Origin: a virus | Taxonomy: Duplodnaviria > Caudoviricetes | Virus record (IMG/VR): IMGVR_UViG_2690316366_000001 | Coordinates: 1 to 64,000 of that record | Direction: 5' to 3' (one strand) | Length of the DNA stretch: 64,000 bases | Part shown: positions 1 through 64,000 of the stretch, one piece after another | How positions within the stretch are numbered: position 1 is the stretch's first letter | How the letters are laid out: each line of letters starts with the position of its first letter | The notes under the pieces: generated by a model | Database searches by the model: none | What the model was told of the DNA's origin: nothing | Seen by the model: the letters and a program-made list of their open reading frames with translations, nothing else | Made by a program: the position numbers and the translations under genes

Positions 1-258
1 ATGCCATCATTCAGCAACGAAAGCTGGCCCGGAGTAGCGACCGCTTCGGTGCTCGGCGTTCTCGTCGTAGCAGCGCTTGCCCTTGCAGTCGTTGGTTATG
101 TGGAGTGGTCATCGGACGCCAATCTGGCCCAATTCATGAGCCGGTCGACGACTGCGGTGGCCGTGGCCAGCTCAACTTCGATTCTGCCTCTCAAGGGACG
201 AACAGGTTGCGGGCAGGCCAATAAGTCGCTGCCGTCGCTCGCTCTACCCCTCGAATGA
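1..258 (+). CDS. Hypothetical small membrane-anchored protein, outside the att-bounded island
   Basis: 85-aa ORF with an N-terminal hydrophobic segment; no family recognised. Confidence 0.45.
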   Translation: MPSFSNESWPGVATASVLGVLVVAALALAVVGYVEWSSDANLAQFMSRSTTAVAVASSTSILPLKGRTGCGQANKSLPSLALPLE

Positions 259-450
259 CACCGCTCGAACCTTAGTTGGCAGGCGACTATATCGCCTTTG
301 ACGACGACAAAAACTCCGCTCGCGCGCATGCTGCCTAACGGGCGGAGTTGATTCGGCCATGATGCTGGAAGCCGTCGTATCGCTGATGGGACTGGGCGCC
401 TGCGCCTTGCTGCTCATTGCCTTCTGGGGGCTTAGGTCGCGCTAATCCCA

Positions 451-499
451 AAAAAAGACGCCGCCGGTCTCACAAATACATGCCCGGCGGCGTTTTCTT
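451..499. terminator. Possible bidirectional intrinsic terminator
   Basis: Stem AAGACGCCGCCGG (455-467) / CCGGCGGCGTTTT (484-496), A-tract on the left and T-tract on the right; long 16-nt loop. Confidence 0.45.
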
Positions 500-683
500 C
501 CTGAACTGGGACACTGAAATCCCCAGCAGCAAGCAAATTGCACGGCCTGTGCCACGGGCCGATGACCAAGGCCGGCCGGTTCGCGCCCGGCGGGTCGTTC
601 TTACCCATAAGACGTGTTAGCGTCCCCGAGCAGAGAAGTGTTGCGTCCCCGGTCGTCTCAAATGTCGGAGATGCTTGGATTTA

Positions 684-730
684 TTGGTGAGCGCGGTGGG
701 ACTCGAACCCACGACCCCATGATTAAAAGT
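684..730 (-). repeat. att core, copy 1: 3' half of tRNA-Lys(TTT)
   Basis: Reverse complement reads ACTTTTAATCATGGGGTCGTGGGTTCGAGTCCCACCGCGCTCACCA (anticodon loop, T-arm, CCA); 5' half absent; identical to 15814-15860. Confidence 0.93.
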
Positions 731-862
731 TACAGGCGTGCACACAGGCTAAGTCCTTTCATCGCCGCCGATTTCATCTAAATCATCCTAAATCACTGTA
801 GAAGCTAGCTTTCTGTTGATTGCCGGCAGTTGTCAACTTTTTCCTTGTGTTGACCTGTGGCT

Positions 863-881
863 GTGTGCATAGAGTGTGCAC
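863..881 (+). promoter_or_regulatory. Putative integrase arm-type sites, left end (GTGTGCA direct repeats)
   Basis: GTGTGCATAGAGTGTGCAC; related pair at 15736-15754 next to the other att. Confidence 0.55.
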
Positions 882-910
882 AGAGACCCCGTAATGATTT
901 GGTGTGCACG

Positions 911-2182
911 ATGGGCGGCATTCAAGCGAAGATCCTCAAGACCAGCGTGGACAAGCTCGAGCCGGGCGACATCCTGTACGACACGGAGATCAAGGGCTTC
1001 GTGGCGCGGGCGCTGCCGAGCGGCAAGGTGAGCTACGGGTTCCGGTATCGGAACGGTGGCGGCGCCTCGAAATGGCTAAGCCTTGGTATTCACGGGTCGG
1101 CCTTCACGGCGGAGCAAGCCCGTACGCTCGCCAAAAAGCGGGCTGGCGAGGTTGCTGACAATCGCGATCCGGTCGCCGAACAGGAGCAGGCCCGGTCAGA
1201 GGCAAAAAAGGAGAAGCTGTCCGGCACAAACACCGTGAATGCCATCCTGGACGCCTTCGTCAAGCGCCATGCCAGCAAGCTCCGTAGCCAGGACCAGATC
1301 GAGCACGCTTTTGACGCCTACGTCCGGCCGAAGCTGGGCCCCAAGTCGATCTACGAGGTTAAGCGGAGCGAAATCGTCATCATGCTGGACGGCGTGGAGG
1401 ACGAGGCCGGCCCGGTCATGGCTGACCGGGTGCTGGCGCACGTTCGCAAGGCCTTCAACTGGCAAGCCGCCCGGGATGACGAATTCAAGTCGCCGATCGT
1501 CCGCGGCATGGCCCGGACCAAGCCGAAGGAGAGGGCCCGGAAGCGGACACTGGCAGACGAAGAGATCCGGGACGTGTGGAAGGCGCTGGATAACGCGGTC
1601 GAGGCGAACGCCGTCCCTCCCTGCTATCCGCGGTTTGTGAAGTCGCTCATGGTCTGCGCAACACGCCGCACGGAATCCGCGCGCATGCATTCGAGTGAGA
1701 TCGACGGCGACGTGTGGACGATCCCAGGCGAGCGCTACAAGACGAAGCTGGATCACGTCGTTCCGCTGACCGCTTCTATGCGTGCCCTGATCGGAGAAAA
1801 ACCTAAAGGGAACAACAGCAATTCGTGGTTCGTTTTCTCGACCACACACGGAGCGCGAGCATTCAGTGGCTTCTCCAAGGCCAAGAAGGCATTGGACAGC
1901 GAGATTGCCAAGATCAGGAAGGTTGAGAAGCGGGACGCCATGCCGCGCTGGACCCTGCACGACCTGCGCCGCACCGCGCGCAGCCTCATGAGCCGCGCCA
2001 AGGTGCCGACCGACCACGCCGAGCGGGTGCTTGGCCACGTCATCGGCGGTGTCCGTGAGACCTATGATCGGTATGAGTACCTGGACGAGAAGCGCGACGC
2101 ACTGGAGAAGCTGGCGGGGCTGGTTGAACTGATCCTGAACCCGCCGGCGGATAACGTTTTCCAACTGGGAGCCGCGAAATGA
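911..2182 (+). CDS. int: Tyrosine integrase, P4-like, with N-terminal arm-binding domain
   Basis: Catalytic motifs TRRTE, HDLRRT, LGH and RETY; adjacent to att; ATG at 911. Confidence 0.95.
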   Translation: MGGIQAKILKTSVDKLEPGDILYDTEIKGFVARALPSGKVSYGFRYRNGGGASKWLSLGIHGSAFTAEQARTLAKKRAGEVADNRDPVAEQEQARSEAKKEKLSGTNTVNAILDAFVKRHASKLRSQDQIEHAFDAYVRPKLGPKSIYEVKRSEIVIMLDGVEDEAGPVMADRVLAHVRKAFNWQAARDDEFKSPIVRGMARTKPKERARKRTLADEEIRDVWKALDNAVEANAVPPCYPRFVKSLMVCATRRTESARMHSSEIDGDVWTIPGERYKTKLDHVVPLTASMRALIGEKPKGNNSNSWFVFSTTHGARAFSGFSKAKKALDSEIAKIRKVEKRDAMPRWTLHDLRRTARSLMSRAKVPTDHAERVLGHVIGGVRETYDRYEYLDEKRDALEKLAGLVELILNPPADNVFQLGAAK

Positions 2183-2652
2183 AACAGCGGTGGGGAAACG
2201 AAATCACGCTAGATGAGATAGACGAAGGCTGGAAAATCGTTCGTGGCATGATTGAAGCCGCAGAACAGCGGGTGATCCTCACTCTTGCCGATAGGGAAAC
2301 GGCATTTAAGCAAATCAAGCTATTGGCTGGCGTCCTCATTCAACCGCCGCGCCTTCAAGGTGATCGCGGGCGCGTGAACGTTGAGGCCGATCTTGCCGTA
2401 ATAGCTGACATCAAGAAATTTGGATCGTTGCCGAAGGCTGTGAGAGGCCACATGAGGGACGGCAGACTTTCACCCAACACTACAGAGCGCTCGCATATCG
2501 AGCGGATACGCGCTCTCAAAACACATGATCTAACGCTGTCGTTTTTCCTGTTCTGGTTTGCCGGATTGCTTCCCGCAATTGTCTCGAAGTGTTCAAACAC
2601 TTGCGAGGCCTTCCCATGTCCACCGAGAAACTTCTCGCTCCCACCGCAGTAA
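2179..2652 (+). CDS. Hypothetical protein
   Basis: ATGA overlap with the integrase stop; 3' end overlaps the next gene. Confidence 0.5.
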   Translation: MKQRWGNEITLDEIDEGWKIVRGMIEAAEQRVILTLADRETAFKQIKLLAGVLIQPPRLQGDRGRVNVEADLAVIADIKKFGSLPKAVRGHMRDGRLSPNTTERSHIERIRALKTHDLTLSFFLFWFAGLLPAIVSKCSNTCEAFPCPPRNFSLPPQ

Positions 2653-2867
2653 AGGAGCGGCGCCCACCGCTCGATACTGCCGAGGCGGCGATCTACACCG
2701 GCACAACGGCAAACTATCTAGAAAAGCTCCGCTGCACTGGTGGCGGCCCGGTCTATATCAAGCGGAAAGGAGCTAGGGGAGCCGTCCGCTACGACCCCGA
2801 CGATCTGGATGCGTGGCTAAACGCCGGCAAGCGCAAATCGACCTCCGATATTCGGGAGGTCGCATAG
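2616..2867 (+). CDS. AlpA/excisionase-like HTH protein
   Basis: LDTAEAA...LEKLRCTGGGPVYIK...VRYDPDDLDAWL motif. Confidence 0.85.
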   Translation: MSTEKLLAPTAVKERRPPLDTAEAAIYTGTTANYLEKLRCTGGGPVYIKRKGARGAVRYDPDDLDAWLNAGKRKSTSDIREVA

Positions 2868-2870
2868 CTC

Positions 2871-3062
2871 ATGGCCGAAAAAGAAAAGGGCCGCCGAGAG
2901 GGCGACCCGATTCCGAATAATGGTGTCTGGCGAGACACGGCGGAATCTAAAGCACCTCTCGTTAAACTTCAAGCCGCACGCCTGACGCGCCGCTGCGCGA
3001 TCAGTCTCGCGATGGCGTCGATCGTCGCTCCGATCGTATTCGGGGAGGCAGCGCATGATTAA
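2871..3062 (+). CDS. Hypothetical protein
   Basis: Operonic position after a GGAGG-like RBS; overlaps the next gene. Confidence 0.6.
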   Translation: MAEKEKGRREGDPIPNNGVWRDTAESKAPLVKLQAARLTRRCAISLAMASIVAPIVFGEAAHD

Positions 3063-3309
3063 CGTCTACATCTCCCAGGTCGATCGCATCGCCGGTCAGC
3101 TTCATCAGAACGGGATGGGCGACATCAGCGTGGATGATCTGCGCTCGCTCGCCGGTTCGCTGGAAATGACGATTAACATTGTCTATGGCGAAATCCGCCA
3201 CCGGATGGAGCGAGAGCAGGACGCAAACCCGAAACCGCCATCCGGCCCAGCACGCGGACTGCTCGATGGACTGCGCCTCCCTTCCAGCAAGGGAGGGGAC
3301 GCAGCGTGA
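3055..3309 (+). CDS. Hypothetical protein
   Basis: GGAGG RBS, coupled to both neighbours. Confidence 0.6.
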   Translation: MINVYISQVDRIAGQLHQNGMGDISVDDLRSLAGSLEMTINIVYGEIRHRMEREQDANPKPPSGPARGLLDGLRLPSSKGGDAA

Positions 3310-3842
3310 GCGAGCCAATCACCATCAGCCTGCAAGGTGCCCCGCAAGGCAAGGGCAGGGCTCGAGCATTCGTCCGTGGTGGCCATGTCGGCCACTACAC
3401 GCCCGAGAAGACGCGCACCTATGAAGGCATGATCCGCACCGTGGCCATGCAGGAGTTGGGTTCGCGCCCGGCGCTCGATGAGCCCGTGGAGTTTGTGCTT
3501 CGCGCTGTCTTTCCAGTCCCGGCTTCCTGGTCGGAGCGAAAGAGACAGCAGGCGATCACCGGCGACATCAAGCCCGGCAAAAAGCCGGACCTCGATAACA
3601 TCGCCAAGGCCTGGAACGACGCCCTTAACGGCGTGGTCTACCGGGACGACAGCCTGATTTGCCGGATGACGCTCGACAAACGTTACGGGCCGCAGCCGCT
3701 CGTGGTGGTGACGGTGCGGCCGATGCCGACCTTCCGTGATCAGCACCATGTGCCAAATCGTATCGCAAGTGCCTGTAGCGACTCGATTTTGAGCGATGCG
3801 CGCATTGAAAAAGAGCCGCAGAGAATCGGGGGTGGCGAATGA
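3306..3842 (+). CDS. rusA: RusA-family Holliday junction resolvase
   Basis: PQGKGRAR, KPDLDNIAK and DALNGVVYRDDS motifs. Confidence 0.9.
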   Translation: MSEPITISLQGAPQGKGRARAFVRGGHVGHYTPEKTRTYEGMIRTVAMQELGSRPALDEPVEFVLRAVFPVPASWSERKRQQAITGDIKPGKKPDLDNIAKAWNDALNGVVYRDDSLICRMTLDKRYGPQPLVVVTVRPMPTFRDQHHVPNRIASACSDSILSDARIEKEPQRIGGGE

Positions 3843-4060
3843 ATCATCGCCTTATGGTCTCCGATCCCCACATCCGGAAACAGCTCCAACTCGCCGGCCT
3901 GCGTTTCATGGCCAGCCGTGCTGAGTGGCTTCAGAGCGAAGCCCGGATCATCTTCCGCCAGCTCAAGAACGACAAGATCACGTCAGCGCAGGTTGACGCG
4001 AAGCTGGAGGAAATGGGCGCGCTCGATCTCGTCTATCCCGAACTGATGAGGTGCGAGTGA
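3839..4060 (+). CDS. Hypothetical protein
   Basis: ATGA overlap with rusA. Confidence 0.6.
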   Translation: MNHRLMVSDPHIRKQLQLAGLRFMASRAEWLQSEARIIFRQLKNDKITSAQVDAKLEEMGALDLVYPELMRCE

Positions 4061-5157
4061 TGGACGCTTCCGCACAGCAGCACGAAACGCCAAGAACAGC
4101 CCGTCTGAGGGCGCTAAGGATCCCGCACAAGAGTGCCCTTCGCGTCGAAGCTCTCGAAAGTATTTGGCTGGAGGATAATTGCGCAAAGTCTTACCTCATC
4201 AAAGGCATTTTCGGATGGAACGAGACGTCAGCCTGGATCGCACCGCCCGGTGGCCTGAAGTCGGCTTTGCTGGCATCGGCCGCGATCAGTGTCGCGCTTG
4301 CGCGGCCTTGGTTCGGCCGAAAGGCGAGCGAGGCTCGGGTAGGGGTAGTGTACTTCGCTCTTGAACGTGCCGATCTAGTCAAACGCAGGCTCATTGCTCA
4401 TCGCCGCCAACTCGGATTGGAAGACGAGCCGATCCCGATTGTGGTGATCGGCGGCATGTTGGACATGATGAACCCGGCCACGGTGCCAATCGTGGTCGAG
4501 GCAGTCCAACGGGCTGAAGCCTATTTCTCTCAGCTTGAGGGATGCAATTGCGCGGGGTTTCTCATCTTCGACACGTTCGCAAAAATGATTGCGGCCGGCG
4601 GCGGTGACGAAAACAGCGCCAAGGACCAGGGCAAAGTCTTTGCAAACCTTCAGCGGATCAAGGACGAGCTTTACGGTGTGCATATCGCCTTGATCGGCCA
4701 CACCGGTAAGAACGAGGACCGCGGGGCGCGCGGTTCAAACGCGCTGTATGGCGACGTTGACATGCTGGTGACCATCGGCGGTGAGACCGTCAAGACCGCC
4801 AAGGTGGCCAAAGCCAACGACGCACCGGAGGGACCGCTGTTTTCCTTCAAGTCGAGTGTGCATGAGTTCGGCTTGGACGAGGACGGAGACCCGATCACGG
4901 TTAACATCGTGAGCAGTGAGGAAGTCACCACGACCTCGGCGAGCACCACCGCGGAGCCAAAGCTGTCCACCAATCAGCGTGTCATGTATCGGCTGCTCGC
5001 CGAGGCTGGGCCTGCAGGCCTGAGCACAGAGGAATGGAGCGAACGCGCCAAGGCGGAGGGCATCACGGTGAAGCAGCGCCTCTACGAGACACGCATGGCG
5101 CTGAAGGACAAGGGATTGGTCCGGGAATATACCGGCATCTGGAGAACGAACGCATGA
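4051..5157 (+). CDS. AAA_25/RepA-like SF4 helicase with C-terminal winged helix
   Basis: Walker A APPGGLKS, FALE, IFDT, GGDENS, HTGK, RGSNAL motifs; start may be ATG 4060; no primase domain seen. Confidence 0.85.
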   Translation: MRVMDASAQQHETPRTARLRALRIPHKSALRVEALESIWLEDNCAKSYLIKGIFGWNETSAWIAPPGGLKSALLASAAISVALARPWFGRKASEARVGVVYFALERADLVKRRLIAHRRQLGLEDEPIPIVVIGGMLDMMNPATVPIVVEAVQRAEAYFSQLEGCNCAGFLIFDTFAKMIAAGGGDENSAKDQGKVFANLQRIKDELYGVHIALIGHTGKNEDRGARGSNALYGDVDMLVTIGGETVKTAKVAKANDAPEGPLFSFKSSVHEFGLDEDGDPITVNIVSSEEVTTTSASTTAEPKLSTNQRVMYRLLAEAGPAGLSTEEWSERAKAEGITVKQRLYETRMALKDKGLVREYTGIWRTNA

Positions 5158-5993
5158 CGACCGAAGCCGAGATTTTCCCACCGCCGGTGATGCCAAAAGG
5201 GAGGCCGGCATTCACCGACGAGCTTTTTCAACAGATCATCGATCGCATGACGGAGGGGGAAGGGCTCTCCGAGATTTGCCGCGACCCAGAGATGCCCAGC
5301 AAGACGACCTTCCTCCGCTGGGTGGAAAAGGACACTGGACGCCAGCGAGCCTACCAGGGGGCACGCGAAGCCCTCATGGACCACTATGCGGAGGAAATCC
5401 GGCATATCGCCTGGAACGACTCCGAGGACACCATCAAGCGGGAAGGCAAGCCGGACCTGTGCAACCATGAATGGATCAACCGATCACGGCTGAAGGTCGA
5501 TACCCTCAAGTTCCTGATGGCGAAGCTGCACCCGAAGCGGTACGGCGACAAAACGGAGCTGTTGGTAGCGAACGACGTGGATGCTCCGCGCTCCTACGAC
5601 GTAACGGCCATCTGCTGGGTGCACGTCTACCCGATGCTGCGGGCGGACGGCTCGATGATCAAACCCGACACGCCTGAATATCATGAGGCCATCCAACGAG
5701 CAGCGCGGGAAGCGCACGCCCAAGGTCTGCGGGAGACGAGCGTAGGCTTTAAACTCGCCGACGATCGACCGCCGCCGCCGGCTCAAGTCACCTTCCAGCC
5801 AGACCCAATCCCGGACCTGACCGCGGAAGCGTGGTCGCTGCTGAGCCAAGTGCTGCGCATGGTGAAGCAAACAATCCCGACCGACGACGACACCCCGCCA
5901 GAGGAAATCTTCCGTGTGATCCGGGAAGCCCTATTGCTGCACTTCAGGGAAGCGAAGATTGAACCTGCCAGTCTGGTCGAGGCTGCCGAGTAA
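5154..5993 (+). CDS. terS: Terminase small subunit (Sf6 gp1-like) with long C-terminal extension
   Basis: GRP..FTDEL...ICRDPEMPSKTTFLRW...RLKVDTLKFLMAKLHPKRYGDK; ATGA overlap at 5154. Confidence 0.85.
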   Translation: MTTEAEIFPPPVMPKGRPAFTDELFQQIIDRMTEGEGLSEICRDPEMPSKTTFLRWVEKDTGRQRAYQGAREALMDHYAEEIRHIAWNDSEDTIKREGKPDLCNHEWINRSRLKVDTLKFLMAKLHPKRYGDKTELLVANDVDAPRSYDVTAICWVHVYPMLRADGSMIKPDTPEYHEAIQRAAREAHAQGLRETSVGFKLADDRPPPPAQVTFQPDPIPDLTAEAWSLLSQVLRMVKQTIPTDDDTPPEEIFRVIREALLLHFREAKIEPASLVEAAE

Positions 5994-6001
5994 CGGCGGT
6001 A

Positions 6002-6104
6002 CGGTCACGTCCGGTCTCCCCCTTATAGGGGGGAGAACCGTGACGTTACCGCGTGACCGGGTAACACCCGTGACCATCCGTGACCGTGACCGTTACCCGT
6101 GACC
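6002..6104. repeat. Iteron-like array around a palindrome (putative origin or packaging site)
   Basis: Near-perfect palindrome TCTCCCCCTTATAGGGGGGAGA (6015-6036); six CGTGAC copies to the right, one inverted copy to the left, plus GTTAC/GTAAC variants. Confidence 0.7.
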
Positions 6105-6449
6105 AGCAAGAAGCAATGGCGTGAAAGCATCGCGGACGAGAGGCGGACCAGTACGCGCGCGTGCGCGAGGCAAACCTGGCTCACTGGCTGGCAAGCGGAG
6201 CGATGGCGGATCACTGGCCTGCTTCCAGGCGTCTGAAGGTCGCTCGTATCCTCGCGGTCACGGTGCGGCAATTTGACTCAGTAGAGCAGCGGAAATCAGC
6301 GGCATTGTGTGCATAGCGCGTGCATCACATGGAAACTGACAGAAAGACCAATAATATCAGTTGAATGCACATGACTAAAGATTACGTGGTCTAGCTATTC
6401 GCCAGCGATCCGCTTACCCTCTCGGGAGTGATTTGAACCCCGAGGATCA

Positions 6450-6620
6450 ATGCAAATGACCGATGGTATCGACCGCCAGGGCAAGCCGCCCCAGGACAAG
6501 AACCGCGAGATCGAGAGCTACATCAACCGCGGCCAGCCGGCGCCGCAGCCCAACCTGAACCGCGACCTGTCCAGTGCGATCGAGCGCGAGAGCAACAAGC
6601 GCCGCAATGGGGGCAACTGA
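6450..6620 (+). CDS. Small hypothetical protein (56 aa, below ORF-track cutoff)
   Basis: GAGGA RBS at 6442; MQMTDGIDRQGKPP...; TGATG coupling to the next ORF. Confidence 0.6.
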   Translation: MQMTDGIDRQGKPPQDKNREIESYINRGQPAPQPNLNRDLSSAIERESNKRRNGGN

Positions 6621-6787
6621 TGTTGACCGATGCCCTACTGAACGACCTGGCTCACATGCTACAGACCCATTCCGCGATGGGGCGCCTGGCTCACACCGAA
6701 GTCCTCGCCATCCTGACGCTGATGCAGGAACGCGGTTGGACGATTACCAAGCCGATGCCGGCAGTTCAGGCTGGCAAGGCGAGCTGA
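6620..6787 (+). CDS. Small hypothetical protein (55 aa)
   Basis: MLTDALLNDLAHML...; TGATG overlaps at both ends. Confidence 0.6.
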   Translation: MLTDALLNDLAHMLQTHSAMGRLAHTEVLAILTLMQERGWTITKPMPAVQAGKAS

Positions 6788-7194
6788 TGACCGAACCCGT
6801 CCGCTATTCCGAAGCGCTGACCATTCGTTGTCAGCCCGAGATCGCCCAGCTTCTGCAGCAAGCGTCGCTCCGCAAGGGCTCGAAGCCGGCTGAGTACCTT
6901 CGCCAAGCCCTTCTGACGGCGCTACGGCTTGATGGTTTCGAACCGACAGGCTCGCTCACCCAGTATGCGCTGGTCTCTGCCGGCGAGCTGGTGCTGTCTC
7001 GCGATGGCAATCCGATTGTGACACTCCGTCCTATGCCGGAGGATCGAGGGCAGTGGCTGCCTGTGGAGAACGAGGACACCGAGCCGTTCGATCCTGCGCA
7101 GCACTGGCGCCTGAACCCGTTGCCGCTGCGGGTCGATGGGGAGCGGGTGGTGCGGACCTATCCCGTGGTCTTGAAGTCGCAGGAGCACGCATGA
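6787..7194 (+). CDS. Hypothetical protein, possible RHH-like N-terminus
   Basis: LTIRCQPEIAQLLQQAS..KGSKPAEYLRQAL resembles ribbon-helix-helix; coupled to the tail fibre gene. Confidence 0.6.
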   Translation: MTEPVRYSEALTIRCQPEIAQLLQQASLRKGSKPAEYLRQALLTALRLDGFEPTGSLTQYALVSAGELVLSRDGNPIVTLRPMPEDRGQWLPVENEDTEPFDPAQHWRLNPLPLRVDGERVVRTYPVVLKSQEHA

Positions 7195-8204
7195 CCGGCG
7201 TTGCATGGTGGTCTCAGACTGCGGGGAGCAACGCGCTCCAAGATCCCACGATCAACTGGCAGGAGGGTCAGGCACCGTCCTCCGTCAATGACAGCGCTCG
7301 CGCCATGATGGCGAGCACGGCTAAGTGGCGGGATGATATCTCGGGCGCGATCGTAACGGCTGGTACCTCGACTGCGTATACCGTTTCGAGCAATCAGACG
7401 TTTGACAACCTCCCTCGGCTCGCTGGGCAGTTGATCGCCTTCACTCCGCACACGACGCAGACCGGGACCTGTACCATCAATGTCGATGGGTTGGGTGCGA
7501 AGCCCTTGCGGTCGGCTCCCAGTGTCGAACTGCCTGGCGGAACGCTAGTCCAAGGGACGCCCTATATCGCGCTCTACAACAACACGGATGGAGCGTTCTA
7601 CCTGCATGGTTTCTTTGGGAATGCGTACAATATCCCGCTTGCCGGTTGCATCGAGTATTGGGGGGTCACGGCGCCCAACAGTTCGTTTGTATTCCCGGTT
7701 GGTCAGGCGATCTCGCGGACGACCTATTCCGGTTTGTTTTCGCTCGTCGGGACGACATACGGCACCGGGGACGGAACGACGACATTCAATCTGCCGGACA
7801 AGCGTGGACGTGTTGCAGCTGCTATTGACAACATGGGTGGCGTTGCGGCGGGTCGTCTGACATCGGATTTCTTCGCCGCACCACAATTGGGCATCGCCGC
7901 GGGTTCTCAGTTTCATGTGCTGTCAACCACTGAAATACCGTCGCATCGTCACAGTGCTTTCATTTCTGATCCCGGGCACACGCACAGCTCAAACGCCGCT
8001 ATCAATGCCGGAGGGGCTTCGACCGGCGGCGGCGGCTTTGGTCTTAACTCGCCCGGCGGCGCTACCATCAGCTTAGCTGTTACCGGCATCTCGATTGCCA
8101 GTGGTGACGGCGCGACAAACGCAACTTCGCTAACAGGCGGCAGCAATGGTCATGCGATCGTGCAACCGACGATCTGCTGCAACTACATTCTGAGGATCAT
8201 CTGA
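7191..8204 (+). CDS. Tail fibre / tail-collar domain protein
   Basis: GQAISRTTYSGLF..GTTYGTGDGTTTFNLPDKRGRV collar motif, HxH repeats (PSHRH, PGHTH), C-terminal QPTICCNYILRI. Confidence 0.88.
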   Translation: MTGVAWWSQTAGSNALQDPTINWQEGQAPSSVNDSARAMMASTAKWRDDISGAIVTAGTSTAYTVSSNQTFDNLPRLAGQLIAFTPHTTQTGTCTINVDGLGAKPLRSAPSVELPGGTLVQGTPYIALYNNTDGAFYLHGFFGNAYNIPLAGCIEYWGVTAPNSSFVFPVGQAISRTTYSGLFSLVGTTYGTGDGTTTFNLPDKRGRVAAAIDNMGGVAAGRLTSDFFAAPQLGIAAGSQFHVLSTTEIPSHRHSAFISDPGHTHSSNAAINAGGASTGGGGFGLNSPGGATISLAVTGISIASGDGATNATSLTGGSNGHAIVQPTICCNYILRII

Positions 8205-8208
8205 CAGC

Positions 8209-9453
8209 ATGAGCGAAACTCGCGACGAGGCGACGGGCCAGTTTGCACCTTCGACCGATGGCCTTTTCGGTCAGGAAGCTGCGTTGGTCGAGGCTGGCTA
8301 TGTGCCGATGCCGGATCCCGAGAAGCAAAAGCAGGACGACATTGGCCTGGATGTGAATGGCGGAGCCGAGGTTCTGACCGCGATCCGGGAGGACGAGGCT
8401 CCGATCGAGGAAGTTGTCTTTCATGATGCGAACGGTGAACGGTTAAACTCCGACATCAACGAAGGTCCCGTTGAAGCTGTCACGGCAGAGCAGGCGGCCG
8501 CGGCCCTGACCGCCTATCGCGAGGCAAATAACGACAGTGCCGCCAAGTCCATCTCCGAGAGTTTCGCGGATGAGATCGATGCGCTGCGCGGCGATGCCAT
8601 CAAAGACGGTCTTGATCCGAAAGCGGCCGGCATCGACAAGGTTTCTCCGACCGCGGAAGTACCGGCGGAGGCCAAGGGTGATGAGGGTGCTGCTCAGCCA
8701 GAACCCGGCATGGAAGGCCTTGATCCCGAGGTGCAGAAGGCGCTGAAGATCCCGGCCGTCAAGGAAGCCCTTGAGCGGGAGTTTGCGCAGGCCGACCAGG
8801 TCAAGACGCAGTTCAGCCAAACCCTGAATGCGGCGCAACGGTTGGCGCAGGCAACATTGCTCGAGCTGGCGCCCGGCTTGGCGCATTTGCAGCCGCACGA
8901 GATCGAGCCGGCGCTTCAGCAGTTGGCGCAGACCGATCCCGGCCGTGCTCAGGCGATCGTGTCCACCCTCGATCGGGCGCAGCGCATAGAGTTCGCTCAA
9001 CAGCAGCAGTCCGCCGCGCAGCAACAGGCCCGGCAACAGCAGTTCGAGGCCCAGCGTCAACAGTTTAGCCGGCAGGCCGATGAAGCTCTGGGGCCGATGT
9101 CGCGGGCCGAAAAGATGCAGATGGCGGATGACCTTGTCGATTATGTCGGCAAGTACGGGGTCAGCCGGGAGCAGCTTGTGCAGGAGGTGAACACCAATCT
9201 CGCGCTCAACCATCCTGCATTTCAGAAGATGGCGGCCGATGCGGTCCGGTATCAGCGCATGCTGAATGCTCCCAAGGCGGTGGTTAAGCACGACCTTCCG
9301 CCTGTCCAGCGTCCTGGCACCGCGCAACGGTCCAGCCGATCCGAAGTCAGCGCCGATGCTCTCGAGCGCCGCTTCAGTTCGGCGACGGGAGATAATCAGA
9401 TCAGACTCGCCGCGGCTCTTACCGAAGCCCGGCGCAGCGCGAGGAACGGATAA
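8209..9453 (+). CDS. Putative capsid scaffolding-like protein
   Basis: Acidic N-terminus (RDEATGQF), Gln-rich coiled coil, C-terminal PPVQRPG plus helical tail; composition-based inference. Confidence 0.55.
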   Translation: MSETRDEATGQFAPSTDGLFGQEAALVEAGYVPMPDPEKQKQDDIGLDVNGGAEVLTAIREDEAPIEEVVFHDANGERLNSDINEGPVEAVTAEQAAAALTAYREANNDSAAKSISESFADEIDALRGDAIKDGLDPKAAGIDKVSPTAEVPAEAKGDEGAAQPEPGMEGLDPEVQKALKIPAVKEALEREFAQADQVKTQFSQTLNAAQRLAQATLLELAPGLAHLQPHEIEPALQQLAQTDPGRAQAIVSTLDRAQRIEFAQQQQSAAQQQARQQQFEAQRQQFSRQADEALGPMSRAEKMQMADDLVDYVGKYGVSREQLVQEVNTNLALNHPAFQKMAADAVRYQRMLNAPKAVVKHDLPPVQRPGTAQRSSRSEVSADALERRFSSATGDNQIRLAAALTEARRSARNG

Positions 9454-9725
9454 TGAGCGATGACGAGCGAAGCTTCGAAGAGCGCAACCAGAGCTATTTC
9501 ATCAACCACACCGGCGGCGACTGGTCTCCGGAACAGGCCACCAAAAACTTTATGTTGAATGGGCCGGCGCAGCGCGCCGAGGGCTTGGATTTGCTCGACC
9601 GCGAAATTGCCAACGCAGGACCAGTCAGCAGCGGCAGCAATGACTTCAGGGCCGCGGCCGATCGATTGGTTCTGCGACGAGAGTTGGGCGAGCTCCACCG
9701 CAAAATGCTGGCGGTGAACAGGTGA
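9453..9725 (+). CDS. Hypothetical protein
   Basis: TAATG coupling. Confidence 0.6.
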   Translation: MSDDERSFEERNQSYFINHTGGDWSPEQATKNFMLNGPAQRAEGLDLLDREIANAGPVSSGSNDFRAAADRLVLRRELGELHRKMLAVNR

Positions 9726-10192
9726 GCATTCCCAGCCCGGTCCAAGTGACCCTCGCGCGTCAATATCTGGAAGCGCACAATCTGTTTGGCCGGTGGGCAA
9801 CCGTTCGCAAGTTGCCGGTGCTGCCGACAATGCCGGTGTACATCGCCGATTTCGTCAGCAACTCCTTTCCGGCGGCGAAACTGGAGGAATTGATCCGAGC
9901 AACCGAGGAGGTCTCGCGCCTTCACACTGGCAACGGTCTTGCCGATCCCGTCACAGGGCAGGTTGCCTCCGCATTCCAGGCTATCGCGCCGATCGCGCCG
10001 CCGCGGTCTTGGCCGACTGAGCACAAGACGAGCTTTCTGCAACTGCCGTATGGCTTGCAAAAGTACGTCGCCGCCCATGAGAGCCGTAGTGAAAAGGAAG
10101 TTCGCCGCGCGCAGAGCGAAGCGGCAGCAGCCCGTCAGAAATTAAGGGAGGCAGGGAAGACCAATGGCGATCAGCAAAACGTTGCAGCTTGA
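9722..10192 (+). CDS. Hypothetical protein with scaffold-like C-terminal motif
   Basis: PPRSWPTEHKTSFLQLP..LQKYVAAHE followed by coiled coil. Confidence 0.6.
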   Translation: MSIPSPVQVTLARQYLEAHNLFGRWATVRKLPVLPTMPVYIADFVSNSFPAAKLEELIRATEEVSRLHTGNGLADPVTGQVASAFQAIAPIAPPRSWPTEHKTSFLQLPYGLQKYVAAHESRSEKEVRRAQSEAAAARQKLREAGKTNGDQQNVAA

Positions 10193-10376
10193 GGAGCGGG
10201 TGCGAGCCATCCGCGCCGAGATCGACGCATTCATTGACGCTCGAGCCGAAGCTGAGGCGAAGGAATGCCCTGGTGTGCCGTTGGGAGTGATCCGCAATTC
10301 GATCGCTCGCGCGGGCTGTCAGTGCTCGACCTATCTCGAATTGAAGGCCAAGGACGAACTGGAACGTCAAGCATGA
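10164..10376 (+). CDS. Hypothetical protein
   Basis: Operonic overlap with both neighbours. Confidence 0.6.
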   Translation: MAISKTLQLEERVRAIRAEIDAFIDARAEAEAKECPGVPLGVIRNSIARAGCQCSTYLELKAKDELERQA

Positions 10377-10831
10377 GGGCAATCTTGCCGGAAAAGCTGG
10401 AGTTTTCCCGCGCCGTGGACTGCTTTGGACCGAATGCTGGTCACAATGGCCGCTTCCTCGTGCAGGGCCCCAGCGGCTGCCAGCTTCAACTCATATCGTA
10501 TGATGGCGAGCAGAGCGGCTGGGAGCAGGTTTCGGTTTCGACCGGCCGGCGCCGCTCGCCCAACTGGTTGGAGATGTGTTTCGCGAAAGACCTGTTCTGG
10601 GATGAAGAGGAATGCGTGGTTCAGTATCACCCGCCGCTTTCCCAGTACGTGAAGAACGATCGGTGGTGCCTGCACCTCTGGAAGCCCAAGCACGAGCAAG
10701 TCCCGGCGCCACCATCGAACCTTGTCGGTATCGTCGGAGTGGGGCCGCACGAAATGAAATTGTGGGTCGACGCGCAGGTAGCCGAGATCTTCGCGCGTTG
10801 TCAGCAAAGCACCGGGGACCTCACAAAATGA
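10373..10831 (+). CDS. Conserved phage protein (DUF7694-like)
   Basis: GWEQVSVS..P.W.EMC..KDLFW...VVQYHPP...CLHLW motif. Confidence 0.75.
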   Translation: MRAILPEKLEFSRAVDCFGPNAGHNGRFLVQGPSGCQLQLISYDGEQSGWEQVSVSTGRRRSPNWLEMCFAKDLFWDEEECVVQYHPPLSQYVKNDRWCLHLWKPKHEQVPAPPSNLVGIVGVGPHEMKLWVDAQVAEIFARCQQSTGDLTK

Positions 10832-11196
10832 CGAGCTGGCTTGACGCGATGATGCAACGAGCTACCGAGTCGTTGCGGGATCATCCGGAAGTACCTGCTC
10901 GACCGCGCGCCCTTACGACGCCAAAACCGGAGATCAAACATTGCTGGGTTCAGACACGCCGGCCGGATTACGAGCGTGGCGACGAGGGCAACGTCGAGCC
11001 GGTCTACTACTCCGTTTCGGATGGCGTGCTGAGCATGCATGACGAGAAGGGGAGGTCCACCGGACAGCAGGCCCTGGCCGATGGAGAAGATCCGCGGCTC
11101 GTTGCCATGCGCCTAAGGTGGGAAGCGTGGCAGAGGACGAACGCCGGATCGGATTTCAATCGGCCGCTGGTGTATTCTAAATCGGGGATGGCATGA
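10828..11196 (+). CDS. Hypothetical protein
   Basis: ATGA overlap; last gene of the + strand operon. Confidence 0.6.
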   Translation: MTSWLDAMMQRATESLRDHPEVPARPRALTTPKPEIKHCWVQTRRPDYERGDEGNVEPVYYSVSDGVLSMHDEKGRSTGQQALADGEDPRLVAMRLRWEAWQRTNAGSDFNRPLVYSKSGMA

Positions 11197-11215
11197 ATGT
11201 GAGCGTGTCGCCCGC

Positions 11216-12019
11216 CTAAGAGCGAGGCGTCTTCGCTTTGGCGATGTCCACCATCCCAGCGTACATTGCAGCGAGCTTGTCGGGGCCAGGATAATCGCCC
11301 TGCCAAAGCTGGGACAATGGTTGTCGACGAAAAACCGTAGGTTCAAGCGCTGCGACTTCCTTGGAGATCATATCGACCTCCAAACGACTGCGAGCGTACA
11401 AGGCCACGCCGCCTTGGAAGGCGATTTCTTTAGCCGTCTTCCACTCGTCCCTCGAGAAGGGCGTCCGAGATCCGAGCAAACCTGTGCGCGCAACCGTTGC
11501 AGCACGCAAACAATTGTCTGCATAGTATCTCAGCAAACTCTGTGCATTTTCATCGCCCCAGACTAGGCGCCGGCTCGAGTTAACGGCAATAATGCTCGCC
11601 TCTAGGCGTTCAAATGCGGTTTGTCGGCCTTCGTGAGCTCCGAGTCCAGCTAATGACAGCGAGCGGTCAAACACCTCAAGATCAGCGTTGGCGCGTTCGA
11701 TAAGCATTGCCAAATCAACTACGTCCGCTGCGCGTTGGCGCAAGCGTTCATAGTGGGCGGAGTTGTTTTGATGGATCAGCTCGGATAATTGCCGCTGCAT
11801 GGGAACAACGGTTCGATAAGCAGCGATGCCGGCGACAATGGCGGCCAGCAGTGCGACGAGTGCCGCGAGCGCATTACCGGCGAAGCCTATCCAAGCATCG
11901 GGACTAGCACTATTCGTCGCGTGCCAAATCGGGCCGGCTATTCCCAACCATGCCACGGTTGCGAAGATCCAGAGGAGGGCGACCGCGGTTGCAATTCCTG
12001 GCCAAGTCGGCTCGCGCAT
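11216..12019 (-). CDS. Membrane protein (two N-terminal TM helices plus helical domain), cargo
   Basis: Hydrophobic segments at about aa 8-31 and 44-66; lower GC. Confidence 0.7.
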   Translation of the reverse strand: MREPTWPGIATAVALLWIFATVAWLGIAGPIWHATNSASPDAWIGFAGNALAALVALLAAIVAGIAAYRTVVPMQRQLSELIHQNNSAHYERLRQRAADVVDLAMLIERANADLEVFDRSLSLAGLGAHEGRQTAFERLEASIIAVNSSRRLVWGDENAQSLLRYYADNCLRAATVARTGLLGSRTPFSRDEWKTAKEIAFQGGVALYARSRLEVDMISKEVAALEPTVFRRQPLSQLWQGDYPGPDKLAAMYAGMVDIAKAKTPRS

Positions 12020-12077
12020 GGTGTGTTGATACTAGCGCAACTTTGACGCGATTCGAAAGCGACGCTTTGACGAAAGC

Positions 12078-12338
12078 TCAGCAAACGCCCTTGGCGAAAT
12101 TGATGACCTCGCCCCAGTCCATTCGAGTATCGACCCAGCCGACCTTGCCGCAGGCGGTGCACTTCAGGTGTGCTGAGATGTCGTACCAGTCCCAATCCGG
12201 AAGGTCGGCGAGCTTCAGTCGGCCGTTGTGGTGCTGACAGCCGACGCAGAAGACGAGCACGGTTGTGAAGCCGGCGTTTCGATCGACGGGGCCGGACCAG
12301 TAGCGGAGGAAATGAGCGGGCTTGCGGCGCCAGGGCAT
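12078..12338 (-). CDS. Small zinc-ribbon protein
   Basis: CVGC...CTAC pairs; start MPWRRK at 12338. Confidence 0.6.
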   Translation of the reverse strand: MPWRRKPAHFLRYWSGPVDRNAGFTTVLVFCVGCQHHNGRLKLADLPDWDWYDISAHLKCTACGKVGWVDTRMDWGEVINFAKGVC

Positions 12339-12531
12339 GCCCCCAACTGATTCCGCGGTTGCGCGGCGCTGGCAAATCCTCAATAGGTTGGGGCAGGGAA
12401 CAGCGCGGAGGTACTAAGCGTCGCAGGTGGATCGCCATGCCGGACGCAATGAGCAGGTTAGGGTTCGTTGCCCTCGTGGCTAGCGAAGAGGATCCTGCCT
12501 CAATTTCTTGTCTTGCTGGTGGCGAAGATTC

Positions 12532-13221
12532 TCAACTGCTCGTCGGCGGACCCGCGCGCCGTTCGGCGCGCCTAGCCTCGGCTTCTCTTAATCTGCCTGG
12601 CAGAGTGAACAGTGCTTCCAGCAGCTCGACCGTGAAATCCTGCATATCCAGGGCATCGGCCTGACCCAATGGCGCGTTATGAACGCCATCATTGGCGTCC
12701 TCTCTGATTGCGTCGGCTAGCGCCTCAACTTCCTTCGGCAAAAGATTGTTTGCGAAGAGCCAAGCTAATCTCGGCTTCAGGTTGTAGCGCGTTCTTTTGT
12801 CCGCTGGCGGGCCGGCGGGAGCCGCATTCATTCTGTCCTTAGATATCTGATCGATTATCTTTCGGAACATCGCGCTAGAAGCGTTCCAGGCTCCAATCGA
12901 GACGCATTCCGCGGCTTCGTCGAAAATCAGTTTAAGTTCTGGCGGAACGTGAGGCGGTGCATCAACGACTGAACCTCTAGGTCGGACGACGCCAACCACA
13001 TTCAAAAGCCCATTCACCGTGTCATCCGATCTTATGATCTCGTCCACGCCATGGTTTGAGTAACGTGTTGTCGCCTGCCAAATAGCGCTCTTGTAGCAAG
13101 ACCTGCATTGGAGAAGAAGTTCGTAGCATGTCCCGTTTTCATAGAATGACGTGCATCCTCGCACGTCATGCGTCATCTTGCGCTCTGAACACCGAGGACA
13201 ATCGAGTGTCAACATTGCCAT
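12532..13221 (-). CDS. DUF4145 (HEPN-related) protein with N-terminal Zn ribbon
   Basis: CPRC/CRSC; EAAEC...ASSAMFRK...IREDANDGVH (Rx4-6H-like). Confidence 0.8.
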   Translation of the reverse strand: MAMLTLDCPRCSERKMTHDVRGCTSFYENGTCYELLLQCRSCYKSAIWQATTRYSNHGVDEIIRSDDTVNGLLNVVGVVRPRGSVVDAPPHVPPELKLIFDEAAECVSIGAWNASSAMFRKIIDQISKDRMNAAPAGPPADKRTRYNLKPRLAWLFANNLLPKEVEALADAIREDANDGVHNAPLGQADALDMQDFTVELLEALFTLPGRLREAEARRAERRAGPPTSS

Positions 13222-13292
13222 AGCTCACCCCCAGGAGGGGACCACTCAACCGAAACGGGCAGGCAAAGGCAATGCCCCAAAAGGTGGATGCG

Positions 13293-14243
13293 TCAGTCCC
13301 AGAGCCCGCGGTGCGCCCGATCGCCTCGTGAAACATCGGCGTCGTCATAGATCGGAGCATCAAGCGAGTCGGGCTGCTTCACTGTACCGTAGCCGAGGCC
13401 TGGATTTCTGCGGTAGTGCTCCGACGTAAAATCCATAATCCGGTTTGCAAGATTTTCTCGGCTTATCGCTCGGCTCAGCAGTGACACTATAATGTCCTGC
13501 GCCACATCGTAGCGAGCTTCGAAAGGAACACGTTTCTGTTTAAGGAGCGAGAGGATCCATTCGAAGTCACCGGCTTGCATTTCGAAGGGTGGAACATCCT
13601 CCTGTGCGAGATCCAGCCGAAAATGCTCCGCGTTGCTTGGGACGATTCTGAACAGCATCAATTGACTGCGAGAAAGGCGAACCCGGGCGTTCTCGATAAG
13701 AAAGCGGTCAAAACTTGGGTTCTCAATTCGATAGCGTTTCAGAGCTTTGAACGTGACAATGAGCCGTCGTGCACCGCGGGTTTGTGTGATCTGCCCCACT
13801 GTCAACCCATTCTCGATGGCTTTGTGCACGCGAGCGATCTGCTCCGGCTTCATGACGGAACCGATCTTCTGCAGGCCGTGATTGCAGGCCTTGCACCATC
13901 GTTGACCACTGGCCTTGATGCCAAGGTTGGTCCCGGAGAGTTCGTGGCCTCGCTTGCAATGGGTTAGATTTCGCTTTCGCGCGCCTTTGCGCCTGTTGGC
14001 CGTAATCAAATTGATCTCGACCAGTCGCGTTGCCTCAGCACCCCAACTTGGGAAAGCTTTGCAGTGAGAAGCAAAACCATGAAGGCTGCCGATCCCGCGC
14101 ACTCTCAGGCCGTCGGGCGTCCACTTGCCCGATAGAACAGATCTGAGGCTAAAGCCTCGCCGAAGCCGATCCATGAACTCATCGGGCTGTTGAAGCCCAA
14201 CGAGCGGATACTTCGATTTCGACCGCAGCGCCATGCATCGCAT
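13293..14243 (-). CDS. Hypothetical protein with phage THCKRGH...CKAC zinc motif
   Basis: Motif commonly appended to phage HNH proteins; start uncertain. Confidence 0.6.
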   Translation of the reverse strand: MRCMALRSKSKYPLVGLQQPDEFMDRLRRGFSLRSVLSGKWTPDGLRVRGIGSLHGFASHCKAFPSWGAEATRLVEINLITANRRKGARKRNLTHCKRGHELSGTNLGIKASGQRWCKACNHGLQKIGSVMKPEQIARVHKAIENGLTVGQITQTRGARRLIVTFKALKRYRIENPSFDRFLIENARVRLSRSQLMLFRIVPSNAEHFRLDLAQEDVPPFEMQAGDFEWILSLLKQKRVPFEARYDVAQDIIVSLLSRAISRENLANRIMDFTSEHYRRNPGLGYGTVKQPDSLDAPIYDDADVSRGDRAHRGLWD

Positions 14244-14514
14244 GCTGACGGCATCGAGCGCAGGGCTCTAGGTTTGCGCCCCCAACATCCCCGCAATGCC
14301 CGTAGTTCACCGGCAGGAACGCGCGCCGAGGCGCCCCCGGAAGGGGATAGACAACGTTTACCAAATCATGATGGAGTGCCCGTGGGTGTGAGAACCCGGA
14401 CCGAAATAGGCTGGCGATCGATTGGCGTCGATTGCTGCCGAAAGCGCGGTGAGCCTTGGCGGGCTCGCTAGGCGCTGTTGGAGCGCCTTGGCGGGCGCGC
14501 CGTTCTGGCTTTAT

Positions 14515-14597
14515 GCCGGGGGCGCTGCGCCATGTCCAGAGGGGAAACCCTTAAAAGCGCTGGCGACCTGTCTTTCGGCAGGTTCTCACCCCCCGGC
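14515..14597 (+). ncRNA. c4-type antisense RNA (P1/P7 c4, P4 CI-like fold)
   Basis: Closing stem GCCGGGGG/CCCCCGGC, GAAA-tetraloop hairpin (14540-14551), hairpin ACCTG-TCTTTCGG-CAGGT followed by TCTCAC; complementary targets on both sides. Confidence 0.75.
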
Positions 14598-14653
14598 TGC
14601 CCAGTCTGTCACTGGGCGCGGCTGTGAGAAGCCATACCGAAAGACCATCCACC

Positions 14654-15043
14654 ATGAAAGCCATCGTAGAGCGGCCAGCGGAGTCCGTTGGTGCGATCTT
14701 GTCCGGCCTCGCTGTCCAACAGCGGGAGCGGGAAACGACTCTCCAGACACTCGCCAGACTCAGGAAAGAGGCACGCGAGGAAATCGCTAGGCTGATCGAT
14801 TTCCTCGATGCGAGCGACGAGTACGTGATGACCGAGCGAGAGCAGGATGACTGCGAGCGCGAGGACTGCTTCGAGGACGACGAACCCGACCTTGGAAGCC
14901 TCGACAGCCACCACAGCCAAGAGCGCTGGGCGGCCGGCGGGACCGACGACCTCGAGGAGGACAACGACAGCGGCATCGCCGATCTTGACGGACTCCTGGA
15001 GCAGGTCGGAACGCAGGACTGGCAAGAGGGAGCACTCGCATGA
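14654..15043 (+). CDS. Acidic hypothetical protein downstream of the c4 target site
   Basis: ATG 14654 just after target 14624-14645; D/E-rich C-terminal half. Confidence 0.7.
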   Translation: MKAIVERPAESVGAILSGLAVQQRERETTLQTLARLRKEAREEIARLIDFLDASDEYVMTEREQDDCEREDCFEDDEPDLGSLDSHHSQERWAAGGTDDLEEDNDSGIADLDGLLEQVGTQDWQEGALA

Positions 15044-15228
15044 AGGTGCAGCCCTGGCATCGGCGCCAAGCAATCTGCGTCGCCGCAGCATTGCCTGAGA
15101 ACGATCAAGACGCATTGATTGTCCTGCGGCTGGCAACCGAGCTCGTCACCGGCTTCCTTGCCGAGCGCGAGGAGAACGAAAAGCCGGCATCGACGGTGGT
15201 CCTGATAGGAGGACGCGAATGCGCCTAA
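15040..15228 (+). CDS. Hypothetical protein
   Basis: GGAG RBS and ATGA overlap. Confidence 0.6.
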   Translation: MKVQPWHRRQAICVAAALPENDQDALIVLRLATELVTGFLAEREENEKPASTVVLIGGRECA

Positions 15229-15441
15229 CCGTCCTGCTATTTGCTCGAGCGCGGTTGAAGCTGGCGCTTTGGTCGATCCTGCTTGCTCGCAAGCTGGCGA
15301 CGATCGGCAGCGGCATGCTGTCCTGACCGTCCCAAGAAACTACGCCGCCGGGCCCGAAATGGTTTGTCCCGGCGGCGCTTGTCTAACTCTGGGACGTAAA
15401 ATCCCCAGCTTCATTCGTACTGCACCGGCTGTGCCACAGGC

Positions 15442-15621
15442 TTATGACCGGCGGCGCCGAAGGCCTTTGAGCGTCTGCGGTAGCTCGTTGACGATCTGGG
15501 TGAGCAGCCACGCGAGGCCGGCGCCGATCATTGCCGCGAGGTAGCCGTTCGGGGTCCATCGCCAGTGTATATTCGAAGCGATCACCCCGAAGATCACGAT
15601 CGACTGCAACAGGTGCCACAT
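15442..15621 (-). CDS. Small two-TM membrane protein (59 aa, not in ORF track)
   Basis: MWHLLQSIVIFGVIASNIHWRWTPNGYLAAMIGAGLAWLL...RRRRS; AGGA upstream. Confidence 0.55.
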   Translation of the reverse strand: MWHLLQSIVIFGVIASNIHWRWTPNGYLAAMIGAGLAWLLTQIVNELPQTLKGLRRRRS

Positions 15622-15735
15622 GCCGGCATCCTACCATCGTTGGCTGAGCGCGGCTCGCCAGCTCAATACAAGCACAGAGCGATGACGTTGGCCGTGACTG
15701 CCGCGGCGAAGTAGGCCACGCCGAGTAGTCGGCCA

Positions 15736-15809
15736 GTGTGCATGGTGTGTGCACGTACTGAAATCCTGGTCGGCTGATCTGCGGTGTTTTCAGAGCTAAG
15801 TACTTGATT
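15736..15809. promoter_or_regulatory. Arm-type repeats plus IHF-like site at the island right end
   Basis: GTGTGCATGGTGTGTGCAC (15736-15754); AATCAAGTACTTA on the minus strand matches WATCAANNNNTTR. Confidence 0.55.
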
Positions 15810-15813
15810 TTGT

Positions 15814-15860
15814 TTGGTGAGCGCGGTGGGACTCGAACCCACGACCCCATGATTAAAAGT
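15814..15860 (-). repeat. att core, copy 2 (junction between island and prophage): 3' half of tRNA-Lys(TTT)
   Basis: Identical to 684-730; diverges right after the anticodon loop, so not an intact tRNA. Confidence 0.93.
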
Positions 15861-15967
15861 GAAGTATTCATGAGGTTTTTCCCAGCAAATTCAACGAAGC
15901 GAGTTTACAACGCTTCGCCGGATTTGTGCTCGAACGGGCGCTAAGAATCGGGGGTTTGTAAACCACT

Positions 15968-17221
15968 TCAGACCTCCTTTTTCTTCGCCCCGAGGACGTG
16001 GACACGCTGCTCCGACCAGCGGCTTTCGAGGATCTGCATGGCACGCTTGGCCATCCGGAACTTGCTGACCTCCTTCGAATAGTGGTGCACCATCTGTGCG
16101 CTCATCCCGACGATCGCGCTGACTTCTTCCTCTGTGCAGCCGACCTCGAGGAGCATGTTGACGGCGTTCTTTCGGAGCCCATGGAAGACCAGCCGCTTCT
16201 CGCGGAACATGGCCATCGGCTTCTTGTCGAGCGCTCGGCCCCATGCCGTCTTGAAGCCCTCGTAGGACCAAGGTTCGCCGTCCGCCCGGAGGTGCAGCCG
16301 CAGCTGCGGCTTGTCCTTGTCGGTGGGGGCGGCGTCGATGAGGCCCCGGTACTCAGAATGGATCTGGACCGGGATCCGGTCTTGGGTCTTCTGCGCGATC
16401 AGCGGGATGCCGGTGTCGGTCGACTTCGGCCTGAGCATATTGATGACGTCGACCTTGCGCTGGCCCGTGAACAGGCCCGAGTAGACGGCAAGGTGTAGGT
16501 CGACCCGGGCGTGCTCGAAGAACACATCGAATGCCTCCGGCGGCCACGGAGAATACGTACCCTCGCTGTCGTAGCGCTCGGTGTGCTCGACCGGATTGTC
16601 CTTCCGGAAGCCGCGCGGGATGCCCCAGGATATGATCCGGCTCAGGGTCGATCGGAAGACACGGCCGGCCGATGGCGTATCGGCGAACCCCTTGTCGAGC
16701 ACCCCTTGGATCGTGGTGGCTTCGAGGGTCTCGACGGGGTCGTCGCCCCAGGCCACCTCGATCATCTCGATGTACCGGTCGTACTGCTCCCGGGTCCCTT
16801 CGGCGATGTCCTCGGTGTAGGCGCGGTGCTTCTTGAACTCAGCGATCAGGGCCCGGAAGGACCGCGTGTTGCCTGCCTGAACCCTGATGCCGATCGCCTC
16901 GGCCTTGTCCACGGCTTCCCAGAATGAACGATGGTCGGCTGGCGCGGGCAGGGGATGCCGGCGGCCGGTGACATCGGTGAAGAACCATGACCAGGCGCCC
17001 TCAGCGCTGACAGCGTCGAGCTTGTCCAGTTGGATGACGCGCTTGGCAAACTCTTCGGACAGCGGCTCTGCCGTGATCCGGACACGCGGCCACTCCCGCC
17101 CAGTTCGGCGAAATTTCGAGTAGTAATAATAGGTTCGTCCGTTCGGCTTCGATATCGAATGAACGTGTTCAGGAAGGGCCACGGTTCCCCCTCCCACTCT
17201 TGGCCTGCCGTTCTTTCGCAT
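15968..17221 (-). CDS. int: Prophage tyrosine integrase
   Basis: TGQRKVD, FHGLRKN, VGMSAQMVHHY; adjacent to att. Confidence 0.93.
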   Translation of the reverse strand: MRKNGRPRVGGGTVALPEHVHSISKPNGRTYYYYSKFRRTGREWPRVRITAEPLSEEFAKRVIQLDKLDAVSAEGAWSWFFTDVTGRRHPLPAPADHRSFWEAVDKAEAIGIRVQAGNTRSFRALIAEFKKHRAYTEDIAEGTREQYDRYIEMIEVAWGDDPVETLEATTIQGVLDKGFADTPSAGRVFRSTLSRIISWGIPRGFRKDNPVEHTERYDSEGTYSPWPPEAFDVFFEHARVDLHLAVYSGLFTGQRKVDVINMLRPKSTDTGIPLIAQKTQDRIPVQIHSEYRGLIDAAPTDKDKPQLRLHLRADGEPWSYEGFKTAWGRALDKKPMAMFREKRLVFHGLRKNAVNMLLEVGCTEEEVSAIVGMSAQMVHHYSKEVSKFRMAKRAMQILESRWSEQRVHVLGAKKKEV

Positions 17222-17537
17222 TGAGGAAGCGCTCGGTCATATCCAGTTGAGCCTGCGCCTCAGGCTGCGCGGGCCCCGGGTCCGTCGTCAATGGCTGTTC
17301 CCGACCAAATCGCAGCTTTCTCCATTCGTCGATTTGGTCGAGATCGAACATACCGGTGTCGGGGTCGGCCGGCGGGAAGCCGCGCTTCAGCAGGTTGGGC
17401 AGCAGTTCGTTGAACCGGTCCAATGTCAGATGCAGCCGGCGAGCCGCCTTTTCCGGGGGCACGTCGCCCGGGTCGACCCGAAAGCGGATGTCGGCGCCGC
17501 GCAGCGCGTCTGCCCCTTCTCGGCGATCAGGGGTCAT
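17169..17537 (-). CDS. Putative excisionase
   Basis: Upstream of int; AARRL...GFPPADPDTGMFDLDQIDEW wHTH-like. Confidence 0.7.
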   Translation of the reverse strand: MTPDRREGADALRGADIRFRVDPGDVPPEKAARRLHLTLDRFNELLPNLLKRGFPPADPDTGMFDLDQIDEWRKLRFGREQPLTTDPGPAQPEAQAQLDMTERFLNAKERQAKSGRGNRGPS

Positions 17538-17555
17538 GGCGCTACCTCCGTTCCT

Positions 17556-19262
17556 TCAAGACGCAAAGAGCCAGTCCGCCGCGCGGACGTGGTCCTTCTC
17601 GGGATAGGTGATGAGATCCTTGGTGCGCAGCGCGCTCCGTGGGTTGGCGTAGCTGCTCGAGGTCGCCGAGTATTGCGCGCCTTCCGCGGCCTTCGCGTTC
17701 GGGATCGATTTCGGATAATGCGCGGCGATCGCGCCCAAGATCCTGCTCTCCGGGCCGCCCAGGTTGCCGAGGACAAAATCGAGCAGCGAGCCGGTCAGCT
17801 TGATCGGATTGGCCGCGGCGCGACCGGCCGGCGTGATCGTCAGGCAATCGGGGCGCGGATAATCGATTAGGCCTGCAGTCTTCAGCCCGCTTCGCGGGTT
17901 CGCGTATGATGACGAAGTCGGGCTGTATCCCGCGAGCCATGCCACCTGCGCGTTGGCCGGGGCGTCGTGGCCCATCTTGGCCCAGGTCGCCAGCGAATTC
18001 AGGACACGCTGTTGGGGGCCCGGAAGGTTGCCGGTTGCGTTGGGGGTCTGCGGCTTCTGCGCGGGCGGTGAACCGCGCGCGGGCGACACCGGGCTGGCGG
18101 GCATATCAGTCTTCTGAGCGAAGGTGTCCACGACTTCGATCCGGATCGTGCTGAGCGAAGTGATGAAGCGGCCCTCGAGTTCGTGCAGCGCCGCTTGAAA
18201 CTCCATGCCCAGATGGCCGATCCGGGCGGCGAGATCTGCGCTCGCCTCTCGCCGCGCGCGCTCGAAGCCTTCCTGGCGCGCCGCAGCAATCACCTCCGGC
18301 CCAGCCCCAGCGGCCGCGCCGAGTTGGGACTCGAGCCGCGCGATCTCGGCCCGCAGCCGCGGCACATCATTCTCCTCCGCCAGCCTGACAGCGTCTCCGA
18401 TGATGGCGCGCAGCCGATTGCGATCGACCGCCGCGGTCTTCACCTGCAATTCGGCGTCGCCGTCCGTCGGTGTCGCGGAATTGTCGAAGCTCGAGATCTT
18501 CGGAAACTGCACCATGTCGGCGACCTGCGCCTCACCGGAGCAAATCCAGCCGGTGCCCGTCTTCAGCGAGGCGAGGGATGACGAAACCCGCTCAAAGGTC
18601 ACTTTGTCGACGTTCGCTTTCAGCCACTTCTTGACCGGATCCTGATCGGCCGGCGCCGTTAGGCGGTGCGCGATCATGGTGTCACAGCTGCCGAGCACGG
18701 CGTTGTGCAGCGCCTGGGTGCGCTGGGTCACCACCATCAGGCGGATACCCTTCGACCGGCCCGCGGTCGCCAGCTTCTTGGCGTTGTGGATCGCGAGGTT
18801 CTCGGCACCGATGCCGGCGCGCTCCTTCGGTGCGAATTCATGCGCTTCCTCGATCACGAGATAGACGACGCGGCGCATCCGCTTCATCAGGGCAGGGGCG
18901 AAGTCATTGAAGAATTTCTGGAGGCCGCCAGCGTTGAAGTCCGCCATGTCGATGATTGACAGCGGAAGATCGCCGGTGGCGACGAGCTCGCCGATCGCCT
19001 TGCCGGCAGAGTCATGCAGTGGGACATGACCGCGCGGACCGCCGAGAATGTAGAACGGCAGGCCGGGCCGCTGACCGTCGGCGCTCGACGTCATGCCCCA
19101 CCAATCCGACTTGATCGGGTCGAGGACGCAGACTCGAGCGGCCGGGTTGGCGGTGAGGATCTGCTCGACCGCGAGCTTCGCCGTGGATGTCTTGCCCGAG
19201 CCCGTCTTGCCTAGGAACGCAGTGTGCTGCTCCAAAACGGCGCGCGGGAATACGAAAGTCAT
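17556..19262 (-). CDS. HerA/FtsK-family ATPase with coiled coil and two C-terminal wHTH-like repeats
   Basis: GKTGSGKT, VLDP, IEEAHEF, GRSKG, TQR; duplicated TSSSYANPRS. Confidence 0.85.
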   Translation of the reverse strand: MTFVFPRAVLEQHTAFLGKTGSGKTSTAKLAVEQILTANPAARVCVLDPIKSDWWGMTSSADGQRPGLPFYILGGPRGHVPLHDSAGKAIGELVATGDLPLSIIDMADFNAGGLQKFFNDFAPALMKRMRRVVYLVIEEAHEFAPKERAGIGAENLAIHNAKKLATAGRSKGIRLMVVTQRTQALHNAVLGSCDTMIAHRLTAPADQDPVKKWLKANVDKVTFERVSSSLASLKTGTGWICSGEAQVADMVQFPKISSFDNSATPTDGDAELQVKTAAVDRNRLRAIIGDAVRLAEENDVPRLRAEIARLESQLGAAAGAGPEVIAAARQEGFERARREASADLAARIGHLGMEFQAALHELEGRFITSLSTIRIEVVDTFAQKTDMPASPVSPARGSPPAQKPQTPNATGNLPGPQQRVLNSLATWAKMGHDAPANAQVAWLAGYSPTSSSYANPRSGLKTAGLIDYPRPDCLTITPAGRAAANPIKLTGSLLDFVLGNLGGPESRILGAIAAHYPKSIPNAKAAEGAQYSATSSSYANPRSALRTKDLITYPEKDHVRAADWLFAS

Positions 19263-19837
19263 AGAGGAACCTCCTTAAAACGAACGAGGGGCGTGTCGCC
19301 TCTGACGTAGAGCGGGTGCTTTGGCGTGCCGCCTTTGTTAAGACCCAGACACCACATTTCGTGTCCGTCACGACGCAAAGCGTCTTCGGCATCCACCGCA
19401 AAATGCACGAGGTTGCGGTGAAGGTTGCCCCAGGCGCAGACGATCCTGGCGGCTTGCTTCGCGGTGTCGCGGATAAGCGGCAGATTGCCCTTGCTCCGCG
19501 GTGCTACGCCGGGCTTGAGAAGCGCGGCGGGTTGGGTTGCGCGGTAGTCGCAGACGTTCATCATGGCGAGGCCGTCGAAACCCCACTCCATCGAGAAGTC
19601 GATCACCTTGTTCATGGTGGGGTCGTCGACGTTGGCATCGGCGACCGACGGGTTCATGCCAATCCAAAGGACGAAGTTGTTCGGCAGCCTAGTGCCAGCA
19701 GTAAACAGGTTCGCCCACTTGCGGGTCAGCATCGGCCGATAGCAATCGTTCTCGCCCCAGAACATGGCGTCACCGGCGACGCCATCGGCGAGCCGCAGCT
19801 TGACCTTGCCGCCCGGATTGTGGAGCGCCGCGTTCAT
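19259..19837 (-). CDS. DUF1643-like protein
   Basis: WIGMNPSVADANVDDPT, CAWG, PKHPLY. Confidence 0.85.
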   Translation of the reverse strand: MNAALHNPGGKVKLRLADGVAGDAMFWGENDCYRPMLTRKWANLFTAGTRLPNNFVLWIGMNPSVADANVDDPTMNKVIDFSMEWGFDGLAMMNVCDYRATQPAALLKPGVAPRSKGNLPLIRDTAKQAARIVCAWGNLHRNLVHFAVDAEDALRRDGHEMWCLGLNKGGTPKHPLYVRGDTPLVRFKEVPL

Positions 19838-20742
19838 GACGTCGCCCCGAATTGCGGCTGGCCGCCTTCGATCAGGGCCTTCTTCCGGGCCGCGCAGGCT
19901 TGGATCAGCGTGTCGTACTCGGGCGAGCCGATCAGGATGGCATGCTTGGCCAGATAGGGGCCCGACCCGTGGTACCAGTTCTCGAGATCGGCGACGGTGG
20001 CGGCGCCGGCGATCGCGGGCAGCAGGAGATCCAGCGCTTGTTTCCGCTTGACGGTACCGCGCCGCTCGATCTCGCGGCGAGCGTTCCAGCGCCAATCCTC
20101 TCCCATCTTGTGGTCTTTGTTGGCGAGCCAATCCATGTAGCCGTCATCGGCAGTCGCTAGCGGCTTGCCGTCGAACTGCCCGAAGTCGAATTTCGTGAAG
20201 ACAGCTGGTTCGCTGCTCCACTGCACCAGCGTTTCCACGGTCTGGTATTTCAGGAGTTCGAGCACCAGCAGCCCGCAGACATAGGCGTCCGGCGCGGCGC
20301 GGTGCGGCGGCATCGCAAGTGTCGGGTCGGCGGGCTCCAGCTTGAGCGCATAGCGCAGCGCCTGGAGGGAGTGACCGTCGAGATCGGGCCACTGTCGTAG
20401 GCTGCACTTCCACGTGCAGATCCAGTCCGCCTTGATGAGAGGGTCAAGGAATTGCCGCTCGTAGGACGTGACGTGCGCGGCGAATTTCAGCTCCTCGCCA
20501 TCACCTTCCATCTCGACGAGGATCCGCCAGGCGGTGTTCCACGCTGGCGCATCCGCGACATCGGCGTCCGTGATGTGGTGAATGCCAGACGAACTCGGCG
20601 GAATTGGCGCCGCCGGCTTCACGAAGGTACGTCGCGGCAGCGAATAGAGCTTGCCGTCGCGGATGTCGTGCGCGCCAATCTCAATCACTTCGGCTCGTTC
20701 GTCCAGTCCGGTCGTTTCCAGATCCGTCGAGCGAATAATCAT
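19834..20742 (-). CDS. DEDDh 3'-5' exonuclease (ExoX-like)
   Basis: DLETTG, IHHITD, HRAAPDAY, FGQFDG. Confidence 0.88.
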   Translation of the reverse strand: MIIRSTDLETTGLDERAEVIEIGAHDIRDGKLYSLPRRTFVKPAAPIPPSSSGIHHITDADVADAPAWNTAWRILVEMEGDGEELKFAAHVTSYERQFLDPLIKADWICTWKCSLRQWPDLDGHSLQALRYALKLEPADPTLAMPPHRAAPDAYVCGLLVLELLKYQTVETLVQWSSEPAVFTKFDFGQFDGKPLATADDGYMDWLANKDHKMGEDWRWNARREIERRGTVKRKQALDLLLPAIAGAATVADLENWYHGSGPYLAKHAILIGSPEYDTLIQACAARKKALIEGGQPQFGATS

Positions 20743-21323
20743 TGAAGGCTTCTCCAGTGCTGACGGTTGATGATTTTCCGGATGCAGGACTCGCCCACGC
20801 CGTAACTTGCCGCCACGGATGCGATGGAAGGTTTCCCCTTCGCCCCCTTGGGTCGGATGCCGATCGTCAGCCGGATTTCCGAAACCTGTTCTGGGAGCAG
20901 TTTCGCCTTGTACCTACCGCCTGGTTGGCGCTTCCCGTTCCGAACAGCGTCCTTCACGTTTTGCGAGCGCGTTCCCCAGGTCAGGTTGCTGAGACGATTG
21001 TCATCGGGAAGGTCGTTGCGGTGGCACCCTTCATGTCCGGCCGGGCGCGGCCCGACGAAAGCCTCAAGCACGAGGTGGTGGACGAGCCGAGAGCCTTCCT
21101 TTCGCCCGAGCACAACGGTGCGATGGCCGCTCACTTGCGGGCCAGGCTGAAGTATCCGGCCACGATGCTTTCGCCGGATTGTTAGATCGCGGCCGCTGTA
21201 TTGGTCGCGCCGGACATAGGTCTCGATGCGGTCGAGGCTTCGGACACGGCCGAGCTCAGAGACCTCATACTTCCCTTCGAAGCCGACAACTGGAAGCCAG
21301 CGTTCGGTCAAGCTGCGCTCCAT
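20739..21323 (-). CDS. NUMOD4/HNH homing endonuclease
   Basis: WLPVVGFEGKYEVSELGRVRS; VHHLVLEAF...CHRNDLPDDNRLSNL. Confidence 0.9.
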   Translation of the reverse strand: MERSLTERWLPVVGFEGKYEVSELGRVRSLDRIETYVRRDQYSGRDLTIRRKHRGRILQPGPQVSGHRTVVLGRKEGSRLVHHLVLEAFVGPRPAGHEGCHRNDLPDDNRLSNLTWGTRSQNVKDAVRNGKRQPGGRYKAKLLPEQVSEIRLTIGIRPKGAKGKPSIASVAASYGVGESCIRKIINRQHWRSLQ

Positions 21324-22051
21324 TGTCCACGGCCGACCCGTACGCCGGCGCCCAGCTGGAGCACCTGCCGGATCTTGGCCTGGTAATTCGGGTTGGCCGC
21401 GGCCTTCGGGTGAGACGCGAATGCGCGGTAGATATCGGCGAGGGCAACGGGACCGCGTTGCGCGCGCAGCCAGTCCGCGATAGCGTCGCGCCAGGTGGTC
21501 GCCAGCGCCAGGACGACCACGCTCCGCGGCAGCCGCAGCGGCACGAACTGACCGAAGGCTGGATCGACAGAAGCCAGCACCGCGGCATGTCGATCGCCAT
21601 AGGCGCAGAGAACCGACGGCGCGCCGGAGTCGCCGGCAGTGCCACCATCTGGCGTGCAGAAGTCGATCCGGCCGCGCGGGAACAGAACCGCGGTGGCGCG
21701 CTCCCAGACGTAGCGGAAGAATGTCGATGTCTCCGTCCTGGCGAAGATCAACGCGATGCCGCGGCCGTGCGCCGCCATTCGCGCCATGAAGCGGCCGAGC
21801 AGCCCGCGCAGATAGGGCGGGTTGAGCCAGACGTCGCCTTCCCAAGGCAGGAGCAGCCCGTTGTCGGCAATCGTGTAGTGGCGGCGGGCGGTCGGCCACG
21901 GCTGGTCGACCATCGCACTCGGATCCAAGTCGAAGGATTCCCAGCCGCCGAGCATGCGCAGCAGCCAAGGCGGAGTCAGCCAGTTGTCCGTGCGGCCGCG
22001 CCGCGGAGTTTGGTGGCCGCCGATGCCGGCAAAGAGAGGGGCGCTATGCAT
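21308..22051 (-). CDS. Phage Dam-type N6-adenine DNA methyltransferase
   Basis: WLTPP, FDLDP, WLNPPY, ARTET, GRIDF. Confidence 0.88.
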   Translation of the reverse strand: MHSAPLFAGIGGHQTPRRGRTDNWLTPPWLLRMLGGWESFDLDPSAMVDQPWPTARRHYTIADNGLLLPWEGDVWLNPPYLRGLLGRFMARMAAHGRGIALIFARTETSTFFRYVWERATAVLFPRGRIDFCTPDGGTAGDSGAPSVLCAYGDRHAAVLASVDPAFGQFVPLRLPRSVVVLALATTWRDAIADWLRAQRGPVALADIYRAFASHPKAAANPNYQAKIRQVLQLGAGVRVGRGQWSAA

Positions 22052-22412
22052 CCGCCGCCTCCTTCACTGCTTGCCGCTCGCGTCGATCAGTCCGCCGGCC
22101 GATCCTGAGAAAGCCGAACGGGAGATGGATCTCGATGTTCGGCGCTCCGAAACAGATGTGGAGCCCGAAAGAGAAATGGTCCCAACCGGTGCGCCAGAAG
22201 TAGCAGACCCAGCTTTCGCCATCCCAACCGAACAGTCGGGTGCGAAGCATTTCCTCCCACCGAGCCCAGTTCTCCTTTGCTCTCCGCGCTCTTTCTCTTT
22301 CCTCCGATGCAGCCATGAAAATGACACCGTCGCTCACGCCGTCGCGATACGATGGGTCGCTAACGAACCGGTCGCGGTCGTAATCAGGCTCCTGCGAGCG
22401 AGACCTGCTCAT
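22044..22412 (-). CDS. Hypothetical protein
   Basis: Operonic overlap. Confidence 0.6.
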   Translation of the reverse strand: MSRSRSQEPDYDRDRFVSDPSYRDGVSDGVIFMAASEERERARRAKENWARWEEMLRTRLFGWDGESWVCYFWRTGWDHFSFGLHICFGAPNIEIHLPFGFLRIGRRTDRRERQAVKEAADA

Positions 22413-22547
22413 GGCGACGCTCCAGACCGCTCCGCCGACCAGCTGCGGCGCTCAGCCCATTTCAAGACGGCCGGCGTGAGCGCTGTAGACGGGACGGCGC
22501 AATCCCATGTCGCAACGTCCATCTTCTGATGGACCTCGCAGCACCTG

Positions 22548-23042
22548 TCAGCCATGGGCGGTCTCCGCCTTGCCGTTCTGCTTGACCTGTGCGTAATGCC
22601 AATCCCGGACCGCTCGATAGGTCAGCCCGGTCAAGATCTCGGTCGCGCGCTGGCACTGTTCCAGCGTGAACATGCCGAAATGGCAGTCATCGCGATCGAT
22701 CCCGAGGTGGTGCGCCAGGTAGCGGTAAAGCCGCGATCGTGCGGCCTTCTTGATCCGGTTCTCGGTCCGGTGGTCCTCCGGTGAGTAATGGCCGGTTTCA
22801 AGCGCGCTCTTCCAGATCGGATCGAAGACGTTGTCGTGCAGGTTCGATCGCGCAGCGCGTGTGGCAGCGTTCGCCGGCGTGCCGAGGCTTTTCGTGGTGC
22901 CGGGGTGGCAGCCGCAGTAGGCGCCGCAGCGGTCGCACTTATAGAAGTGCTTCCAGTGAAGGTCGCGCCGGTGCGGATAGATCTCGGTGCCGGTCGTCAG
23001 ACGAGTGGCGACTCCGCAACAGATTGGAGCGGTCTCGGTCAT
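22548..23042 (-). CDS. Zinc-finger protein (DUF3268-like)
   Basis: IYPHR...CDRCGAYCGCHPGT..LGTPA...FDPIW...CHFGMF. Confidence 0.8.
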   Translation of the reverse strand: MTETAPICCGVATRLTTGTEIYPHRRDLHWKHFYKCDRCGAYCGCHPGTTKSLGTPANAATRAARSNLHDNVFDPIWKSALETGHYSPEDHRTENRIKKAARSRLYRYLAHHLGIDRDDCHFGMFTLEQCQRATEILTGLTYRAVRDWHYAQVKQNGKAETAHG

Positions 23043-23695
23043 GCTGCGCGTGCCTCCGGCTTATCGATGTTCGCCATGATGACTTGGAAGGTGAGGGCGA
23101 CGACCTCGGGGTTTTCGTCCCAAGAGCCTTTGCGGTGGAGGTCGGTCCAGAGCAGTGCGAAGGCATCCGCGGCGCCGCCGACGGGACCATCGAATCCCGG
23201 ATCCGGCCCAAAGGCTCGGCAGCCCTCGAGTTCGGCGTCTGCTTCGGTGATGTCCTGCAGCCGTTCGATCTTGGTATCGGTCACGATGAGCGTGATGCGC
23301 GAAAAAACGCGCGGCATGTGAATCGAGACGATTGGCTTGGTCCAGTCGCCATCATCCGGATTGCCGTCGGCCCAGTACCAGACCTCGGTATCGGTGATCA
23401 GGCTTGGCTTCGTCCCGGTCCAACGGTGCTCGGCGCTGGTGGTCTCGCGCACCCAGAGCCGGTCGCCGGGCTTCACCGCTTGCCACGGTGACGGCGGCCA
23501 GGCGATCCGCAAGCCGGTGTCGTCGGCACCGCTGACTTTGCTACCGTTGGCCCGTAGCCTTCGCGCTTGCTCTCCGTCTTCGTCGCCATAGACGCTGAAC
23601 GGTTTGGCCCATGCCAAGCGTCTCGTCATTCGCTTACGATTGGCGCGCAAGGCTTGCACCATAGGGGCGCTGAAGATGACCGGAACGTCCTTCAT
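23039..23695 (-). CDS. Conserved phage protein, ASCH/PUA-like
   Basis: FSAPMVQAL...KRMTRR, GDRLWVRET, SIHMPR, ERLQDITEADAELEG. Confidence 0.75.
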   Translation of the reverse strand: MKDVPVIFSAPMVQALRANRKRMTRRLAWAKPFSVYGDEDGEQARRLRANGSKVSGADDTGLRIAWPPSPWQAVKPGDRLWVRETTSAEHRWTGTKPSLITDTEVWYWADGNPDDGDWTKPIVSIHMPRVFSRITLIVTDTKIERLQDITEADAELEGCRAFGPDPGFDGPVGGAADAFALLWTDLHRKGSWDENPEVVALTFQVIMANIDKPEARAA

Positions 23696-24333
23696 TTGCC
23701 GAACACAGCCTCGCAAACGGCGCGGCATTTCGCGATGTCGAACCGGTCGTCGGTCCGAACGCCGCTCTCCATGTCGATCCAGTACCGACCCGGCATCTGC
23801 TCAAGCACCGACATGACGCCGCGGATGTTGTTCGGGGAGATGCCGCCGGCGTACCCGACGAGCCGATCGCCGCCGGGGTGCACCGGCCAGGCTGTCGGCG
23901 CGACGCCGGCGCCACCACTGCGGTCAAACAGCCAGTCCACCGATGTGTCGGTCGGGAAGGCGTCGGCCCGCGTCTGCGCGATGCCGCGCATCTTTCCCCA
24001 CCCGTTTCGGAACTCGATGATGCGCGCCGGCTTTGGATCGGCGTGGTTGACCTGGACACGCGTGAAATAGAAGAAATCAACCGGAGGGCTCTCGATGTCC
24101 CGTCCTTCCATGATGGCGTCGCTGTAGTCGCCGCAGAGGTGTGCCGATAGACGAAGCCCGCTCCACATGAACCGGGACAGCGCGTCACCATCTGGATAGC
24201 GCGGATCGGTGCCCTGACGTTTCGGGCTGAACAGGATCCCGAATTCGACGGGATACTTCAGCGACAGCGTGTGGATGTCATAGAGCTCGGTCCAGTTGTC
24301 GATGCCGGTGAAGGTGATGAACTCGGGCTTCAT
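23692..24333 (-). CDS. TrpF(PRAI)-like TIM-barrel protein
   Basis: LFDRSGGAG, GYAGGISPNN, WIDMESGVR phosphate-binding-like motifs. Confidence 0.72.
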   Translation of the reverse strand: MKPEFITFTGIDNWTELYDIHTLSLKYPVEFGILFSPKRQGTDPRYPDGDALSRFMWSGLRLSAHLCGDYSDAIMEGRDIESPPVDFFYFTRVQVNHADPKPARIIEFRNGWGKMRGIAQTRADAFPTDTSVDWLFDRSGGAGVAPTAWPVHPGGDRLVGYAGGISPNNIRGVMSVLEQMPGRYWIDMESGVRTDDRFDIAKCRAVCEAVFGK

Positions 24334-25172
24334 GCCGCGGCTCCATGATACTGCGGCACGCGCAGCGGGTTTTCGTAGTCGGCGGGAAGAAAAGCCTGGA
24401 GGTCACGCTTGACGTAGTGGCGCGCGCCGAGCTCGCGGCAGGCCTGGGTCACATCGCGGGTGTAGGCAGCCCAATCGATCGTCTTCGAGATCGTCGGGAC
24501 GTAATTGGCCCGGCCGATCTTGTAGAGATCGACGAACCGATAGGTATCCCGCACGATCGCGATCGAGGCCGCGGCATCGAGCGTTGGTTCAAGCGAGACC
24601 CAAGTGAAGATGCCGGCCTGGTGAAATGTCTCGAGGACGGCGATCCGCTCTCCCGGCAGCGCCGCGTTGCGCTCCCATTTCTGCGAGAAAGCGTCGTCAA
24701 GCGTTGTCAGCGTGCAGGCATAGGCGTCTCGGGCCCGCCGGTATTCGGGCAGGAAAGGCAGCGCGCGCCGGCCGCCCTTGGACAGCGTGCAGAATGCCAT
24801 GCCACCTTCCTTTAGGGCGTGCATGGCCTGCCGCGTCAGTGAGAGGTCACCGCGGTGGAACGGATCGCTGGAGAACGTGATAAAGATCTGATCGGCGGGA
24901 TGCCCGTCGGAGATGCCCGCGGCCTGATAGCGTCGGATGTCGCGCTCAAGACGCTGCATGAACCCGGGCCGCGGCACGGCGCCTTGATCGAAGGTCGGCC
25001 GAGGGATGTGCGTTGCTGGCGGGACGTAGCAGTAGGCGCATCCATGCCCGCATCCGCGGTAGGGATTTGTGGCCAGCGGTGCGTATTCGCCAGCATTACC
25101 CTTTGGACGATAGATGACGTCGGCGCCAGGCACGATCGGCTGATCGGTGAAGTGTCCGTCGTCGCCAATCAT
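24330..25172 (-). CDS. Radical SAM protein (SplB-like)
   Basis: NPYRGCGHGCAYCY (CxxxCxxC), SDPF, VSLEP. Confidence 0.88.
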   Translation of the reverse strand: MIGDDGHFTDQPIVPGADVIYRPKGNAGEYAPLATNPYRGCGHGCAYCYVPPATHIPRPTFDQGAVPRPGFMQRLERDIRRYQAAGISDGHPADQIFITFSSDPFHRGDLSLTRQAMHALKEGGMAFCTLSKGGRRALPFLPEYRRARDAYACTLTTLDDAFSQKWERNAALPGERIAVLETFHQAGIFTWVSLEPTLDAAASIAIVRDTYRFVDLYKIGRANYVPTISKTIDWAAYTRDVTQACRELGARHYVKRDLQAFLPADYENPLRVPQYHGAAA

Positions 25173-25756
25173 TGCTCGACCTCGATCGGGCAGGACTGGC
25201 CGTCGTACATTTCCGCGAGGACGTCGGTGACCAGCGGCAGAAACTTCCGGTAGGCGTGCAACACCGTGGTGTGATCGCGTCCGCCGAAGGAGCGGCCGAT
25301 CTCGTTGTGGCTGGTCGGCGTCAGCATCTTCCCGAGACACATCGCGATCTGTCGGATGCGGGTAACGCCGTGCCGGCGAGAATGGTGGGTGAAGCCGTCC
25401 TGGCTGACCTTGAAGGCATGGCCGACGGCCAGCTTCACCACGCCGATCCGACGTTCTGTTCGCGAAAGCCGACCGAGCAGGGCAAAATACCGGGCAATGG
25501 ATCGGCGGACCGCGACACGCTCGGCCTCGGCACTCAGCCTGGCTACCTCAGCCGGAGCGCGATGGGACTGCGACGGGACGATATCCTCGACCGTCGCGAA
25601 CGAGGTCGTCACCGGCAGCATGAGGACGCCAGGCTGGGGCAGGGCCAGCAGATCCCGACGCCACTGCGGAATGGCGACTGGCAGCCGGGCGCGGACCGCA
25701 CGGTAGTGCGCCGTCATGTCGGCCGCGGTGTGGAATTCTAGCGTGGCAAGGTTCAT
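25169..25756 (-). CDS. Protein with DnaA C-terminal (domain IV) HTH
   Basis: RQIAMCL...EIGRSFGGRDHTTVLHA; no AAA+ domain. Confidence 0.88.
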   Translation of the reverse strand: MNLATLEFHTAADMTAHYRAVRARLPVAIPQWRRDLLALPQPGVLMLPVTTSFATVEDIVPSQSHRAPAEVARLSAEAERVAVRRSIARYFALLGRLSRTERRIGVVKLAVGHAFKVSQDGFTHHSRRHGVTRIRQIAMCLGKMLTPTSHNEIGRSFGGRDHTTVLHAYRKFLPLVTDVLAEMYDGQSCPIEVEQ

Positions 25757-26226
25757 CCAACTTTCCTCGATTGGCGCTTCGGGAACGACGACCGACCCAT
25801 GAGTTTGCGTTTTGGCTTGTTCGGCTCGGGCCGTGGTTGCCCCGTGATCTTCGCCGTCATGACGTCCTGATGATCGGCGTGGCTGCGCGCGATGTTGCGC
25901 GTCCGAGCTCGTTCGCCGGTGTCGGAGCCGCGCGTCGTTATGCGCTTCGTGCCGCCGGGCCCGTTGGTCCGGACGTCGTGCTGCTTAAGCGTGATCGCTT
26001 CGATGTGCTCCGGATCGTTCGCCGGCGGGATCGTGTCCCACTTTTCCGTGTCGAACTTCCGCGCCTCAAGCGCTGGCCGGTGATCAAAATGAGTGTTCTC
26101 GACGGTGCCGAGACGCTCATTGTTGATCTTGCTGCGGCCGCCCTGGTTGATCAGCACCTGCAGCTTAACCCTGCAATGTGTCGTCGGGCGCTTCCAGTCC
26201 GGCGGCGGGCGATCGAGGATGGTCAT
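25753..26226 (-). CDS. HNH-like protein
   Basis: FDHRPAL...NDPEHIEAI...HDVRT; degenerate. Confidence 0.55.
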   Translation of the reverse strand: MTILDRPPPDWKRPTTHCRVKLQVLINQGGRSKINNERLGTVENTHFDHRPALEARKFDTEKWDTIPPANDPEHIEAITLKQHDVRTNGPGGTKRITTRGSDTGERARTRNIARSHADHQDVMTAKITGQPRPEPNKPKRKLMGRSSFPKRQSRKVG

Positions 26227-27635
26227 CGCGCGATGATCTCCTCGACCTGCTTCGTGCAGTCCGCCGCGGTCACCTCGCCGGTGACGCGCTTGACATGCAC
26301 GGCATAGATGGCTTGTGCCTTCTTCTGGCCGGCGTCGTCGAACGCGCCGTCCTTGCCGTTCTTCTCGTACCAGGCGTGCGACATTTTCCCGACCTTCGGC
26401 GGGCCGCCGTTCTCGATTGTCGCGAGAGCCTTGTGGTAGGAGCGAAGCTGATCGGGAGCGGACGCGGCGCCATTGCCACGGGTCGCGTCCGCTCCGTCAG
26501 CTGCCGAGGACGTTGGGGACTCACTCGGCTGCGGTTTGCCGCCGGCCGCGGGCGCGGTGCCGGACAGCAAATCAGGTTGGGACGAGCCACTGGCGGTGCG
26601 CTCCTGGCTCGTCCCAGCATCGGCGGGGGCTGGCTTCGCCGATGCCTGCGCCGGGGTGGCAGCGCTGTCCGATCGGGCCGCGGGTTGATGTCCCGCCGCA
26701 TGGCCAGATGGATGCGCTGCCTCCGCCGCGGCGGAATCCTTGCCCGGCTTTTCTGCGGAAGATTGGTCTGCAGCTGCCGCCGCGTCGTTTGCGCCGACCA
26801 CCGTCTGCTGATCAGCGCCGCCGGCGTCCTTCTTCACTAGCGGGTTGAAGTTGGGGTCTGTTTCCCTTTCGCGCTTAGCGAACATGGACTCGACTGTCTC
26901 TTCGCCGTTCTTCAAGGCAGAGAACATCCCCCGCATGACCGTGATGTGCTCGAGGGTGATGTCGTCGGCACCGAGCACACCAATCGCGGCGAAGACCTGC
27001 TCTGGTTTCACGCCATAGATCGCAAAGGCCTTGATGGCCTTCTCGCGGTTTTCGGCAAGCGTCATGACGTCACCGGAGATGACCTTGACGACGGCTTCAT
27101 AGGCCGCGCGCCAAACCGGCTTCGGGACGCCCTTGAGAATAGCTTCGCGCATGGCGACCGACGACGCGGCGTTCGACGTCACCATGATCATGTCGTCCGG
27201 AAACAACTTACCGTTGCGACCGGATATGCGGCGACGATGTGGGATACGGGTGACCGTGTTCGTCTCGAGGTCGTGGAAGATGCCGACGGCCTCTACGTAC
27301 TTCAGCTCTTTGTTGACCTCGCTGACCTCGACGCTCGCCCGGCAATTGCCCCACGCTTGTTTAACCGCCTCCGCAAAGCGAATGGATGGTCCCGTCACCG
27401 GCTTGCCGGCGCGGGGAAGGGCGTACATAGCCTCCTCTGCTGCGGCGTCATCGAGAGTGACAAGTTCGACCAGCGCCTTGCGCACCTGGCTCGGCCTGCG
27501 GGGATAGGCACGCGCCGTGGAAATCTGCATGTCGATTTCTGCGCGGGCGACAGCATTCATGCCGCCAGCCGTCGTCACCAGCATGCCGGCGGTGTCGCTC
27601 GAGTCGATGTTTTCGTTGTCGATGATCTCGTTCAT
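26223..27635 (-). CDS. Putative recombination (ssDNA-annealing) protein with low-complexity C-terminus
   Basis: ARAYPR, GPSIRFAE..WGN; lies next to an exonuclease VIII-like gene; function inferred. Confidence 0.55.
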   Translation of the reverse strand: MNEIIDNENIDSSDTAGMLVTTAGGMNAVARAEIDMQISTARAYPRRPSQVRKALVELVTLDDAAAEEAMYALPRAGKPVTGPSIRFAEAVKQAWGNCRASVEVSEVNKELKYVEAVGIFHDLETNTVTRIPHRRRISGRNGKLFPDDMIMVTSNAASSVAMREAILKGVPKPVWRAAYEAVVKVISGDVMTLAENREKAIKAFAIYGVKPEQVFAAIGVLGADDITLEHITVMRGMFSALKNGEETVESMFAKRERETDPNFNPLVKKDAGGADQQTVVGANDAAAAADQSSAEKPGKDSAAAEAAHPSGHAAGHQPAARSDSAATPAQASAKPAPADAGTSQERTASGSSQPDLLSGTAPAAGGKPQPSESPTSSAADGADATRGNGAASAPDQLRSYHKALATIENGGPPKVGKMSHAWYEKNGKDGAFDDAGQKKAQAIYAVHVKRVTGEVTAADCTKQVEEIIAR

Positions 27636-27643
27636 CTATTGCC

Positions 27644-28756
27644 TCACTGGAAAGCCCACGACGGGAAATCGGTGTCGCCCCACGTCTCGGCTGGGATCTC
27701 GGGCACCCAGTCTTGGTCGAGGCCAAATTTCTCGACGTAGCGGCGGTAGTTTTTGATGGCGTCCTCGATGTCGACTGCGGCCTGGCGGAAGATCATGCTG
27801 CCGAGATCGAATTCCGCGACAACAGGCTGCGGCGCCCCCGATGCCTTGATGAGCACCCAGACCCACTTCAAAGCGTCCTCGGAATGTGGATCGCGCTCGG
27901 CAGCAGCCAGAGCAGCGAACACAGACTTCAGGAATTCAGGCGGGTAGGGGCAATCGAACACTTTGCCGTCGGCGAAGAGCTTGGCGGCGGCCTTCAACGC
28001 ACGGACGTAGGCCGCGGCCTGAAGGTCGTACCGCATGCGCGAAATCGCCTTCTTTGCCGCATCCCGCAGTCTCTCCTGCAGGAACGGCCGGAAGGATTTC
28101 AGGTCGACCACGGCATGCGAGAGGAGGTGGTCGATCCGGGCTTTGAGTCGGACGCCGTTCTCTTCGTAAAAGATCGAGACTTCAGACGCGCCCGCGGTGA
28201 AGGTGCCATCCTCCATGACGGGCGCCAGCTTCGGCTCCCGCTGCATCCATTCCACGGCGCGCTCAATGTGCTCGATCGCTTCGCGCGGAATGATGGTCTT
28301 GCCGGCGTGCTCGCTTTCGAACCGAGCCATGATCTCGTCCCAGATCGGGATAGCCTGGTCGAATTCGCGGATCGCGGTGGTGACCAACGCCTTGGTGTTG
28401 CCGGTCTTGGTCAGCCCCAGCTTCTTGGCGTGCTCGCGCAGGTGATCCATCGTCACGAGCGCTTTTGGATAGTCGGCCAGTGACGGAGCGATCGGGAAGC
28501 GCTCACAGAGGAACTGCTTTCCCTCGAGCGCGCGGCAGTGAATCGCGCGGCCCCACTTGAGTTGGAACGTTTCTTTTTGCTCGGCGCCGTGCAGGCGGCC
28601 GTGCTGGTATTCGATCGGATCGATCACCAGTTCCTTCAGCTTCGTGGAGCCGAGCGAGGTGTCCTGGTGGTACTTGTCCTCGGGAACTCCGAAGTAGATG
28701 CCAGGCTCAAACCGAACGGCTTCGCCGCTCACCGGCGCGGTGATGATGTCGCTCAT
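27644..28756 (-). CDS. PD-(D/E)XK exonuclease VIII/RecE-like (DUF3799)
   Basis: YH..LGST.LK, GRAIH..LE, KARID, VDLKS, YDLQAAAY. Confidence 0.85.
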   Translation of the reverse strand: MSDIITAPVSGEAVRFEPGIYFGVPEDKYHQDTSLGSTKLKELVIDPIEYQHGRLHGAEQKETFQLKWGRAIHCRALEGKQFLCERFPIAPSLADYPKALVTMDHLREHAKKLGLTKTGNTKALVTTAIREFDQAIPIWDEIMARFESEHAGKTIIPREAIEHIERAVEWMQREPKLAPVMEDGTFTAGASEVSIFYEENGVRLKARIDHLLSHAVVDLKSFRPFLQERLRDAAKKAISRMRYDLQAAAYVRALKAAAKLFADGKVFDCPYPPEFLKSVFAALAAAERDPHSEDALKWVWVLIKASGAPQPVVAEFDLGSMIFRQAAVDIEDAIKNYRRYVEKFGLDQDWVPEIPAETWGDTDFPSWAFQ

Positions 28757-29067
28757 GGCCGGCTCCGCACCGGCTTCGCCGAACGAGCGGCCAGCCATTC
28801 TTTGACGTCCACGGGCGCGCCATCGCGGATCCAAGCGTCAACCTCGTGCACGGACATCCTGATTTCTGCGCCGCTATAGCCGCGGGCCAAGTGAACCAGC
28901 ACGACGATCGAAAAGATCGCGGCCAGCAGCTCGACGAGAAAGGAGCCACCCAACCAGATGCGTGATATCGCGATCGAGCTGACGAGCATCAACCAGAAGA
29001 CGGCTTGCATGAGTAGGGAGAGAAAGCGGTTGGGCCGCTTGGTCTCAACGTGGATTTCGACGGACAT
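28753..29067 (-). CDS. Small two-TM membrane protein
   Basis: Two hydrophobic segments; operonic. Confidence 0.6.
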   Translation of the reverse strand: MSVEIHVETKRPNRFLSLLMQAVFWLMLVSSIAISRIWLGGSFLVELLAAIFSIVVLVHLARGYSGAEIRMSVHEVDAWIRDGAPVDVKEWLAARSAKPVRSRP

Positions 29068-29072
29068 CGCGA

Positions 29073-30425
29073 TCACTCCGCAGCTTGCTGGGCCGCACCG
29101 CGGACGTGGCCGTCTTCGATGACCACTGCGGTTGGCCGGCTGGAATTGACCGTCTCGGCAATGACGAGCAGATCCTGCTCGTCGGCGAGCCGGACAAGAG
29201 CCGCCCAAGACTCGTCGTCCAGCAACGCGGCATGCTTGGTCGTCAGGAAGCGGAGGCGCGGCTGCAGCTTCATCGCGATGGCGACGGCAAGGCTGAGCTT
29301 CTGCGCCTGGCTGGCCTGCGCGAGCGGATGGCCGTCGAGCAGGATGACCCCGTCGCCGAACGACAGGCCGGGCACAGGCATCTCGGCGCGGGCAATCGCT
29401 TCCTGCTTCTCGGTTTCGCGGGCGGCGATCGCCTTGCTGAGGGTGTCCGACCTTTCCTCGAGGGCGGCGGCTTCGCCGGCTAGACGTTCCTTCTCGGTCC
29501 GCGAGCGGGTCGCAGCTGCGACCTTGGCATTCGTGTCGCGGGCTGCCGTGATCTTGGCCTGCAGTTCCTGGGTGTCGACGGTCAGGGGCTCGTCGCCGGC
29601 CTCGCTGATTTCAAGGCGGAGTTCGGCGGCTGCCGTCTCGTCGGCGTCAACCTGATCGGTCAGGGCCACGATCTCCGTCTGGAGTTGGGCGATACGCTGC
29701 CGCGCCGTTTCCGCCGCGGCATCGCGCTCGGCCGCGCGCTGCCGGCGCGCCGCCTGCTCTGATCGGAAGCGCTGCACGGCGCCATTCTTGTCGGCCGCCT
29801 CGGCGAGCTCCCGCACCAGGGCGGCTTCGTCGACTTGCTCGGTTGGGGCGGTCTCGTCGATGACGATTGCATCGGAACGGGTCCGCAATGCCTTGGCGTC
29901 GCGGTTGACCCTCGTCCGCTCGTCGAAGTCGGTATCGTTCGCCTTCGCGATGGCATCGAAGTCGACGCCGGCGACAAACGTCTTGAGGAGGTCGAACTGC
30001 TCCTTCGGCTTCTTGTTAATGAAGTCGAGCGGATCGCAGCTGAGCGCGCCGATCAGGGTGTTCAGGATCTGCTGCGGCTTGTCAGAGCGGAAGCCGTCCT
30101 CGTTCTCGATCGTGAGGCTGGTCGACCAATCGCCGTCATCCTTCTTCTTGATCCGGCGAGTGACGCGATACTTCAGGCCTGTGGCATCGCCGATATCGAC
30201 GATGACCGTGCCCATCTTGGCATCGTCGTGCACGGGATCTGCTGGGATCATCTTCTCACCGCCGAGCGCGGCCCAAAGCGCGTCGATGACGCTGCTCTTT
30301 CCTTGGCGGTTGCGCCCGGTGAGTTCGAGGATGTTCCCGTCTGGCTTGATGCGAACCGCGCGGACACGCAGCATGTTCTCGACATCGAGCGATAGGATCT
30401 TGAGTGGTGTTGCCTGAGCGGTCAT
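29073..30425 (-). CDS. SMC/Rad50-like coiled-coil ATPase
   Basis: GRNRQGKSS Walker A, long coiled coil, ASQAQ signature; Walker B degenerate. Confidence 0.82.
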   Translation of the reverse strand: MTAQATPLKILSLDVENMLRVRAVRIKPDGNILELTGRNRQGKSSVIDALWAALGGEKMIPADPVHDDAKMGTVIVDIGDATGLKYRVTRRIKKKDDGDWSTSLTIENEDGFRSDKPQQILNTLIGALSCDPLDFINKKPKEQFDLLKTFVAGVDFDAIAKANDTDFDERTRVNRDAKALRTRSDAIVIDETAPTEQVDEAALVRELAEAADKNGAVQRFRSEQAARRQRAAERDAAAETARQRIAQLQTEIVALTDQVDADETAAAELRLEISEAGDEPLTVDTQELQAKITAARDTNAKVAAATRSRTEKERLAGEAAALEERSDTLSKAIAARETEKQEAIARAEMPVPGLSFGDGVILLDGHPLAQASQAQKLSLAVAIAMKLQPRLRFLTTKHAALLDDESWAALVRLADEQDLLVIAETVNSSRPTAVVIEDGHVRGAAQQAAE

Positions 30426-30988
30426 GCGAAACCTACGGTGGGAAGCGGGGTTCTGAGGAATTCAGGCTTGCCGGGCGGAAGGCCGGTGCCGTCATCATCT
30501 GGGTCGGCCTGTTTCTGCTCCCGGCGGACGTCGTCGAGGGTGCGTGACCGTGTTGCCTGCGGGCCGGTCGGCGCCGCGACCACAGTGGGCCGCGGCGCCG
30601 TGGTGCCGTCGGTGCGCACCGGGACCGCGCCAATCGGCGCCCCCGCGGGCGCGTGGCGCGCGACATCGACGGCAGACTCGGCCAGCGACTTCATGCTGTC
30701 GCCGACATTGTGAGCTGTCTCGAATAGGCGCTGGGTGTGGGCCTCGAGGAAGGCATTGCGCTGGAGCAATTGTCGAACTTCGGACCGGCTCGCAGTGAGC
30801 TCGGCCAGAAGGTTCGATGCACGATCATCCGCCTGGTCGAGCTCGCGCTTCAGCATCTGGATCTGATCGCGCGCCGTGTTCAATTCATCGACATCGGCCT
30901 GCCATGCATGGCCGATGGTCTCCATATTGGCGCCAAGGCGCGTTAGCACCGTTGGATCGAGCTCGACGCGCCGTTCATGCTTAGCCAT
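30422..30988 (-). CDS. Coiled-coil hypothetical protein
   Basis: Operonic; ATG 30988. Confidence 0.6.
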   Translation of the reverse strand: MAKHERRVELDPTVLTRLGANMETIGHAWQADVDELNTARDQIQMLKRELDQADDRASNLLAELTASRSEVRQLLQRNAFLEAHTQRLFETAHNVGDSMKSLAESAVDVARHAPAGAPIGAVPVRTDGTTAPRPTVVAAPTGPQATRSRTLDDVRREQKQADPDDDGTGLPPGKPEFLRTPLPTVGFA

Positions 30989-31093
30989 GGCCAATCCCCA
31001 TCGCTGGCGCAGCCGTGACGATGCAGCCAAAGATCATTGCCGCGACCACGATGAACGCCGCAACTTCACGCGCGAATGTTCGCACAGCACTCA

Positions 31094-32543
31094 TCACGAG
31101 GTCGGCTCCTTGTTCGGACGATCAGTGACAAAGGCGGCGCCGACGGGGGCGCCAAGCACAAGGCCGACGAGCAGCCCGATGCCAAAGCCCTCAACCGTGT
31201 TGCCGCCGGCGAGCAGGGCAATTACGAAGGCCAGCAGAATTAGAATGATCGCGCGCTCCAGCGTCATGCCGCCACCGCGCTCAAGTCGATAGGGCCGTCG
31301 CGACGCGCGAGTGCGATCGCCGTGGCCAGCCGCGGTTTGACCTGGGAATACGGACGGCCTTCGGCCGGCTTCCACAGGATCTGGAAAGCGCGAGCCTCGA
31401 CTTCGTCGACTGTCCCCTCGAACGTCATGCCGTAGGCGCGAAGGATCACAGCAAAGGCGCCCGTGAGATCGAGGTCGAAGGTGTCCGGCGTGCACCGGGT
31501 CATTCCTGGATGCGCCATGGCTATCCCCAATCCTGATTTTCAGCGGCGAGGGCGGTGTCGAGGCGGTCATCGGCCGCCCCGTCCTCGGGAGTCTCGAGCC
31601 GGAAGCCAAAATCTTCGGGGTTCGCCATCAGCCGCATGACGAAGTCGTCGTAGGCGGCTCGCTCCTCCGGCGGCGCCGCGGCGCGTTCCGCCGCCGGCGC
31701 GAAGATCAGGCGGGTCCAAGTCGGTGGGAGGGATGCCACGATCATGACTCCCCCCGTTCAACTCGATCGAGGCGGTCCAGCAGGGCTTCGAGGAGTTCAA
31801 AGAGGTCGTAAGACGGAGCGCGTGCTCCGCCATGCAGCGGAACGGACTCCGCGCCGCTCACAATGACGGTCGGCCTGCCAGGTTGCTCCCGCGTCTCAAT
31901 CGGTCTGACGCCGAGACGCTCGGCAATCTTGGCGACACCGTGCCAAGGATTGATGGTCTCCGTTTCCAACGCGGCCGGCGAAATGCGCACGATGTATGCT
32001 GGGTTCTCCGTCATGACGGCAGGGCCCTTACTTCAGCGGCAGGCACCGGGAATTGCAGGATCTTCCCGCGCACCTTGGGCGTGGCCGCAGCGTGACGAGC
32101 GGCCATCCGCGCGGCCGCACCAGCCTGAAGCGCGCCAAGCCCCTTGTGCGTGTCGACTGCGAGCCCGGCGATCGCCAGGCGCAATTCGTCGGCCGTAGCG
32201 CCACCGCGCGCGGCAAGCGCTCTCAGCCGCTCAATGGTCTGAATGTGCGCCCGTTCGAGATACCCGGCCCGGAAAGCGAGATCGTCAATGATGGCGGTCG
32301 GGTCGAGGGAGAGATCGGTCATGCCGACGTCTCCTGGACCTTCTTCGCGATCCCAAAGGCCAAGGCGGCTTCCTCGGCGCGGCCGGCCGCCTTCAGCGCG
32401 GACCCGGCATTGAACAGGGCGAGCAGAAGCTCACCGCGGTCGCGCATCGCATCCCAGTAGGCGCGAGTGAAGAAGGTCGCGCAGAGGAGGAAGCCGACCC
32501 CCGTAAAGGCAATAGCGGTGGCGACGTAGCCAAGCTCCGTCAT
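31094..32543 (-). CDS. Run of about six small coupled early genes (31094-31267, 31264-31530, 31521-31745, 31742-32014, 32011-32322, 32319-32543)
   Basis: Consecutive overlapping start/stop codons downstream of the leftward promoter; no families recognised. Confidence 0.6.
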
Positions 32544-32738
32544 GGCCGGCGCTCCTCGCCGCAGACGTCGCAAGCCAGATGAGCCTCCGTGCAGGCGGGG
32601 CACGGCGGCGCGAAGTCGCCTTCGCGGACCAGCACGACTGTGTCGTCACAGCTCGCAATCGGGCAGCGCTGTCCCTCCTCGAGGGCAACCGGATCGGCGA
32701 TTGGTGTCGTGATCTGCAAAACAAGTCTCCCGTGGCAT

Positions 32739-32796
32739 CTGGAATGTAATTCCAGGCGCGGAAACCTGTCAATAAAAAACTGGAAATAAATTCCAG
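32739..32796 (-). promoter_or_regulatory. Leftward early promoter (PL-like) with two 17-bp operators
   Basis: TTGACA (32772-32767)-N18-TACATT; palindromes CTGGAATGTAATTCCAG (32739-32755) and CTGGAAATAAATTCCAG (32780-32796). Confidence 0.8.
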
Positions 32797-32857
32797 ATGA
32801 GATTATCAGTTCGGGCCGACCGCGGCTCAGCGTGGTCGCCGACTAGGAATCCCCCAA

Positions 32858-33481
32858 TTGGACGAACCACTGTTCACCAACATCCCCCGTGACCTGATCA
32901 CCGCTCCGTTTTTCCGACGAGACGGCGAGTTCGGAGAGCGGGAGGCCTGGATTTGGTTGATAGCAGCAGCGGCTGTTCGATGCGGTACAGGCCCGTTCGG
33001 ACGGCCTGTTCAACGGAGCGAAATCGATCTCGATCGCCGGAAGTTGGCGGAGCAGTGGGGGTGGACGTCGCGGCATCTCGACAGTTTTTTGAGTCGTTTG
33101 GCCGGCGTTGGCTTCATGGAGCGAGATGCAGACGTCATCAGAATTGTCGATTTCGACGCGATGACGGTGCCGGAAAGCGACGAGCCCGCCGACACAAGCA
33201 TCGAGCTATCAAGTCCATCGGAATTGCGCGCGATGGGCGTTCGTATGCGTAGCCGCGAGAGCTCGCACATCCCCGCCGCCGTTCGGCGTGAGGTCGTACT
33301 CCGTGACGGGTGGATCTGCCAGTATTGCTACGCAACTGACGGCCCGTTCCATTTCGACCATGTGTTCCCGCGCTCGCGCGGCGGAACTGACACAGCGGCA
33401 AATATCAAAATCGCCTGCGAAACCTGCAATCTGCGTAAGGGCGCTCGTACTCCGGAGGAGTGGCGGGCGGCAACACCATGA
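32858..33481 (+). CDS. HNH endonuclease fused to a replication-initiator-like wHTH
   Basis: EREAWIWLI...LAEQWGW N-terminus; RDGWICQYC...DHVFPRSRGG...NIKIACETCN. Confidence 0.85.
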   Translation: MDEPLFTNIPRDLITAPFFRRDGEFGEREAWIWLIAAAAVRCGTGPFGRPVQRSEIDLDRRKLAEQWGWTSRHLDSFLSRLAGVGFMERDADVIRIVDFDAMTVPESDEPADTSIELSSPSELRAMGVRMRSRESSHIPAAVRREVVLRDGWICQYCYATDGPFHFDHVFPRSRGGTDTAANIKIACETCNLRKGARTPEEWRAATP

Positions 33482-34371
33482 CCGAACCTCTGACTCCCAT
33501 CGACCTGGATCTCCGCGACTTCGGCTTCATGCCTCTGGAGGTCGTTCGGCTCCGCGATTCCGACCTTGCGGCGCTAGCGACAGGCGACGAATTCCGCGCC
33601 GCCGTGTTGCTGTGGTGCGCCGCGTGGCACCAAGTGCCTGCAGCTTCGCTTCCGGCCGACGACCGCCTTTTGGCCAAGTTGGCGGGCTTCGGCCGCGACC
33701 TGAAAGGGTGGAACGGCGTCAAGAAGGAAGCCTTGCGGGGCTTCTTGGAATGCTCGGATGGGCGCCTCTATCATCCTGTAATTGCTGACATTGCGATCGA
33801 AGCCGGCACAAAAAAGAAGAAGCAGTCGGGTAAGACGGCAAAGGCAACGGAGGCTCGGATACGGAAAGCCGAGGAGGCTCGTAACGCTAAACGTGGCGAT
33901 GATCGTGACGATGACCGTGACGGTCAACGTAACGATCACCAAGGGATAGGAAGAGAAAGGAATGGAGAGGAAGGGATAGACCCGCCCGGCCAAGCGGCCG
34001 AGCGCGATCAACAACTCCCTCTCGGTCAGGTCGCCCCTGCAAAGCGCCAAGCGACGAAGCGACGTCCCAATGCCAGAACGGCCATTGATCCCAACTGGCA
34101 TCTACCCGAGGAAGGCCGCGAATACGCGCGGAAGCGGGGCTGGCCGGAACGGCAGATCGATCTCCAGTTTGAGAAATTCAAGAATTTCCATGCGGCCAAG
34201 GGAAACTTGATGGCGGACTGGTTGGCCGCCTGGCGCACCTGGGTCGGTAACGATTACGACCGGCAACCGCCTCGAGGTGGTCCGCCGCAGGCACCGAGCC
34301 GTGCCGACACCGCGATCGAGGGCATGATGGCCGGTCTGACAGAGGGGGATTTCCATGCGCGATCTCGTTGA
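33478..34371 (+). CDS. DUF1376/YdaU-like replication initiator
   Basis: DLRDFGFMPL, LLWCAAWHQVPAASLP.DD, DGRLYHPV; C-terminal DWLAAWRTW; internal iterons. Confidence 0.85.
   Translation: MTEPLTPIDLDLRDFGFMPLEVVRLRDSDLAALATGDEFRAAVLLWCAAWHQVPAASLPADDRLLAKLAGFGRDLKGWNGVKKEALRGFLECSDGRLYHPVIADIAIEAGTKKKKQSGKTAKATEARIRKAEEARNAKRGDDRDDDRDGQRNDHQGIGRERNGEEGIDPPGQAAERDQQLPLGQVAPAKRQATKRRPNARTAIDPNWHLPEEGREYARKRGWPERQIDLQFEKFKNFHAAKGNLMADWLAAWRTWVGNDYDRQPPRGGPPQAPSRADTAIEGMMAGLTEGDFHARSR
33880..33979 (+). repeat. Putative phage ori: five 12-bp iterons plus purine tract
   Basis: CGTAACGCTAAA CGTGGCGATGAT CGTGACGATGAC CGTGACGGTCAA CGTAACGATCAC, then an A/G-rich strand, inside the initiator gene as in lambda O. 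Confidence 0.75.
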
Positions 34372-34927
34372 GCGACCGCGCGGAACGCCGCCGGCGCCGC
34401 CGTCATTTTCGGGTCTCGAGCCAGCCCTGCGCGCAATAGCCGCAGCCCGAGAAGCCACGGCTTTGGCCGATGAGCCGAGCGCTGAACTCCTGGAACAGGT
34501 CGATCGAGCGATCGAGGTGCACCGGAAGAACCGGGCCGTCTTGGAGCAAGCGTTGGCGCCGATACCCGCGGCTGGCACAGTGGTCTATCTGGGCCTGCTG
34601 TTGAAGGCATACCCGAATGCCGGCAGCCAAGACGCAGGCGTGTTCGGCCAGTTCCTGCGCGACGACGTCATGTCGCTGGATCCGTCGTTCGGCGCCGTTG
34701 AGATGGCGTGCCGCAGGTGGCGCCAGAAGTCCAGGTTCCTGCCGGCGATCGCCGAGATGATGGTGGAGGTGAGGGCGGCCCGCGACGAGCTCGCAGGGGT
34801 CGCCGAGTTTGTTGACCGCCTTCCGGCAATCCGCAACGCGATCGCTGCGAAGCTAGACCGCGCTGGCACGCCCGCTCTCAGGGGCAAACCAGACATGCGA
34901 CCTAACGTCAGGGATATCGCCTTGTGA
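34355..34927 (+). CDS. Replication accessory (helicase loader/inhibitor-like) protein
   Basis: Follows the initiator; ACRRWR...FLPAIAE motif; 3' end runs into repeat units. Confidence 0.65.
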   Translation: MRDLVERPRGTPPAPPSFSGLEPALRAIAAAREATALADEPSAELLEQVDRAIEVHRKNRAVLEQALAPIPAAGTVVYLGLLLKAYPNAGSQDAGVFGQFLRDDVMSLDPSFGAVEMACRRWRQKSRFLPAIAEMMVEVRAARDELAGVAEFVDRLPAIRNAIAAKLDRAGTPALRGKPDMRPNVRDIAL

Positions 34928-34941
34928 CCCAAGGCGGACCT
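34868..34941. repeat. Cassette-boundary repeat A (units 2 and 3)
   Basis: Two 28-29-bp units 46 bp apart, matching 37161-37189 and 37207-37234 (shared TGACCC-N4-CGGAC). Confidence 0.65.
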
Positions 34942-35172
34942 CAACTCGGCGGGCATCTCTTCGGCCTTGCGGATCGCGTGCATAAGGCGCAGGGTGCATC
35001 CATAATAAGTGCTGCCACAGCGCTCCTCCTATCAAGCGGTCGCCTTTAGATTTTTTGCAGCCTTAGCTTCGCCGTTCGTCCACACCAGACGATCCGGGTG
35101 CTCTTTTTCCGTCAGTCGTGATAGCGCGAAATCCATCGCGCGAACGATGGTTGTCCTTTTTGGAGGCCAGCG

Positions 35173-36054
35173 ATGCGAACTTCATTTCGATCTATTGTGC
35201 TGTTATTTGCGATTTTGATGACAGGTGATGTTGCCTACGCGGCTGGGTTCAAATGCACAGGCGCGCTTCAGAAAGACGAGAAGGTCGTATGCTCGGACGA
35301 GGACTTATCTCGTCTTGATGACCAGTTAAACTCTGTATACCAGGAGGCCCTTACTGCGAACTTTGAAACAGCTGACAAGGTACGCAGTGACCAACGCGCA
35401 TTTTTAGTTAGCCGCCGCGCCTGCGCCATCAACGCAGGCTGCATGCGCTCGCTATACAGCGCTCGCATAGACGAATTGAGTAGACCGCAGATCTTTGAGC
35501 CTGAAAAGAAGGCTCAGGATTCAACCCTCGCGGCTCAGGCCCAAAAACTTCTTAGCCTTGCGCTGAAGTGCCCAGCCAAGCCCGTTCAAACGGGAGGAGC
35601 GGCTTACAAAAAACTTGAATACGAATCCGTTGGAGATAGTGCGGTCCTCCGCATTAAAGGGATTGTGCATGACTTCCAAGGGTTCAAATTCCCCGGTCAA
35701 AAGATGATGAAAACGGACATCCCGATACCGGGCGTCAACGCCGCTAGCGACGATATGGGTCAGGTGAACTATTCTGCTGGCCTGAAATCAATCGCAGCTA
35801 TTGAAGCCTACAGGTGGGGAGAACTCCGTATTGCTTGCGCGCGAGGAAATAAGTGCATCAAATTCGACAGTGCGTGGGGGCAGGGCAACTGCAAGTCGTT
35901 CGATGGAGCCTCTTGTGGCAACGGAAGAGAATCCAGCGCAAAGGATCAGCTTGAGGAGATGACCCTCGAGGGAATATGTCCATCGCAGGTCAAGAATGCT
36001 GGCGATGCATTAAGCATACTCGTGTCAGCGGCGAAATATGGCCAGACGAAATAG
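35173..36054 (+). CDS. Secreted protein with LprI (DUF1311)-like domain
   Basis: Signal peptide; FKC...EKVVCSDEDLSRLDDQLNSVY...DQRAFL..RRAC...C...YSARIDEL. Confidence 0.8.
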   Translation: MRTSFRSIVLLFAILMTGDVAYAAGFKCTGALQKDEKVVCSDEDLSRLDDQLNSVYQEALTANFETADKVRSDQRAFLVSRRACAINAGCMRSLYSARIDELSRPQIFEPEKKAQDSTLAAQAQKLLSLALKCPAKPVQTGGAAYKKLEYESVGDSAVLRIKGIVHDFQGFKFPGQKMMKTDIPIPGVNAASDDMGQVNYSAGLKSIAAIEAYRWGELRIACARGNKCIKFDSAWGQGNCKSFDGASCGNGRESSAKDQLEEMTLEGICPSQVKNAGDALSILVSAAKYGQTK

Positions 36055-36071
36055 CGAATTGAGGACAGGCG

Positions 36072-36986
36072 ATGGTTAAGCAAACTTATATGCGTCTCGT
36101 TCGAGACGCGATGCCTCTCGTGGCAGCCATAGTGCTCATCTCAGCGGGACCCTCGGCGTACGCAGCGACGTTGAACTGTGTTCCATCGGTTGACGTTGAG
36201 ACGAAGTCGTGCGGCGTCGCCGACCATATCCAGACGTTCGCGCGCGTGACCAATAAGTGTTCCTGCGATGTAAACGTCTCTGTTCAACTACCCGGTGGCG
36301 GAGCGGCAGTGTTCACTGGCGTAAAACGCATGGGAGGTTCCCAACGTGAGATGATCGTGGCCTGCAGTCCCAAGAAAGGTGCGATTGGAGAGTACAAGTA
36401 CGATTTCGCTTGTCCTGAGGGCTCCACGGAATCGAAACCACGCGATCTTTCGAAGCAGCTGCAATCGGCTTCAACGGACGCTCAAGATGCGGCTGCAAAA
36501 AATCGGCAAGATCTCAGTCAACTTAACAAGCAGCACCAGCAAGCGGCCGACAGTGAAATTGCGCGGTACAAAGCAGGAGTGCGCAACTGGTGTGCTTCGC
36601 AGGCGCAGAACTGCGACGCAAAATGCGTCAGTAAGAGCCGCGGGTCACAGAATTACATGAGTGCCTGCGTAAATTTGTGCCGCACGCTTGTGGATGCTTG
36701 CGCATCGGATGATGGGAGCCAAAGCGCCCAGGCGGAAGCACGCATTCGCGCCGCAAATGATAACATGAAGGACGTAGTTGACCAATTGAACAGGCAATCG
36801 GCAGAACAGCGAGCCCGCGAGGAAATGGAGTCCTCCCTACAGGTACAGACCTTCGTCGGTGCGCTTTCGGGGATGGCGAGGGCCTATCAGCGGACCTCCG
36901 GGGGCAATTCTGGCGGCGGAGGGGCCGGAAGGGCCCCGCATGGCGGCGGCAGTGCTTGTGGGCCCGGCAGCGAAGCTTGTCGGTGA
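36072..36986 (+). CDS. Secreted Cys-rich protein
   Basis: Signal peptide (SAYA), multiple Cys, coiled coil, Gly-rich tail. Confidence 0.75.
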   Translation: MVKQTYMRLVRDAMPLVAAIVLISAGPSAYAATLNCVPSVDVETKSCGVADHIQTFARVTNKCSCDVNVSVQLPGGGAAVFTGVKRMGGSQREMIVACSPKKGAIGEYKYDFACPEGSTESKPRDLSKQLQSASTDAQDAAAKNRQDLSQLNKQHQQAADSEIARYKAGVRNWCASQAQNCDAKCVSKSRGSQNYMSACVNLCRTLVDACASDDGSQSAQAEARIRAANDNMKDVVDQLNRQSAEQRAREEMESSLQVQTFVGALSGMARAYQRTSGGNSGGGGAGRAPHGGGSACGPGSEACR

Positions 36987-37115
36987 TCATTCTTATCACG
37001 AAAGCAGTGATTGGGTACGCTCGTTCGGGTGCCTCAAAGAACTTGTTGGTAATCACGCACTCTAATATCGGAATATAGGCCGCCGCTGCTTTCCCAATCG
37101 CAGTCGACCCAAAGG

Positions 37116-37285
37116 AGGTCCGGCTCTGGCCCTTCTCGGAAGTGACGCGCTGGCTACTGAAGGTCCGGTGCCGGGAGTGAAGCGGACGTCGCGATCGCGC
37201 GTTCCGACTTCCGAGTTTGACCCGGAACGGACTTCGTCGCTGGAAAACTACCACTCGGTTTTCGGTCTGCCCCTGAAGCTGAAGT
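37116..37285. repeat. Cassette-boundary repeat B (units 1-2-3 plus a degenerate fourth)
   Basis: AGGTCCGGCTC-TGGCCC-TTCTCGGAAGT; AGGTCCGGTGC-CGGGAGT-GAAGCGGACGT; ACTTCCGAGTT-TGACCC-GGAACGGACTT. Confidence 0.75.
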
Positions 37286-37428
37286 GCACGTAGCCCAGAC
37301 GCGTGCTACGCCGACAAATGGGAAGCGTTCAAGGGTGCACTCTGCAGCTGCCAAGTCACGGCCGCATACGCTGGTGTTTAACGCGCCTGCGGCCTAAGCT
37401 GGCTTGGTGTCGGGGAAGGGATATCAAC

Positions 37429-38109
37429 ATGCGTTTCATTGCGCTTCTAATCGGTGTGTTGCTTTTGAGCAGCAATGCCTGTGCCCAAGAAAAATGTTTT
37501 GATGGTCCAACTCGGAAGCAGGAAAATAACTCTTGGCAAACATGGAACGCAGTAAACAACTGTGGCACATCGGTTACCGTTTACTACACGGTGCAGTCCG
37601 GCAGTACAAAAACCAGTAGCAACTCGGTTGTGCCTGCCTGTGAGAGTGCGCAGGTTGTTCAGACATTCAAATCTGACACGGTCGAGTTCGGAAACATAAT
37701 TGTTCATCCTGGCCCTGGAAAAAAATGCCGCCCCGACGAAAAAGCGAGTGATCAAGTCCCTCAAAAAAGCCAGCCGCAAAAGCAGCACGCCACTCCATCG
37801 AAAACCAGCGCGCCCGCTCTGCGTCCGCCTTCGACACCAAGCGCCCCTGACGCGGGCTCACCAGGACCAAGCACAAGCAGGGCTAACGATGCCTCCGCGA
37901 TGAAGCAATGCTCTTCTCAGTGCGTCCCTGTGTTGGCTAGTGCTAATGACTTATGCCGGACAACAGTTGTTGCCGATTGGTGGAAAGCGAAAGACAAATA
38001 TGGCGATAATTCCCCTCAAGCGTTGGCCGCTCAACAGCTAATTGGCCCGTGCGGAGCCCGTTCAATGGCTTTGGGGAATCAGTGCCTGCAAAGCTGTTTG
38101 GCTCGCTGA
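37429..38109 (+). CDS. Secreted Cys-rich protein with Pro/Ser linker
   Basis: Signal peptide MRFIALLIGVLLLSSNACA; two Cys-containing domains. Confidence 0.75.
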   Translation: MRFIALLIGVLLLSSNACAQEKCFDGPTRKQENNSWQTWNAVNNCGTSVTVYYTVQSGSTKTSSNSVVPACESAQVVQTFKSDTVEFGNIIVHPGPGKKCRPDEKASDQVPQKSQPQKQHATPSKTSAPALRPPSTPSAPDAGSPGPSTSRANDASAMKQCSSQCVPVLASANDLCRTTVVADWWKAKDKYGDNSPQALAAQQLIGPCGARSMALGNQCLQSCLAR

Positions 38110-38302
38110 ACGACATTTGCGATCGTACGCTTGGAAGACGGTGTCGGCTCATCCGTTGTACTTCTTCAAGGATTGGCGCGCATCGCGTTTGTTTGGACTG
38201 CGACTGCGGAAGCGCGATATGGCTGGAGTCTGTATCGCTAGTCATTCGAATGAACCCCAAAGCGAGGCACAGCACCTTCGGGCAACATATTGTTGGCGCG
38301 CC

Positions 38303-38330
38303 ATGTCCGAGTTTGGTCCTTAGCCGACAT
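38303..38330. repeat. Cassette-boundary repeat C (unit 1)
   Basis: ATGTCCGAGTT-TGGTCC-TTAGCCGACAT, similar to 37116-37143. Confidence 0.65.
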
Positions 38331-38376
38331 GACCAAGCAGGGTGGTGCGGACGTCGTTCGGCGGCGGAAGAGCGCG

Positions 38377-38847
38377 CTAACGGTTTGAGGCTGCCTTCAA
38401 GGCATCGCCGACGGCCTGGCGCAGCTGCCGATCGACGGTCTCGACATAGGTTGAATCCGTCGACTGGCCGGTAGCGCGGAACGTTCGCTGGATATCGCCC
38501 AGCTCTTCCTGCTCAGCGATCAGCTTGTCGACGGTTCGCTTCCCGCCGAACTCGGTCTGGTATTTGAGGAACGCCGATTTGCAAGCTTGCCTCACCGCCT
38601 GGTTCAGCGATGTGCGGTCGGTGCATTCCGCGAAGTAATTCAGCAGCGATCGCAGTTCGGGCTCGCTCATGCGAGCAATCTCGGTGCGAGCGGCGCGGAT
38701 CGTCTCCTCGGACGGCTGCGCGGCTTCAACCCGCGCGGCGGCGCCAAGACTGATCAGGATAATCGCGGCGAGGGTGTATCTCGAGGTTGAACCCGCGGCC
38801 GCCCTGGCGACGGCACCGCGAGCAGAACAGGCGCTGGCCAAGCTCAT
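38377..38847 (-). CDS. Probable exported protein (true start likely downstream of 38847)
   Basis: Hydrophobic LAAIILISLGAAA then a helical domain with two Cys; overlaps the Zn-ribbon ORF. Confidence 0.5.
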   Translation of the reverse strand: MSLASACSARGAVARAAAGSTSRYTLAAIILISLGAAARVEAAQPSEETIRAARTEIARMSEPELRSLLNYFAECTDRTSLNQAVRQACKSAFLKYQTEFGGKRTVDKLIAEQEELGDIQRTFRATGQSTDSTYVETVDRQLRQAVGDALKAASNR

Positions 38848-38983
38848 CGATTGTGGTCTCTGATGGGATCCGGAAGTGCTGGAGATCTTCGCACGTCCAG
38901 ACGACGGCGTGACCGCAGTCTGAACACAGGATTTGAAGGAAAGGCTCGGAAGTGACGGATTTTGCAGTGTTTTGACGCCGCAT
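38726..38983 (-). CDS. Small zinc-ribbon protein downstream of the repressor
   Basis: CSDCGH...CSRC. Confidence 0.6.
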   Translation of the reverse strand: MRRQNTAKSVTSEPFLQILCSDCGHAVVWTCEDLQHFRIPSETTIDELGQRLFCSRCRRQGGRGFNLEIHPRRDYPDQSWRRRAG

Positions 38984-39059
38984 CGCTCTCGCTCGTGACG
39001 ATGTATGACGGCATCATTGAATCTTTCCGAGCACGAGTCGAATCCACAAGATGTGGTGG

Positions 39060-39794
39060 TTAGTTGAACTCGACGCCTACAATGCGATGGATGCTTTCAA
39101 CCAGGTCCGCGGCAAAACGCATCTGCCTGGCAGGGTTCAACTGCTCAAGGACCAGTTCCTTCTTCGAGAACGACACGAACTTCTTCGCATAGCCATCGAA
39201 TTCGCCCTCAACTTCCGTACGGATCTGCACGACAACGAAATGTCCGCGCCGATACGGCAGCTTTGGATTGACGTACAGCTTGTAGCCATCCTCGATGGCA
39301 GGCGACATTGAATCTCCGCTCTGCTCCACGCAGTAAGCCTCGGCGACAGCCTCGAGGCTCGGCGGGCGGAGAATCTCCCCAACCTTTTCCCCGTTCAAAA
39401 CGAACTTCCCTTCGCGCCCCCCAGCGGCTCGCCCGTAGATTGGTAGAGGAGACCGTGGGTATTTTATTTCTGATTGTTCGCTCGTAACGTTTGCGGGCAC
39501 AGGGTTTTCGTCAAGACCTCCTAAGGTCGCGGAAACTTTATGGTTACCGCTAGTTGCGTCGCCATCGCGCAGCCACTGCACCGTCACGCCGAGCGCGTTG
39601 GCCAGTTGCGACATCGTCTGACCGCGGGGCTGTTCCACCGGCTTCTGCTTGGCTGAGATCTTCTCGTAGCTGTAGATGCGCTCACGCATCACGGCGATCG
39701 CATCGGCATCATCGCCCACGATCAATCGAGCAAGTTGCGGGACCGAATAGCCCTTCGCTCGGCGAGCCGATTTTAGCCTGTGGTTCCAGAGCAT
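39060..39794 (-). CDS. cI: CI-like repressor (XRE HTH plus S24 peptidase)
   Basis: RLKSARRAKGYS...LANALGVTVQWLRDG; GDSMSP; YAKK; divergent from the cro-like gene. Confidence 0.9.
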   Translation of the reverse strand: MLWNHRLKSARRAKGYSVPQLARLIVGDDADAIAVMRERIYSYEKISAKQKPVEQPRGQTMSQLANALGVTVQWLRDGDATSGNHKVSATLGGLDENPVPANVTSEQSEIKYPRSPLPIYGRAAGGREGKFVLNGEKVGEILRPPSLEAVAEAYCVEQSGDSMSPAIEDGYKLYVNPKLPYRRGHFVVVQIRTEVEGEFDGYAKKFVSFSKKELVLEQLNPARQMRFAADLVESIHRIVGVEFN

Positions 39795-39894
39795 TGGGGT
39801 GGCGTTCAAGCTAACTCTCTCAGCCGAAGGGATTCTTTCCCCGCCAGCATAGGAACTGGAATTATTTTCGGAATGGAATTCGGACGCCTTGTGT

Positions 39895-39911
39895 CCGGAA
39901 TTAAATTCCAG
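39895..39911. promoter_or_regulatory. OR-like operator
   Basis: CCGGAATTAAATTCCAG, one arm mismatch to the PL palindrome; weaker copies at 39856-39884. Confidence 0.75.
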
Positions 39912-39926
39912 TAAATTCCAGAAGCC

Positions 39927-40187
39927 ATGACAGATGCCTCCGCAGACACTCCGGCCGCCGATCGTCCCAAGACGGTTTCCGAAATCATCAAGTACGCCGG
40001 CGGCGCCGCGGAGCTCGCGAAGGCCTCCGATGGGGCCGTCACGATCGAGGCCGTCTACAAATGGCCCAAGATCGGCATTCCGGATCGACATTGGGGCGTG
40101 ATCCGCGGGCTTTGCAACGTCACCGCTGAGGAACTCTACGCCGCCAACGTCGCCGCGCGGACGCCCGCCGACGCCGCCAGTCGGTGA
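39927..40187 (+). CDS. cro: Cro-like HTH protein
   Basis: IIKYAGGAAELA...AVYKW...IPDRHW; divergent from cI. Confidence 0.8.
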   Translation: MTDASADTPAADRPKTVSEIIKYAGGAAELAKASDGAVTIEAVYKWPKIGIPDRHWGVIRGLCNVTAEELYAANVAARTPADAASR

Positions 40188-40195
40188 GGGCGCCA

Positions 40196-40537
40196 TCATG
40201 ACACCCCGCCGATCACAGTCTTCAGCGTCGCGGCCATTCTCGACAACCTCGTTGCCTGGTCGATCAGTTCGGGTGTCCGGATCGCCCAGTGAGTTTCGGT
40301 CCTTCCCGAAGCGTGCAGCAACAATCGCTCCGATAGGCGGTCGAGCATGACCGCGGCACAGCTCCGGTGCACGAGCCCGGCATCGATCAGCATCTGCAGC
40401 ATCGCATCGAAGCATTCTTCCGCAATCAGCATTCGTGTTCCGGCCAGGGCGGCGCGCGCCCAGTCGTCATCTTTGTCAGGCGTCGGCAGCGCTGCCACGC
40501 TCAAATTTTGTTTGTGAAAGAAGGGAGCATTCATCAT
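40196..40537 (-). CDS. Possible hypothetical gene antisense to the PR operon
   Basis: Fills the gap between cro and the next gene; helical composition. Confidence 0.35.
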   Translation of the reverse strand: MMNAPFFHKQNLSVAALPTPDKDDDWARAALAGTRMLIAEECFDAMLQMLIDAGLVHRSCAAVMLDRLSERLLLHASGRTETHWAIRTPELIDQATRLSRMAATLKTVIGGVS

Positions 40538-40985
40538 GGGAACAGCATCGCTTGCCGCTTCGATCAATGCAAACACCCACGCTGCACGTTCGGACAGTTC
40601 GAAATGCACAAACGTGCGGTCGATGAAAATGACCGCCGAAATCATTCGTATTTCGCAGAACGGCGCCAATCGCGGCAGTATGCGGAAGCTGCTCGCCGAG
40701 CTCGCGCACTGCTCGCTACGGACCATCGACAACTGGATCTCGAAGGATCGCTCGATCCAGTTCGAGCAGTTCTTCAATTTGCTGGACCGGACTGAGAGCG
40801 CTGAGGGCACCGCATACTTCGAAGCGATGTGGGAGCAGGTGCCGCAGCGTGTCCGCGATCGATTTTTCGAAGCCGAGGCGCTGCGCCGCACTCTCGCGGA
40901 TCGCCAGCGCCAGCGTGAGATCGAGGATCGTGACGCCCAGGCGCGTTTGCGCCAACTCAACATGGACCTCAACGCCTCGAAGTGA
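40536..40985 (+). CDS. CII-position HTH regulator
   Basis: LAELAHCSLRTIDNWISKDRSI HTH. Confidence 0.65.
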   Translation: MGTASLAASINANTHAARSDSSKCTNVRSMKMTAEIIRISQNGANRGSMRKLLAELAHCSLRTIDNWISKDRSIQFEQFFNLLDRTESAEGTAYFEAMWEQVPQRVRDRFFEAEALRRTLADRQRQREIEDRDAQARLRQLNMDLNASK

Positions 40986-41230
40986 CGGTACGGGCCGCGC
41001 GGGACCGCGGCACCATCTCAAGCTTGGAATTCTTCGTGACCAACCTTCTATCCATCACGGCCGTCGCTATAGCTCGCGCGTGCATCAAGCTCTCCGACTT
41101 CCATCGCGTCCGTCGGGACGTTTGGATCGACCACGCCGAGTTCTGGTCTGACTTCAACAGGTGGCTGCGCCTCGGTGGAGCCAAGCCGTTCACCGATATC
41201 CGCGCTGACCGGAAGGCAAGGAACTCATGA
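40982..41230 (+). CDS. Hypothetical protein
   Basis: GTGA/ATGA coupling. Confidence 0.5.
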   Translation: MTVRAARDRGTISSLEFFVTNLLSITAVAIARACIKLSDFHRVRRDVWIDHAEFWSDFNRWLRLGGAKPFTDIRADRKARNS

Positions 41231-41838
41231 TCGGACGTGTTTACTTCGTGGAGTCCAACGGCCGCATCAAGATCGGGTATTCACGGAATGTCGAGGGGCG
41301 CGTCCGCGAGATGCAGGTGGGTTCTTCCGCCCGCCTGAACCTCCTGTGTGACGTATCCGGCAGTCGGTCGTTCGAGCGCGCTATCCATCTCGCGCTAGCA
41401 GCGCACAGGAAGAAGGGAGAGTGGTTCGACGATTGCAAGGAGGTTCGCGACACAATTGCGAACATCCAGCGGTCTGGTTACGCAGCAATCGGGTTTACCG
41501 ACGAGCCGGATGTCAACGAGACCTCACTGAGTCCGGCGAAGAAGGTCACTCGCGCCATCGTCAGGCAGGCTAAGGTATTCAGAACGAGAAAGGAGTTCGC
41601 TGACGCGGTTGGCTGTGCAAAGAGCACGGTAGACAATTGGAAGTCCGGGAAGCGCTCGATCGATATCGATGCCGTCATGCGGTTATTCGATACCGAGCAC
41701 GATGTCGAGTTTTTCGAGGCGCTCTGGAATTGCTTGCCTGAGCGGGTACGCGAGCGGTGGCTAGCTCGGCACCGTGCCAATCCAGTTTACGACGGCATCT
41801 ATGTCCGCCGCACCGAGCTTCAGGTGCCAGCGCGATGA
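41227..41838 (+). CDS. T5orf172/GIY-YIG-like nuclease fused to HTH
   Basis: VYFV...IKIGYS...R...ERAIH...GEWF; C-terminal HTH. Confidence 0.82.
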   Translation: MIGRVYFVESNGRIKIGYSRNVEGRVREMQVGSSARLNLLCDVSGSRSFERAIHLALAAHRKKGEWFDDCKEVRDTIANIQRSGYAAIGFTDEPDVNETSLSPAKKVTRAIVRQAKVFRTRKEFADAVGCAKSTVDNWKSGKRSIDIDAVMRLFDTEHDVEFFEALWNCLPERVRERWLARHRANPVYDGIYVRRTELQVPAR

Positions 41839-42431
41839 CCGTACCTCCCACCTGGTCTGAAGATCGCGTTGAACGGCTCAAGAACCTTTGGGCGTCCGGC
41901 ATGTCATGCTCGCAGATCGCTGCCGAGCTCGGCAATGTCACCCGCAATGCAGTGATCGGAAAGGTCCATCGCCTTGGACTGCCTGGCAGGGCAGACGACC
42001 GAAGGGCGAAGGCCATCGAGGCGAAGCGCGCACCGCGATTGGGTTCGCCGATGCCCAAGCGCACTAAGGTTTTGCGGGCTGTTCTTTCCAATCCGAGCTC
42101 CGCGGAGGCGAAGCAGCCCGTGGAGGACCCCACCGCGGGCTACGCGAGCGCATTCGACGCCAGCGTTGCAGTGGAGCGCCGCAAGGGGCTGCTCGACCTT
42201 CGCGACGGCGATTGCAAATGGCCGATCGGCGATCCCACGACGCCTGACTTCTTCTTTTGCGGTGATGCGGCTGTGTCGGAACTGCCGTACTGCGGTCCCC
42301 ATTGTCGCGCGGCCTATCAGAGCGCTGGTCAGCGCGAGATCCGCATCACGTCCGAGGAGCGCGCCCGGCGTGTCGCATTGGGACAGCGTATGGCCGCGAT
42401 GAACCGCGCGAAGAGGGCGGCAGCATCATGA
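41835..42431 (+). CDS. gcrA: GcrA cell-cycle regulator homologue
   Basis: WSEDRVERLKNLWASGMSCSQIAAELGNVTRNAVIGKVHRLGL; LLDL...CKWPIGDP...FFFCG...PYCGPH. Confidence 0.93.
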   Translation: MTVPPTWSEDRVERLKNLWASGMSCSQIAAELGNVTRNAVIGKVHRLGLPGRADDRRAKAIEAKRAPRLGSPMPKRTKVLRAVLSNPSSAEAKQPVEDPTAGYASAFDASVAVERRKGLLDLRDGDCKWPIGDPTTPDFFFCGDAAVSELPYCGPHCRAAYQSAGQREIRITSEERARRVALGQRMAAMNRAKRAAAS

Positions 42432-42667
42432 AGCCAGCTGCCTCGACAATCATGAAAGACTACGCCCGCAAGGAATGCGTCGTGTCCTTGATGACGGTCG
42501 AGCATGCCGGCGGCAAAGACGTCGCCGCCATGGTGGTTGATGCACACCTTCAGGCCATCGCGGCCTATCTCATTAGGTCGATCGGCCGTCAGAAGGCCTA
42601 CAACGTCTTTGCCCGTTACGCCGATGAGGTGATCAAGCCGACCCTGCCGGCTGGAGGCTCAGAATGA
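42428..42667 (+). CDS. Hypothetical protein
   Basis: ATGA coupling at both ends. Confidence 0.6.
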   Translation: MKPAASTIMKDYARKECVVSLMTVEHAGGKDVAAMVVDAHLQAIAAYLIRSIGRQKAYNVFARYADEVIKPTLPAGGSE

Positions 42668-43020
42668 TTGGGCTGACCAGCGTCCAGGCGCGGTGCGTCG
42701 AATTTGTGCGGCACCGGATCGATGCCTGCGGAGCCTCGCCCTCCTACCGTGAAATTGCAGACCATCTTGGCATTCGAGGCCGGGGCACGATCTCGCACTT
42801 GATCGACAGCATCGTGGAGCGCGGCGCGCTGCTACGGGAGCCCGGGAAGGCCCGCACGCTGAGCATCCCGGAACCGGGCATCGGTGATGGCTTCGTTGTC
42901 CGCCCGGTGCCGGAGGTTCGACGGGCAATCCGAGCCTACGCCAAAGAACATCGGATCTCGGAGCGCACGGCGGCCGAGGAAGCGTTGCGCGCATACTTCA
43001 TGGAGCCGACTGCACCATGA
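42664..43020 (+). CDS. LexA-type DNA-binding domain protein (no peptidase domain)
   Basis: LTSVQ...SPSYREIADHLG...RGALLREPGKART. Confidence 0.8.
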   Translation: MIGLTSVQARCVEFVRHRIDACGASPSYREIADHLGIRGRGTISHLIDSIVERGALLREPGKARTLSIPEPGIGDGFVVRPVPEVRRAIRAYAKEHRISERTAAEEALRAYFMEPTAP

Positions 43021-43640
43021 AGGACTTCTTCTTCGACCCGCTGCCGATGTTTGGCTTCGATATCTGCATCGTCGATCCGCCGACGGAATTCGAACTCTAT
43101 TCCTCAAAGGGGAACAAGAAGTCGGCGTCCGCTCAGTACGACATCTTGTCGTGGGACGAGCTTGGACAATTGCCGGTTGGTCACCTGGTTCGAAGCAATG
43201 GTGTCGTCGGTCTTTGGGCTTGTCCGCCGACCCTCGACAAGTCGATGTGGCTGCTGAAGCGCTGGGGCGCGCTCTACAAGACCGAGTTGGTTTGGCCGAA
43301 GGGGCGTGTCGGTACCGGGTACCGCGCCCGCGGGATGCACGAGTCCGTGTTGGTCGGGGTCTTCGGAAACGGAGAGCAGATCCATGATCCATTCTGGGGT
43401 GTGATCAAGGGCAAGGCTCGCGGCCATAGCCAGAAGCCTCGCGAATTCTACGAAATGATACGCGAGCGCACGCCTGGACTGGCGCGCTGCGACCTTTTCT
43501 CGCGCGAGACGCATGAGGGGTTTGTCCCCTGGGGCAACGAGGTCGGCAAATACGACGACGGCCGCCGGCCTGAGCGCCGGCAGAAGGAAAAGATAATCGC
43601 CCCGACGCCGCTGTTCGACTTGCTCGAGGTCGCGGCATGA
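43017..43640 (+). CDS. MT-A70 family adenine methyltransferase
   Basis: IVDPPT, QY, LPV, LW, HSQKP, DLFSR, WGNE. Confidence 0.85.
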   Translation: MKDFFFDPLPMFGFDICIVDPPTEFELYSSKGNKKSASAQYDILSWDELGQLPVGHLVRSNGVVGLWACPPTLDKSMWLLKRWGALYKTELVWPKGRVGTGYRARGMHESVLVGVFGNGEQIHDPFWGVIKGKARGHSQKPREFYEMIRERTPGLARCDLFSRETHEGFVPWGNEVGKYDDGRRPERRQKEKIIAPTPLFDLLEVAA

Positions 43641-44518
43641 GGGCGCGCACTATCGACCACGACCAGGTGAGGGCGCTGCACGCGGAGAACCTGACCGTTC
43701 CGCAGATCAAGGCACGCGTCGGCGGATCGCCAGCCTATCTCCGCCTCATCATCAAGGGGAAGGTCGGCATCAAACCGACGAACATTTCGCGGCAGTCCGC
43801 ACTGTCGCTGGCCGGTCGACCCGCGAAGATCCCGGCGTTTGACACTTCCGCGATCGTGGAGGGGCGGACGGTCTATCGTTCGACCGTGGTCGACCCGGGG
43901 TCATACGGTTTTGACGTCCTCAAGAGCGGCTTCAATAGCTCGAAGATCGGCAAGGCCGTCACCAAGGGCCGCTGGAAAGGCTTCCCGATCTACACCCTGA
44001 CGCTCGAGGAGCGCGCGACGTGCCCGCTATCCTGCCGGCATTGGCGTTCCTGCTACGGCAATTCAATGCAGCACGCGCACCGGCTCGCCCGCGGCGCCGC
44101 GCTGGAAGCCCGGCTGGAGCAGGAGGTCCGAGCGCTCGGCCGCAGGCATCGTCGCGGTTTCGTGGTGCGGCTTCACGTCCTGGGCGACTTCTATTCGGTT
44201 GCGTATGTCGCGCTTTGGCAGCGTCTCCTCGCCGAAGTGCCGCAGTTGCACGTCTTCGGTTTCTCTGCGCGCTGGGACGCCGAGCGCGATCCTATCGCCG
44301 CGGCGCTCGTACGCCTGGTGTTGGCGAAATGGAATCGCTTTGCCATCCGTTTCTCCGACGCCCCGATCGACGAATGCTCGACCGTATCGGTTGAGACGCC
44401 GCTGCAGGCACCAGCGGAAGCGATCGTGTGCCCTCAGCAGCTCGGCCGGACCGTGGCTTGCGCGACTTGCGGCCTCTGCTGGCAATCGAAAAGGCCCGTC
44501 GCCTTCATCACCCACTGA
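43637..44518 (+). CDS. Gp88-like / radical-SAM-related Cys protein
   Basis: TCPLSCRHWRSCY, RLHVLGDFYS, CP...CATCGLCW. Confidence 0.7.
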   Translation: MRARTIDHDQVRALHAENLTVPQIKARVGGSPAYLRLIIKGKVGIKPTNISRQSALSLAGRPAKIPAFDTSAIVEGRTVYRSTVVDPGSYGFDVLKSGFNSSKIGKAVTKGRWKGFPIYTLTLEERATCPLSCRHWRSCYGNSMQHAHRLARGAALEARLEQEVRALGRRHRRGFVVRLHVLGDFYSVAYVALWQRLLAEVPQLHVFGFSARWDAERDPIAAALVRLVLAKWNRFAIRFSDAPIDECSTVSVETPLQAPAEAIVCPQQLGRTVACATCGLCWQSKRPVAFITH

Positions 44519-44535
44519 CAACAAGAGGAACCCCA

Positions 44536-45096
44536 ATGTCGAAGCCCAACGAACCTGCCCAAGCCGCCCTCGATTCCGCGAACCTTTCACGTATTCGCAA
44601 CGCGCAGGCAGAAGCTGCCGCGCAGAACGAGGTCAATAACACCGCGAAGAATAAGTTGCGCGGGACATACGCCCAGACCCAGGCGCAAGGCCTGCATAAC
44701 GAAGCTGCCAAGCTGGCGCTGGATCTCGTCGAGGGCGGTGACGAAGCCATCGACGAGTTTTGCGAGAAGGTCCGGAAGGCAGGCGTCTACGTCGGGTATC
44801 TCGGCAAGGTGCTTAGCCCGAGACAGTTCGAACTGTTCGGCATGGCCGGCGTCGGCCCGACGCCCGAGGACGAGAGGGCAAAGCTCGAGGGCCGCGCCGC
44901 CGGCTTCCGTCTCGATAGCGAGCCCGGCTCGAAAGAAACCGACAACCCATACGAAATCGGCTCGCTCAAGGGACAGGCGTGGCTTTCCGCATTCCGCGAT
45001 GCGCGCTCGGAGCGAGATCACGTCCTGTCGATGCCGGCGCCTGCGACCGAAGGCGAGAAGGGTGGAGCCAGCGATGCCGAAGAGGGCAAGGCCTGA
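44536..45096 (+). CDS. Hypothetical phage protein
   Basis: GAGGA RBS; EGRAAG...NPYEIGS...AWL motif. Confidence 0.65.
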   Translation: MSKPNEPAQAALDSANLSRIRNAQAEAAAQNEVNNTAKNKLRGTYAQTQAQGLHNEAAKLALDLVEGGDEAIDEFCEKVRKAGVYVGYLGKVLSPRQFELFGMAGVGPTPEDERAKLEGRAAGFRLDSEPGSKETDNPYEIGSLKGQAWLSAFRDARSERDHVLSMPAPATEGEKGGASDAEEGKA

Positions 45097-45148
45097 TTGA
45101 GGCGACCGGCAGCAATTCCGCAGCCGGTAAACGTCAAGGAGAGAGACC

Positions 45149-45337
45149 ATGAAGAGTAAGCCGTTCCTGTACGAGCTCAAATCGACCGTGAAGATGGTCG
45201 AGAGCAACGAGCAGGGCACTGTGATCGGCCGTGCCGAATATCTCAGCCATGCCAACAGCTATCTCGTCCGGTACCGGTCTGGCGACAACCGGCAGACCGA
45301 AGCGTGGTTCGACGAGTCCGCGATCGAGGCGGCGTGA
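45149..45337 (+). CDS. Small hypothetical protein
   Basis: AAGGAG RBS; SH3-like composition. Confidence 0.65.
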   Translation: MKSKPFLYELKSTVKMVESNEQGTVIGRAEYLSHANSYLVRYRSGDNRQTEAWFDESAIEAA

Positions 45338-45342
45338 CCACA

Positions 45343-45915
45343 ATGAAGATCCTGGGCTTAGATATCGCGACGACAACGGGCATCACGCTGCTCGACGGCG
45401 ATCGCTATGTCTTTGCCCGGGCATTCCATTGGGACGGCAAGAATTCAGGGCAGGTGTTCCGGCATTTCCGGAAGACGCTATACCAGATCATCCAGGACAA
45501 CGCGGTCAAGTACGTGGCTGCGGAGGAACCGCTTCGTACCGATATCGAGCTCAAGGGCAAGCCGACCGAGGAAAACCCGGAGCCGGAGCCAACCCGGCCT
45601 CCGATGAAGACGTTCCAGCGGATCTACGGTCTGTGCGCGATCGCCGAGGAAACCTGCGCCGCCCATGACGTCCCGTTCATTTACGTCAATCAAGGCACTT
45701 GGCGGAAGGCCTTCACCGGCAGCGGCCGCGCGACCAAAGACACGTCCCTCGGATTCGCGCAACTGATCGACAAAACCATCACCTCATACGACGCCGCCGA
45801 GAGCCTCGGCGTGGCCTGGTGGCTGCGCGGCCACCTCGATCCGCACTTCGCAGCGCCGCGCGGCGACCTCTTCGAACCGACACTCACCCCATCTCGAAAG
45901 GAGACCCCGTTTTGA
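45343..45915 (+). CDS. RuvC-like resolvase
   Basis: ILGLDIATTTG, AAEE, WRKAFTGSGRATK, DAAESLG. Confidence 0.8.
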   Translation: MKILGLDIATTTGITLLDGDRYVFARAFHWDGKNSGQVFRHFRKTLYQIIQDNAVKYVAAEEPLRTDIELKGKPTEENPEPEPTRPPMKTFQRIYGLCAIAEETCAAHDVPFIYVNQGTWRKAFTGSGRATKDTSLGFAQLIDKTITSYDAAESLGVAWWLRGHLDPHFAAPRGDLFEPTLTPSRKETPF

Positions 45916-47024
45916 AAGCCGTCATGGAACAAGCCGCGCTCGCAAAGCTGCTCGGCCGCGTCGCGCGCGCCGTGGAGCAGCGCAACACCATTCCAATCTT
46001 GAGCAACGTCCTGATCGATATCAGTCAGGATAAGTTGAGCGTCAAGGCCACCGACCTTGACCTCGAGGTCATCGACTCGATCAGCGCCGAGGTGGCCGAG
46101 AAAGGCAGCACGACGGTGCCGGCCAGGCTCTTCCATGACATCGTCCGGAAGATGCCCGCCGGCTCGCAGGTGGTGCTGGAGCAGACCGGGGACTCTACTG
46201 CAATCGTCAAGTCGGGCCGCTCTCGGTTCACGCTCCAGACCTTGCCGGTGAGCGATTATCCGAACCTCTCGGCCGATGACCTCAATGTCAGTTTCACCGT
46301 CGCCGGGAAGGATCTGCGGCGGCTGGTCGATCGGGCGGCGTTCGCGATCTCGACGGAAGAGACCCGCTACTACCTCAACGGCATCTATCTGCATGCCGTG
46401 AAACAGGGGAATGTCGCGACCCTGCGAGCGGTCGCCACCGACGGGCATCGCCTCGCCCAGGTCGAGTATCCCTTGCCGGAGGGCGCAGAGGACCTAAAGG
46501 GGATCATCGTGCCCCGGAAAACGGTCGGCGAAATCACGCGTCTCTTTGACGCTGGCGAGAACGAAATCCTCGTCGAGGCCTCCAGCAGCAAGATCCGATT
46601 CTCGGGCAGCGACCTAGTGCTGACATCGAAGCTGATCGACGGCACTTTCCCGGACTACGGTCGTGTGATCCCGGTCAACAACGACAAAAAGATCGCGGTC
46701 GTCTGCAAGGACATGCTCGCCGCCACGGATCGCGTTGCCACGATCTCCAGTGAGAGAGGCCGCGCCGTGAAGATGACCCTTGGTGCCGGCAAGATAACCC
46801 TTAGCTGTCAAAACCCGGACGCTGGCACGGCCACCGACGAGTTGGAGGCCGAGTACGCTGGGGACGGAATGGATATCGGTTTCAACAGCCGGTACCTGCA
46901 CGACATTTTCACGCAGATCCAGGGCGATACCGTGAAGCTGGATCTCGGCGACCCGGGTTCGCCGGCGCTGCTGCGCGGCACCGACGAGTCGATCCTCTAC
47001 GTCCTCATGCCGATGAGGGTGTAG
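45912..47024 (+). CDS. dnaN: DNA polymerase III beta clamp (phage-borne)
   Basis: RNTIPILSNV, ATDLD, EETRYYLNG, ATDGHRLA, LIDGTFPDY, GFNSRY, VLMPMRV; TTG start. Confidence 0.95.
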   Translation: MKAVMEQAALAKLLGRVARAVEQRNTIPILSNVLIDISQDKLSVKATDLDLEVIDSISAEVAEKGSTTVPARLFHDIVRKMPAGSQVVLEQTGDSTAIVKSGRSRFTLQTLPVSDYPNLSADDLNVSFTVAGKDLRRLVDRAAFAISTEETRYYLNGIYLHAVKQGNVATLRAVATDGHRLAQVEYPLPEGAEDLKGIIVPRKTVGEITRLFDAGENEILVEASSSKIRFSGSDLVLTSKLIDGTFPDYGRVIPVNNDKKIAVVCKDMLAATDRVATISSERGRAVKMTLGAGKITLSCQNPDAGTATDELEAEYAGDGMDIGFNSRYLHDIFTQIQGDTVKLDLGDPGSPALLRGTDESILYVLMPMRV

Positions 47025-47027
47025 CCG

Positions 47028-47255
47028 ATGGCGATCATCAAGCACGATGAGCGCAAGCTGGAAGCCGAACTGCTGCGCATTTTCAGAAGTCACGGCGTGC
47101 CGGCGCTGAACATCGAGGGCCTTCAGCACATTGGTCTGATCTCCGTCCGACAGGTCGGAGACAAGGGCGGCCCATATGTGCCGGGCGCGCCCCCGAATTC
47201 GGCGGCGATCGCGGTACCGACGCTGGTGCGGGACATCTTGGAGGCGCTGAGTTGA
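47028..47255 (+). CDS. Hypothetical protein
   Basis: Operonic. Confidence 0.5.
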   Translation: MAIIKHDERKLEAELLRIFRSHGVPALNIEGLQHIGLISVRQVGDKGGPYVPGAPPNSAAIAVPTLVRDILEALS

Positions 47256-49177
47256 GCCGCCGCAAGATCCTCGTTGCTGACCTTCTCTGCGGCGCCGGTG
47301 GTTCGTCCACCGGCTGCGCGCGGGCTCTCGCTGAGCTCGGGCTCGAGATGGAATTGGTCTGCGTCAATCATTGGGGCGTCGCGATCGAGACGCACAAGAA
47401 GAACCATCCGCTCGCCCGCCATTATTGCGAAGATATCGCCGCGGTGCGTCCGCACATTATCGTGCCGGAGGGATATCTCGACCTGCTGATGGCGTCGCCG
47501 ACGTGCACCCATCACTCCGTCGCGCGCGGCGGCAAGCCGACTTCGGACCAGCAGCGCTCCGACCCGTGGCACATCATCACCTGGCTGACCGAACTTCGCG
47601 TCAAGCGGCTGATTATCGAGAACGTCTGGGAATTCGTGGGGTGGGGCCCGGTCGATCCGCGCACCGGCAAGCCGATCAAATGCCGGAAGGGCGAGTATTT
47701 CGCGCTCTGGATCGACACCATCCGCCGGCTGGGTTTCGACCCCGAATGGCGAAAGTTGAACGCCGCCAATTACGGCGACGCGACCACCCGGCAGAGGTTC
47801 ATCCTGAAGGCGCGCATCGACCGCAAGATGGTCGCCTGGGCGCCGCTGACCCATGCCAAGAGGGCCGAAGATACGTTGCTGTTCCCGGGCATGAAGCCGT
47901 GGAAGCCGGCCCGCGAAATCATCGATTGGGACATCAAGGGCCGCTCGATCTTCGACCGGAAGAAACCCCTCGCGCCGAAGACGCTGGCCCGCATCTACGC
48001 CGGCGCCGTCAAGTTCAAGTGGCCTGAGCCGTTTCTCGTCGTCCTGCGCAATCACATGGGCGGCCGGAGCCTGGACCAGCCGCTGCCGACCGTCGCGGCC
48101 AACGGCACTCACATCGCGCTCGCCGAGCCGATCTTGCTGAAGCAGAATTTCAGGCGGGATGCGCAGTGCGTCAATGACCCGGCGCCGACCGTGATGACAC
48201 AGGCTCGAATTGGGCTCGCCGAGCCGCTCGTCCTGGCAACCGGTAGCGGCGCGGCCCGTCCGACGAACGATCCGTTACCCACGATTACCACCGGCGGCGC
48301 TGGATCTGATGACCCCGGCTGCGCGCGGCCGATGCTGGTCGAGCCGTTCATCCTCAACCGCCACGGCGACGGCTATGCCGAGTCTCGGGCGCATTCGCTG
48401 GGCGATCCGGCGCCGACCGCAAACTGTGACGGTGGCGGGTACCTGGTTGAGCCGTTCATGCTGTCTCGTCATGCCGGCGGAGCGCCGCGATCGGTCGACG
48501 ACCCGACGCCGACCCAGGTCGCGAAGCAGAGCCACGTCCTGATATCGCCGTACTACGGTTCGGGATCCGGAGAGACCTGCAAAAGCGCCGAGGAGCCTCT
48601 GGACACCGTCACGTCGAAGGGGCGCTTCGGCATGGTGGTGCCGGTCACCCATACCCAGGGCGGCAATGTGGCGCGCGATCTCGGAGAGCCGCTGCCGACG
48701 CTGACGACGGCGAAGGGCGGCGAGTTCGCCATGGTCATGCCGGTCACCCATCACGATAACAGCGACCGCGTCAGGGACCTGGCCGAGCCGATCCCGACCG
48801 TCACGACAGCCAACCGCGGCGAGCTCGCCTTCATCGCGGCCCAGTTTGGCGAACGGGCAGGGCAGGCACCACGGGTGCACGACATCGCCGGGCCGACCCC
48901 TGCGATCACTGCCACGGGCCACATCAACCTCGTCGAGGCGACCCCACAGTACGACATCCTCTTCCGAATGCTTGAGCCGCACGAGCTCGCCGCGGCAATG
49001 GGCTTCAACGAAGATGAAGCCGAGTACGAGTTCGCTGGTACCAAGACCCAGAAGATCAAGCAAATAGGGAATGCCGTTTCGGTTTCGCTGATGAAGGCCG
49101 AGGTCTCCGCGATCATGTCGGATGCCGCCGTCTTGTCCAAAGTTGAGTCGCCGGCGAAACGTCGCGCGAGTGCCTGA
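47252..49177 (+). CDS. C5-cytosine DNA methyltransferase with repeat-expanded variable region
   Basis: CGAGG, SPTC, ENV, RQRF, QIGNAV. Confidence 0.92.
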   Translation: MSRRKILVADLLCGAGGSSTGCARALAELGLEMELVCVNHWGVAIETHKKNHPLARHYCEDIAAVRPHIIVPEGYLDLLMASPTCTHHSVARGGKPTSDQQRSDPWHIITWLTELRVKRLIIENVWEFVGWGPVDPRTGKPIKCRKGEYFALWIDTIRRLGFDPEWRKLNAANYGDATTRQRFILKARIDRKMVAWAPLTHAKRAEDTLLFPGMKPWKPAREIIDWDIKGRSIFDRKKPLAPKTLARIYAGAVKFKWPEPFLVVLRNHMGGRSLDQPLPTVAANGTHIALAEPILLKQNFRRDAQCVNDPAPTVMTQARIGLAEPLVLATGSGAARPTNDPLPTITTGGAGSDDPGCARPMLVEPFILNRHGDGYAESRAHSLGDPAPTANCDGGGYLVEPFMLSRHAGGAPRSVDDPTPTQVAKQSHVLISPYYGSGSGETCKSAEEPLDTVTSKGRFGMVVPVTHTQGGNVARDLGEPLPTLTTAKGGEFAMVMPVTHHDNSDRVRDLAEPIPTVTTANRGELAFIAAQFGERAGQAPRVHDIAGPTPAITATGHINLVEATPQYDILFRMLEPHELAAAMGFNEDEAEYEFAGTKTQKIKQIGNAVSVSLMKAEVSAIMSDAAVLSKVESPAKRRASA

Positions 49178-49987
49178 ATGGCAAAGCCGAAACCATTCGC
49201 CTCCGAAGTCGAACTGTGCAAGCGGTTCATCTCCTCGCTGCCCGAGGGATGGACCGCTTACGCCGAGTCCTGTGGCTGGGACATCCTGCTGGTGCGGGAT
49301 GCCGACGGCTTCCAGATTGGCGTCGAGGCAAAGCTCCGGCTCAATACCGAGGTGATCAGCCAGGCGCTCGAGGAGTATGGTGCTTACTCCGCTGATCGCG
49401 AGGGGCCGGATTGTCGCGGTGTGCTCGTCCCCGCGGACTCGCAAGGTGGGTTTGACCGCATCTGCGATTACATCGGTCTCACCATCATCTATGTTCGGTC
49501 GGAGGAGCAGGTCGAGGCCAAGAAGACTTACTACGGCTATAAGCCTAGGGTCTTCGAGCCGCCATTGCCCGGCGATCCGCACCGCGGCAGCAACAGTAAC
49601 TGGTACGAATGGGCTCCGGCCAAGCGTCACACCTTGCCGGATTATGTGCCGGACGTTGATGCCGGCGCGCCATCACCGGTGCAACTGACAAGCTGGAAGA
49701 TCGCGGCGATCAAGATCGCGATCATCCTGGAGAAGCGCGGCTTCCTCGTCCGTGCCGACTTCAAGCACATCAATATCGATCACCGCCGTTGGCTGCCTTC
49801 CGGCGCCGGCTGGCTGGTGCTCGACAATGGAGTGTACCGCGGGGCGCCAGGCTTCCCGGATTTCAAGGCGCAGCACCCGCGCGTATGGGACCAGATAGCC
49901 GCCGACTTCGAGCGCTGGAAACCCACCGATCCGCTGGCCCCGCGGCCGGCCGCTAAACCTGTGCCGAAGCAGGAGACCTTGCTGTGA
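49178..49987 (+). CDS. Hypothetical protein, PD-(D/E)XK-like
   Basis: YAE..GWDIL...GVEAK. Confidence 0.6.
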   Translation: MAKPKPFASEVELCKRFISSLPEGWTAYAESCGWDILLVRDADGFQIGVEAKLRLNTEVISQALEEYGAYSADREGPDCRGVLVPADSQGGFDRICDYIGLTIIYVRSEEQVEAKKTYYGYKPRVFEPPLPGDPHRGSNSNWYEWAPAKRHTLPDYVPDVDAGAPSPVQLTSWKIAAIKIAIILEKRGFLVRADFKHINIDHRRWLPSGAGWLVLDNGVYRGAPGFPDFKAQHPRVWDQIAADFERWKPTDPLAPRPAAKPVPKQETLL

Positions 49988-50334
49988 AACGGATCGGCTG
50001 CTGCATTCCAGGTTGCGGGCGCACCTTCAAGCGCGAGGCCGGCGACGCCGAGGGTGTGATGATCATGTGCGGTCGTCACTGGCATATGGGCGACGTCGCC
50101 ATGCGGAATCGCCACAAGCAGTTGCGCGCGCGGGCGAGGTGGTTCCAGCGCCGCTATGACAAGCGCGGCAACGCAATCGAGCGGTCGCCGAAGCGCGCCA
50201 AGTTTTTCAACGCATGGAGGCGGACATGGACCGAATGCAATGCGCTCTTTGAGCGGATAAAGGACGACGTCGCGATCAAAGCGTCATTCGGCGCCGAGGA
50301 CGCGCCGCGCCGCCGGCCGAAGGTTGAGGCATGA
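49984..50334 (+). CDS. Hypothetical Cys/His protein
   Basis: CCIPGC...CGRHW. Confidence 0.6.
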   Translation: MKRIGCCIPGCGRTFKREAGDAEGVMIMCGRHWHMGDVAMRNRHKQLRARARWFQRRYDKRGNAIERSPKRAKFFNAWRRTWTECNALFERIKDDVAIKASFGAEDAPRRRPKVEA

Positions 50335-51422
50335 CGCGCGAAGACACCGCCGAGATCAAGAAGCGGCTGAACGAGCAGTTGGAGCGCGTCCTTGACCATT
50401 TCTGGAAGGGGTACAAGACGCGCGGCAAGATCGCGTATCCCACTCCCGGCGTCAGAGGCGACCTCGGTTCGTTTCAGGTCTATCTGGGGACAGTCGGTAA
50501 ATACGCGCGCGGGTCTTGGGTGCGGAGCTCGGCCAGCATCGGAGGCGACGAGATCAATCTCTTCGCCTACGGCCTGACTGGAAGCCATCGCGCCGACGCT
50601 GAGGTGTTCGATCGCGCCCGTGAATTCGTCGGGCTCGATCGCGCCCGGGAGGAGACACCAGAGCAGCAGAGACGGCGAGAGGACAGAGCAGCCGAGGCCG
50701 CGGCGAAGCGGGCCGCAGACGACCAACGCGCCGCCGAGCACGTCCAGGCGCGCCAGCACACCGCCGCAGAGATATGGCAGCAGGCCGTCCCGATCGCCGG
50801 CACGCATGCAGAGGCCTATCTGCTGGCCCGTGGCATCCCTGTCCCGCCCTGCGGGTGGGATGAGTGTCTGCGCTTTCATGGCCGGGTGATATACGACCTC
50901 GATGACCGGCTATCCTTTCCCACGCTGGTTGCCCGCGTCGATGACGTCTTCGGCGACCTGACCGCGATCTGGAAAGTCCACCTCGATCCCGCAAAAGCGG
51001 CGAAGGCTCCCGTCAACAAAGCCAAGATTGGCGCTGGTGCGGCTGCCGGCGGCGCCGTGCGGATCGGCGGCGTAGCGGCTCATATAGGCCTCGGCGAGGG
51101 GCTGGAAACCTGTCTCGCCGCGCGCGCGCTGATCAAGTACCGACGCCCGGTATGGGCGGGCCTCAGCACCAGCGGCGTCGCCGGGCTCGAGCCGCCGATC
51201 GAGGTGGAGCGGATCACCTCGTTCCCGGACGGCGACAAGCCGTGGCGGCGCCAGGACGGTGAGCTCATCCTGGCCGAGCCCGCCGGTCGCGCCGCGGTGC
51301 GGAAGCTTCATGAACGCATGGTCGCAATCGGAAAACTGCACGACAGCCAGCCGGAGCCGCGCATGCGGACCGACTATCTCGACATCTGGAATGCGCGGCG
51401 ACGCGTGGAGGCCTCAGCTTGA
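50331..51422 (+). CDS. Toprim primase-like protein (DUF7146-type)
   Basis: AEAYLLARGI, LRFH, GGAVRI, GEGLET, PDGD. Confidence 0.85.
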   Translation: MTREDTAEIKKRLNEQLERVLDHFWKGYKTRGKIAYPTPGVRGDLGSFQVYLGTVGKYARGSWVRSSASIGGDEINLFAYGLTGSHRADAEVFDRAREFVGLDRAREETPEQQRRREDRAAEAAAKRAADDQRAAEHVQARQHTAAEIWQQAVPIAGTHAEAYLLARGIPVPPCGWDECLRFHGRVIYDLDDRLSFPTLVARVDDVFGDLTAIWKVHLDPAKAAKAPVNKAKIGAGAAAGGAVRIGGVAAHIGLGEGLETCLAARALIKYRRPVWAGLSTSGVAGLEPPIEVERITSFPDGDKPWRRQDGELILAEPAGRAAVRKLHERMVAIGKLHDSQPEPRMRTDYLDIWNARRRVEASA

Positions 51423-52741
51423 CGGTTCGAATTCTCAATGGTGATTGCCGGGCCGTCGTCCGGCTCCTGCCTTCCAACTCGGTGCACGCCTGCGTCTGCT
51501 CGCCGCCGTACTTCCGCCTCCGCGACTACAAGATGGCTGGCCAGATCGGGCTCGAGAACTCGCCGGAGGCCTATATCGCGGAGCTCGTCGACCTCTTCCG
51601 GGAGATCCGGCGCGTTCTGCGGGATGACGGCTCGCTCTGGATTAACATCGGCGACTGCTATGCAGGATCCGGCCGTGGCGGCAATCCGGCGGCGGCGTCA
51701 TCGACGCTTCTCGGCACTTTGCAGTCACAGGAAGCGTCGATGGTGGTCCGACAGAACTGGGAGATTGGTGCCAGCTCGAGGACCGCGGCGCAGACCGAGC
51801 GCGGCAGCCGCTTGCCGGCCGGCATCCAGGCGAAAGCCCAGGGTGACGGCGCGATCGGGCGAGCATGGGAGCCGCCGCCGGGCGGCTTGAAGCAGAAAGA
51901 CCTGATCGGCATCCCGTGGATGCTGGCGTTCGCGCTGCGCGCGGACGGCTGGTGGCTGCGCAAAGACAACATTTGGGCCAAGCCAAATGGCATGCCCGAA
52001 AGCACGCGGGATCGGTCGACCAGCGCGCACGAATACGTCTTCCATCTCACGAAGTCGGAGACATATTACCACGGCTATGAGGACGTCAGGCTGCCAGCGG
52101 CGCCGGAGTCGGTAACACGTCTTGCGCGCGCTATGCGCGACCGCCTCGGCGCAGAGGATGGCGGCCTTGTTGTCAGCGGCGGCGGCTACGCGCCTGATGG
52201 GCAGCCGCCGCACGCAGGCGCGCGCAAGCGCGATCGCCAGCGAGGGCACGGGCGGCGCCATGCCGGCTTCAACGATCGCTGGGACGGCATGTCGGTGGCC
52301 GAACAGCGCGCCAACGGCGCGGCTCTTCGGTCTGTCTGGTGGGTCGCGCCGGGCGGCTTCAATGACGAGTTCTGCACCGGTTGCCGGCGGTTTTACGCGA
52401 GCGCCGACGTCGGGAGGCTCCGAACTGAGAAGGTCGAGCGGGACGGTCGCAAGTTCACGCTCCGATATTGCGAATGTGGTTCGCATCAGGACTGGCTGAA
52501 CCATTTCGCGGTGATGCCGCCGGAGGTCGCAGCGGTTTGCATCCTGGCCGGCGTACCGCCTGGCGGTACCGTGCTTGATCCCTTCGCGGGCGCCGGCACC
52601 ACCGGACTGGTTGCGGATCGGCTGCAGCGCGACGCCATCCTGATCGAGTTGAACGCTGACTATGCCGAAATGGCGGCCAGGCGCATCAGTGCCAGCCACC
52701 CCATGCTGACCTCTGTTGAGCTCGAGGCGGTGTCCGCATGA
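51419..52741 (+). CDS. N4-C/N6-A DNA methyltransferase (beta class)
   Basis: CSPPY, WINIGD, IWAKPN.MPES, HFA, DPFAGAGTT. Confidence 0.92.
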   Translation: MTVRILNGDCRAVVRLLPSNSVHACVCSPPYFRLRDYKMAGQIGLENSPEAYIAELVDLFREIRRVLRDDGSLWINIGDCYAGSGRGGNPAAASSTLLGTLQSQEASMVVRQNWEIGASSRTAAQTERGSRLPAGIQAKAQGDGAIGRAWEPPPGGLKQKDLIGIPWMLAFALRADGWWLRKDNIWAKPNGMPESTRDRSTSAHEYVFHLTKSETYYHGYEDVRLPAAPESVTRLARAMRDRLGAEDGGLVVSGGGYAPDGQPPHAGARKRDRQRGHGRRHAGFNDRWDGMSVAEQRANGAALRSVWWVAPGGFNDEFCTGCRRFYASADVGRLRTEKVERDGRKFTLRYCECGSHQDWLNHFAVMPPEVAAVCILAGVPPGGTVLDPFAGAGTTGLVADRLQRDAILIELNADYAEMAARRISASHPMLTSVELEAVSA

Positions 52742-54168
52742 GCAAACGCCCCGCCGCCGCGCCCAATAGGCCGACCCAAAATGTCCGGGCTGAGGAAGCC
52801 ATCATCGGAAAAATTTTGGGGTCGGCCGAGACTTTCTGGGCCGTCTCGGATCGCGTGTCGGCGGACCAATTCACGCTGCACCACCACCGCCTGATCTTCT
52901 CCGCCGTGGAGGACTGCTGCGTCAACGGTGCCGGGCCCGCCCTGTCGCTGCTCGAGTCCAAGCTGCCGACCGAATTCGACGGCGTCGGCGATACCGAAGC
53001 TGTGCTCCAGATCCTGATCGAGAAAGCTGCCGACGTCAGCAGCGCGCTGGATTTCGTTGACGATATTGTGCTGGCATGGCGGGAACGCGCGCGGATCGAG
53101 CTCGGCAAGGTTGCGAGCGCTCCAAATAAGACCTTCGACCAAACCCGGCAGGACATCGACGACCTGCTCCGCGTCGTCGACGATCATGACCGGGTACGGC
53201 ATGCCGTCAGCCTGGCCGACGCCGCCGGGACTGCCATGATCAAGGCGGCCGAAGCCTACGAGCGCCGCGGCAGGCGCGCCGTCGGCGTGCTTACCAAGAT
53301 CCCGGAACTGGATGAAGTGCTCGGACCCATCGTCGGCGGCACAACCGTCACGCTGGCCGCGCCATCCGGCCACGGCAAATCGGCGTTAATGGCTCAGATC
53401 CTGCGGGACAACGCCGGGCCATCGCTGGATGATACGAGCATTTTCCCGGGGTTCTCGCTGAGCCTCGAAATGTCTGCGGAGCAGATTGCATATCGCGACA
53501 TTGCGTCGCTATCCGGCGTCGCGGTCAAGAAGCAGATCAGCGGCGACTTCAACCAGAAGGAATTCCTGGACATCCGCCGGGCGAAGGAGCAGCTCGAGTC
53601 GACCAAGGTCTGGGTCCAAGACCGTAGCCGGATGACGATCAAGCAAATCGGCAATGAATTCCGGAAGGCGAAGCGCCGGTACGGTGTGAAGCAGTTTTGC
53701 ATCGACCACCTGAAGCTGGTCGAGCCCGAGCAGGAGCATTGGAACGTCGTCCGTACGGTCGAATACGCCTCGGCCTACACCAAGGATCTCGCGAAGGAGC
53801 TCGACGGCGTTGTCTGGCAACTCGCGCAACTGACTCGTGAGGGACAGCGCGCACCCAGCTGGAAATTCGGAAGCGGCGACATCTACGGTGGCGGCCTCAT
53901 CGTTGAGAACAGCGACATCATCATCGGCCTGACAATTCCCAAGATTTGGCTCCGCGACAATGAGCCAGAGCCTGCCAGCGAGGAAAACCCGAAAGGACGA
54001 GAGCAGCGCGACCGTTGGCTTCGAGAATGGGAGATTTGGAAGGAGAAGGCGGCCTTTGCTGTCTTCAAGAACCGCAGCGGCACCGGCAGCAAGTGGAAGG
54101 AGGTCGACTTCAATGGACCGCGGATGCTGTTCGGGGGTATCGCAAATAGAGAGGAGATACCCTTTTGA
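52738..54168 (+). CDS. dnaB: DnaB-like replicative helicase
   Basis: AEEAIIG, APSGHGKS, SLEMS, IDHL, QLTR, KNR. Confidence 0.9.
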   Translation: MSKRPAAAPNRPTQNVRAEEAIIGKILGSAETFWAVSDRVSADQFTLHHHRLIFSAVEDCCVNGAGPALSLLESKLPTEFDGVGDTEAVLQILIEKAADVSSALDFVDDIVLAWRERARIELGKVASAPNKTFDQTRQDIDDLLRVVDDHDRVRHAVSLADAAGTAMIKAAEAYERRGRRAVGVLTKIPELDEVLGPIVGGTTVTLAAPSGHGKSALMAQILRDNAGPSLDDTSIFPGFSLSLEMSAEQIAYRDIASLSGVAVKKQISGDFNQKEFLDIRRAKEQLESTKVWVQDRSRMTIKQIGNEFRKAKRRYGVKQFCIDHLKLVEPEQEHWNVVRTVEYASAYTKDLAKELDGVVWQLAQLTREGQRAPSWKFGSGDIYGGGLIVENSDIIIGLTIPKIWLRDNEPEPASEENPKGREQRDRWLREWEIWKEKAAFAVFKNRSGTGSKWKEVDFNGPRMLFGGIANREEIPF

Positions 54169-54431
54169 CAAACGTCACTTAATCCCGGATCGGGTTTCGG
54201 CCGAGATTGGCACTCCGCAGAGGGCTCGCAGGGTGCAGCCAACGGGCTCGGCCAATAGGCCGGCCCCACTTCGATGTGCGCGATCGACAGAGACCACAGT
54301 CAGTTCGTGGGCAGCAGGATATAAGCTATTCAAGTTGGGTTCATGTCCGCTGGGTTATGAGCATTCAGCAACTTCCACCCGATTGAAAGTTGCGCTAGAG
54401 TTCCAGAATTACTCGCTTTAAAGGAGTAGTT

Positions 54432-54803
54432 ATGAAACGTCTCGGTATTGTTTTGTGCATTGCGAGCATCGTTGGACTGGCCAGCGCAGCGTCAGCGAAA
54501 GATCAATTCACTTACCTAGAAGGCAAGTGGACGCCAGTTACAGGCGATGACATTGGCGACTCCATCTGGTTTCACGAGAGTTTTGGTGGATGGGACGCAA
54601 ACATCGCCTGGTGGGGGCAGACGGACATAAGCCGCTCGAATGGATATCGCGGTTCGCACATCAAGGTTGAGGGTCGAGCCGGAGACCGATGCTATTACTA
54701 TGTAAGCCCGATAAACAAAAATAGGATGGCCTGGAATTTGAGATTTGCTGAGTCTGGCAACTGTCCTCGCTCGATTGTATTGGAACGTGACCCACTGCCG
54801 TAA
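54432..54803 (+). CDS. Secreted small protein (moron)
   Basis: AAGGAG RBS, signal peptide, lower GC. Confidence 0.8.
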   Translation: MKRLGIVLCIASIVGLASAASAKDQFTYLEGKWTPVTGDDIGDSIWFHESFGGWDANIAWWGQTDISRSNGYRGSHIKVEGRAGDRCYYYVSPINKNRMAWNLRFAESGNCPRSIVLERDPLP

Positions 54804-54835
54804 AGACTTGCCAGTAGTTTCGATCAGGTACATCG

Positions 54836-56047
54836 ATGCGCTTGGTATTCTTTTTCCTTGCATATCTCTCTTCGATGAGTGCGTCGTTCGCTTCTAACGA
54901 CTTCGATTACCTAATCGGTAAGTGGACGCCGATTACCGGACCGAAGACCGGTGATCCATTTTGGTTTAGCAAGGCCTTCGCCGGTTACGATGCGAATATC
55001 CCATGGTGGGGGCAGGCTGCGATTGTGGAGTCAGAGGGAAAGTACGGTTCACATCTCAAAGTCGCAGCTGGCAAGGGCGGAGCCAACGCGGAGTGCTTCT
55101 ACTACGTTAGTAAGATTGGGGAGCGCAAAATGGCGTGGAACTTGCGATATCCTCCGAATGAGACATCGGAATGTCCTGGATCTCTGGTTTTCGAACGGGA
55201 AAACTCTGGTGAGTTGGATGCAAGCTTGAAGAGAGTGAGAGGGTTTTTGCAGTCAACTGATTATGACACCGCGCTCTCGGAGGCTAACGCGGCCGTTAAG
55301 ATTGATGGAAGCTCTCCAGCAGCCTTCGAAATTCGGGGAGAAGTTAACTGGACTAGAAAGAATTATTCCGCGGCTTTGTCCGATTTCAGCGATGCCATCA
55401 GATTGTGTCCGGAGTCGGATACGCTACGGCTATCCCGACTCTATCTCTGGAGGGGAGTGACACACGCCAATTTAAAAGAGATGGATCAGGCTGTCGGAGA
55501 TTACAGTTCAGTAATCAGGCTTAGTCCGGATGGCCCATACAGCAAGCGAGGCTTAAACAATCGGGGATGGATTTATTACGATCGGAACAATTTTTCTGCT
55601 GCGAAGCGCGACTTTGAAGCGGCGTTAGCGAAAGATCCAAACTATGAGAACGCTCGTAACGGATTGAACAATACCAAGGAGCGGCTGGCGACAGTCGATA
55701 TGAATTTCTGCAACGATACCAGCACTGTTCTCTGGGTGGCCGTTTCAGCTGGGCAGTGGCCGTCTACGGACGCTGTTGTCAGGGGATGGTATGAAGTTGA
55801 TCCGAAAAAATGCGAAACTGTGGGGCGAGTTTCCAAGTCGGTACCATTCTTATTCATCGCCGACGGCACAGATGGCAGGAAATGGCGCGGGGAGGGCGAG
55901 AACTCCAGAAGAATTTGCATAAATAATAAAACTTACAATCGAAAAGTGGTTCCTCAATATCGATGCAGTCCCGATGAAACGCTTCAAGTTTTCCACAGGA
56001 CATTCTTCGGTGAGAATGAGTACGAGCATACAGAACGCATTCAGTAG
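54836..56047 (+). CDS. Secreted TPR protein with DUF1036-like C-terminus
   Basis: Signal peptide; TPR repeats (A.SDFSDAIRL.P); FCNDT...VAV...GWY.V....C. Confidence 0.82.
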   Translation: MRLVFFFLAYLSSMSASFASNDFDYLIGKWTPITGPKTGDPFWFSKAFAGYDANIPWWGQAAIVESEGKYGSHLKVAAGKGGANAECFYYVSKIGERKMAWNLRYPPNETSECPGSLVFERENSGELDASLKRVRGFLQSTDYDTALSEANAAVKIDGSSPAAFEIRGEVNWTRKNYSAALSDFSDAIRLCPESDTLRLSRLYLWRGVTHANLKEMDQAVGDYSSVIRLSPDGPYSKRGLNNRGWIYYDRNNFSAAKRDFEAALAKDPNYENARNGLNNTKERLATVDMNFCNDTSTVLWVAVSAGQWPSTDAVVRGWYEVDPKKCETVGRVSKSVPFLFIADGTDGRKWRGEGENSRRICINNKTYNRKVVPQYRCSPDETLQVFHRTFFGENEYEHTERIQ

Positions 56048-56057
56048 GTTGTCCTCG

Positions 56058-56372
56058 TCAGCTGCGTGGGCAACTCCTGAGCTTCCGACCAGGCGGCTTG
56101 CACTCGATGAACTGTAGCCCGAAACCCGGGAAGTGATGAGAAGCATCACTCTCGTTGTCGTCATCGGAGTCCACCACTCCGCACATCGAGTAACCTGTCG
56201 CGCGCGTTGTTCGGGTCGGTGTCCCGGTCGCCGGTAAGCGTTGATCCAAACCTTGAGCGGGCTTGGGAGCGAGGCTGAGGGCTGGCGGCAGAGTTGACGC
56301 ACACTGCCGGTCCATGCGCCTGCCGACGAGGTGGAGGATATCGGAGCAGTCACGGTGCCCTCCGATAAACAC
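56058..56372 (-). CDS. Possible small Cys-containing protein
   Basis: ORF fills the gap; weak. Confidence 0.3.
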   Translation of the reverse strand: MFIGGHRDCSDILHLVGRRMDRQCASTLPPALSLAPKPAQGLDQRLPATGTPTRTTRATGYSMCGVVDSDDDNESDASHHFPGFGLQFIECKPPGRKLRSCPRS

Positions 56373-56445
56373 GGTGGATGACGATCCAACTTTCCGCTTG
56401 CAATCGTAGACAAATCACCTCAGCGAAATCTATTCGTGATTCTGC

Positions 56446-57360
56446 GTGGAGGATGGAATGTCTGAAGCACGGATCACGGATGTCTCGACGACGCACGTCG
56501 ACAAGGAGCGAGATCGCCGCGCTCGCGTTTTCCAGCGTGATATTCGGCGGGCCAAGCCGATGTGCTCGTACGCCGGTCTTTCGTACGACGCGCAGATCGT
56601 GCTTGAAGAAGAGCGCGCAAGGGCCCGCCGCATTGGCGAAGCCGGCATCGAATGGGCCATGGGCTACGACACCCCCGTCGCACGCCTGGTGACGGAGTAT
56701 TTCCGTTCGAACAAGCTGTTTCAGCAAGGCTACCAGCATGCTGCAGTTCGCGCTGCTGACTTGCTCAATATTCTGGGCAAGCCGCTGACGAAGAAGGAGC
56801 GGAAGGCGAAGGACGAGGAGGGCCGTCTTGCCAGCGGCAAGCGCAAGCACGTCATCCCGGATCCCCAAAACCCGTCGCTCAACGTGATGGTCGACACCGT
56901 GCGGGCATCGCACCTGAACCTGACGGAATCCAAAAAGCGGGGCGCGGCCGACCCGGAAGACAAGCTCCGTCAAAGTGCCGCGGACCGATTTCGCCGAGAC
57001 TTCGACTTGGCCATGTTCCACGGGTCGAGAGGGTTCGCGCTGCAGGACAAGGTCGATGGTGTGGGTGGCGGATCGCCATCTCATACCATCGCCCTCGAGG
57101 CTAGCGGCCGTCTGAAAGAAGTCGAGCGGCTCCTCGGCGAGCGTCAGTTCGACATCCTGTTCGCCAGGATCGGACTCGAGCACAGCAGCGAGGACGTCCG
57201 CCTGCAAGGCGGCGAAGAGCACAGAACAAACAACGCTGACTTCCGTGTCGCACTGAACGCGCTCGTCAAGCTCTACGACGGCATCGTGATCGTCGACCGG
57301 ACGTGGGATGCGGTGCGCCGGCTCAAGACCGCCTCCGGCATGGGCTTGCGGAAGAAGTAG
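56446..57360 (+). CDS. Putative late-gene regulator (DUF6456-like C-terminus)
   Basis: AADRFRRDF...VDG...RL.....LG...FRVALNALVKLY; Q-like genomic position. Confidence 0.55.
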   Translation: MEDGMSEARITDVSTTHVDKERDRRARVFQRDIRRAKPMCSYAGLSYDAQIVLEEERARARRIGEAGIEWAMGYDTPVARLVTEYFRSNKLFQQGYQHAAVRAADLLNILGKPLTKKERKAKDEEGRLASGKRKHVIPDPQNPSLNVMVDTVRASHLNLTESKKRGAADPEDKLRQSAADRFRRDFDLAMFHGSRGFALQDKVDGVGGGSPSHTIALEASGRLKEVERLLGERQFDILFARIGLEHSSEDVRLQGGEEHRTNNADFRVALNALVKLYDGIVIVDRTWDAVRRLKTASGMGLRKK

Positions 57361-57371
57361 GGGCCGGATCG

Positions 57372-57787
57372 ATGTCGCTCGGACGGTTTGCTCCCAACGC
57401 CCGCGAAACCCCGCTGGAGACCAAGCAGCGGGTTTGGCGTGAATACGGTCTCCTTCTGGTTGACGTCGATAAGGACCAGATGACCTGGGACCAGCGCGAA
57501 ATGCTGCGCTCGATGGGCCGCAAAATGTTCGGTCCGAGGCGCAACGAGAAGGTGAGCGGTCGATGAGCCGAGAGAGCCGCAGAGAGCGGGCCATGAATCT
57601 GTTCGAGGAATGGAAGCGAGATCCGGACGCGTTCAACGAGCGCTATCGAATTCCGATGACGTTTCAGTGCGGACAGGACCCGAAGGTTGGAGCGCTCAAC
57701 TCGATCGCCAACCATGTGCTCGGCAGCGGTTATGTCGTCCACGAAGTCATCTGCGCCGATCCGGTCCTGTTCCTGGAGCCGGTATGA
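57372..57787 (+). CDS. Two small coupled hypothetical genes (57372-57566, 57563-57787)
   Basis: ATGA overlaps. Confidence 0.55.
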
Positions 57788-58128
57788 CCCGCGCCCGTAT
57801 CCCGACGCTCGGCCCACGCGTGCCGACGCTCGACACCCGCAAAGTGAAACCGCCACCCAAGCTGGCCGACCCGCATTACCAGACCGCTGAGCACAAGGAC
57901 TGGGCCCGGAAGGTTAAGGGCCGCGCCGGCTGGCGGTGTGAGCACGTCGAGGACGGTCGCCGATGCGAGCGGAGCCGGGCCAACGGCGACCAGGTCTATG
58001 CCGACCACGTCATCGAGATCCGGGACGATCGATCACGCGCGTTGGATCTAGACAATGGAGCCTGCAAATGCGCCGAGCACAACGTCCGGAAGGGACTGGA
58101 AGCTCGAGCAAACCGCATGAGATCGTAG
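57784..58128 (+). CDS. Small HNH endonuclease, packaging-associated type
   Basis: W...VKGRAGWRCE...C...ADHVIEI.D...DNGACKCAEHNVRK. Confidence 0.8.
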   Translation: MTRARIPTLGPRVPTLDTRKVKPPPKLADPHYQTAEHKDWARKVKGRAGWRCEHVEDGRRCERSRANGDQVYADHVIEIRDDRSRALDLDNGACKCAEHNVRKGLEARANRMRS

Positions 58129-58137
58129 GAGGGAGCA

Positions 58138-58419
58138 ATGTCGAGAGAGCCGACATCGCGCGCTGACGCGCTCCGTGCCCAGCGGGAAGCTAACTGGGAG
58201 CGGAATCAGGCACTGAAGCGCGAACTCGACGCACGCGACGCCGTAGCAGCGGCGGCCGCTGCCAAGGATGAAACGCCGGCGCCGAAGCGGGCACCGACGA
58301 AGAGGGGCAGAAGCGCGGAAGGGTCCGAAGGAGATAGCCAGCGCACTAACTCTGGATCTCTCCGATCACTCGATAGTGCTTGCGGGGTAAAACGCCGACC
58401 TCGGAACGTCCGCGGATGA
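58138..58419 (+). CDS. Hypothetical protein
   Basis: GGAGG RBS; 3' end overlaps the convergent gene. Confidence 0.45.
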   Translation: MSREPTSRADALRAQREANWERNQALKRELDARDAVAAAAAAKDETPAPKRAPTKRGRSAEGSEGDSQRTNSGSLRSLDSACGVKRRPRNVRG

Positions 58420-59332
58420 ACGGACGCCACCAGTATATCCCGCTCTTGCGGACCTTGAAGTGGCCCCGAACCTCATGCTCTCGTATCTCCGCATCGGATA
58501 GGTGCTGGGCCTCGGCACTTGCGGACTGTCGGGATGAGAGTTTGATCGTTACAATCGAATGACTGAGACGCTTTGGCTTGGTGCCGGTGCGCTTCCGATT
58601 GATCTTTGAAAGGTCGGCATCGACTATGTCGATGGCATTGCGGCTGTTCAAGAGCGCAATTGCTGCGATTACTCGCTTGCTCTCGCCGACCAAATTCTCA
58701 GCTGCTGAAGCCTCTAATTGCTTTAACTGCAACGGTGGAACAGTTTTGATTAATGCACCGTAGAAACGGCAGGGGGTGGCCGACTCTAGGCTGGTCAGTG
58801 CTTTGATTGCATCCCACTCACGTTCGTTGCCGCTAAACCTCTGGACGTATTCATCGGATATCTCCCATTTGGATCGAGGCACCCAATCGGGGAATTGCCC
58901 GCTGGGACAGATAAATGAACTCAAATATGAAAGGTTCAACCGGGCGGACTCGTCGTGCAAGCCTCTCGCGACCGCAGAGGCTCGGGAGTGCAGCCAAACG
59001 TAGCTAGCCAAAATCAGCCCTTCTTCGGGCGTTTCAAGGAGCACGCCGAACTTGTCGGGCATCGGCAAGCTTTCAGTTGCCTCGCTGCGGTGAAGTGACC
59101 TGCGCTCAGACCATTCGAGCCAAACCGTTGGGAAAGGCAGTCGAACCATCGGAACCGCTGACAGCAGGCTCGACGGCTTTGCGAAAGCAACTTGGCTCAT
59201 GGCCTCGGCGGAGGTATCGCTGAATAGAAACCGCTGGGCCGTCCTGAGTTGGGTGGCAAGTTGGGTGATGGCTCCGCGAAACTGGCGATCGGCTGCAGAT
59301 CCGACATTCTCGAGAACGATATCGGCTAACAT
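58346..59332 (-). CDS. Conserved phage hypothetical protein
   Basis: LPFPTVWLE; C-terminal HEVRGHF...WWRPFIRG; lower GC. Confidence 0.75.
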   Translation of the reverse strand: MLADIVLENVGSAADRQFRGAITQLATQLRTAQRFLFSDTSAEAMSQVAFAKPSSLLSAVPMVRLPFPTVWLEWSERRSLHRSEATESLPMPDKFGVLLETPEEGLILASYVWLHSRASAVARGLHDESARLNLSYLSSFICPSGQFPDWVPRSKWEISDEYVQRFSGNEREWDAIKALTSLESATPCRFYGALIKTVPPLQLKQLEASAAENLVGESKRVIAAIALLNSRNAIDIVDADLSKINRKRTGTKPKRLSHSIVTIKLSSRQSASAEAQHLSDAEIREHEVRGHFKVRKSGIYWWRPFIRGRSEVGVLPRKHYRVIGEIQS

Positions 59333-59338
59333 GCGGTC

Positions 59339-59668
59339 CTACTCGCCCTGTTCGATATCGGCGTCCGCCGGCATCTGCCTCAGCTTCTGATAGGGAAATT
59401 CACCGAGATCCGGATGCAGCCGGTCGTGCTGGATCATCGCAGCCGCAGCCATGCGAGCTGTCCCGTGCGCGTTCGGCAGCGTCATCATGGTCAGCGCTAT
59501 CGGCACCCAAGTCGGGATGTCGTTCCCCCCGTTGGCCCATTTCGTGACCGTGGTAAGGTTCTGGCACCAGATCCTGGCGAATGCGGGCACGGACATGCCT
59601 TGCTTGGCCAACTCGGCCTTGAAGTCCGCGGCCGAGATCTTGCGGTGAACAAATCGGGGTGGGGACAT
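59339..59668 (-). CDS. Small XRE-like HTH regulator
   Basis: FKAELAKQGMSVPAFAR....TTVTKWANG...IP.WV; AAAGGA RBS. Confidence 0.75.
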   Translation of the reverse strand: MSPPRFVHRKISAADFKAELAKQGMSVPAFARIWCQNLTTVTKWANGGNDIPTWVPIALTMMTLPNAHGTARMAAAAMIQHDRLHPDLGEFPYQKLRQMPADADIEQGE

Positions 59669-59761
59669 CTGGAGATTCCTTTCCGGTTGGGCACAATCGC
59701 CCGGAATCGGCCGTAGCCGAGGGGGTAGCACAAAATCGATCGTAGCCGGGAGTCCCGGCCG

Positions 59762-60133
59762 TCAGGTGTAGTCGAGCGGATTGACCATCTGCTTGCCGAC
59801 GGTCATCACCGGCGGGATGACGCCGCCGCGCTTAATCGCTGCCAGCCATTGCGCCTCCGTTCCCGTGAAGCCTGGTGCAGCCTCCACATGATGGTCGGCC
59901 AGCCATTTGGCGAGGGCCTCGGGCGAGGCGCACGGCGGCGAAACCGGTGTGCCGGCGCTGGTGGTCTCGTATAGCTGCCAATGCGTTCGCTCCGCGGCTG
60001 GCCAGGCCGGCATGCTGCGCGCGGGATCGGGCGAGGGCGCATCCGGGCCGGACTCGAGCAGCGGGACATATCGGCCGCCGGAGTTGCGGGGGTGCTGCCA
60101 GTCAGCGGGCACTTGCCTGACGGTTCTTGACAT
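59762..60133 (-). CDS. Hypothetical protein
   Basis: AAAGGAG RBS; WQHP...WQLYETTSAGTPVSP. Confidence 0.75.
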   Translation of the reverse strand: MSRTVRQVPADWQHPRNSGGRYVPLLESGPDAPSPDPARSMPAWPAAERTHWQLYETTSAGTPVSPPCASPEALAKWLADHHVEAAPGFTGTEAQWLAAIKRGGVIPPVMTVGKQMVNPLDYT

Positions 60134-60169
60134 AGCAATCTCCTTTCAAAATCGATCGTATCCGGGGGA

Positions 60170-60941
60170 TCAGAACAGCGAGCCTTGCGCGGGCGCCGGC
60201 GGCTCAGGTTTAAGACGTCCGAGGTGCTCGACCGTCTCGCCTATGATCTGGTCGCGATCATCATCGATCAGCAGCCAACCATCATCGCCGCCCGCTGGAT
60301 CGTAAACCACGAAGTCACCGCCCCAACGCTTGAAGATGCGTTGGGCCACCAGGCGCACGGCCGCGGGAACGTCCGTTGCGGCGTCGAACCCGGCCCGCGT
60401 CACGATCTTGAAGCCGGCCGCCGTCAGTATCTGTTCGGTCATGTTCGCTGGCCCTTCGCTCGTTCAAGGGCCGCTTGCACCTCCCAAGCCTGATAGATCG
60501 CCCCTCGGGCTTCCGTAAGCTTCTCCCGAACCTCTGGCCGCAATCGCTGGTCATTCGAGTCCATGACGCGCGTGAGGCCGTCCAGGAGCCGGTTATAGGT
60601 GTCCCAGTGGAAAGGGTGCTTGCGTGCTGTCACCGCCGCGCCCTCGCGGCTGCATGAACCTTGCGGGCGAGCTCGTCGCGGATCGCGCGGCCAACGTCGG
60701 AGTCCTCCATAGCGGTCAGCCAAAGGCGTTCATCGTCCTTGACGACGGCCGCCGCGGCTTCCTCCAGCGTTTTGCCGGCCATGAAGTGCGGCGCCACGCG
60801 GGCAATGAAGGTCTTTTCGTCGTCCGTCAGCTGACGGCCCGGAGCCGGCGGCGCAGCGAAGGCACCTCCGAGCGCTTCGAGGACGCCGGCGCGCGCGCCT
60901 TCAACGGGACCGGAATAGATTTCAGTCTTCTTGGCCGTCAT
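60170..60941 (-). CDS. Three small coupled genes (60630-60941, 60439-~60633, 60170-60442)
   Basis: GGAGG RBS and start/stop overlaps, lying between repeat units. Confidence 0.65.
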
Positions 60942-61024
60942 GGGTGAACCTCCGTTCAAATCGGTCGTAGCCGAGGGGGTGATGGGAAATCGATCGTAGC
61001 CGGGGAGGTGGGCGCAGCCGGGGG

Positions 61025-63385
61025 CTATCCCGGCGGCGGCCCATCGATCACGACGAGCGCTGTGTTGACCATGGTACCGGCGGCCTTGAATGACCCCGCG
61101 GGCAGAGGGCGGTATTCCACCGCCATCGGTTCGAGCTTCGCCCGCTGGCGCGGACCGTCGGCGCAGATCGCGACGAGCCGGCCACGAGGCTTCAAGAACT
61201 TCCGGCCATGCGTGATGTGCTTGATGTCGGCGCCGTTCTCAAATGGCGGGTTCATCAAGACAATGTCGAAACGCTCGGCCGGCGGGTCGAAGTCCAGGAA
61301 GTCGCCGCAGTGGACGAACGTGCCGGGGAACGCTGCGCGCAGGTGCTCCGAAAGTTTTGCGTTGATCTCGACCGCCACCACCTGCAGACCATCGGCGCAG
61401 TTGCGCGCAGCTTCGATCAGTGCGCCCGTTCCGGCGCTCGGCTCCAAGATGCGCTGCCCGGGCCGGATGTCGGCCGCCTCTGCCACGTCCGCGGCGAGTT
61501 CGCCCGATGTCGGGAAGAGCTGAGGCGCAACGACGACTTGCACGCCGCCGCCTTTCAGCATCGCCCGCATGGCCTCGAAACTATCCGCCGCCGTCGGCGC
61601 GGGCAAATCGGCCGTATCCGGGACCGGGGCGAGAACGCGCGGCCGAAGGTCCGCCGGCACGGGCTCGGCCTCGAACGGCACGCCAGCCAGTCCGCAGAAT
61701 TGCCGCCAGGCGGTCGCCTCGTCGTCGCACCAATCTGTAACGTGCTGGCCGAGGCCAACACGGAATTTGCCGAGTCCGGTGATGATCTCGGCGCCCGCGC
61801 GCTGCGCCTCCGCCTTGGCATCGCCGAGGCGCCGCGGCTCTTCCGCGGGCGCAACCGGGACCAGCGCCGCCACGGCCTCGGGCTCGTCCTGGGCCTCCCT
61901 CTCGACCGGTGCGCCGATGATCGCGCCGACCGTTGCCAGCATGGCGTCAAGATCAACCGCGGGCGGCGCGACATACTCGGCGACGAATTCGGCCGGCTCG
62001 GTTGGCTCCGGTGCTGGCGCGATCTTGGGCGGATCGACCCGCTTTGCATCCGTGATGTAAACTTGGACCTTCTTCCAGTATTCACCGGGCTTCGGCATCT
62101 GGCGGACGCGGTGCGCGCTGTGGGTCTCGGTCTCCTTCACTTTGCCGATATAGGGGAAATCCGAGAACTGCGGGCGCGCCTTCCATTCGGCCTCCGTCAT
62201 CTCGCGGAATCCTTCGCCGGGATAGTTGCAGATCGGCGGGAGCTTGGCGGCGGACTTCGCCGCGGCGACGTTCTCCGCGCTCGGCGGCCGATAATCGCTG
62301 ATGCTCTCCACGCTCCATTGCGCGCGCTTGGAGCGCGAGCCAGTCGGCGCGGTCGTCGTCATGCTGGAAACCGAACCGTTGGCGCCCTTGTTGACCTTCA
62401 GCACGGTAAGCCACTCGTCGCAGCGGCTCGTCTGCACCTGACCGCCGACCGCGAAGGCGAAGCGGTCCGCAAGCGGGTTGGCGGTCGCCTCCGCTCCGAT
62501 CTGCTCGGCCAGCATCGCCCGTTCATAGGCCAGCCGGTTGTCATAGTGCGCAATCCAGCGGGCGCGCCGAGGCCCGGAGCGCTCCAGGCTCGGAATCGCA
62601 ATCGCGGCGGCCTGCGCGGCGGTGATGACGTTCCCATCAATCGCCGACCAAAGGCCCATTGGCCCCTCATACTGCGAGGCCGGCGGGTCGCGCGGATAAT
62701 CGGCCAACGGAAACGACATCGACCAATAACCGCCGACATTGGCCACGGCCAAGCCGGCCGCGCGCTGCTTCTCGGGGTCATTGATGCCGGCGACGATTTG
62801 CCAGGCCTTCAGCTGCCTTTCGGTCTCCGCCTGCTGGCGCTCCACCTTCCGCTTGTCGGACTCAATGCCCTTGATGCGGCGATGACGCACCGCCGGCAGT
62901 TCCTTGTATTTCGCATGAGCGATTGCGCCGGCCGCGCGCGCAGTCCAATAATTCGAGGTGTCCCAGAGCCTGACCGCCTTGCGCATGTTGCTGTGTATGC
63001 GCTCTTGATCCTTGCGGGCACGCTTCTCGCTGTGGTGCCCAACCAAAATAGGCTGCCCCCCATAGAAGCGCTCGGCGATCTCATCGGACACTTTCCGCGC
63101 GCTCTCGGCTTCCGCCAAGCGCTTTTCGCTATACCCCTCGAAGCGGTCGGCGCGCTGCTCGGCGCGGTCGGTCAGCGCGGTGTCTTCGTCGCCGATCTCG
63201 CCACACATCTCAATCAGCAAGTCTTCGGCGCCGGGGCTCCAGGTTGGTTTGACGAACAGTTCTTGACGCGGCGCCCACTTGAAGCCGGCGGCCTTCACGC
63301 GCGCGTAATCCTCGGCGTCGAGCCGGTGCGCCGGATAAAGGCGCAGCTTGTTGTCATCGGGCGAATAGGTGGCGGAATGCTGCAT
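61025..63385 (-). CDS. DUF3560-like domain fused to an N6-adenine methyltransferase
   Basis: GQPILVGHHSEKRARKD; QLFPT, LEPSAGTG, MNPPF. Confidence 0.9.
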   Translation of the reverse strand: MQHSATYSPDDNKLRLYPAHRLDAEDYARVKAAGFKWAPRQELFVKPTWSPGAEDLLIEMCGEIGDEDTALTDRAEQRADRFEGYSEKRLAEAESARKVSDEIAERFYGGQPILVGHHSEKRARKDQERIHSNMRKAVRLWDTSNYWTARAAGAIAHAKYKELPAVRHRRIKGIESDKRKVERQQAETERQLKAWQIVAGINDPEKQRAAGLAVANVGGYWSMSFPLADYPRDPPASQYEGPMGLWSAIDGNVITAAQAAAIAIPSLERSGPRRARWIAHYDNRLAYERAMLAEQIGAEATANPLADRFAFAVGGQVQTSRCDEWLTVLKVNKGANGSVSSMTTTAPTGSRSKRAQWSVESISDYRPPSAENVAAAKSAAKLPPICNYPGEGFREMTEAEWKARPQFSDFPYIGKVKETETHSAHRVRQMPKPGEYWKKVQVYITDAKRVDPPKIAPAPEPTEPAEFVAEYVAPPAVDLDAMLATVGAIIGAPVEREAQDEPEAVAALVPVAPAEEPRRLGDAKAEAQRAGAEIITGLGKFRVGLGQHVTDWCDDEATAWRQFCGLAGVPFEAEPVPADLRPRVLAPVPDTADLPAPTAADSFEAMRAMLKGGGVQVVVAPQLFPTSGELAADVAEAADIRPGQRILEPSAGTGALIEAARNCADGLQVVAVEINAKLSEHLRAAFPGTFVHCGDFLDFDPPAERFDIVLMNPPFENGADIKHITHGRKFLKPRGRLVAICADGPRQRAKLEPMAVEYRPLPAGSFKAAGTMVNTALVVIDGPPPG

Positions 63386-63514
63386 GTGTTTTCATCCTTT
63401 CAACTTGCGCACAATCGCGCGGGGCTGCTTCTCTAATTTGTGTCGGCCGAATCTGTCAAGCGTGTTTGCAAAATCGGCCGTAGCTCGGGGGTGGAAAATC
63501 GATCGTAGCCGGGA

Positions 63515-64000
63515 CTACTGCGCAGTGCCGACGCGCAGGAGTGCCAAGGCGTGATACTCGCTGCCCTCGGCGGCCTTGGCCTTTACGAATGCCTCGGCCT
63601 CGTCGTCGCGGCTCACGCCGTCGCGGACAAATATTGAAGACTCGGCGTCCGCCTGAATCTCAAGCGTGCCGGTGTCGCTGTTCTCGAACAGGCCCCATCC
63701 TTCCGAGCAAGCGCGGTCATCCTGCCCGATGAATTGCGCCGCGGGCGCAGCCGGGAGGCCGGCGGCCGCTCGGCGATAGGCCTCGGCCGCCTCGTCAGCG
63801 TCGGAGACCGCTTCCGCAATCGTGCCGTCCTCGTCGCTGAACATGCCGCGCATCTGGTCAATCTGATGGGTGCAGGCGTCGAGCGCGCCGGCCAGGTCGC
63901 GGGCGATCTGGCGCCAGTCCTGCGCAGGCGCAACCGGGACTGTGCCGCCGACAATCTCCAATTCCTCGACCCGGAAGAAGTCGCCGCGCATTTCGCCGAC
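63515..64000 (-). CDS. Hypothetical acidic protein (may start beyond the window)
   Basis: ORF 63515-63991 whose stop abuts a repeat unit. Confidence 0.55.
   Translation of the reverse strand, partial: VGEMRGDFFRVEELEIVGGTVPVAPAQDWRQIARDLAGALDACTHQIDQMRGMFSDEDGTIAEAVSDADEAAEAYRRAAAGLPAAPAAQFIGQDDRACSEGWGLFENSDTGTLEIQADAESSIFVRDGVSRDDEAEAFVKAKAAEGSEYHALALLRVGTAQ

Follow-up and report, generated by a model that had tools for sequence, protein, structure and literature searches.

Analysis of the window (64,000 nucleotides, positions 1 to 64,000 of the IMG/VR virus record IMGVR_UViG_2690316366_000001) reveals a ~3.5-kb block of inserted DNA between two convergent phage genes. On balance, we lean towards reading this island as prophage moron cargo which carries a host-type intergenic palindromic repeat inside it and at its bounds, and which would have been moved by recombination at short repeats.

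The cargo island and its alleles in related phages

The record is a provirus of 108,554 nt, a prophage of the Bradyrhizobium type, and an 8.9-Mb contig also records the same X2 protein. Early prophage DNA surrounds the island, with a replication protein at 33460-34371 and an S24 repressor at 39060-40415, followed rightward by GcrA, DnaN and methylases. The main features are listed below.

34355..34927, plus strand: phage gene A, at the end of the replication module; relatives keep residues 1-169/175
34865..38372, plus strand: cargo island, ~3.5 kb, delimited by its composition and by being skipped in relatives L001, L002 and L003
35173..36054, plus strand: X1, predicted secreted, with an N-terminal LprI/DUF1311 domain (PF07007, E 1.6e-6) and an unassigned C-terminal domain
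36072..36986, plus strand: X2, predicted secreted and Cys-rich, a small beta-sandwich with long helices; starts 17 nt after X1
37429..38109, plus strand: X3, predicted secreted; predicted structure with pLDDT 90-98 for the N-terminal beta-sandwich
38377..38847, minus strand: phage gene B, a secreted protein, convergent with gene A and downstream of the repressor gene

Gene A is 78-87% identical to its counterparts in L001-L004, the matches end at residue 167-175, and the final 21 codons of the gene (34865-34927) are supplied by the inserted DNA. GC content is 50-60% in windows within the island as against 60-69% in the flanks. Five of 28 pattern candidates qualified as relatives. The cargo is absent in three of these five, where position 34850 is joined to 38373 and the stop codons of genes A and B overlap (8496 to 8503 in L001, 8496 to 8517 in L002 and 8491 to 8503 in L003). 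The empty allele predicted in an earlier note on this DNA therefore exists, within ~15-30 nt of the predicted joints, and the relatives' joints bear out the proposal that the stretch is inserted cargo with breakpoints in gene content at its ends. In the fourth relative (L004) this slot is occupied by a 1.16-kb insert bearing a single, different signal-peptide gene, and in the fifth (L005) the end of gene B has diverged.

The island encodes a pair of proteins, X1 and X2, and a separate X3, all of which are predicted to be exported. Homologues of X1 and X2 match contigs of equal size (4579 and 5804 nt), which suggests that the pair is conserved. The X2 family is small and its sole named member comes from Bradyrhizobium. 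In X3, a Pro/Ser-rich linker joins an N-terminal six-strand beta-sandwich to a Cys-rich helical hairpin at the C terminus. The 5' leaders of these genes are long (196-308 nt).

No recombinase is encoded in the island. Two tyrosine recombinases are encoded elsewhere in the phage (857-2182 and 15968-17221), 17-33 kb away, neither of which matches an NCBIfam integron-integrase model, and no resolvase or Y1 transposase was found in the phage. The second of the two also occurs in G002, a relative with the empty allele, and no recombinase was seen to co-vary with the cargo in the phage record and the relatives compared. The dedicated, co-occurring recombinase that the earlier note had named as possible support is not borne out, and no integron-type integrase is found in the phage. 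IntI, attI and Pc were likewise not found in the 108-kb record; within that record an integron cassette array with these parts adjacent is not supported, given the distance of the two tyrosine recombinases and their failure to match integron-integrase models. One tiny public sequencing run contained 0.11 of the sampled words and yielded three short contigs within 34911-35988, with no joints.

A conserved palindromic element between X2 and X3

The earlier note had described the DNA between X2 and X3 as an array of three equivalent 28-bp sites of 11-6-11 geometry, starting at 37116 (U1), 37161 (U2) and 37207 (U3). Judged from sequence conservation and predicted folding, this array is instead a single conserved imperfect-palindromic element of ~110 nt, of which the three units are parts, U1 pairing with U3.

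37116..37233, plus strand: imperfect-palindromic element, ~105-120 nt, the one well-preserved copy in the island, with conserved copies elsewhere
37146..37154, plus strand: CGCGCTGGC inside the element, identical to the 9-mer at the left junction of the island
37504..37524, minus strand: inverted copy of the U3 arm lying in X3 coding sequence; complementarity to 37202-37222 is 86%

A consensus structure predicts two inner hairpins for the element and an outer stem, CGGAAGT/ACTTCCG. This fold, in which U1 pairs with U3, contains 36 pairs, two of them with a compensatory change among three sequences, and single-sequence folds are no better than those of shuffles (z -1.5, -1.1 and -0.5). The covariance model gives 21 bits to the minus strand of the window copy. 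The ends of the element are inverted with respect to each other, U1 matching the reverse complement of U3 at 19 of 28 positions by hand count, and the three good copies all share an unchanged CGCGCTGG. A search of Rfam with the element returned no match.

The array stands as one conserved element and not as separate 11-6-11 units: positions 37119-37236 match both a plasmid of Bradyrhizobium septentrionale (78% identity across 118 nt, E 2e-16) and the metagenome locus L032, the only true copy among 19 pattern matches there. The plasmid copy (NZ_CP088290.1, 66204-66321) lies between annotated genes, and identity in the plasmid and the metagenome contig is 78-87%. The translated element is also embedded in at least six clusters of small mis-called ORFs (E up to 2.7e-4) with unrelated N- and C-terminal sequence, two of the six being named from Bradyrhizobium sp. 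strains; a seventh cluster reaches only E 0.84. There are three good DNA copies in total, with unrelated flanks and edges that fade gradually. In its dispersed copies, unrelated flanks and location in intergenic DNA, the element is REP/ERIC/RIME-like. REPs are further marked by many copies per genome and an associated RAYT transposase. It is apparently low-copy in Bradyrhizobium replicons, the copies found being one plasmid among 72,556, one true metagenome match and a few ORFs.

The plasmid also has a degenerate second copy (L014 4306-4432; cmsearch E 0.028, nhmmer E 0.32), which points the same way as the good one, with a single gene between the two. An IS110-family transposase lies 3 kb from the good copy. 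Six related proviruses (671,797 nt) contain no further good copy. The best non-self profile matches in these are at G005 61337-61406 (E 0.13), the left boundary of the G004 cargo (E 0.69) and the right boundary of the island (E 1.0). Scanning with a profile, as the earlier note had suggested, missed the left boundary of the island and matched the right one only weakly.

Other intergenic palindromic repeats are thought to act as terminators, insulators or mRNA-end stabilisers. By analogy, the most likely role of the element is that of a DNA or RNA hairpin which would serve one of these functions between transcription units.

The letter strings given in the earlier note are all present where it placed them. 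However, scoring of arm complementarity in an 11-N(6-8)-11 frame does not bear out the proposed geometry. Only one of the six units reaches 8/11 (37161), the others scoring 5/11 (37116 and 37207), 3-6/11 (34868), 4-5/11 (34914) and 3-7/11 (38302/38303). Sites of at least 8/11 number 1108 in the 108,554-nt genome (10.2 per kb) as against 31 in 34840-38400 (8.7 per kb). These figures do not support a Xer/dif-type 28-bp site of the kind used by IMEX, with its two conserved recombinase-binding arms. When the island's three non-coding stretches and the two of L004 were compared by gapped local alignment, none of 20 comparisons exceeded z 3 (best 2.7), and CGGAC/GTCCG is not significantly enriched in island non-coding DNA (7 against 3.4 expected, P 0.059).

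Boundary fragments and junction repeats

Element-like sequence also occurs at the ends of the island, in the following places.

34859..34867, plus strand: left-junction 9-mer CGCGCTGGC, located by comparison with empty alleles
34868..34945, plus strand: left-boundary stretch (units 34868 and 34914 of the earlier note), a weak colinear look-alike of core-to-U3 by register match, alignable with the L004 left boundary
38267..38330, minus strand: right-boundary weak partial copy of the element (model positions 4-58), from the profile search
38339..38355, plus strand: look-alike of the central arm of the element, 14/17 to GGGGTGAAGCGGACGTC, with a matching piece before the L004 right junction
38373..38381, plus strand: right-junction 9-mer CGCGCTAAC, from sequence comparison

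A short direct repeat, CGCGCT[G/A][G/A]C, is present at both joints of the island and once within the internal element. Empty alleles carry CGCGCTAGC at the left-junction site, with the stops of genes A and B overlapping within it, and each of the two copies that flank the island matches it at 8 of 9 positions. The right-joint copy agrees with the core 9-mer at 7 of 9 positions. CGGAAGAG lies before it and CGGAAGTGA before the internal copy, so that CGGAAG stands ahead of two of the three copies. In the genome, CGGAAG-N2-3-CGCGCT occurs at 37137 and 38365 only, while CGCGCTGGC occurs 11 times and CGCGCT 251 times (both strands). A direct repeat at the joints together with an identical 9-mer in the element is the trace that single-crossover integration of a circle at the core would be expected to leave.

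In the register of the earlier note, U2 matches 34868 and U3 matches 34914 at 16 of 28 positions each, and U3 matches 38303 at 19 of 28, against a null with a mean of 10.7 and a 99th percentile of 15. U2 and U3 together at 46-nt spacing (at least 32/56) have four non-self matches, including that at 34865, when both strands are counted (217 kb), and U3 at 19/28 or better has two genome-wide, both inside the island; U1-like 28-mers of at least 18/28 occur at six other places. The profile of the three good copies matches the right boundary with E 6.5e-4 and 0.003 in a 624-nt search and 0.56 and 3.7 in a larger one, and on the plus strand this DNA resembles U3 (38294-38329, the unit 38303 of the earlier note). 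The left boundary is not matched by this profile (nhmmer), and neither boundary by the covariance model (cmsearch). In a control anchored on CGCGCT, the left boundary ranks 13th of 251. The distance from CGCGCT to TGACCC is 66 nt there and 72 nt in the element, the left boundary mimicking the order and spacing of core, U2 and U3. For the right flank, compared with the two foreign copies, the rank is 223 of 251, which does not support the colinear U1 and partial U2 that had been proposed for this end, and a crossover in U2 is not supported either.

The cargo of L004 has element-like pieces on both sides, and the left boundaries of the two cargoes are colinear with each other and with the element. 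The L004 joints differ from those of the island, with no CGCGCT on the left. The central-arm 17-mer has five non-self matches with up to three mismatches in six genomes. Two of these lie just within the cargo at its right joint, one in this phage and one in L004. The boundary fragments in this phage and its fourth relative are weak but commoner than chance. As to units bounding variable genes, both phages have sequence resembling the element at the ends of their cargo, and the one good site of the island lies between X2 and X3.

Possible routes of cargo movement

In the favoured reading, moron cargo with a host-type repeat, the lower-GC 3.5-kb block would have entered exactly where the convergent phage stop codons overlap. 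Both its entry and later exchange would proceed by host recombination at short repeats, these being the joint microhomology CGCGCT[A/G][A/G]C and the flanks resembling the element that the cargoes of two phages have in common, and a dedicated site-specific recombinase would not be needed. The boundary "units" would be worn fragments of element-type sequence. Several observations tell against this reading: the direct repeat at the joints with its identical 9-mer in the element, the plasmid gene between two direct copies, the shuffle-level promoter, terminator and folding scores, and fragments of a seemingly low-copy element in two independent cargoes, which random host DNA would not simply be expected to produce. 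A plainer version, in which only the internal element is real, is possible but rather less probable. It would have arrived with the cargo or hopped into it, the boundary units and CGCGCT would be chance in GC-rich DNA, and the moron would have entered by illegitimate recombination. The abundance of CGCGCT, of U1-like 28-mers and of palindromes of the claimed quality (10 per kb) agrees with this, as do the non-coding alignments at chance level, E-values of 0.4-4 for the boundary pieces in full profile searches and the failure of the covariance model at both boundaries. However, two of the three best non-self profile matches in 1.34 Mb (both strands of six genomes) fall within ~1.7 kb of non-coding cargo DNA of two phages; the central-arm matches at the two right joints and the confinement of both non-self U3 matches to the island are further such coincidences, and arithmetic from the counts puts the chance probability of each well below 0.01.

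Refining the idea of the earlier note, the ~110-nt element could be an attC-like site with a core CGCGCT[G/A][G/A]C between U1 and U2, mimicked by phage sequence, at which circular cassettes are integrated by a host-encoded recombinase and stacked in tandem (X1-X2, then X3). The core-like 9-mers at both joints and in the element, two of them behind CGGAAG, fit such a route, as do the core-U2-U3 spacing of the left boundary, the different cargo with element-like pieces in the same slot of a second phage, the plasmid gene between direct copies, and a length and imperfect palindromy like those of chromosomal-integron attC. We consider it unlikely, since the 108-kb record has no integron-type integrase and no recombinase that co-varies with the cargo, the right boundary is not colinear with U1-core and its best match is inverted, profile and covariance searches miss the left boundary, and the L004 joints are unlike those of the island. 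Moreover, the gene leaders are not those of compact cassettes, the good DNA copies number just three, and no circle or excision joint appears in the one tiny run. Insertion of the island, or of the element as a MITE, by a trans-acting transposase with duplication of the 9-bp target CGCGCTAGC is more improbable still. The imperfect 9-bp repeat around the island, the inverted ends of the element and the IS110-family transposase near the plasmid copy would be in keeping with it. However, the repeat surrounds the whole island and not the element, the gradual fading of the edges of the three element copies leaves no definable target duplication around them, the island ends (34868..., ...38372) read without terminal inverted repeats, and neither a transposase in the island nor a Y1 transposase in the phage is present.

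Comparison with known systems

Phage morons are additional promoter-gene-terminator units that temperate phages, lambdoid and others, carry between their conserved genes. The island shares with morons that three of five relatives lack its genes between the two phage genes that flank it here, that its base composition deviates from the flanks, that its products are predicted to be exported and that its slot adjoins the repressor/early region. It differs from morons in sitting exactly where two convergent stop codons overlap and in that pieces of one repeat family border the cargo in two phages. Consensus scans of the island for moron signals do not rise above shuffles, with 3 promoter-like sites (1.7 in shuffles) and 5 terminator-like sites (4.1 in shuffles).

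Chromosomal-integron attC sites, for example the Vibrio repeats of ~120 nt, are imperfect palindromes whose core sites pair, whose extrahelical bases are conserved and which are recognised in single-stranded, folded form. The element resembles them as an imperfect palindrome of ~100-120 nt between genes of the same orientation with sequence conserved among copies, and, as with integron cassettes, the gene units differ between relatives. In contrast to integrons, the island has only two or three units with long gene leaders and lacks a detectable IntI, attI or Pc, and its right boundary is not colinear with the element. It is doubtful that the element is the recombination site of an undescribed Bradyrhizobium gene-cassette system with its recombinase in trans. 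If it were, the system would move genes or gene pairs for exported proteins among chromosome, plasmids and a prophage hot spot by exchange at CGCGCT[G/A][G/A]C, and phages would be cassette carriers. Integrons are, to our knowledge, unreported from this class of bacteria, and such a system would therefore be integron-like in a new place.

Intergenic mosaic elements of the ERIC/RIME type are ~100-130 nt long. By description only, the element is like them in size, imperfect palindromy, intergenic location, low-to-moderate copy number and unrelated flanks, while the host group differs. It is also like the intergenic repeat families of Bradyrhizobium (Br-REP, GTAG/CGTC), which are composites of three stem-loops restricted to Bradyrhizobium, variable in abundance and found in intergenic DNA including that between convergent genes; suggested roles of these families are termination, mRNA stability and genome plasticity. 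Neither the Br-REP1 nor the Br-REP2 consensus occurs in the window at up to three mismatches, and the element differs from these families in being longer (~110 nt) and apparently low-copy. It may nevertheless belong to one of the GTAG/CGTC families.

An insertion between two convergent phage genes

The window comprises the first 64 kb of a provirus record of 108,554 nt in total, and the cargo under study (the island, 34865–38372) lies between two convergent phage genes, denoted gene A on its left and gene B on its right side. The features of this region are as follows.

32858–33481, +, HNH endonuclease, early gene left of the island
33460–34371, +, DUF1376-type replication protein, early gene left of the island
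34355–34927, +, gene A, 190 codons
34859–34867, left joint, CGCGCTGGC
35173–36054, +, cargo gene X1
36072–36986, +, cargo gene X2
37116–37233, palindromic element
37429–38109, +, cargo gene X3
38373–38381, right joint, CGCGCTAAC
38377–38847, −, gene B
between gene B and the repressor gene, −, small ORF
39060–40415, −, S24-peptidase repressor

Further right of the repressor, GcrA, a LexA-like protein, methyltransferases and a DnaN homologue are encoded. The product of gene B, which lies immediately downstream of the repressor gene, has a signal-peptide-like N-terminus. The X2 protein of the window is also present on the record of an 8.9-Mb contig and its sole named homologue is from Bradyrhizobium; therefore, the host is a Bradyrhizobium-like bacterium.

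GC content is 0.60–0.69 in the flanks and 0.50–0.60 between about 34950 and 38350. Search of IMG/VR with gene A gave 28 pattern candidates, from which five related proviruses were obtained; each of them matches gene A only as far as residue 167–175 of 190. In three of them (L001, L002 and L003), DNA aligned to the window up to 34845/34850 is followed within 6–20 nt by DNA aligned to 38373/38393. The empty site in these three reads ...GTCGCGCTAGCGG..., and here the TAG of gene A overlaps the CTA of gene B (TAG on the opposite strand). In a fourth relative (L004), the slot is filled by 1.16 kb of unlike DNA. This DNA holds a single gene of 153 codons on the same strand, whose product has a signal peptide, and a GC-rich hairpin lies downstream of the gene. 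Because these four relatives either join the flanks directly or carry other DNA there, the window holds a 3.5-kb insertion at 34865–38372, and the final 21 codons of gene A are read out of the inserted DNA. The empty allele predicted by the earlier note, joining about 34880 to about 38360, is thus found in three of the five relatives. In the fifth (L005), gene B (8503–9201 of that locus, − strand) has its 3′ part replaced by unrelated sequence, which makes both strands of the slot variable. The phage collection contained neither a near nor a distant DNA match; gene B and the gene A alignment, used as queries, brought up no contigs beyond the five relatives, and gene B had no match in genome contigs.

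A second variable segment is located 0.7 kb left of the island. It spans 32807–34157, covers the HNH endonuclease gene together with the larger part of the DUF1376 replication gene, and has no blastn match in L001–L004, while the flanks on either side align.

At the joint position, the empty sites read CGCGCTAGC. The left-joint sequence CGCGCTGGC is also present at 37146–37154, between X2 and X3, and occurs 11 times in the genome. The hexamer CGCGCT by itself is frequent, with 251 occurrences on both strands, and CGGAAG-N2-3-CGCGCT is confined to two positions, 37137 and 38365. A small public DNA run yielded only three short contigs within 34911–35988, with no joints among them, which is too little to bear on circles or expression.

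Cargo proteins

X1 contains an LprI/DUF1311 domain. The homologues of X1 and X2 both match contigs of 4579 and 5804 nt, which suggests that X1 and X2 form a conserved pair. X2 and X3 are predicted to have a common architecture, consisting of a signal peptide, a small six-strand beta-sandwich and a Cys-rich helical region, and BLASTP of X2 against X3 reveals no pairwise sequence similarity. In one database protein (P0007), the N-terminus resembles that of X3 and the C-terminus that of X2, and the N-domain of X3 is present in 25 other representatives with varied C-termini; the observation covers P0007 and P0022–P0045. The X2/X3-type proteins thus look like a modular exported family that shuffles its domains. 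The structure model of X3 matched nothing more specific than Ig-like beta-sandwiches in general, without a match at E ≤ 0.001, the model of X2 is poor (pLDDT 60), and the protein atlas provided no usable lead on cargo function. The X2 alignment had no match in genome and metagenome contigs, and neither X2 nor X3 had one in viral contigs.

A single palindromic element in place of an array

The earlier note had described 28-bp units of 11-6-11, Xer/dif-type geometry within and at both ends of the island. This geometry is not supported: arm complementarity across the six units is only 3–8 of 11, with 8 attained only by the unit at 37161; gapped local alignments among non-coding stretches, taken from the island and from L004, score no better than chance (0 of 20 comparisons with z > 3); and CGGAC/GTCCG is not significantly enriched (P 0.059). 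Sites as good as that at 37161 occur at 10.2 per kb genome-wide and 8.7 per kb in the island.

The three internal units, on the other hand, mark a real conserved sequence. When the island was compared with 72,556 plasmids by distant blastn, a single match emerged, covering exactly 37119–37236, in Bradyrhizobium septentrionale pBs162S2b (78% over 118 nt), where the copy is flanked by an ftsZ-like gene on one side and a nucleoside deaminase gene on the other. A two-block pattern derived from this alignment gave 19 matches in metagenomes, of which 18 are chance and one (L032) is a true copy, 87% identical to that of the plasmid. The three copies have about 100–105 well-aligned bases in common, and their flanks are unrelated. 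Six small predicted proteins (E up to 2.7e-4), two of which are named from Bradyrhizobium sp. strains, contain the translation of one frame of the element (...LFGSAALAIESPVSGVKRTSRLRVPTSEFDP...) between otherwise unrelated ends; a seventh reached only E 0.84. In the consensus fold, unit 1 pairs with unit 3 (CGGAAGT/ACTTCCG, with one compensatory change), with two hairpins in between. Since copies occur elsewhere in unrelated flanks and the fold joins units 1 and 3, what had been taken for an array is one palindromic, dispersed intergenic element, apparently of low copy number. Single-sequence folding energies of the copies are unremarkable. No Rfam family matches the element at E up to 1, and the window lacks the consensus sequences published for Br-REP1 and Br-REP2. 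Patterns of the element gave no match in viral contigs in one search and two in another, both chance, and a literature search for Bradyrhizobium MITEs gave nothing relevant among the papers listed.

On the plasmid (NZ_CP088290.1), a degenerate copy (4306–4432 of locus L014) and the good copy (5998–6115 of L014), both in the same orientation, bracket a single ftsZ-like gene, and an IS110-family transposase lies about 3 kb away. Beside the metagenome copy, overlapping ORFs on both strands (L032, 1637–2181) contain repeated peptide-like strings, which suggests that another DNA repeat, tandem or inverted, is present there. Within the coding region of X3 lies an inverted copy of the unit 3 arm (37504–37524, −, against 37202–37222; 21 nt, 86% complementary); possible pairing between the two would span the leader of X3 and its start codon.

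Weak matches at the cargo boundaries

The candidate units at the boundaries (34868 and 34914 on the left, 38303 on the right) had been regarded as akin to the internal ones, and on this the results are mixed. A profile of the three copies did not match the left boundary, and a covariance model detected neither. In an alignment of the flanks of all 251 CGCGCT sites with the two foreign copies, the left joint came 13th and the right joint 223rd. However, in the register of the earlier note, unit 2 agrees with 34868 at 16/28, and unit 3 with 34914 at 16/28 and with 38303 at 19/28, whereas non-corresponding pairs are at the null mean. The unit 2 plus unit 3 pair at 46-nt spacing has only four non-self matches genome-wide, one at 34865, and unit 3 at ≥19/28 has two, both in the island (38300, +; 37522, −, inside X3). 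In a 624-nt search, the right boundary matched the profile at E 6.5e-4 (inverted, model 4–58) and E 0.003 (direct, 82–120).

Among six related proviruses (G000–G005; 671,797 nt), the best non-self profile matches are G005 61337–61406, the left end of the L004 cargo (model 48–120) and the right boundary of the island. In the covariance ranking, the degenerate second plasmid copy (E 0.028) and the L004 piece (E 0.1) come directly below one unrelated hairpin. A 17-mer of the central arm, at ≤3 mismatches, has five non-self matches across these genomes, and two of the five are situated immediately within the right joints of the island and of the L004 cargo. The left boundaries of these two cargoes can be aligned to each other, and both are colinear with the element. 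None of these pieces is convincing on its own; arithmetic from the counts makes it unlikely that the clustering of weak matches in about 1.7 kb of non-coding cargo DNA arose by chance.

The G005 match, the best of the non-self profile matches (E 0.13), may fall in coding DNA and be due to chance. It belongs to a segment of about 1.4 kb (60662–62051) that G005 has in full and G003 and G004 have in part, and that G000–G002 lack.

Recombinases and the origin of the cargo

The earlier note had called for a recombinase co-occurring with the cargo. The island encodes none, and the provirus record contains two tyrosine recombinases (857–2182 and 15968–17221), no serine recombinase and no Y1 transposase. 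The second tyrosine recombinase is found in G002, which has an empty site, and in G004 and G005, but not in G001 and G003; the first has a homologue in G005 only. Therefore, neither tracks the cargo. Neither matches an integron-integrase model. An integron-like system acting in trans is a minority possibility. The most economical reading is that moron cargo has been acquired and swapped by recombination at short repeats.

The gene for the second recombinase is close to one end of G002, G004 and G005. From this position and the distribution of both genes, the leftmost 16 kb of the window may not belong to this phage but constitute either a separate element or flanking host DNA.

The earlier note was partly right in both observation and interpretation: the swap-prone slot with its empty allele and the repeat element associated with cargo are genuine, but the Xer-like site array is not borne out. 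For a family of large Bradyrhizobium prophages, the analysis gives the position of a swap-prone slot to the base, and the contents of this slot, predicted exported proteins, may alter the envelope of the lysogen. The work also uncovers a conserved palindromic element of about 110 nt that matches neither Rfam nor a published Br-REP consensus. If the element marks gene-content breakpoints genome-wide, it would provide a handle on accessory-gene movement in Bradyrhizobium, a genus important for nitrogen fixation; if it does not, the island would be just another moron locus of the usual sort.

Interpretations of the island as an integron, as Xer/dif-based or as a transposon were weighed but are not the preferred ones. 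The element itself belongs to a kind of repeat known in Bradyrhizobium and other bacteria, and is not an array of Xer-like sites.
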